From an uncultured virus (IMG/VR IMGVR_UViG_3300028797_000012) (taxonomy: Duplodnaviria > Heunggongvirae > Uroviricota > Caudoviricetes), in IMG/VR virus record IMGVR_UViG_3300028797_000012: a stretch of 20,000 nt of DNA. One strand, given 5' to 3'. Position numbers and translations under genes: made by a program. Below are positions 1 through 20,000 of this stretch, piece by piece. The notes under the pieces are model-generated. The model saw only the letters and a program-made list of their open reading frames with translations. It was not told the origin of the DNA and did no database searches. How positions within the stretch are numbered: the stretch's first letter is position 1; each line of letters begins with the position of its first letter.

Positions 1-2
1 AT

Positions 3-3000
3 ACCATTGCGGAGCACACCTGTAACGGCTCGGGATACAACCCGAATTGGGTCGTGTACTCAGTCAATGCGGTGAATGCAGCTGGCACCGGCCTCTCCAA
101 GTCCGGTTTCACCCTCAACCACTCCAACAGCGTCACGGCCGGCACGGCGGGAACCAGCTCCGCCACGAGCGGGACGAACACGCTGGCGGTCCCGTACGTC
201 ACCTACGACGCGCAGGGGCATGTCACGGCTTCTGGTACGCATACGCATACTATCGGCAATGCTTCCACGTCCGCATACGGTGTGACCAAGCTCAGCTCCG
301 CGACGGATTCCACGTCCGAGGCATTGGCTGCGACGCCGAAGGCCGTGTCCGACTCGCTAGCGGCGGCCAAGACGTATGCGGATGGCAAGAACAACCAAAA
401 CGCCTTCTCGAACGTCAAGGTTGGCTCCACGACTGTCGCGGCTGATACTACGACAGACACACTGGAGCTTGCTGGCAGCAACGTCACGCTGACCCCTGAT
501 GCCACGAACGACAAGGTCACAATCGGCATCACGGCGAGCAATGTGACGACCGCGCTTGGTAACACGGCGGTTGCGAGGGCGACTGCCGATGCGAGCGGGA
601 ACACGATATCGAGCACTTATCTCACGAAGTCCGGCGGTACGATGACGGGAACACTCACGCTCGTGGATTCCCGCTACTCAGACGACAACGCAACGTGCGC
701 GCTTGACGTGCAAAACTCGAACATCATCGGTGTGAACAGCATCTACACAGCCGATGCTAGCGATAATGCGAAAGAAGGTATCCACTTCTACCGTGACTCG
801 ACTCATTTCGACTCAATTCACGCGAGCAACGGAGAGCTTTACTTCACGCCGAATCGCGCCCTTGGCGATGCCGGGTCTTCCAAGAAAGTTCTTCGCGAAG
901 ATACGCTTGTTATCGGTGGTAAGAATCTCTTACCGATCTCAACGTGGAAAACCGCAAGCACGTGGGGATATTCAAACGTTACGCCTACTTCTTTCACGGA
1001 TAGCACAGCGCCAACTATTGAATGTGTGCGATTTGCAGTGACAAACGTCTCTAATAATGTCCACGCATACCTTGATAATTTGCCAAACAAAGTAGCAATG
1101 GTTAACGGAGAAGTATATGTAGCCTCCGCTTGGATAAGAGCTGGACAATCGTTTTCTGTTGATCCGGCCATGAACGTCGAATGCAAATCGGGTTCATTGA
1201 CTGTTCTCGAAAATCCGACAATTTCAACGAATTGGCAGAGGTACAGCGTTCGCTTCACGTACAGCAGCTCAGCATCTTATAAAGCTTGGTATATTCTCTA
1301 TCCGAAACAATGGACGGATGCGTCGAATGGAAATTACGTCGAGGTGTCTGGCCTCAAGGTCGAGAAGGCAACCTTTGCCACTGACCCCAATGAAACAGCA
1401 AACAGAGCTCTTTCGGTTATCGACGCCAACAACAAAACAAACGCGATAACCATCGAGTACAGCAGCTCCGGCATATCGTCAGCCCAATGGTTCCCAGCGT
1501 TCGATGGTTACGCCATAAAGCCGATGAGTGACCTCAATATGAGGCGCAATTTGCTCAACGCGAGAACATATACGAGCATAGCGGCATCAACAGATCTTAA
1601 TACTCTTACGACACCCGGATATTACAGATGTATCACCAGTACCGCGGCAGCTTCTTGTAATAATTGTCCTGTTGACACGTGGTTTGTTATGACCGTGTAT
1701 TATGCCGATGGTAGCGGTAGTGCATCGTGGGTCGCACAGGAAATAATTCGCGGTAGCGATGGTCGACGATTCTATCGTCAGACAGGAGGCGGCACGTGGA
1801 CCAGCTGGGTGGACCATTCCCAAGCATCTAAACTTGCAACAGCTCGTACCATCAACGTAAGCAACTACGCCTCGGGCACTGCCACGTCGTTCGACGGCTC
1901 GGCCAACATCACGATACCCGTGAACTCGCTGAACACGAGCGCCCTCGTCGAGCCGAGCATCGTCAAGTCGGGTTCTAAAACCTCGCTTCCTTTGGTCGAT
2001 ACGCTCAAGGGCAACAAGCTCGCATTGCTCCCCGCCGATCAGATCATCATCGAGAAGACCACCGATGGCGGCACCACATGGGTCGACTACGGGGCTACGG
2101 ACGAACAGAAGCGGTTGCTGTTCGTAGGAAATCTTTCTGGCTCGAACATAACCATTCCGCTCCTCAATGGCGTGAGAAACGTCAACTGCGGAGTGCGCAT
2201 CACCTTCACCGCCATGAAGTACAACGTTCCGGACGGTACTGCCGAGACCGGCAAGTACGCGTATTGGAACTCGACGTATGCCAGCGCTACAGAGCGCTAT
2301 GGCTCCTTGCAGTCGATGTACTTGTGGGTCCTCTCTATCAACGACGGGATCTCGTGCAAGTGCGAGAAAGCGAACGGCAACGCGTCCACGACATGGACCA
2401 CGGTGTTCAACAAGGATACGACGGAAGCTCTGACCGGTTGGAGCGGAGGCAACTACATTGCCTTCACCGACCAGATTTTCGGTGGAGGAACGACCCAGAC
2501 CAGTCAAGCATGGAATTGGCGCCTCACGTTCTTCACCAGGAGCAGCACCGGAGGCACGACTCTTGCCACTACCAGCACGAACCAAGCCCAGCTAATCATG
2601 CGCATTCTCGGGTACGGCGCCAATGCATGGAACACGTCTGGCAACAATCTCATGGGAATCGGGCACCTGTACACATGGGACACGAACAAAACCGCATATT
2701 TCCCAAGCGGTATATACCCTGCCGCCAACAATGCTCAGAGCCTCGGTACTTCTTCGCAAAAGTGGGCCAACGTCTATGCCGACAAATTCGTCGGCGGGCT
2801 GGTTCCCATAACGAATCGCCCGTCATCTGCGAACACGACGGGCTACGCAGCCAAGCTCAACTACCTTCTCGCCACATCGTCAATGTCGACGGGAAAACCC
2901 GATGGCGATGGCCATATCCTCGACATGGAGTGGGACAACAACGGCAAATGGCACGCACAGCTCTCGGTGCCGACCGACGGCACAAAGCAGGTTCAATGGC

Positions 3001-4046
3001 GATCCGAGAACGGCGGCACGTGGACCTCGTGGAACAAGATATTCGACGACGCCCACACGGTACCGATAGCCAACGGCGGCACCGGTGCGACTACAGCGGC
3101 AGACGCCTGGACAGCCCTCGGCGGAGGAGCCATCGGCAAGAAGGCATCTCTCGCAGCCTCGGATATTCCGAACCTGTCCACGGACAAGCTCACGAGCGGC
3201 ACCCTTGGGGTGGCAAGGGGCGGCACCGGCAAGACCTCGGGCGTCGACGCCGCGAACTACTTCCTCAACGCCCTTACCACCGGCTCCTCCGACCCGGTCG
3301 ACAACGACTACTACATCTCGCAGTACGTCAACGGCGGCACGACCACCACGACGTACCATCGCCGCCCGGTGAGCAAGCTGTGGAACTACATGAAGTCCAA
3401 GATTAGCTCCTGGATGAAGAACAACACGTCCAAGGGCACGCTCGGCTGGACATCGTCGACCAACGACACGATGCCCATCACGAGCAACACGCTGGCCTAC
3501 TGGGACGGCTCTTACACAGGTAACTCGTCCAACCTCACGTACTGCGTGAAAGGTGCATTCGGCACGATGGCGACGAAGAACTCCCTCGCCGCATCCGACA
3601 TCCCAGACCATTCGTCCACGGCGACCTCCTGGGGCACAGGCACCGACTCCAAGTACGGCCACGTCAAGCTGTCGGACTCCACGAGCTCGGACTCGGATAC
3701 CACGTCCGGGACCGCCGCGACGCCCAAGGCGGTCAAGGCCGCCTACAATCTGGCGAACACGGCGAACGGCACGGCGAACAGCGCTCTCAGCGCGGCTCAG
3801 GGCGGCATCGTGTTCGACACGACCTACAGCATCGCCAGCAACGGCACGGTCACCTTCACGGCCCATGTCTACAGCTGCGGCTCGGAGGTCACGTCGAGTT
3901 ACGCCGACGCCGACTTCTCGTGGTACTACCGCCTGGGGACGGGCACCAGCACGGTGGACCTCGGCACGGGCAAGACCAAGGCCATCCAACTAACGACGCT
4001 CGGGTACGGCGGCTCCGTCGGCTGCACGTTCACGGACAACAACTAA
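3..4046 (+). CDS. Large mosaic phage tail fibre / receptor-binding protein, 5'-truncated by the window edge
   Basis: The frame is open from nt 3 (TIAEHTCNGSGYNPNWVV precedes the ORF-track start at 54). The protein is Thr/Ser/Gly-rich, with two phage tail-fibre repeats (ASTSAYGVTKLSSATDSTSEALAATPKAV near 260-350; KYGHVKLSDSTSSDSDTTSGTAATPKAVKAAY near 3650-3750). It also has a CBM4-like beta-sandwich segment (GGKNLL...ISTNWQRYSVRFT...LKVEKA), a knob-like segment (DLNTLTTPGYY...WTSW) and xxxGGTGxT repeats. It lies upstream of the lysis genes. Confidence 0.88.
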   Translation, partial: TIAEHTCNGSGYNPNWVVYSVNAVNAAGTGLSKSGFTLNHSNSVTAGTAGTSSATSGTNTLAVPYVTYDAQGHVTASGTHTHTIGNASTSAYGVTKLSSATDSTSEALAATPKAVSDSLAAAKTYADGKNNQNAFSNVKVGSTTVAADTTTDTLELAGSNVTLTPDATNDKVTIGITASNVTTALGNTAVARATADASGNTISSTYLTKSGGTMTGTLTLVDSRYSDDNATCALDVQNSNIIGVNSIYTADASDNAKEGIHFYRDSTHFDSIHASNGELYFTPNRALGDAGSSKKVLREDTLVIGGKNLLPISTWKTASTWGYSNVTPTSFTDSTAPTIECVRFAVTNVSNNVHAYLDNLPNKVAMVNGEVYVASAWIRAGQSFSVDPAMNVECKSGSLTVLENPTISTNWQRYSVRFTYSSSASYKAWYILYPKQWTDASNGNYVEVSGLKVEKATFATDPNETANRALSVIDANNKTNAITIEYSSSGISSAQWFPAFDGYAIKPMSDLNMRRNLLNARTYTSIAASTDLNTLTTPGYYRCITSTAAASCNNCPVDTWFVMTVYYADGSGSASWVAQEIIRGSDGRRFYRQTGGGTWTSWVDHSQASKLATARTINVSNYASGTATSFDGSANITIPVNSLNTSALVEPSIVKSGSKTSLPLVDTLKGNKLALLPADQIIIEKTTDGGTTWVDYGATDEQKRLLFVGNLSGSNITIPLLNGVRNVNCGVRITFTAMKYNVPDGTAETGKYAYWNSTYASATERYGSLQSMYLWVLSINDGISCKCEKANGNASTTWTTVFNKDTTEALTGWSGGNYIAFTDQIFGGGTTQTSQAWNWRLTFFTRSSTGGTTLATTSTNQAQLIMRILGYGANAWNTSGNNLMGIGHLYTWDTNKTAYFPSGIYPAANNAQSLGTSSQKWANVYADKFVGGLVPITNRPSSANTTGYAAKLNYLLATSSMSTGKPDGDGHILDMEWDNNGKWHAQLSVPTDGTKQVQWRSENGGTWTSWNKIFDDAHTVPIANGGTGATTAADAWTALGGGAIGKKASLAASDIPNLSTDKLTSGTLGVARGGTGKTSGVDAANYFLNALTTGSSDPVDNDYYISQYVNGGTTTTTYHRRPVSKLWNYMKSKISSWMKNNTSKGTLGWTSSTNDTMPITSNTLAYWDGSYTGNSSNLTYCVKGAFGTMATKNSLAASDIPDHSSTATSWGTGTDSKYGHVKLSDSTSSDSDTTSGTAATPKAVKAAYNLANTANGTANSALSAAQGGIVFDTTYSIASNGTVTFTAHVYSCGSEVTSSYADADFSWYYRLGTGTSTVDLGTGKTKAIQLTTLGYGGSVGCTFTDNN

Positions 4047-4055
4047 GGAGCGCAT

Positions 4056-5429
4056 ATGACGACATACACCAAGGAGACCGCCCTCTACAACACGAACGCC
4101 ATTGCGAACGACATCGACGATGCCGAGAACGCCTACAAGACCGTCATCACCGAGGTGGGTACGAGTGGCATCCAGCTCCACCCGAGCGGGCAAGACGGCA
4201 GTCCAGAGCATCCGATCGAGGACTACACGCTGATCGACAACAACGGCATGGAGGTGTTCGACGGCGGCACGAGCGTTGCCGCCTTTGGAGGAAATGGCAT
4301 ACGCGTGGGGCAAAACGATTCGTCTAGCAACCGTATAATCATAGACGACGACAGTTTCGACGTCTATCATGGAATCATGCAGATTGCCCATTTCGGTTAC
4401 GGTGAGGGAAACAACGGCAACAACGGCGTTTCCTCTGCTCCGTATTATTCAATGGGGAATCGGCTGTATCCAACTAATACGTTCAGCACTAGCAGTACGT
4501 ACGGCGAACATGTTGTCACGTTGTACAACGGCGAGCCCTATATTTCAAAGAGGGCAATAACGTCGCCCGGTGCTTGGAATCCTAGTGACTGGGATAAGTT
4601 ATATGGAAACTATTCGTTTGCTGAAGGTTCTGGCAATGTGGCATCGGGTAGCAATTCACATGCCGAAGGTTCGCTTACGAAGGCTCTTTACCTTGCAGCA
4701 CATGCGGAGGGCGCTTATTGCACGGCTGATGATTACGGTGCCCACGCGGAAGGAGTATATAGCAAGGCCCTAGGACATAGCTCTCATGCCGAGGGAAACT
4801 ACGCGCTTGCAAGAGGAAGTGCTTCTCATGCTGGTGGATATTTGACGACTGCGGCATATGACTACCAAACTGTTATAGGTTGTTGCAACGACAACAAGAG
4901 CACGAACTTGTTCGAGATAGGCAACGGTGACGAAGGAGATGACGTTTACTCCAACGCGCTCGAACTCGACTGGAGCGGCAACCTGGAGATAGCAGGCGGG
5001 CTTACGGCAGGTAACGACTGCGCCATCGACGGCGACCTGGATATCTCAGGGGCGTTCAACGGCTTCGACATGACTGCGGTCTCCAAGACAACTTACAGCG
5101 GGTCGAGCGGGGCCACGGCGATCAGCCAGGTGTTCGAAACCGTCAACACAGGTTTCAGCATATCCACCGTGTACGTTGCCAAATGGGGGCCGATGTGCAC
5201 CATCCAGATAGAGTTCGCACGCACGAGCGGCGCCATAAACTCAACTAACACGTTCGAGATTGGGAAACTCGCGACCGGTTTCAGGCCTGCCTACTTCGTC
5301 GGTGGCGGGAACAACTCGTTCGCCGCCTGCATCAGCAGCGCCGGGACGTTTGCGGCCAGGAATGTGTCGCCGAGCAACGTCGCCGCCAACACCACAGTGC
5401 GAGTCGGCTTCACATACATCCTCGGCTAA
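4056..5429 (+). CDS. Second tail fibre/adhesin with YadA-head-like (S/A)HAEG repeats
   Basis: SD AAGGAG before the ATG. Repeats with roughly 14-aa spacing (SFAEG, SHAEG, AHAEG, AHAEG, SHAEG, SHAGG) are followed by QTVIG..N...LFEIGNG...NALELDWSGNLEIAG, a pattern typical of trimeric beta-roll tail proteins. The C-terminal domain resembles a receptor-binding head (IGKLATGFRP). Confidence 0.75.
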   Translation: MTTYTKETALYNTNAIANDIDDAENAYKTVITEVGTSGIQLHPSGQDGSPEHPIEDYTLIDNNGMEVFDGGTSVAAFGGNGIRVGQNDSSSNRIIIDDDSFDVYHGIMQIAHFGYGEGNNGNNGVSSAPYYSMGNRLYPTNTFSTSSTYGEHVVTLYNGEPYISKRAITSPGAWNPSDWDKLYGNYSFAEGSGNVASGSNSHAEGSLTKALYLAAHAEGAYCTADDYGAHAEGVYSKALGHSSHAEGNYALARGSASHAGGYLTTAAYDYQTVIGCCNDNKSTNLFEIGNGDEGDDVYSNALELDWSGNLEIAGGLTAGNDCAIDGDLDISGAFNGFDMTAVSKTTYSGSSGATAISQVFETVNTGFSISTVYVAKWGPMCTIQIEFARTSGAINSTNTFEIGKLATGFRPAYFVGGGNNSFAACISSAGTFAARNVSPSNVAANTTVRVGFTYILG

Positions 5430-5443
5430 CAAGGAGGTAACAC

Positions 5444-6487
5444 ATGATAATCAGGGACGTCCTCATCGACGGCTCCGTGTACGGGGCCCACGAGGTGGTT
5501 TCCATCAAGCACGTGGTCGGCAGGCGCACGTCCATCACCGTCCGGTCCAGCAAGTCGAACCCGCGTTACGGCCCGTCTGCCTACGTGGAGAAGACCCACG
5601 ACGTGGACCTCGACGACACGCTGACGTTCTCGGGCGCCGAGGAGCTCGTGTCGGCCATGGACGGATATTCCGAGTACGTCGACCCGGAGACCGCGCTCCT
5701 GACGGAGCTGGCCCCGACGCTCACGGACGAGCAGGCCGCCACGGTCCTGTCCATCTACCCCGAATGGTCGGCCGATGGCTCCTACTCGGCGGACGACCGC
5801 GTCAGGTATTCGGACGGCTTCTACAGGTGCCTCCAGGCGCATGACGCGCAGGAGAGTTGGAACCCGGCTGCGTCGGCCAGCCTCTGGTCCGCCATCATCG
5901 ACGCGACCGTGCTGCCCATCGGCGAGTACCCGCTGTGGCAGCAGCCGTCCTCCACGAACCCCTACATGGAGGGTGACAAGGTCACGTTCAACGGCAGCGT
6001 CTGGACCTCCGTGATCGACAACAACGTCTGGGCTCCCGGCGTGTTCGGCTGGGAGATGGACGCGCAGGCCATGCAGCTGGCGGACCTGGTCGAACCCTGG
6101 GCGCAGCCGGATTCCACGAACCCGTATCCCGCGGGGGCCCTCGTGAGCCACAGCGGCGGCATCTGGAGCTCCGACGTGGACGGCAACGTGTGGGAGCCAG
6201 GCGTGTACGGCTGGACCTGGGTCTCCGACATGGAGATGCAGGAGCCCGTCGTGGTGCCGGACGAGCCGACGGAACCGGAACCGAGCGAGCCGGAGCCTTC
6301 CGAGCCGACGGAACCGGAACCCTCCGAGCCGGAGGTGGACGAGTGGACGCAGCCCGACAGCACCAACCCGTACATGGCCGGTGACAAGGTCGTCCACAAC
6401 GGCAGCGTTTGGGCGTCGCTCGTCGACAACAACGTTTGGGAACCCGGGACGGTAGGAACCGAGGCGCTCTGGCAGGAGGTCGCGTAA
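5444..6487 (+). CDS. Carbohydrate-binding (CBM5/12-like, ChtBD3-type) repeat protein, probably virion-associated
   Basis: Strong SD AAGGAGGT. One WxxxxxYxxxDRVRY..YRCLQAH..WNP..SLW module, three W-x-QP-x-STNPY-xx-G-xx-V-xx-xG-xx-W-xS-xx-D-xNVW-xPG modules and a Pro/Glu linker. Confidence 0.8.
   Translation: MIIRDVLIDGSVYGAHEVVSIKHVVGRRTSITVRSSKSNPRYGPSAYVEKTHDVDLDDTLTFSGAEELVSAMDGYSEYVDPETALLTELAPTLTDEQAATVLSIYPEWSADGSYSADDRVRYSDGFYRCLQAHDAQESWNPAASASLWSAIIDATVLPIGEYPLWQQPSSTNPYMEGDKVTFNGSVWTSVIDNNVWAPGVFGWEMDAQAMQLADLVEPWAQPDSTNPYPAGALVSHSGGIWSSDVDGNVWEPGVYGWTWVSDMEMQEPVVVPDEPTEPEPSEPEPSEPTEPEPSEPEVDEWTQPDSTNPYMAGDKVVHNGSVWASLVDNNVWEPGTVGTEALWQEVA
6263..6334 (+). repeat. Coding tandem repeat encoding the EPTEPEPSEPEPSEPTEPEPSEPE linker
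   Basis: GAGCCGACGGAACCGGAACC occurs at 6263 and 6302, interspersed with shorter GAGCCG units. Confidence 0.85.
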
Positions 6488-6888
6488 TGGACTCACATCT
6501 TCAGTACCTCACGTTCGACGAGGTGGGGATCACCATCATAGGCATAGCGGTGGCGCTCGCGTTCGTCAGCCTCGTGCTGCACGCGGTCAAGGACATAGAC
6601 GACTTCATGCAGTCGCGGAAGAAGCCGACGAACGACCGCTTCGGAGTGACCGAGGAGAAGCTGGAGAACCACGAGCAGCGCATCACGCACCTTGAGGGCT
6701 GCTGCTCCGAGGTCCAGGGCAAGCTCCAGAACGACTGGCAGTTCCAACAGGACGAGACCGAGATGAACCGCCTGATGCTCAAGTCCATCAAGCAGCTGCT
6801 CAAGCACTCGATAGACGGGAACGACACGCAGGGTTTGAAGTGCATGGAAGACGAGATAGACAGCTACCTCCTGGACCACGCGCAGTAA
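6487..6888 (+). CDS. Single-TM membrane protein with coiled-coil (lysis-cassette accessory, holin-like)
   Basis: The ATG at 6487 overlaps the upstream TAA (TAATG) and follows SD AGGAGGT. N-terminal TM (VGITIIGIAVALAFVSLVL), then LENHEQRITHLE coiled-coil and C-terminal ...LKCMEDEIDSYL. Sits immediately before the holin. Confidence 0.75.
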   Translation: MDSHLQYLTFDEVGITIIGIAVALAFVSLVLHAVKDIDDFMQSRKKPTNDRFGVTEEKLENHEQRITHLEGCCSEVQGKLQNDWQFQQDETEMNRLMLKSIKQLLKHSIDGNDTQGLKCMEDEIDSYLLDHAQ

Positions 6889-6898
6889 GGAGAGAAAA

Positions 6899-7174
6899 AT
6901 GATCAACTGGAAAGTACGCCTCAAGAACAAGATGTTCTGGCTCGGCCTCGTGCCGCTCGTCCTGCTGCTAATCCAGCAGGTTGCGGCGATCTTCGACATC
7001 GCCCTCGACTTCGGCATGCTGCAAGAGCAGCTCATCGCCATAATCGGTACGGTGTTCGCGCTGCTGGCACTGTGCGGGGTGGTGGTGGACCCGACGACCG
7101 AGGGGTTCGGCGATTCCGAGCGTGCTTTGGGATACGAAGAACCCTACCCGAAACACGCCGCAGGAGCTGAATGA
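6899..7174 (+). CDS. Holin, phi LC3 family
   Basis: MINWKVRLKNKMFWLGLVP...GVVVDPTTEGFGDSERALGYEEP matches the phi LC3 holin signature; two hydrophobic segments; SD AAGGAG. Confidence 0.93.
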   Translation: MINWKVRLKNKMFWLGLVPLVLLLIQQVAAIFDIALDFGMLQEQLIAIIGTVFALLALCGVVVDPTTEGFGDSERALGYEEPYPKHAAGAE

Positions 7175-7272
7175 TGTTCGCCGCGATGCAGGCGTCCATG
7201 ACCGTCCTGGCTATCGCCGTGGCGGTCATGACCGTCACCATCATGGTCGACATCTGGATGAAATGGAGGTAG
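7171..7272 (+). CDS. 33-aa single-TM microprotein (not in ORF track)
   Basis: SD AGGAG at 7162-7166 and ATGA overlap with the holin stop. Translation MMFAAMQASMTVLAIAVAVMTVTIMVDIWMKWR*, with GC3-rich codons like its neighbours; it fills the holin-endolysin gap. Confidence 0.7.
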   Translation: MMFAAMQASMTVLAIAVAVMTVTIMVDIWMKWR

Positions 7273-7276
7273 TAAC

Positions 7277-8719
7277 ATGGCGGTCAGCAAGGGCCAAATC
7301 GCCGCTGACATCCACCGCCGCATGGTCGAGGACGAGCGCTTCGGGTACTCCTGGGAGGAGCGCTGGGGCTCGAAGGACGAGAAGTGGACCGTCGACGGCG
7401 TGTCGTTCACGATGAGCGTCGGCGACTACGACTGCTCGTCGAGCTCCATCACCGCATGGAAGAAGGCGCTCACGGGCACCAAGTACGCGAGGGTGCTCGA
7501 CGGGGCGTCGTACACCGGCAACATGCGCGAGGTCTTCGTAAGGTCCGGCCTGTTCGAGTGGAAGCCCATCAGCTTCATAGCAAGCCCCGGCGACCTCTAC
7601 CTCAGCGAATCCAACCACGTGGCGATCTGCCAGCGCCAAGTGCCAGACGAGCTTTCAGAGTTCAGCTGGGGAGACAACGGCGCGTACGGCAACAGGCGCG
7701 GCGACCAGAGCGGCTTCGAGTCGCGGGTGAACCCGTACTACGACTACGAGCCCGATGGCTGGGACGGCATCCTGCACTACAACGGCAAGGCGGACGAGAA
7801 GTCCACCTCCTCGAAGGGGTCCACCTCACACAACACCGCCGAGAAGCGGCTCTACGGCATCGACGTGTCGAGCAACCAGCCGGAGCGCGTCGTCTCGATG
7901 GTGCCGAACGACTTCGCCATCGTGAAGATGTCGGGCAACCCGCCGGAGGACTGGCAGGGGAGGAAGCTGTCGTGGAACTTCGTCAACCCGTTCGCGAAGC
8001 AGCAGGCCGCCGATGCCGTCAAGAAGCACGGCCTGCTCGGGTTCTACCACTTCACGTACGGCATCCAGGCCGCGACCGAGGCGGAGTTCTTCGTCGAGCA
8101 GGTGAGGAAGCTCGGGTACCTCGGCAAGGCGATGCTCGTCATCGACTACGAGGACGCAGCGCTGTCAAGGGGTCAGACCTGGGTTAATGCGTTCGCCAAG
8201 AAGGTCGAGCAGCTCGCCGGTTACAAGCCCGTCATCTACGCGCAGGGGTCGGCGGTCACGGGCCAGAACCTCTTCAGCCTTGGGTACCCGGTCTGGTGCG
8301 CCAACTACAGCAGGGGCTATCAGCCGATATACGGGTACGACACGTCGGGTTGTACCATCTGGCGCGGCTGCGAGAAGTCTGCCATGTGGCAGTACACCTC
8401 CGAGGGCTACCTCAACGGCTACGGCGGCGCCCTGGACTGCAACGTGTTCTTCGGGACGGCCGACGACTTCAGGGCGCTCATGGGGCCGAAGGCCCACAGC
8501 CACAGGTACCGCATCGTCAAGGCCGTGTACGCGCGCACCCAGCGCAAGATGGGCCGCAAGTACATCGTGGGCCAGCTCAAGAAGGGCGAGGTCGTGGAGC
8601 TGTCCATGGTCAAGAAGGCCGACGACGGCATCACCTGGGCGCACATCTGCGACGGCAAGTTCGAGGGCAACGTGCTGGCGGTGGACTTCCGCGGCGACGT
8701 GAGGGCCAAGCGAATGTGA
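7277..8719 (+). CDS. Endolysin: N-terminal Cys/His peptidase (NlpC/P60-like) + GH25 muramidase + C-terminal SH3b-like cell-wall-binding domain
   Basis: GYSW..RWG...DYDCSS...YTGNM...PGDLYL...HVAI (Cys-His peptidase). YGIDVSSNQ...GFYHF...LVIDYED...WQYTS...LDCNVF (GH25). C-terminal IVGQLKKGEVV...DGITWAHI (SH3b-like). Follows the holin. Confidence 0.92.
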   Translation: MAVSKGQIAADIHRRMVEDERFGYSWEERWGSKDEKWTVDGVSFTMSVGDYDCSSSSITAWKKALTGTKYARVLDGASYTGNMREVFVRSGLFEWKPISFIASPGDLYLSESNHVAICQRQVPDELSEFSWGDNGAYGNRRGDQSGFESRVNPYYDYEPDGWDGILHYNGKADEKSTSSKGSTSHNTAEKRLYGIDVSSNQPERVVSMVPNDFAIVKMSGNPPEDWQGRKLSWNFVNPFAKQQAADAVKKHGLLGFYHFTYGIQAATEAEFFVEQVRKLGYLGKAMLVIDYEDAALSRGQTWVNAFAKKVEQLAGYKPVIYAQGSAVTGQNLFSLGYPVWCANYSRGYQPIYGYDTSGCTIWRGCEKSAMWQYTSEGYLNGYGGALDCNVFFGTADDFRALMGPKAHSHRYRIVKAVYARTQRKMGRKYIVGQLKKGEVVELSMVKKADDGITWAHICDGKFEGNVLAVDFRGDVRAKRM

Positions 8720-8725
8720 TACAAT
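8717..8725 (+). promoter_or_regulatory. Extended -10 promoter (TG-A-TACAAT) for the accessory island
   Basis: TGATACAAT overlaps the endolysin stop codon and matches TGnTATAAT with one mismatch. Confidence 0.55.
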
Positions 8726-8751
8726 GCCACGTGCGGCAAGCATTCGTCTTC

Positions 8752-8800
8752 GAGGAGGTGCGTCATGTCATAGCAGCCTAGAGATTGGAGAGCTATGACA
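8752..8800 (+). promoter_or_regulatory. Leader with strong SD, Met-Ser-amber minigene and hairpin occluding the downstream ATG
   Basis: GAGGAGGTG, then ATG TCA TAG (8765-8773) in frame with ATG 8795. TGTCATAGC (8766-8774) is the exact reverse complement of GCTATGACA (8792-8800). Confidence 0.6.
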
Positions 8801-9073
8801 AGATCGCGCAAGAAGACCCCGTGCTGCCATTGCGCGGGGCACGACGGCTCGTGGAAGGCGATCTACAACCGCCGCCTACGCCGAATGTCCAACGTGGACA
8901 TGGAGAACGGTGTGTCCACCATCCCGGACGGCATGTACTACAGGCGGCTCAACTGCCCGTGGAACATCTCAGACCTCAAGGTCACGCACGTGACGTTCGC
9001 CGATTACTACGACCCTTGCAATGACGAGGCCAAGGAGCTCAACCTGTACCAGCGTTTTTACATCCGCAAGTGA
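8795..9073 (+). CDS. Small basic hypothetical protein (92 aa)
   Basis: GGAG SD and phage-like GC3 codon usage. MTRSRKKTP...NRRLRR...IPDG..YRR...WNISD...YIRK resembles, from memory, a recurrent family of uncharacterised phage small proteins (MSRSYKKxP...NRxVRR...WDIxD); not verified by search. Confidence 0.75.
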   Translation: MTRSRKKTPCCHCAGHDGSWKAIYNRRLRRMSNVDMENGVSTIPDGMYYRRLNCPWNISDLKVTHVTFADYYDPCNDEAKELNLYQRFYIRK

Positions 9074-9079
9074 TATAAT
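9071..9079 (+). promoter_or_regulatory. Consensus extended -10 promoter (TG-A-TATAAT)
   Basis: Perfect TGnTATAAT overlapping the stop codon of the 92-aa ORF, upstream of the structured RNA, HNH and tRNA unit. Confidence 0.65.
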
Positions 9080-9080
9080 T

Positions 9081-9145
9081 GGCACAGGACATCCTGCCCG
9101 ATGCCCTAACGGCCCCGCAGGGCCACGGCTCATAGCTTTGTGCCA
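9081..9145 (+). ncRNA. Putative cloverleaf-like four-way-junction RNA
   Basis: GGCACAG/TTGTGCC closing stem enclosing CATC/GATG, GGCCC/GGGCC and GGCT/AGCT hairpins. G-U pairs favour the + strand. No canonical T-loop or anticodon loop. Confidence 0.4.
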
Positions 9146-9218
9146 GAAAACGAAGCCCTCTTGGACGGCTGCGGAAACGTCCATGCGCATAACAAGTCTT
9201 CATTATATAAGGACAAAA

Positions 9219-9770
9219 ATGAGCCAGTTTAAGCATGGAACAGTTGTATACGATGGTGTTGACTATGCGCGAGGTATTATTAACGGTCGCGCTGTTTTAT
9301 ACCCGTTAGATAACGGGAAGATGAAAAGCAAGCAAAAGTTTATCTACGAGCATAGGCTTGTCTATGAAATTACCCATAACGAAAAACTAGAGAAGAACGA
9401 AATTGTCCATCACATTAATGGTGACAAAACAGATAATAGTCCAGAAAACTTAATTAAGATGGACGCAAGACAACATATCAGCATGCACTTGCAGGAGAGA
9501 AATGTAAGCGGCATGCATAAAACCGATCCGACTTACTGTATTGATTGCGGGAAAAAAATAACTTACATATCTAAAAGGTGTCCCGAATGTGCTCAAAAAG
9601 CAAGAATGATTCCAGGGCACCCCACAAAAGAACAGCTTGAAGAAATGTTACTCACTATGAATAACAGCCAAATTGCAAGACATTTTAATGTTTCTGATAC
9701 TGCGGTGAGGAAATGGCGAAAACGCTACGGATTGCCTCCTGCAAGAAAAGCAAAGCGGTTAGTTAGTTAA
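9219..9770 (+). CDS. Free-standing HNH (homing-type) endonuclease with Zn-ribbon and C-terminal HTH
   Basis: YEHRLV...IVHHINGDKTDNSPENL...H..MH (HNH_3-type); CIDC...CPEC; NSQIARHFNVSDTAVRKWRKRYG HTH. Markedly AT-rich compared with its flanks. SD AAGGA before ATG 9219, preferred over the ORF-track start at 9021. Confidence 0.9.
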   Translation: MSQFKHGTVVYDGVDYARGIINGRAVLYPLDNGKMKSKQKFIYEHRLVYEITHNEKLEKNEIVHHINGDKTDNSPENLIKMDARQHISMHLQERNVSGMHKTDPTYCIDCGKKITYISKRCPECAQKARMIPGHPTKEQLEEMLLTMNNSQIARHFNVSDTAVRKWRKRYGLPPARKAKRLVS

Positions 9771-9804
9771 CTGCACGCGGGTTCGAATCCCGTCTCCGCG
9801 ACCA
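9771..9804 (+). pseudogene. Orphan tRNA 3' half (T-arm, acceptor 3' strand, discriminator A, CCA)
   Basis: GCGGG-TTCGAAT-CCCGT-CTCCGCG-A-CCA begins 6 nt after the HNH stop codon. No adjacent 5' half or anticodon arm. Confidence 0.8.
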
Positions 9805-9805
9805 T

Positions 9806-9895
9806 GGAAGATTGGCAGAGTGGACGAATGCGGGCGGGTGCTAACCGTCTGGGCGCCGAAACGCCCCGGAGGTTCGAATCCTCCATCTTCCGCCA
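9806..9895 (+). tRNA. tRNA-Ser (anticodon GCT)
   Basis: Acceptor GGAAGAT/ATCTTCC, D-stem GCA/TGC, anticodon stem GGCGG/CCGTC with loop GTGCTAA (GCT at 9840-9842), long variable arm, T-arm GGAGG-TTCGAAT-CCTCC, discriminator G and encoded CCA. Confidence 0.95.
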
Positions 9896-9903
9896 GGGAA
9901 CAA

Positions 9904-9964
9904 CCCGCGGACCTTCGGGTGGCCGCGGGAACGCCCGTCGGGCTTCGGCTCGGCGGGCGCTTTT
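9904..9964 (+). terminator. Tandem UUCG-capped hairpins; the second is an intrinsic terminator
   Basis: CCCGCGG-ACC-TTCG-GGT-GG-CCGCGGG (9904-9929), then CGCCCGTCGGGC-TTCG-GCTCGGCGGGCG (9932-9959) followed by CTTTT. Confidence 0.8.
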
Positions 9965-9979
9965 ACGTCGTCCAGGGGT

Positions 9980-10209
9980 GGTCACATCTGGTCACATCTC
10001 AGGGGTTCTCAGGGGGTCTCAGAGATACTAGATGTTGAAAAAAGTCGAGATGAACGGCGTTCTGACCTGGTGTTATATACAGCCATGCCAAACTCTTAAT
10101 CCCAAGGTCCGGGGTTCGAGTCCCCGCCGGTCCACCACTTCTGAACTGCGAAAACGTCCGAATGTCGGGCGTTTTTCTCATATACGCCCGGTCACATCCG
10201 GTCACATCT
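9980..10209. other. attP: attP: core = 3' half of tRNA-Lys(CTT), with arm-type integrase sites on both sides
   Basis: Core 10092-10137 ACTCTTAATCCCAAGGTCCGGGGTTCGAGTCCCCGCCGGTCCACCA (anticodon loop CTCTTAA, T-arm, CCA; no 5' half). GGTCACATC(T/C) direct-repeat pairs at 9980/9990 and 10190/10200. TCTCAG repeats with 10-bp period at 9997, 10007 and 10017. Directly downstream of a tyrosine integrase. Confidence 0.9.
10150..10176 (+). terminator. Probably bidirectional intrinsic terminator after the att core
   Basis: GAAAACGTCCGA-ATG-TCGGGCGTTTTT. It would terminate the reconstituted host tRNA-Lys after integration, and integrase transcription on the other strand. Confidence 0.7.
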
Positions 10210-11308
10210 CAGAGGGCTTCACGGCGTCTCGGAGCACGACGCGCTCAGACACGGCGTCGTCGAGGGCCCTTGCGTTGGCGAGGTGCGCGGGCGCGTTCGC
10301 CGCGAAGTAGTGGTTGTAGTCCACTTGCAGGTTGGTGTGCCCGAGCGACTTCGATATGAGCGAGTCGGACGCGCCGATGCCCTGCATGATGGTGGCGTAG
10401 CTGTTGCGCAGGTTCTTCATGGGCACGTACTTGGCGTCCTTGCCCTGCATCAGCTTGCGGTACTCGCGGGACACGCGGTCGGGGCGCGTGCGGTTGCCGT
10501 TGGAGTCCGGGCAGAGCGGCCCTACGCCGGAGAGTTCGAGCATGCGGCCCGCTATGCTCCCGCCGAGGAACACCGTCCGCGTGGACTCCGCGGTCTTCGT
10601 CGGGCCGTCCACAAGCTTGCCGCGCACCTCCGTGAGCGTCTTGTCGACGCGGATCGAGCACATGCCGACGCCGAACTCGAAGTCCTCCCAGAACAGCGCG
10701 CACGCCTCCTCGCGGCGCAGGCCGCCGAACAGCATGACGAGCAGCACGGGCTCCCACTTCGACCCGCGCACGGCGTCGAGCCACGCGGGAACGTCGTCGA
10801 GCAGCAGCACGTCGGGCTGGTACGCGTTCATGCGCTTGAGGCGGATGCGGCGCGTCATCGGGTTGTCCTCGACCAGCTCGTCGCGGTACGCCTCGTTGTA
10901 CATCTGGCGCAGGAGCTTGTAGGCGTTGCGCTGGGCGCCGGGCTTCTCTATGGAGAGCAGCCCGTGCTCGACGTCGCGGGCCTTGAGCTCTGACATCTTC
11001 CTGTCGCCGAACAGCGGCTCGACCAGCCCGTTCCACGCGTACCTGTAGCTCGAAGCGGTGGACTCGGCGAGCGACGACAGCGTCGGCTCGTAGAACACCT
11101 TCCAGTACTCGCCGAGCGTTAGCTCGCACCCGTCGAGCTTGCCCTCGTCGAGCTTCATCTTAGCCAGGACGGCTTCGGCCTCAGAACGAGTTCCGCGCAC
11201 CCTCTTGACCTTGCGGGTACGGCCCCCGTCCTGTTTGGACTTGCCCTCTACGCTCACGCGGTAGTAATCCTTCCCGAGCCGCTGTATCGAGCCAATGGCT
11301 GACCTCAT
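10202..11308 (-). CDS. int: Tyrosine recombinase (phage integrase)
   Basis: N-terminal arm-binding region (GSIQRLGKDYYRVSV), GLRREEACALFWEDF (catalytic R), PTKT (K), KNLRNSYAT (variant of HxLRH), LGHTN...YNHY (H, catalytic Y). SD AAAGGAGG; adjacent to attP. Confidence 0.95.
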   Translation of the reverse strand: MRSAIGSIQRLGKDYYRVSVEGKSKQDGGRTRKVKRVRGTRSEAEAVLAKMKLDEGKLDGCELTLGEYWKVFYEPTLSSLAESTASSYRYAWNGLVEPLFGDRKMSELKARDVEHGLLSIEKPGAQRNAYKLLRQMYNEAYRDELVEDNPMTRRIRLKRMNAYQPDVLLLDDVPAWLDAVRGSKWEPVLLVMLFGGLRREEACALFWEDFEFGVGMCSIRVDKTLTEVRGKLVDGPTKTAESTRTVFLGGSIAGRMLELSGVGPLCPDSNGNRTRPDRVSREYRKLMQGKDAKYVPMKNLRNSYATIMQGIGASDSLISKSLGHTNLQVDYNHYFAANAPAHLANARALDDAVSERVVLRDAVKPSEM

Positions 11309-11353
11309 GACAACCTCCTTTATATATGCCGCGCGTACGCGCGCCTTATCGCG

Positions 11354-11707
11354 CTACTGTGCCGACAGCGACTCGGCAACCACCATGATGGCGTGCTTGT
11401 TCTGGTCGGTGCAGCGACGGTACAGATCGACCAGCGCCTTCTCGTCGTCGGCGAGCGCCATCGCCGTGTCGTCGGCTGGCTGGCCCGTGCCTGGCGCCGG
11501 GCCGATGATGTCGGTCTTCGGGACGCTGAACACGTTGGCGAGCTTCTCGACGGTGCCCATCCTCGGCTTGATGCGCCCGGATTCGTACTGCGATATCGCG
11601 GAGCGCGTCAATCCGAGCCTTTCGGCAAGCTGCGACTGCGACAGCTCCGCCGCGACCCTCAGCCTGTATATGTTCTCGCCGATCTCGTTGTTGTTCTCTT
11701 CGTCCAT
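11354..11707 (-). CDS. XRE-family HTH repressor (cI-like), lacking an S24 peptidase domain
   Basis: IGENIYRLRVAAELSQSQLAERLGLTRSAISQYESGRIKP HTH; divergent from the cro-like gene and co-oriented with int. Confidence 0.9.
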   Translation of the reverse strand: MDEENNNEIGENIYRLRVAAELSQSQLAERLGLTRSAISQYESGRIKPRMGTVEKLANVFSVPKTDIIGPAPGTGQPADDTAMALADDEKALVDLYRRCTDQNKHAIMVVAESLSAQ

Positions 11708-11746
11708 TGTGTCCGCCTGACTGTGAAAAAACTTAACATACTAAAC

Positions 11747-11775
11747 ATTTTAGTGATTTTAACTTGACAGCACAA
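11747..11775 (-). promoter_or_regulatory. Candidate repressor promoter (PRM-like)
   Basis: Minus strand TTGTGC - 17 nt - TAAAAT, overlapping the divergent lytic promoter. Confidence 0.45.
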
Positions 11776-11795
11776 GGGAGTAAGTTATACTAAAC
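11764..11795 (+). promoter_or_regulatory. Early lytic promoter (PR-like) with overlapping operator
   Basis: TTGACA (11764-11769) - 16 nt - TATACT (11786-11791). The quasi-palindrome GTAAGT-TAT-ACTAAA(C) covers the -10. Confidence 0.75.
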
Positions 11796-11818
11796 ACAGC
11801 AACTTGAAAGGGATGTAA

Positions 11819-12016
11819 ATGCAAACATTAAAAGAGGCACGCGAGGCCCGCGGCATCAAGCAGAAGGCCGTCGCAAACGCACTACAAGTCTCACGTCAGA
11901 CCTATTCAAACTACGAAAAGAACCCAGACACCATGCCGGTGTTCCGCGCCAAGGCTGCATGCAGCTTCATCGGGTGCGATATCAACGAAATTTTTTTCAG
12001 CTCAGGGGTAAGTTAA
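11819..12016 (+). CDS. Cro-like XRE HTH regulator
   Basis: LKEAREARGIKQKAVANALQVSRQTYSNYEKNP...CDINEIFF; 65 aa; SD GAAAGGGA; divergent from the repressor. Confidence 0.9.
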   Translation: MQTLKEAREARGIKQKAVANALQVSRQTYSNYEKNPDTMPVFRAKAACSFIGCDINEIFFSSGVS

Positions 12017-12022
12017 ACTAAC
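12008..12022. promoter_or_regulatory. Second operator-like quasi-palindrome over the cro stop codon
   Basis: GTAAGT-TAA-ACTAAC, 13/15 identical to the copy at 11780-11794. Confidence 0.6.
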
Positions 12023-12029
12023 CATTTCC

Positions 12030-12429
12030 AATGGTCCTGGGCATGACCGAGCGATAAACCGCCCCATCCTTCCTAACGCGCCCGCTGCTTCTCTCACCCC
12101 TCTCTTGGCAGCGGGCGCTATCGGGGAGCCATGAGAACTCGGCTGGCCCTCCGATAGCGCCCTAGCGGTGCAGAACCTTGAAAACGCCGTGGTCGCCACC
12201 ATCCGACCATCCCAAATAAACATTAGGTGGACATGGCTATGCGTAGCACTGGCTTGAAAACGATGGCACCCGGCCGATTGGGCGCACGATTGCGCGTGAC
12301 CACCTCACTCCTTTCCACGCGTGCCGACCCTCGGTCTGGGGATGCGCTTTCTTACGCACGCTTCTTCACGCCTCCTACGGACGGGCAAGGGCGGCGGCTG
12401 CGCCCAGCCGGACGGGTGCCAAGTCAAGC
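12030..12429 (+). ncRNA. Structured non-coding leader / putative sRNA cluster with boxA-like motifs and anti-SD loops
   Basis: No convincing CDS. Stems at 12078-12088/12108-12118, 12113-12124/12151-12162, 12264-12286/12399-12421 and 12292-12298/12316-12322. CTTGAAAAC at 12177 and 12253. Pyrimidine-rich loops. Confidence 0.65.
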
Positions 12430-12443
12430 GAAAGGGGGTCCAT

Positions 12444-12653
12444 GTGTTTTGGACTACAGTGCCCGAACTCGCAAGGGAAGGGCATATAAGCGTCGACCGG
12501 CTCTACGAGCTGGCACGGCGCGAGGAAGACCCACTGCCGTTGCGGTTCGTGGGGGAGGGCGCCCGCTACGGGCAGGTCCTCTGCTCCGAGATGGCCGAGT
12601 GGGTCAAACGCAACAGCGTCCTATACCGCGATAGGAACGCGAAGAATGGCTAA
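12444..12653 (+). CDS. Small excisionase-like winged-HTH DNA-binding protein
   Basis: GTG start after SD AAAGGGGG. TTVPELAREGHISVDRLYELARREEDPLP...EMAEWV has a MerR/Xis-like pattern, and the position after cro fits Xis. Confidence 0.6.
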   Translation: MFWTTVPELAREGHISVDRLYELARREEDPLPLRFVGEGARYGQVLCSEMAEWVKRNSVLYRDRNAKNG

Positions 12654-12837
12654 GAAAGAGAAGACGCCGCGCATCGGCAACTGCAACGGCGTCAAGGAAC
12701 AATACGGCGTAAACCGCAAGAACGAGACGATTATATCACAAGCCGAAAACTGGGAGCGCGGTACGCGCTGGGCAGGGATCGCGCTCGTTCTGATGTTTGT
12801 CGCCATGAGCTTAGGGAGCGTGATTTTCGGATGGTAG
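12646..12837 (+). CDS. Small protein with C-terminal TM helix
   Basis: Overlaps both neighbours; C-terminal WAGIALVLMFVAMSLGSVIFGW. Confidence 0.65.
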   Translation: MAKKEKTPRIGNCNGVKEQYGVNRKNETIISQAENWERGTRWAGIALVLMFVAMSLGSVIFGW

Positions 12838-13091
12838 ACATTTTCTTCGACGAGGCGGAGAAGAAGCAGATCAAGGAGCTTAACCGCCGCATAACTTTCG
12901 ACCTCTCGACAATCGACATGACACCGCTGGCGAAGGTCGCCGCACTCGTCTCGGTGCTTGAGCAGGAGGTCACGGGCATCTCGATGTTCTACGACGTCGT
13001 CAAGAAAGGCGACGACGCCGTGAACGCGTCGATGGACAAGCTCATCGATAAGATTCTCGGAACATCCGAGGACAGTGGTCCAAATGCCTAA
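12831..13091 (+). CDS. Hypothetical acidic helical protein
   Basis: Tightly packed in the operon, GGAG upstream, typical codon usage. Confidence 0.65.
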   Translation: MVDIFFDEAEKKQIKELNRRITFDLSTIDMTPLAKVAALVSVLEQEVTGISMFYDVVKKGDDAVNASMDKLIDKILGTSEDSGPNA

Positions 13092-13461
13092 GTGGCGCGA
13101 CGGCAAGCCGCCGTCGAAGACGCTCGTTTACGAGGACGGCCGGCAGCGGCTCGCCCACGTCGGCCTGTCCGACAGGCTCGGGTGCTTCTGCTACATGCTC
13201 GACACCCAGAACGTCGAGCGCTTCACGTTCCACCCGATGAACGACAGGGTCGCCGACGCCGAGGAGACGGCGCGGCGCGAGGCTGCCAAGGCGCGCCTTG
13301 CGGCGCTCTACGAGCAGGACGAGCGCGACCGCGCCAACAAGCTCGTGACGCTTTGCGAGGAACTGCTCGAAGAGGGCGAGTTCCCGACGGGCTACAAGTC
13401 GTCGTACAAATCGCGGCTCGCGAGCTGCAAGTACGAGCGCCGAGCGCGGAAAGACGAGTAG
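13084..13461 (+). CDS. Hypothetical protein
   Basis: ATG 13084 overlaps the upstream stop (alternative GTG at 13075); strong GC3 bias. Confidence 0.7.
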   Translation: MPKWRDGKPPSKTLVYEDGRQRLAHVGLSDRLGCFCYMLDTQNVERFTFHPMNDRVADAEETARREAAKARLAALYEQDERDRANKLVTLCEELLEEGEFPTGYKSSYKSRLASCKYERRARKDE

Positions 13462-13483
13462 AAACAGAAGGGGGCGATGGCTT

Positions 13484-14170
13484 ATCTCCATACCAATTGT
13501 AATCCTTGGCAACTCCGGCACCGGCAAGTCGTACTCGATGCGCAACTTCGACGAGGGCGACGTGGCGGTGCTCAACACCCAGGGGAAAATCCTGCCTTTC
13601 TTCGACAGGCAGCTCGAAACTATCAACATACCGTCGCTCGCGATGCGGCTTGAGCGCGAAAACGGCTACAAGCCGCTGCGAGTCGACATAGTGCAAAGCT
13701 GGCTCGTCAACCACCACGAGAAACGTTCTGTCGTGGTGGACGATGCCGGCTTCCTCATTTCCGAGGCGTGGGTGCGCTGGTCCACTGGTCCAGAGGCGTA
13801 CGACAACAAGTACCAGGTATACACGGACGTAGCCGCCCGCATGTGGAACCTCTTCCAAACGGTCATCGAGGACGGCGACGTGAGCCGCATCGTGTACTTC
13901 ATGTTCCACGAGGACAGGCTCGACGACGGCACGATCGATATCAAGACCGTGGGCAAGCTGCTCAACGAGAAGCTGATGATCCGCGGCCTGGTAACCTGCA
14001 CTTTCCAGAGCGTCAAGGAAGGCGACCGCTACGGCTTCCACACGAACAACGCGAACCCGGCGAAATGTCCACCTGGGCTCTTCAACGACGAGTTCATCGA
14101 CAATGACCTCAAGATGGTGGACAGCCGCATCCGCGAGGCGTATCGGCTGAACGAGCTCGCGACAGGGTAG
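13484..14170 (+). CDS. Phage AAA_24/Sak4-like ATPase (recombination); probable ATC start
   Basis: The frame extends upstream of ATG 13538 through SIPIVILGNSGTGKS (Walker A). Walker B SVVVDD, YFMFHE, KTVGKLLNEK and AKCPPGLF...IDNDL..VD..IREAY are typical of this family. Confidence 0.85.
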   Translation: MSIPIVILGNSGTGKSYSMRNFDEGDVAVLNTQGKILPFFDRQLETINIPSLAMRLERENGYKPLRVDIVQSWLVNHHEKRSVVVDDAGFLISEAWVRWSTGPEAYDNKYQVYTDVAARMWNLFQTVIEDGDVSRIVYFMFHEDRLDDGTIDIKTVGKLLNEKLMIRGLVTCTFQSVKEGDRYGFHTNNANPAKCPPGLFNDEFIDNDLKMVDSRIREAYRLNELATG

Positions 14171-14184
14171 GGGAGGTGTTGGCG

Positions 14185-14370
14185 ATGACTGCGTCTGCTG
14201 ACAAGTTCCCTCCCGAGAAGTTCAAGACGAGCTGGCTCTGCGGCAACTGCTGCGTCGAAATCGACTGGCCGTTCGAGCAGAGGTTCTGCGGGAACTGCGG
14301 CGAGGGCATCGATTGGGACGAGGTCTCGTCACCGCCCGAGCCGGATTACGACTGGAAGAGGGACCGCTAA
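14185..14370 (+). CDS. Small zinc-ribbon protein
   Basis: SD GGGAGGTG; CGNC...FCGNCGEGIDW (two CxxC pairs). Confidence 0.75.
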   Translation: MTASADKFPPEKFKTSWLCGNCCVEIDWPFEQRFCGNCGEGIDWDEVSSPPEPDYDWKRDR

Positions 14371-14597
14371 TGTTCGTGAACGACTACAGGCCGACGAAAA
14401 GGGTCGGCATCGAAGAACTTGATGGCTGCATCAAGCTGTTGAGCGAGGCGGCCGAGGCGCTGAGGGAAGAAGGCGTCATGGGCTACGAGCAGTATGAAGG
14501 AGCCGCACTGGCCCTCTCGCTCATAAGGTACGGAAAATTCGAGTACCCACACGAATTCGTCGGGGTGTTCGAGAACAAGCTGGCAGAAACCTACTAG
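14370..14597 (+). CDS. Hypothetical protein
   Basis: TAATG overlap with the upstream stop; MFVNDYRPTKRVG...; fills the gap in the operon. Confidence 0.7.
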   Translation: MFVNDYRPTKRVGIEELDGCIKLLSEAAEALREEGVMGYEQYEGAALALSLIRYGKFEYPHEFVGVFENKLAETY

Positions 14598-14611
14598 AAC
14601 AGGAGAACAAA

Positions 14612-15220
14612 ATGCCGCAAATCGACAGGAACGCACTTGCAAACACCGAGGCGAAGGTAGGCGGTGGTGGCGGATTCGAGCAGATGGAGCCTGGTGTGTA
14701 CGAGCTGTACATCCAGGCTGTCCGCACCGAATGGGACACCCAGCAGGGCCACACCGACGGCATGAAGAAGCAATGCGTCAGGCTTATCTGGGACGTCGCG
14801 TCCGGGCCGTTCGAGAAGAAGTACACCGACGCGTACTTCGTCGGCTGGGACGGCTCGCCGCTGGTCGACAAGGACTTCATGCACAGCTGCTACCTCAGCT
14901 GGAAGAAGCTTGAGTACTTCAAGCACAACATCAACGTGCTCAACGCCTGCAACCCTGGAAAATTCGACGCGCTGGCCGCATTCGAGGCCGACCGCTGGGA
15001 CATGTTCGTCGGGAAGAAGTTCTGGGCCGTGCTCAACGGCGAGGTGGACTTGAACGACAACGGATATGACCGCTGGAAGCTCAGCGTCGGCGCATGGCTC
15101 ACCCCCGAGATGGTGCGCAACGGCGAGATACCCGCCCCGCAGGTGGTGGACAACCGCGGCAAGGCGAAGGGCGGCGGCCAGCAGGCCCCCGCAACGTACG
15201 GCGCAACACTGAACGTGTAA
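14612..15220 (+). CDS. Probable phage single-stranded DNA-binding protein (DUF669/gp2.5-like)
   Basis: SD AGGAG; FEQMEPGVYELYI...LIWDVASGPF...FVGKKFWAVLNGE pattern; flexible C-terminal tail; follows a Sak4-like ATPase. Confidence 0.6.
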   Translation: MPQIDRNALANTEAKVGGGGGFEQMEPGVYELYIQAVRTEWDTQQGHTDGMKKQCVRLIWDVASGPFEKKYTDAYFVGWDGSPLVDKDFMHSCYLSWKKLEYFKHNINVLNACNPGKFDALAAFEADRWDMFVGKKFWAVLNGEVDLNDNGYDRWKLSVGAWLTPEMVRNGEIPAPQVVDNRGKAKGGGQQAPATYGATLNV

Positions 15221-15223
15221 GCC

Positions 15224-15799
15224 ATGGGCGCTGTCATTTGGAAGGACACGCGCCAGCATCACGGGAAGCACGCCGTCAAGGAAGAGTGGTGGGAGTCCCA
15301 CGGGGTTCCCACCGTGCTCAAGAAGCTCGATTTCGGAGACTACCAGATCGACGGGTCAAACGTCAGCGTCGACACGAAGCAGGGCCTTGCCGAAATAGCC
15401 GGAAACCTCAGCAGGGAGCACAACCGCTTCAGGCGCGAGGTCGAGCGCGCGAACGACGCGGGCTTCCTGCTCGTCGTGCTCGTCGAGACGAACGAGGCCG
15501 AATGCCTTGAGGACGTCCGCAAGTGGTGCAACACGCACTGTCTGAAATGCACCTACAGGCACGGTGGGCTGTGCAACCCGCGCGACGACGGCGTATGCCA
15601 GCGCCACGGTACGAAGCACCCCGTCCAGGGCGAGATGCTCGCGAAGCAGATGAAGACCATGGAGTCGCGCTACTCGGTGCGCTTCGAGTTCGTGCGACCG
15701 GAAAACAGCGCAAAGAGGATATGCGAGCTATTGGGGGTGAAGCATGACACAAAGGCTGAAAGCGATACCGACGACGTATCACGGAATCGAGTTCCGTAG
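15224..15799 (+). CDS. ERCC4-family nuclease (possible Holliday-junction resolvase)
   Basis: DTRQ...KKLDFGDY...VSVDTKQGLAEI..NL...RFRREVERA...LVVLVE ERCC4 motifs, with a Cys/His-rich insertion. Confidence 0.85.
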   Translation: MGAVIWKDTRQHHGKHAVKEEWWESHGVPTVLKKLDFGDYQIDGSNVSVDTKQGLAEIAGNLSREHNRFRREVERANDAGFLLVVLVETNEAECLEDVRKWCNTHCLKCTYRHGGLCNPRDDGVCQRHGTKHPVQGEMLAKQMKTMESRYSVRFEFVRPENSAKRICELLGVKHDTKAESDTDDVSRNRVP

Positions 15800-16283
15800 C
15801 AAGCTCGAAGCGAAGTACGCCCAAGCATTCGACCGCCTCGGCATCGTGTGGGAATACGAAGGCCACGGATTCAGGTTCGACGACGGGACATGCTACTGCC
15901 CTGATTTCTACATGCCCGAAATCGACACTTATTTCGAGGTAAAGGGCGTACTCGACGAGGAAAGCCTGCGCAAGATCAAGCTGCTCGTGATGGAAATGAA
16001 AAGGGTCGTTGTCGGAGGCCCTGATGGGTCTATGACAATATACGACTTCTTCAACGACGTCGACAACGGTTACAACCCGAATGGCGAGATCGTGGAAAAC
16101 AAGGGGTATCTCAGCGTGTGCGAGAAATGCAAGAAGGCCCACTTCTCGCCCTCCGATTGGTTCGTCGAGGCGTGCCCGAACAAAGAACACGATGAAAGCA
16201 ACTGCGACATGAACCATCTTTGGAAGTGGCAGGAAGACCACGAGAATGTTTTCGAGGCTGCGGGGTGGGAGCGTGGCTGGTAG
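15744..16283 (+). CDS. PD-(D/E)XK endonuclease-like protein
   Basis: KAIPTTYHGIEFRSKLEAKYAQAFDRLGIVWEYE...YCPDFYMPEIDTYFEVKG motif; C-terminal CxxC. Confidence 0.85.
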   Translation: MTQRLKAIPTTYHGIEFRSKLEAKYAQAFDRLGIVWEYEGHGFRFDDGTCYCPDFYMPEIDTYFEVKGVLDEESLRKIKLLVMEMKRVVVGGPDGSMTIYDFFNDVDNGYNPNGEIVENKGYLSVCEKCKKAHFSPSDWFVEACPNKEHDESNCDMNHLWKWQEDHENVFEAAGWERGW

Positions 16284-16287
16284 CAAG

Positions 16288-18357
16288 ATGCGCGAAGCCG
16301 CGGTAAGCTACGCGGAAAAACACGGTTTCGCAGTGTTCGTGACGCCATACGGCGAGAAGGACCCGTATAGCGGGTCGCACGGCTTCTACGACGCAACGAG
16401 CAATCCGCTCGAAGTAATCTCGTTGTTCAGCATAAAGCCCAACTCGAACATAGCGCTTTCATGCGGGGCGCCTTCGGGCAATGTCGTCGTTATAGACGTT
16501 GACAACAAAAACGGGAAGGACGGGTCCGGATCGCTGCGCGACTGGGAACTCGAACACGGCGACCTTCCTGAAACGGTAACGTGCTGCACTCCGACGGGCG
16601 GGTACCATTACTACTACCGCGTAGACAGGGAAATCCGCCCGAGCACAAACGACGAGCTCGGCATAGATATACGTGGTGACGGTTCGTACGTGATGCTGCC
16701 GCCATCGGTGCATCCCGACACGAACACCGAGTACGTATGGGAGTTCGACCCAAACGAAACGGAGATAGCGGACGCGAACGACCTCGTGTACGAGCTCGTA
16801 AAATACGTCCAGTCGCCTGAAAACGGCGGGAGCGGCACGAACAGCGCGACCAAGAAAGTGGATGCGTCCACCTTCAACGAAGGGGGGCGCAACAACCAGC
16901 TGTTCAAGATGGCGTGCTCGTTCATGTCGCAATCGTGGCCCGACAACGCCGTCGAGAGCAGCATCATGGCGTACAACAAAAGCTTCGACAACCCGCTTCC
17001 AGACAACGAGGTTCGAAAGATTATCAAGTCGGCCTTGAAGTTGCCAAGGGGAAAATCCGAAGAATACTACAGAGGGGAGCTCGACAATCAAAGCGGCGAA
17101 ACGGCCATGCAGAGGTTCAACCACGTCACGGTGGCGCAAGAGCTGCTTGGAAAATACGGCGCATGCTATCTCGACGGCGCGCCCGCTGTGTACGATGGCA
17201 TGCGGTACCGCATCGGATGGGATGCAATAGAAAGGGCCGTCATATCCATAAGGCCGAACGCAACCCAGAAAAACCGCAACGAGGTACGAGACTACTTGCG
17301 GATAATGATGCCGAACGAAAGTGCCGCGCCGTCAAAGTTCATAGCGTTCACAAACGGTGTCCTCGACGTAGAGACGATGGACCTGATGAGCTTAACCCCT
17401 GAACTGCGGATACCGAATGTAATACCTCATGATTTCGACGAAGATGCGAGGTCCGACGTCATGGACAAGACGCTTGCAAGGATCTCGTGCAACGACCCAT
17501 TCATAGAGCACAACCTTTGTGAGTTCATGGGGTTGTGCATGCTCAGGGACAGCAAATACGGGTACAGCGCGATTCTGCTCGGAAAACAGGGCGACAACGC
17601 AAGCAACGGTAAGAGCACGTACATACGCATGCTCGCGAATATCCTGGGAAAGGAAAACTACTCGTCTCTCGACCTCGGGATAATCGCGAAAAGGTTCCAG
17701 GCGTTGCAGCTCATGGGGAAACTCGCCAACCTCGGAGACGACATCGGAAACGAGTTCGTCAAGGGCAACGACCTGGCGCTCGTCAAGAAGATAATCACGG
17801 GCGAGGACGTGTACACCGACGTCAAGGGCACGAAAGGATTAACGTTCGTGCCGTACTGCACGCTGGTGTTCAGCGCGAACAGGTTCCCGAAGCTCGGAGA
17901 CGACAGCGAGGGCGTCATGAGGCGCCTGTTCCCGATACGGTTCAACGCCAAGTTCTCGCCGAAAGACCCCGACTTCGACCCGGACATCTCGAAGAAGCTC
18001 GCAGAGGAGACAGCCGTGCAGGCGGCGATATCCAGAGGAGTCTTGGGATTGAGGCGGGTCATAGAGAACCGCCGCCCCACACCCAACTCCGACAGCGAGA
18101 ACATTGTCCACGAAATAAAAGTAGACAACTGCTCACTGCTCCAGTGGCTGGAAGACAACGACATGGTTCGGGATGACCTGATCGGATGGGAGACGTCGTA
18201 CGCGTACGAAAGGTACAAAACCTGGTGCGACAAGAGCGGCGTGAAGAACCCATACGGGAAGCCATCGTTCGGTCGGGAGGTGGCCGACAAGCTGAATTTC
18301 AAGACGGTCGTGGAACGCCGCGACGGAAGGCCGATGCGCGTCTACTCGGAGCGGTGA
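16288..18357 (+). CDS. Primase-helicase: Prim-Pol domain + PriCT + D5/P4-type SF3 helicase
   Basis: NIALSCG...VVIDVD...TPTGGYHYYY...GIDIRGDGSYVMLPPSVHP (Prim-Pol); EGGRNNQLF...NPLPDNEV..I (PriCT); NGKST, LANLGDDI, LVFSAN, RRL (SF3); C-terminal winged helix. Alternative start GTG 16273. Confidence 0.93.
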   Translation: MREAAVSYAEKHGFAVFVTPYGEKDPYSGSHGFYDATSNPLEVISLFSIKPNSNIALSCGAPSGNVVVIDVDNKNGKDGSGSLRDWELEHGDLPETVTCCTPTGGYHYYYRVDREIRPSTNDELGIDIRGDGSYVMLPPSVHPDTNTEYVWEFDPNETEIADANDLVYELVKYVQSPENGGSGTNSATKKVDASTFNEGGRNNQLFKMACSFMSQSWPDNAVESSIMAYNKSFDNPLPDNEVRKIIKSALKLPRGKSEEYYRGELDNQSGETAMQRFNHVTVAQELLGKYGACYLDGAPAVYDGMRYRIGWDAIERAVISIRPNATQKNRNEVRDYLRIMMPNESAAPSKFIAFTNGVLDVETMDLMSLTPELRIPNVIPHDFDEDARSDVMDKTLARISCNDPFIEHNLCEFMGLCMLRDSKYGYSAILLGKQGDNASNGKSTYIRMLANILGKENYSSLDLGIIAKRFQALQLMGKLANLGDDIGNEFVKGNDLALVKKIITGEDVYTDVKGTKGLTFVPYCTLVFSANRFPKLGDDSEGVMRRLFPIRFNAKFSPKDPDFDPDISKKLAEETAVQAAISRGVLGLRRVIENRRPTPNSDSENIVHEIKVDNCSLLQWLEDNDMVRDDLIGWETSYAYERYKTWCDKSGVKNPYGKPSFGREVADKLNFKTVVERRDGRPMRVYSER

Positions 18358-18360
18358 AAA

Positions 18361-18566
18361 GCGTTACAGATCGTTACAGTGTTACAGATGAATTGGCAAA
18401 ATGTTACAGATGAACCGTAACTGTTACAGATGCTCTGTAACGGAGTTTTAGCAGATGGTAGCCTTGTGTTACAGCGTTACAGATGTGCGTAACATTCTTT
18501 TAAAAAGCAAGAAAATAATAATAAAGGGGGGTAAGTATACGCGCGTGAATCTGTAACACCGTAACA
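18361..18566. repeat. Iteron-type replication origin candidate
   Basis: GTTACAG direct copies at 18363, 18373, 18381, 18403, 18423, 18468 and 18476. Inverted CTGTAAC at 18435 and 18551, and GTAAC at 18417, 18489 and 18561. AT-rich tract near 18495-18525; directly after the primase-helicase. Confidence 0.8.
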
Positions 18567-18583
18567 GGCGAAGGAGGGAACCG

Positions 18584-18769
18584 ATGGACACGGAGCAGTG
18601 CCCTTTCACTGGAGGGGAGTGCGACGGCGGGATCGTGTATCCGGACGGAACGGTCGGGTGCGGGTTCAAGCCGAGCGCCGACGACGAGTGCGTGTGGTTC
18701 GCCGACGTCCCGGACGGCATGTCGCCACGCGACTTCTACAACGATGCAGTCATCTCCGTCCTGACCTAG
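18584..18769 (+). CDS. Small Cys-containing acidic hypothetical protein
   Basis: SD AAGGAGG; four Cys; GC3-biased codons. Confidence 0.7.
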   Translation: MDTEQCPFTGGECDGGIVYPDGTVGCGFKPSADDECVWFADVPDGMSPRDFYNDAVISVLT

Positions 18770-18869
18770 CGGCAGGCGGGGCGCAAACCCAACAACTCAA
18801 GCAATACAAACAACCGCAGCGGACGGCCATCGCGTCCGTGCGGATTCCCATTGTCAAGAAGGAGACAAC

Positions 18870-19178
18870 ATGGAAAACGGCAACTCGCTACATATCGACG
18901 GGACCGTCGGTCTAAGCATCGTCAAGCTCAACTTCCCGTTGAAACCCAAGCACGTCGTCTACAACGACCCGGCGACCGTCATCGTTTGGGACGACGGAAC
19001 GAAGACGGTCGTCAAGTGCCACGACGGGGACGTCTACGACAAGCGCGAGGGCTTCCTGCTCTGCTGCGCGAAGAAGCTCATGGGCAACACCGGGTCTTAC
19101 AACGACGAGATGAAGGAGCGCGCCCCCGAACTCCACGGACTGAAGTTCTGCCTGGACTCGCTGGGGAAGGGGCTCTAG
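18870..19178 (+). CDS. Conserved phage hypothetical protein
   Basis: SD AAGGAG; VVYNDPATVIVWDDGTKTVVKCHDGDVYDKREGFLLCCAKKLMGN is a motif I recognise from many gut and Gram-positive phages; function unknown. Confidence 0.85.
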   Translation: MENGNSLHIDGTVGLSIVKLNFPLKPKHVVYNDPATVIVWDDGTKTVVKCHDGDVYDKREGFLLCCAKKLMGNTGSYNDEMKERAPELHGLKFCLDSLGKGL

Positions 19179-19180
19179 AG

Positions 19181-19444
19181 ATGAGCTCTTGCAGGAACGG
19201 CGGGCGGGACGTGCCGGAGAAGCCCGACCGCCCCTTCTACCTGAAGAAGTTCTTCGACCCGGTGGTCAGGGAGGACGGCTCGGTGCTGTACGTCCCGAAG
19301 CACCAGTCGGTCAAGCAGCTCGGCCAACCGCCGTGGACCCTGGAGGCCCCCGACCTCGGCGTCATACCGCAGAGCTGCTCCGACCTGGTCGGCGCCATCG
19401 AGTGGCGCGGCATGCGCTTCGAGAAGGTGGACGCCGATGAATAG
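19181..19444 (+). CDS. Hypothetical protein
   Basis: ATG 19181 lies 2 nt after the upstream stop; GC3-biased; overlaps the next gene. Confidence 0.7.
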   Translation: MSSCRNGGRDVPEKPDRPFYLKKFFDPVVREDGSVLYVPKHQSVKQLGQPPWTLEAPDLGVIPQSCSDLVGAIEWRGMRFEKVDADE

Positions 19445-19688
19445 CTCGTGGGACCGCAAGCCGAGGTGGAAGGGCGTCGTGGTGAAGCAGCTCCCGACCG
19501 GGGCGAAGGTCGTCGTGGAGGACGGCGAGACGTCCCACACCGTGCAGATCGGCATGAAGCTGTCCGGGGAGCGCAGCTACACGTTCGCATCGAAGGCCGA
19601 AGACTCCGTCGTCGCCGTAAAGGTGGACGGGGAGCGGTGGACGAGGGTGGCAGCGCGCGACTTCGACGACGTTGACGCGCTTGAGTGA
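19437..19688 (+). CDS. Hypothetical protein
   Basis: Overlapping start with AAGGTGG SD; GC3-biased codons. Confidence 0.7.
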   Translation: MNSSWDRKPRWKGVVVKQLPTGAKVVVEDGETSHTVQIGMKLSGERSYTFASKAEDSVVAVKVDGERWTRVAARDFDDVDALE

Positions 19689-19804
19689 GGTGCACAAGGC
19701 GCGTTAATCGCTCAGATGGGTACTGACTAGGGTTTGAGCGCTATCGCGTCTCTGCACCGCCGTGACACACCTTAAACGAGAAAAATCAACCAAAGGACAG
19801 AAGA

Positions 19805-20000
19805 ATGATTATCGAAATCGAAGGCGCTCCCTTCCGAATCTCGGGAGAGGACACCGATTGGCAGGTCCAGTACAGGAAGAAACGCGGCGATGACGAGTCG
19901 TGGGTGGGGAAGTACTACTTTCCATCGCTCGAATACGCCGTCATGAAGGCAGCCGACCTTTTGAAGCGCAAGTCGCCCAAGAACGCCAAGTCCATCGCCG
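19805..20000 (+). CDS. Hypothetical protein, 3'-truncated by the window edge
   Basis: SD AAAGGA; MIIEIEGAPFRISGEDTDWQVQYRKKRGDDESWVGKYYFPSLEYAVMKAADLL... stays open to the end of the window. Confidence 0.7.
   Translation, partial: MIIEIEGAPFRISGEDTDWQVQYRKKRGDDESWVGKYYFPSLEYAVMKAADLLKRKSPKNAKSIA

Follow-up and report, generated by a model that had tools for sequence, protein, structure and literature searches.

A conserved folded RNA between cro and an Xis-like gene of an uncultured temperate phage

Between its cro-like gene and the gene that follows, this phage has a folded RNA that is real, conserved in evolution and co-directional with the early transcript. The element has a structure conserved across diverged phages and a preference for the plus strand, occurs once per phage, adjoins a ribosome-binding site and is absent from Rfam 15. 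On the layout of its sequence, the stretch from 12012 to 12443 is most likely a non-coding RNA module of the early-right (cro) transcript, and the temperate phage that carries it probably has a high-GC Gram-positive host. The role of the module is best explained, tentatively and by analogy, as that of a leader acting in cis and comparable to that of the lambda N gene, a reading to be taken as a serious possibility rather than as a probability.

Setting and layout of the element

The window, meaning the whole 20,000-nucleotide stretch of viral DNA that was analysed, carries the following features around the element.

11764..11791, plus strand: early-right promoter-like site (TTGACA, 16 nt, TATACT), agreeing with the consensus at 11/12 positions
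11819..12016, plus strand: cro-like HTH gene, 65 aa (Pfam HTH_3, E 1.2e-11)
12012..12018, plus strand: GTTAAAC, 5' edge of the module, invariant in 3/3 variants
12078..12118, plus strand: hairpin A, 11-bp stem and 19-nt CU-rich loop, a 100% complementary inverted repeat
12113..12162, plus strand: hairpin B, long irregular stem with 19-nt arms, 89% complementary
12157..12171, plus strand: hairpin C, 5 bp and 5-nt loop, directly 5' of the boxA-like word
12176..12185, plus strand: conserved boxA-like word CCTTGAAAAC, first copy, in 3/3 variants
12186..12251, plus strand: variable middle region with a stem 3' of the boxA-like word; sequence not conserved
12252..12261, plus strand: second CTTGAAAAC with GCTTGA, 5' arm of the P1 extension, in this phage only
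12264..12286, plus strand: 5' strand of the P1 closing helix, 22 consensus pairs
12292..12322, plus strand: P2 hairpin, 7 bp, loop 12299-12315, 100% of cells paired
12323..12395, plus strand: P3 composite arm with a 22-nt CU-rich terminal loop; GGATGCG and CGCCTCC invariant
12399..12421, plus strand: 3' strand of the P1 closing helix, from the inverted repeat and the consensus fold
12424..12429, plus strand: TCAAGC, 3' arm of the P1 extension, with no counterpart in L008 or L010
12430..12438, plus strand: ribosome-binding site GAAAGGGGG of the next gene, starting 8 nt past P1
12444..12653, plus strand: Xis-like small HTH gene, 69 aa, GTG start, 9 homologue clusters

The site at 11764..11791 is the sole promoter-like site that a promoter scan finds within 11200-13200, and the same interval holds no plus-strand terminator-like site. 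With the one promoter-like site lying 5' of cro and no such terminator, transcription from the cro promoter should run through the element; on these signals the site would drive transcription of cro and of the element, and the module 12012-12443 is presumably transcribed. A cI-like HTH_3 gene lies at 11354-11707 on the minus strand, divergent from the cro-like gene. The Xis-like protein encoded past the element is weakly similar (E 0.0043) to PHROG 66, "excisionase and transcriptional regulator", and a Pfam search with it gives no match. A 16-nt operator-like word, GTAAGTTAWACTAAMC, stands at the promoter and again at the cro stop, which is the 5' edge of the module; C exceeds G over 11600-12400 (GC skew -0.09 to -0.12), and an origin-like repeat cluster occupies 18362-18566, elsewhere in the window.

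The module begins at GTTAAAC, since in L008, one of two relatives described below, this word comes after an inserted SPFH-like gene and not after cro. The untranslated module has a length of 430-520 nt, of which a junction of 158 nt adjoins the ribosome-binding site. Hairpins of related stem sequence are found at the position of hairpin A in L008 and L010, with three G·U pairs there by eye. The ends of hairpin B overlap the 3' arm of hairpin A and the 5' arm of hairpin C, and at its position both relatives carry a long hairpin of different internal sequence. Hairpin C is predicted as (((((.....))))) in all three variants, its stem reading GCGCC/GGUGC in the window versus GACGC/GCGUC in the relatives. 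In the three variants the middle region is 78, 134 and 194 nt long, and its identity is 33-46%.

The best-conserved part, at about 12264-12421, is in each variant a three-way junction in which P1 closes P2 and P3. The P1 arms (23 nt, 87% Watson-Crick complementary, 112 nt apart) are listed first of the 15 inverted repeats with a spacing of up to 250 nt in the 20-kb window, in agreement with the long-range stem that an earlier, sequence-only reading of this DNA had placed at 12264-12286 and 12399-12421. The P2 stem is formed by GCGCGTG (12292-12298) and CACGCGT (12316-12322) around a 17-nt, G-free, pyrimidine-rich loop, ACCACCTCACTCCTTTC, and both junction arms, P2 and P3, terminate in large G-poor, pyrimidine-rich loops. 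A purine-rich ribosome-binding site follows P1 at 7-11 nt in all three variants. Every feature that the sequence-only reading had named was found at its coordinates, including CCTCCT at 12371-12376 and the GCTTGA/TCAAGC pairing; the former, however, lies within an invariant consensus helix and not in a loop, and the latter is present in the window and lacks a counterpart in L008 and L010.

Relatives and copy number

Three distinct variants of the element are at hand, that of the window, that of L008 and that of L010/L011, both relatives (L008 and L010) being diverged phages. Homologues were sought with the Xis-like protein, alone and as a nine-row alignment, in viral, metagenome and genome collections, and further with an alignment of the downstream membrane protein; four DNA patterns applied to viral contigs gave 4, 45, 12 and 67 stretches, which on screening with an nhmmer profile or model R1 yielded the same three variants only. 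A 17-residue match of the membrane protein alignment to a Phycisphaerae MAG among the genome contigs was treated as chance, and blastn against cultured phages gave no match. An ARAGORN call of "tRNA-???" on L008 2433-2525, with no counterpart in the window or L011, was disregarded. The translation of protein P0003, a 115-aa gene call running upstream, matches core blocks by eye and suggests a fourth variant.

The element had been proposed to be an array of cassettes, which is contradicted by the covariance model: it finds a single plus-strand copy both in the window and in each of the four relatives' records that hold the element. With filters off, model R1 gives the plus-strand match in the window 172.8 bits and the next-best separate place 13.1 bits. 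L008 has an SPFH-like gene and a tRNA inserted between cro and the module, and in L010 the gene 3' of the module is a different 53-aa ORF; the module and the adjoining purine-rich ribosome-binding site are retained in both. By this gene order the module travels as a unit. Nucleotide identity is 70-78% in the core versus 49-74% in the flanking genes, the core thus being as conserved as the genes.

Evidence for a conserved plus-strand fold

The consensus fold comprises 48 pairs, and 97.9% of its 143 pair cells are paired in the three variants. Eight pairs are changed on both sides compared to 2.7 in shuffles (0/500 reach eight) and none in all six slid controls, covariation statistics that are thin in that they come from three independent sequences. 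Five of these changes are in P1 (22 pairs, 97% of cells paired), the outer half of which covaries and which has one or two interruptions per variant, two are in P2, and one is in P3 (helices 3-5). Of the 19 P3 pairs 15 never vary and are uninformative for or against the fold, and distal P3 is uncertain in that the MFE of L010 folds it differently. P1, P2 and part of P3 thus keep their pairing via compensatory changes in two diverged relatives, as the sequence-only reading, which had proposed a structured region and suggested folding and covariation as checks on it, would have it.

The gap 12017-12445 folds on the plus strand at z -2.51, with 2/100 shuffles as good, and on the minus strand at z -0.93, with 15/100 as good. 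The core 12264-12421 reaches z -3.40 on the plus strand with 0/200 shuffles as good; for the three variants the plus-strand core values are -3.40, -4.16 and -4.63 (0/200 shuffles as good) and the minus-strand values -2.26, -1.84 and -4.04. Nine cells are G·U on the plus strand and become A·C if read on the minus strand. The G·U pairs and the fold z-scores together favour the plus strand. Gaps of 1, 6 and 10 nt within the core alignment keep no reading frame, and the element is consequently not coding.

It is very improbable that the conserved feature is something other than a plus-strand RNA, that is, a DNA-level site such as palindromes or an origin, a minus-strand transcript, or the Shine-Dalgarno sites of minus-strand ORFs, which would make the CU tracts. 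Such a reading can point to the minus-strand folding of the L010 core (z -4.04) and of the 5' domain, where the minus-strand fold equals or beats the plus-strand fold, to the operator-like GTAAGTTAWACTAAMC at the promoter and the cro stop, to short minus-strand ORFs at 12223-12318, 12237-12359 and 12305-12427, and to a minus-strand terminator-like site at 12285-12266. The last was rejected as a terminator, its T-run by eye being missing in L008 and L010. The arms of the main repeat, however, are 112 nt apart, the compensatory changes and G·U pairs read correctly on the plus strand only, the alignment gaps are not multiples of three and break every frame, and the origin-like repeat cluster is elsewhere, at 18362-18566.

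The boxA-like word and transcription elongation

The word CTTGAAAAC has two exact copies in the window, at 12177-12185 and 12253-12261, both within a 10-nt direct repeat, CTTGAAAACG, whose copies are 76 nt apart. Its count alone is not beyond chance, as with one mismatch allowed there are 5 matches versus 3.3 expected and 42/200 shuffles reach 5; the word stands out by the exact 10-nt repeat and by its conservation elsewhere. Both copies had been read as boxA motifs. The first is conserved as CCUUGAMAR after the small hairpin in all three variants (CCTTGAAAAC in the window, CCTTGACAAC in L008 and CCTTGAAAGAC in L010, 4-5 nt 3' of hairpin C), whereas the second, at 12253, is found in one of the three, the window. 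A promoter reading of TTGAAA/TTGACA was set aside, as inspection by eye shows none of the variants to have a -10 element at a spacing of 16-18 nt.

A report on this signal (PMC13753749) gives the B. subtilis rrn boxA-like consensus as AUGAUCUUUGAAA (core CUUUGAAA), immediately 3' of a small hairpin, and the E. coli boxA consensus as UGCUCUUUAACA, and it describes boxA as loading NusB:S10 and blocking Rho. By eye, CCUUGAAA agrees with the B. subtilis core at 7/8 positions; the resemblance of CCUUGAAAAC, CCUUGACAAC and CCUUGAAAGAC, compared by eye with the B. subtilis and E. coli consensus only, is short. On this likeness Nus factors may bind at the boxA-like word.

It seems unlikely that the element as a whole is a transcription-elongation control site. 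Two versions can be framed: a nut- or put-like antitermination signal that makes RNA polymerase termination-resistant, or a Rho-dependent terminator in which the C-rich, G-poor loops are rut sites and the genes past cro are delayed. Its position directly after cro, or after a moron following cro, matches that of lambda nutR/tR1 and of HK022 putR. The boxA-like word stands 3' of a hairpin in all three variants and boxA is reported to act on NusB:S10 and Rho as above; in addition the GC skew is negative over 11600-12400, the loops are rich in pyrimidine-C steps, and Rho would otherwise have access to 430-520 nt of untranslated RNA. However, the part of the genome examined showed no N-like gene, each record has one copy where lambda and HK022 have left and right sites, and no plus-strand terminator-like site lies downstream in 11200-13200. 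The RNA is moreover mostly tightly paired, which disfavours Rho loading, and conservation peaks not in the boxA-like word but in the three-way junction, which is foreign to nut and put sites.

Pyrimidine-rich loops and proposed Shine-Dalgarno pairing

The P2 loop has a pyrimidine fraction of 0.82-0.88 in the three variants, and the large core hairpin loops in general one of 0.77-0.88, except for the alternative distal loop of L010 (0.60). Every variant has the heptamer UCCUUUC in a loop, that of P2 in two and that of P3 in L008. The P2 loop of L010 carries AUCACCUCCUUUC, which equals 13 nt of the Gram-positive 16S 3' tail, and the window has an interrupted copy of this 16S-tail-like sequence. 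The 16S-tail-like loop proposed from the sequence is thus found in two of the three variants and is replaced in L008 by UCUUUACUCUG; pyrimidine richness is common to all three. Loop pairing with nearby ribosome-binding sites had also been proposed, but the loop-to-Shine-Dalgarno duplexes of 7-9 bp are no better than those of shuffled loops of the same composition, which match them at fractions of 0.07-0.67 (0.27, 0.67, 0.52, 0.63, 0.07 and 0.12).

These results make it doubtful that the early transcript is matured in the manner of rRNA to stable small RNAs whose pyrimidine-rich loops silence phage or host ribosome-binding sites in trans. The G-poor, pyrimidine-rich composition of the large core loops in all three variants, the 16S-tail sequence AUCACCUCCUUUC of L010 and the recurrent UCCUUUC are in its favour, as is the long closing duplex, which could free a discrete RNA. 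There are precedents in DicF, which is processed out of a prophage immunity-region operon, in P1 C4 and P4 CI, and in the C-rich-loop sRNAs that exist in Gram-positive bacteria. Against such an RNA are the single copy per phage record in place of an array, local Shine-Dalgarno complementarity equal to that of composition-matched shuffled loops, the loss of the 16S-tail-like order in L008, the location of CCUCC (12371-12376) inside an invariant predicted helix, and the lack of a promoter or terminator of its own. The pairing suggested with the integrase ribosome-binding site (AAAGGAGGUUGUCA in the window) recurs in neither relative, the integrase leaders of the L008 and L011 phages being AGGGGGAUUGUAUC and GGGUGGAUUGUACC. 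Since a generic anti-Shine-Dalgarno sequence would match nearly every gene, it confers no specificity on an RNA acting in trans. The interpretation as an sRNA array is, taken as a whole, partly supported; its picture of an array of anti-Shine-Dalgarno sRNAs is attractive but unsupported, and is corrected by the present analysis.

A more speculative and decidedly improbable idea is that the junction is a scaffold whose G-free, pyrimidine-rich loops, among them a near-exact 16S rRNA 3'-tail copy, form a molecular mimic of the anti-Shine-Dalgarno end of the ribosome. In early infection such a mimic might compete for Shine-Dalgarno sequences as a decoy or sponge, or it might divert a host factor or a defence nuclease by which the 16S tail is recognised. 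If true, this would place it in a new phage RNA class, separate from both leaders and antisense RNAs.

A possible cis-acting leader

The downstream ribosome-binding site is predicted to be mostly free, with a mean unpaired probability of 0.56-0.65. A nested switch in which the Shine-Dalgarno sequence is sequestered by pairing with the invariant CGCCUCC was rejected at a cost of 15-18 kcal/mol. With the site mostly free and sequestering this costly, a simple thermodynamic Shine-Dalgarno switch is unlikely, and an effect on translation would consequently need processing, a pseudoknot or a protein.

In the preferred reading, that of a cis-acting leader, the boxA-like word would help RNA polymerase to cross the long untranslated stretch, and the two-turn P1 duplex adjoining the ribosome-binding site would be a processing site for a double-strand RNase of the RNase III type. 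P1, at ~22 bp (22 consensus pairs in 3/3 variants), is as long as a duplex for RNase III would be, at about 20-22 bp or two helical turns of mostly continuous double strand. Cleavage in P1 would uncouple cro from the downstream message and would set the 5' end, stability and translation of the latter. Such processing, and any effect on expression, is predicted from sequence features.

Absence from Rfam and significance

No Rfam 15 family matches the element at its gathering threshold, the families covered including tRNA-like, riboswitch and ribozyme families as well as C4, DicF and 6C; in this search, which the sequence-only reading had proposed, tRNA-Ser at 9806-9892 is the sole family that passes threshold in the whole window. 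Within 11900-12600 at E <= 10 the matches are mir-1822, ar7 and MIR856 only, with 11-18 bits versus thresholds of 60-297. In L010 and L012 at E <= 1 there are a tRNA elsewhere in L012 and two hits far below threshold, to one microRNA and one snoRNA family, none of which overlap the element. Among the titles and abstract beginnings of the literature, no described equivalent was found. None of the four contig sample numbers occurs in the supplements covered of a catalogue of ~10,000 viral structured-RNA candidates (PMC10690425), the alignments lying outside these, so that a prior listing is possible.

Phage genomes are tightly packed, and a 430-520-nt non-coding stretch shaped by compensatory mutations therefore likely carries regulatory weight; it stands, moreover, at the head of the delayed-early genes. 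The early-gene controls nut, put and the N leader were worked out in lambda-type phages of E. coli, and to our knowledge little of the kind has been described for temperate phages whose hosts are high-GC Gram-positive gut bacteria. For these the element is a defined, testable RNA with which to study how early genes are timed. Should the boxA-like word indeed recruit Nus factors, it would be a case of a phage of a Gram-positive host using the host Nus system; we know of no description of such a case.

Comparison with known systems

The element shares with DicF of the dicBF operon of prophage Qin, P1 C4 and P4 CI the location of a non-coding RNA within a prophage early or immunity-region transcript. 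Those RNAs are released by processing and are complementary to ribosome-binding regions, whereas the present one has no Rfam match at gathering score and a complementarity to the downstream Shine-Dalgarno sequence that is not above composition-matched chance. The put RNAs of HK022, each a cis-acting folded RNA after an early promoter, offer a further analogy in that neither they nor, it would seem, the element needs a dedicated phage gene nearby. HK022 put consists of two hairpins of ~70 nt in two copies, putR following cro; the element is set apart from it by its 430-520 nt, three-way-junction core and one copy.

As in the rrn leader antitermination signal, a short conserved word stands 3' of a small hairpin, and a long-range duplex comes after these as it does around 16S rRNA. 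Unlike the rrn case, the duplex encloses a 112-nt junction and not rRNA, and the word match is short, with a second window copy that is not conserved.

The lambda N leader consists of nutL and an RNase III-sensitive hairpin that adjoins the N ribosome-binding site. It differs from the element in being a simple hairpin, where here there is a three-way junction with two large pyrimidine-rich loops, and in its place on the N side and not the cro side; no boxB or N protein was identified here, and there is no homology of sequence or structure. The likeness is one of position: each would be an untranslated leader in an early operon under the immunity switch, with a boxA-type word upstream and a duplex of about two turns whose end is a few nucleotides short of the ribosome-binding site of the first regulated gene.

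Genomic setting

The entire window is phage DNA, and the non-coding element (12012-12443, + strand) lies between cro-like and Xis-like genes among the following features:

left part of the window: tail-fibre gene, GH25 endolysin and HNH endonuclease
9806-9895: tRNA-Ser(GCT)
10202-11308, - strand: tyrosine integrase
11354-11707, - strand: cI-like HTH_3 repressor
11764-11791: strong promoter-like site TTGACA-16-TATACT
11819-12016, + strand: cro-like HTH_3 gene
gap of 427 nt between the cro-like gene and the 69-aa gene
12430-12438: RBS GAAAGGGGG of the 69-aa Xis-like gene, GTG start at 12444
13538-14170: Sak4-like annealing protein

The "Xis-like" label is fair yet soft, since nothing in Pfam matches the 69-aa protein and its match to PHROG 66 "excisionase and transcriptional regulator" is weak (E 0.0043). 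Transcription of the element would start at the cro promoter, because 11200-13200 was found to hold neither a second promoter-like site nor a terminator-like site on the + strand. The closest cultured relatives of the endolysin, each below 60% identity, belong to phages of Arthrobacter, Bifidobacterium, Curtobacterium and similar hosts, which together with the phage GC content of ~60% points to a high-GC Gram-positive host.

The HNH endonuclease gene (9021-9770; C-terminal HTH-like tail; GC 0.38-0.47 vs about 0.60 phage-wide) adjoins the tRNA-Ser(GCT) gene and the integrase, and is possibly a recent insertion beside the attachment region. In a low-GC patch at 18362-18566, GTTACAG(A/C) repeats cluster in direct and inverted orientation; they are a candidate replication origin of the iteron type or other protein-binding array. 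One copy of the 16-nt word GTAAGTTAWACTAAMC covers the early-promoter -10 (11780-11795) and a second covers the cro stop codon (12008-12023), with two matches in 0 of 200 shuffles; with the nearby palindrome ACTAAACATTTTAGT (about 11750-11764) this looks like an operator set that includes a further site past the end of cro, which repressor looping possibly uses.

Distribution and extent of the module

Relatives were sought by protein-guided and pattern-guided scans of viral, metagenome and genome collections, the matches being filtered with an nhmmer profile or covariance model, by which screening the remaining pattern matches were chance. The Xis-like protein has only 9 homologue clusters among 5.8 billion proteins. 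Three distinct versions of the element were found: that of the window, identical in one more viral contig and one metagenome contig; that of a 49-kb viral contig, L008; and one shared by two viral contigs, L010 and L011. A third contig with a near-identical Xis-like gene begins within that gene, so that the RNA region is absent from it. All conservation results rest on this small sample of three variants.

Homology runs from GTTAAAC (12012-12018, overlapping the cro stop codon) to the RBS. The 5' domain consists of hairpins A (12078-12118), B (12113-12162) and C (12157-12171; 5 bp, loop of 5 nt), at matching positions in all three variants with differing sequences. Beyond the boxA-like word that comes next, conservation is lacking over a middle stretch of 78-194 nt (33-46% identity); the core is the last, 3'-most part, and at 70-78% nucleotide identity vs 49-74% for neighbouring genes it is at least as conserved as these. 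The 3' arm of A overlaps the 5' arm of B, and that of B the 5' arm of C (12078-12171), likewise in both relatives, so the arms could pair in alternative ways. Attenuator-like pairings that exclude one another have this layout; here the U-run afterwards is absent.

The module behaves as a genetic unit in its own right, linked to the point where the downstream operon begins and not to cro or one given gene, because the RNA and its RBS persist despite an insertion in L008 and a gene swap in L010. In L008 a tRNA-Arg(CCT) (953-1027) and an SPFH/band-7-like gene (1054-2022; PHROG 200 "lipoprotein", E 8e-47) stand between cro and GTTAAAC, an insertion that resembles a moron. In L010 an unrelated 53-aa ORF (1303-1461, - strand; ends RRWLIEL) replaces the Xis-like gene after the element, and the gene beyond it, for a small membrane protein, is homologous; a recombination joint appears to lie at the start codon after the RNA. 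The purine-rich RBS (GAAAGGGGG, GGAAAGGAGG, GGAAGGAGG), 7-11 nt beyond the closing helix, is kept in both relatives with the RNA. An ARAGORN "tRNA-???" with a two-base anticodon, called over the 3' half of the core and the RBS in L008 (2433-2525) and not in the window or L011, is probably spurious.

Fold of the core

Every motif and stem named in the sequence-only reading was found in place, and its long-range pair heads the list of 15 inverted repeats in the window with spacing up to 250 nt. On the + strand the predicted fold of the gap beats its shuffles (z -2.51), and on the - strand it does not (z -0.93). Alignment of 12250-12446 with its counterparts, when folded, gave a consensus of three helices:

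P1, 12264-12286/12399-12421: closing helix, 22 bp
P2, 12292-12322: 7-bp hairpin, entered after the invariant junction CGAUY
P3, 12323-12395: composite arm, 19 pairs
P3-to-P1 return junction: 3 nt

Standard pairs fill 97.9% of 143 cells vs 91.6% in shuffles, and 8 pairs change on both sides vs 2.7 (0/500 shuffles as high in either case); sliding the partners by 1-3 columns leaves 38-42% of cells paired and reduces the double changes to zero. P1 carries five of the double changes, P2 two and P3 one; 15 of the 19 P3 pairs are invariant and therefore uninformative on pairing, and distal P3 is drawn differently in the L010 minimum-energy fold. The proposed structured element with its long-range stem is upheld by compensatory changes in its relatives, within three variants only.

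A DNA-level, - strand or coding artefact is scarcely credible. Against their own shuffles the three cores give z of -3.40, -4.16 and -4.63 on the + strand and -2.26, -1.84 and -4.04 on the - strand, the last being one point in favour of such a reading; nine G·U cells on the + strand become A·C on the other, and alignment gaps of 1, 6 and 10 nt rule out a conserved reading frame in the core. We conclude from these comparisons that the core is a + strand structured RNA.

Copy number, the boxA-like word and the loops

An array of boxA-preceded cassettes, matured into small RNAs with anti-Shine-Dalgarno (SD) loops, had been envisaged. R1, a covariance model derived from the three cores, matches the window once on the + strand, at 172.8 bits, the next-best separate place scoring 13.1 bits. 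Each of the four records of relatives that contain the element likewise has a single match, the fifth being a fragment without it, and there is therefore no array. The first boxA-like word CTTGAAAAC is kept in all three variants, but its second copy, which partly supplies the GCTTGA/TCAAGC extension of P1, occurs in this phage only, as does the extension. The conserved word stands 4-5 nt past hairpin C (CCUUGAAAAC in the window, CCUUGACAAC in L008, CCUUGAAAGAC in L010). According to a 2026 paper (PMC13753749), the B. subtilis rrn boxA-like consensus is AUGAUCUUUGAAA, NusB-binding and right after a small hairpin, and that of E. coli is UGCUCUUUAACA. The element has the same hairpin-then-word order, and CCUUGAAA agrees by eye at 7/8 positions with the B. 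subtilis core CUUUGAAA, part of a consensus that may not be the host's. The resemblance is short and suggestive. It would lend itself to a site of antitermination or Rho-dependent termination placed like nutR/tR1, a reading that is unlikely.

The P2 loop of L010, CUCAUCACCUCCUUUC, includes 13 nt of the Gram-positive 16S 3' tail, and that of the window resembles an interrupted version of it. The L008 loop, UCUUUACUCUG, is without CCUCC, so the tail-like order claimed for the loops is gone there while a pyrimidine-rich composition is kept throughout (P2 loops 82-88% pyrimidine with zero G; P3 terminal loops 77-81%, or 60% in the L010 alternative fold). The loops can base-pair over 7-9 bp with the SD that lies immediately beyond the core, and same-composition shuffled loops do as well in 27%, 67%, 52%, 63%, 7% and 12% of cases; the complementarity therefore follows from composition, and the suggested loop-RBS pairing is not supported. 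CCTCCT at 12371 sits in invariant CGCCUCC, paired in the consensus helix with invariant GGAUGCG (probability 0.5-0.87 in two variants; lower in L010). Nor does the proposed integrase-RBS pairing recur in the relatives: by eye, the relatives' P2 loops are not complementary to their own integrase leaders (AGGGGGAUUGUAUCAUG and GGGUGGAUUGUACCAUG; AAAGGAGGUUGUCAUG in the window), and P2-integrase pairing is apparently not conserved beyond a generic SD match. A processed anti-SD small RNA is kept mainly for the pyrimidine-rich loops and is unlikely; an RNA that mimics the 16S tail or acts as a decoy for it, kept mainly on the same account, is very unlikely.

A candidate leader of the early operon

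No Rfam 15 family reaches its gathering score over the element (three hits only at E <= 10, each far under threshold), no similar DNA was found in cultured phages, and no equivalent in the literature as judged on titles and abstract openings. The element's contig numbers are absent from the six supplementary files searched of a catalogue of ~10,000 candidate IMG/VR viral structured RNAs, whose alignments lie outside this coverage. We place the element, rare (three variants), well supported in structure and predicted in function, with the structured leaders and processing RNAs of phage early operons.

A plain SD-masking leader is unlikely because the SD is predicted to be mostly free (mean unpaired probability 0.56-0.65) and its forced pairing with CGCCUCC carries a cost of 15-18 kcal/mol. 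There remain a 22-bp duplex of conserved length with its foot 7-11 nt from the SD, the upstream boxA-like word, and a long, untranslated, in-operon transcript predicted to be heavily paired. A cis-acting leader is tentatively favoured on these grounds, by analogy, and leaves the pyrimidine-rich loops unexplained. In such a leader a double-strand RNase would cleave P1, and the cleavage would separate cro from the delayed-early message and set the 5' end, stability and translation of the latter; the boxA-like word would keep transcription from terminating prematurely within the untranslated stretch. In the phage lambda N leader a nut site is combined with a hairpin, sensitive to RNase III, that lies next to the ribosome-binding site of N, and it is this anatomy, together with that of rrn processing stems, that the duplex, boxA-like word and untranslated stretch of the element appear to share.
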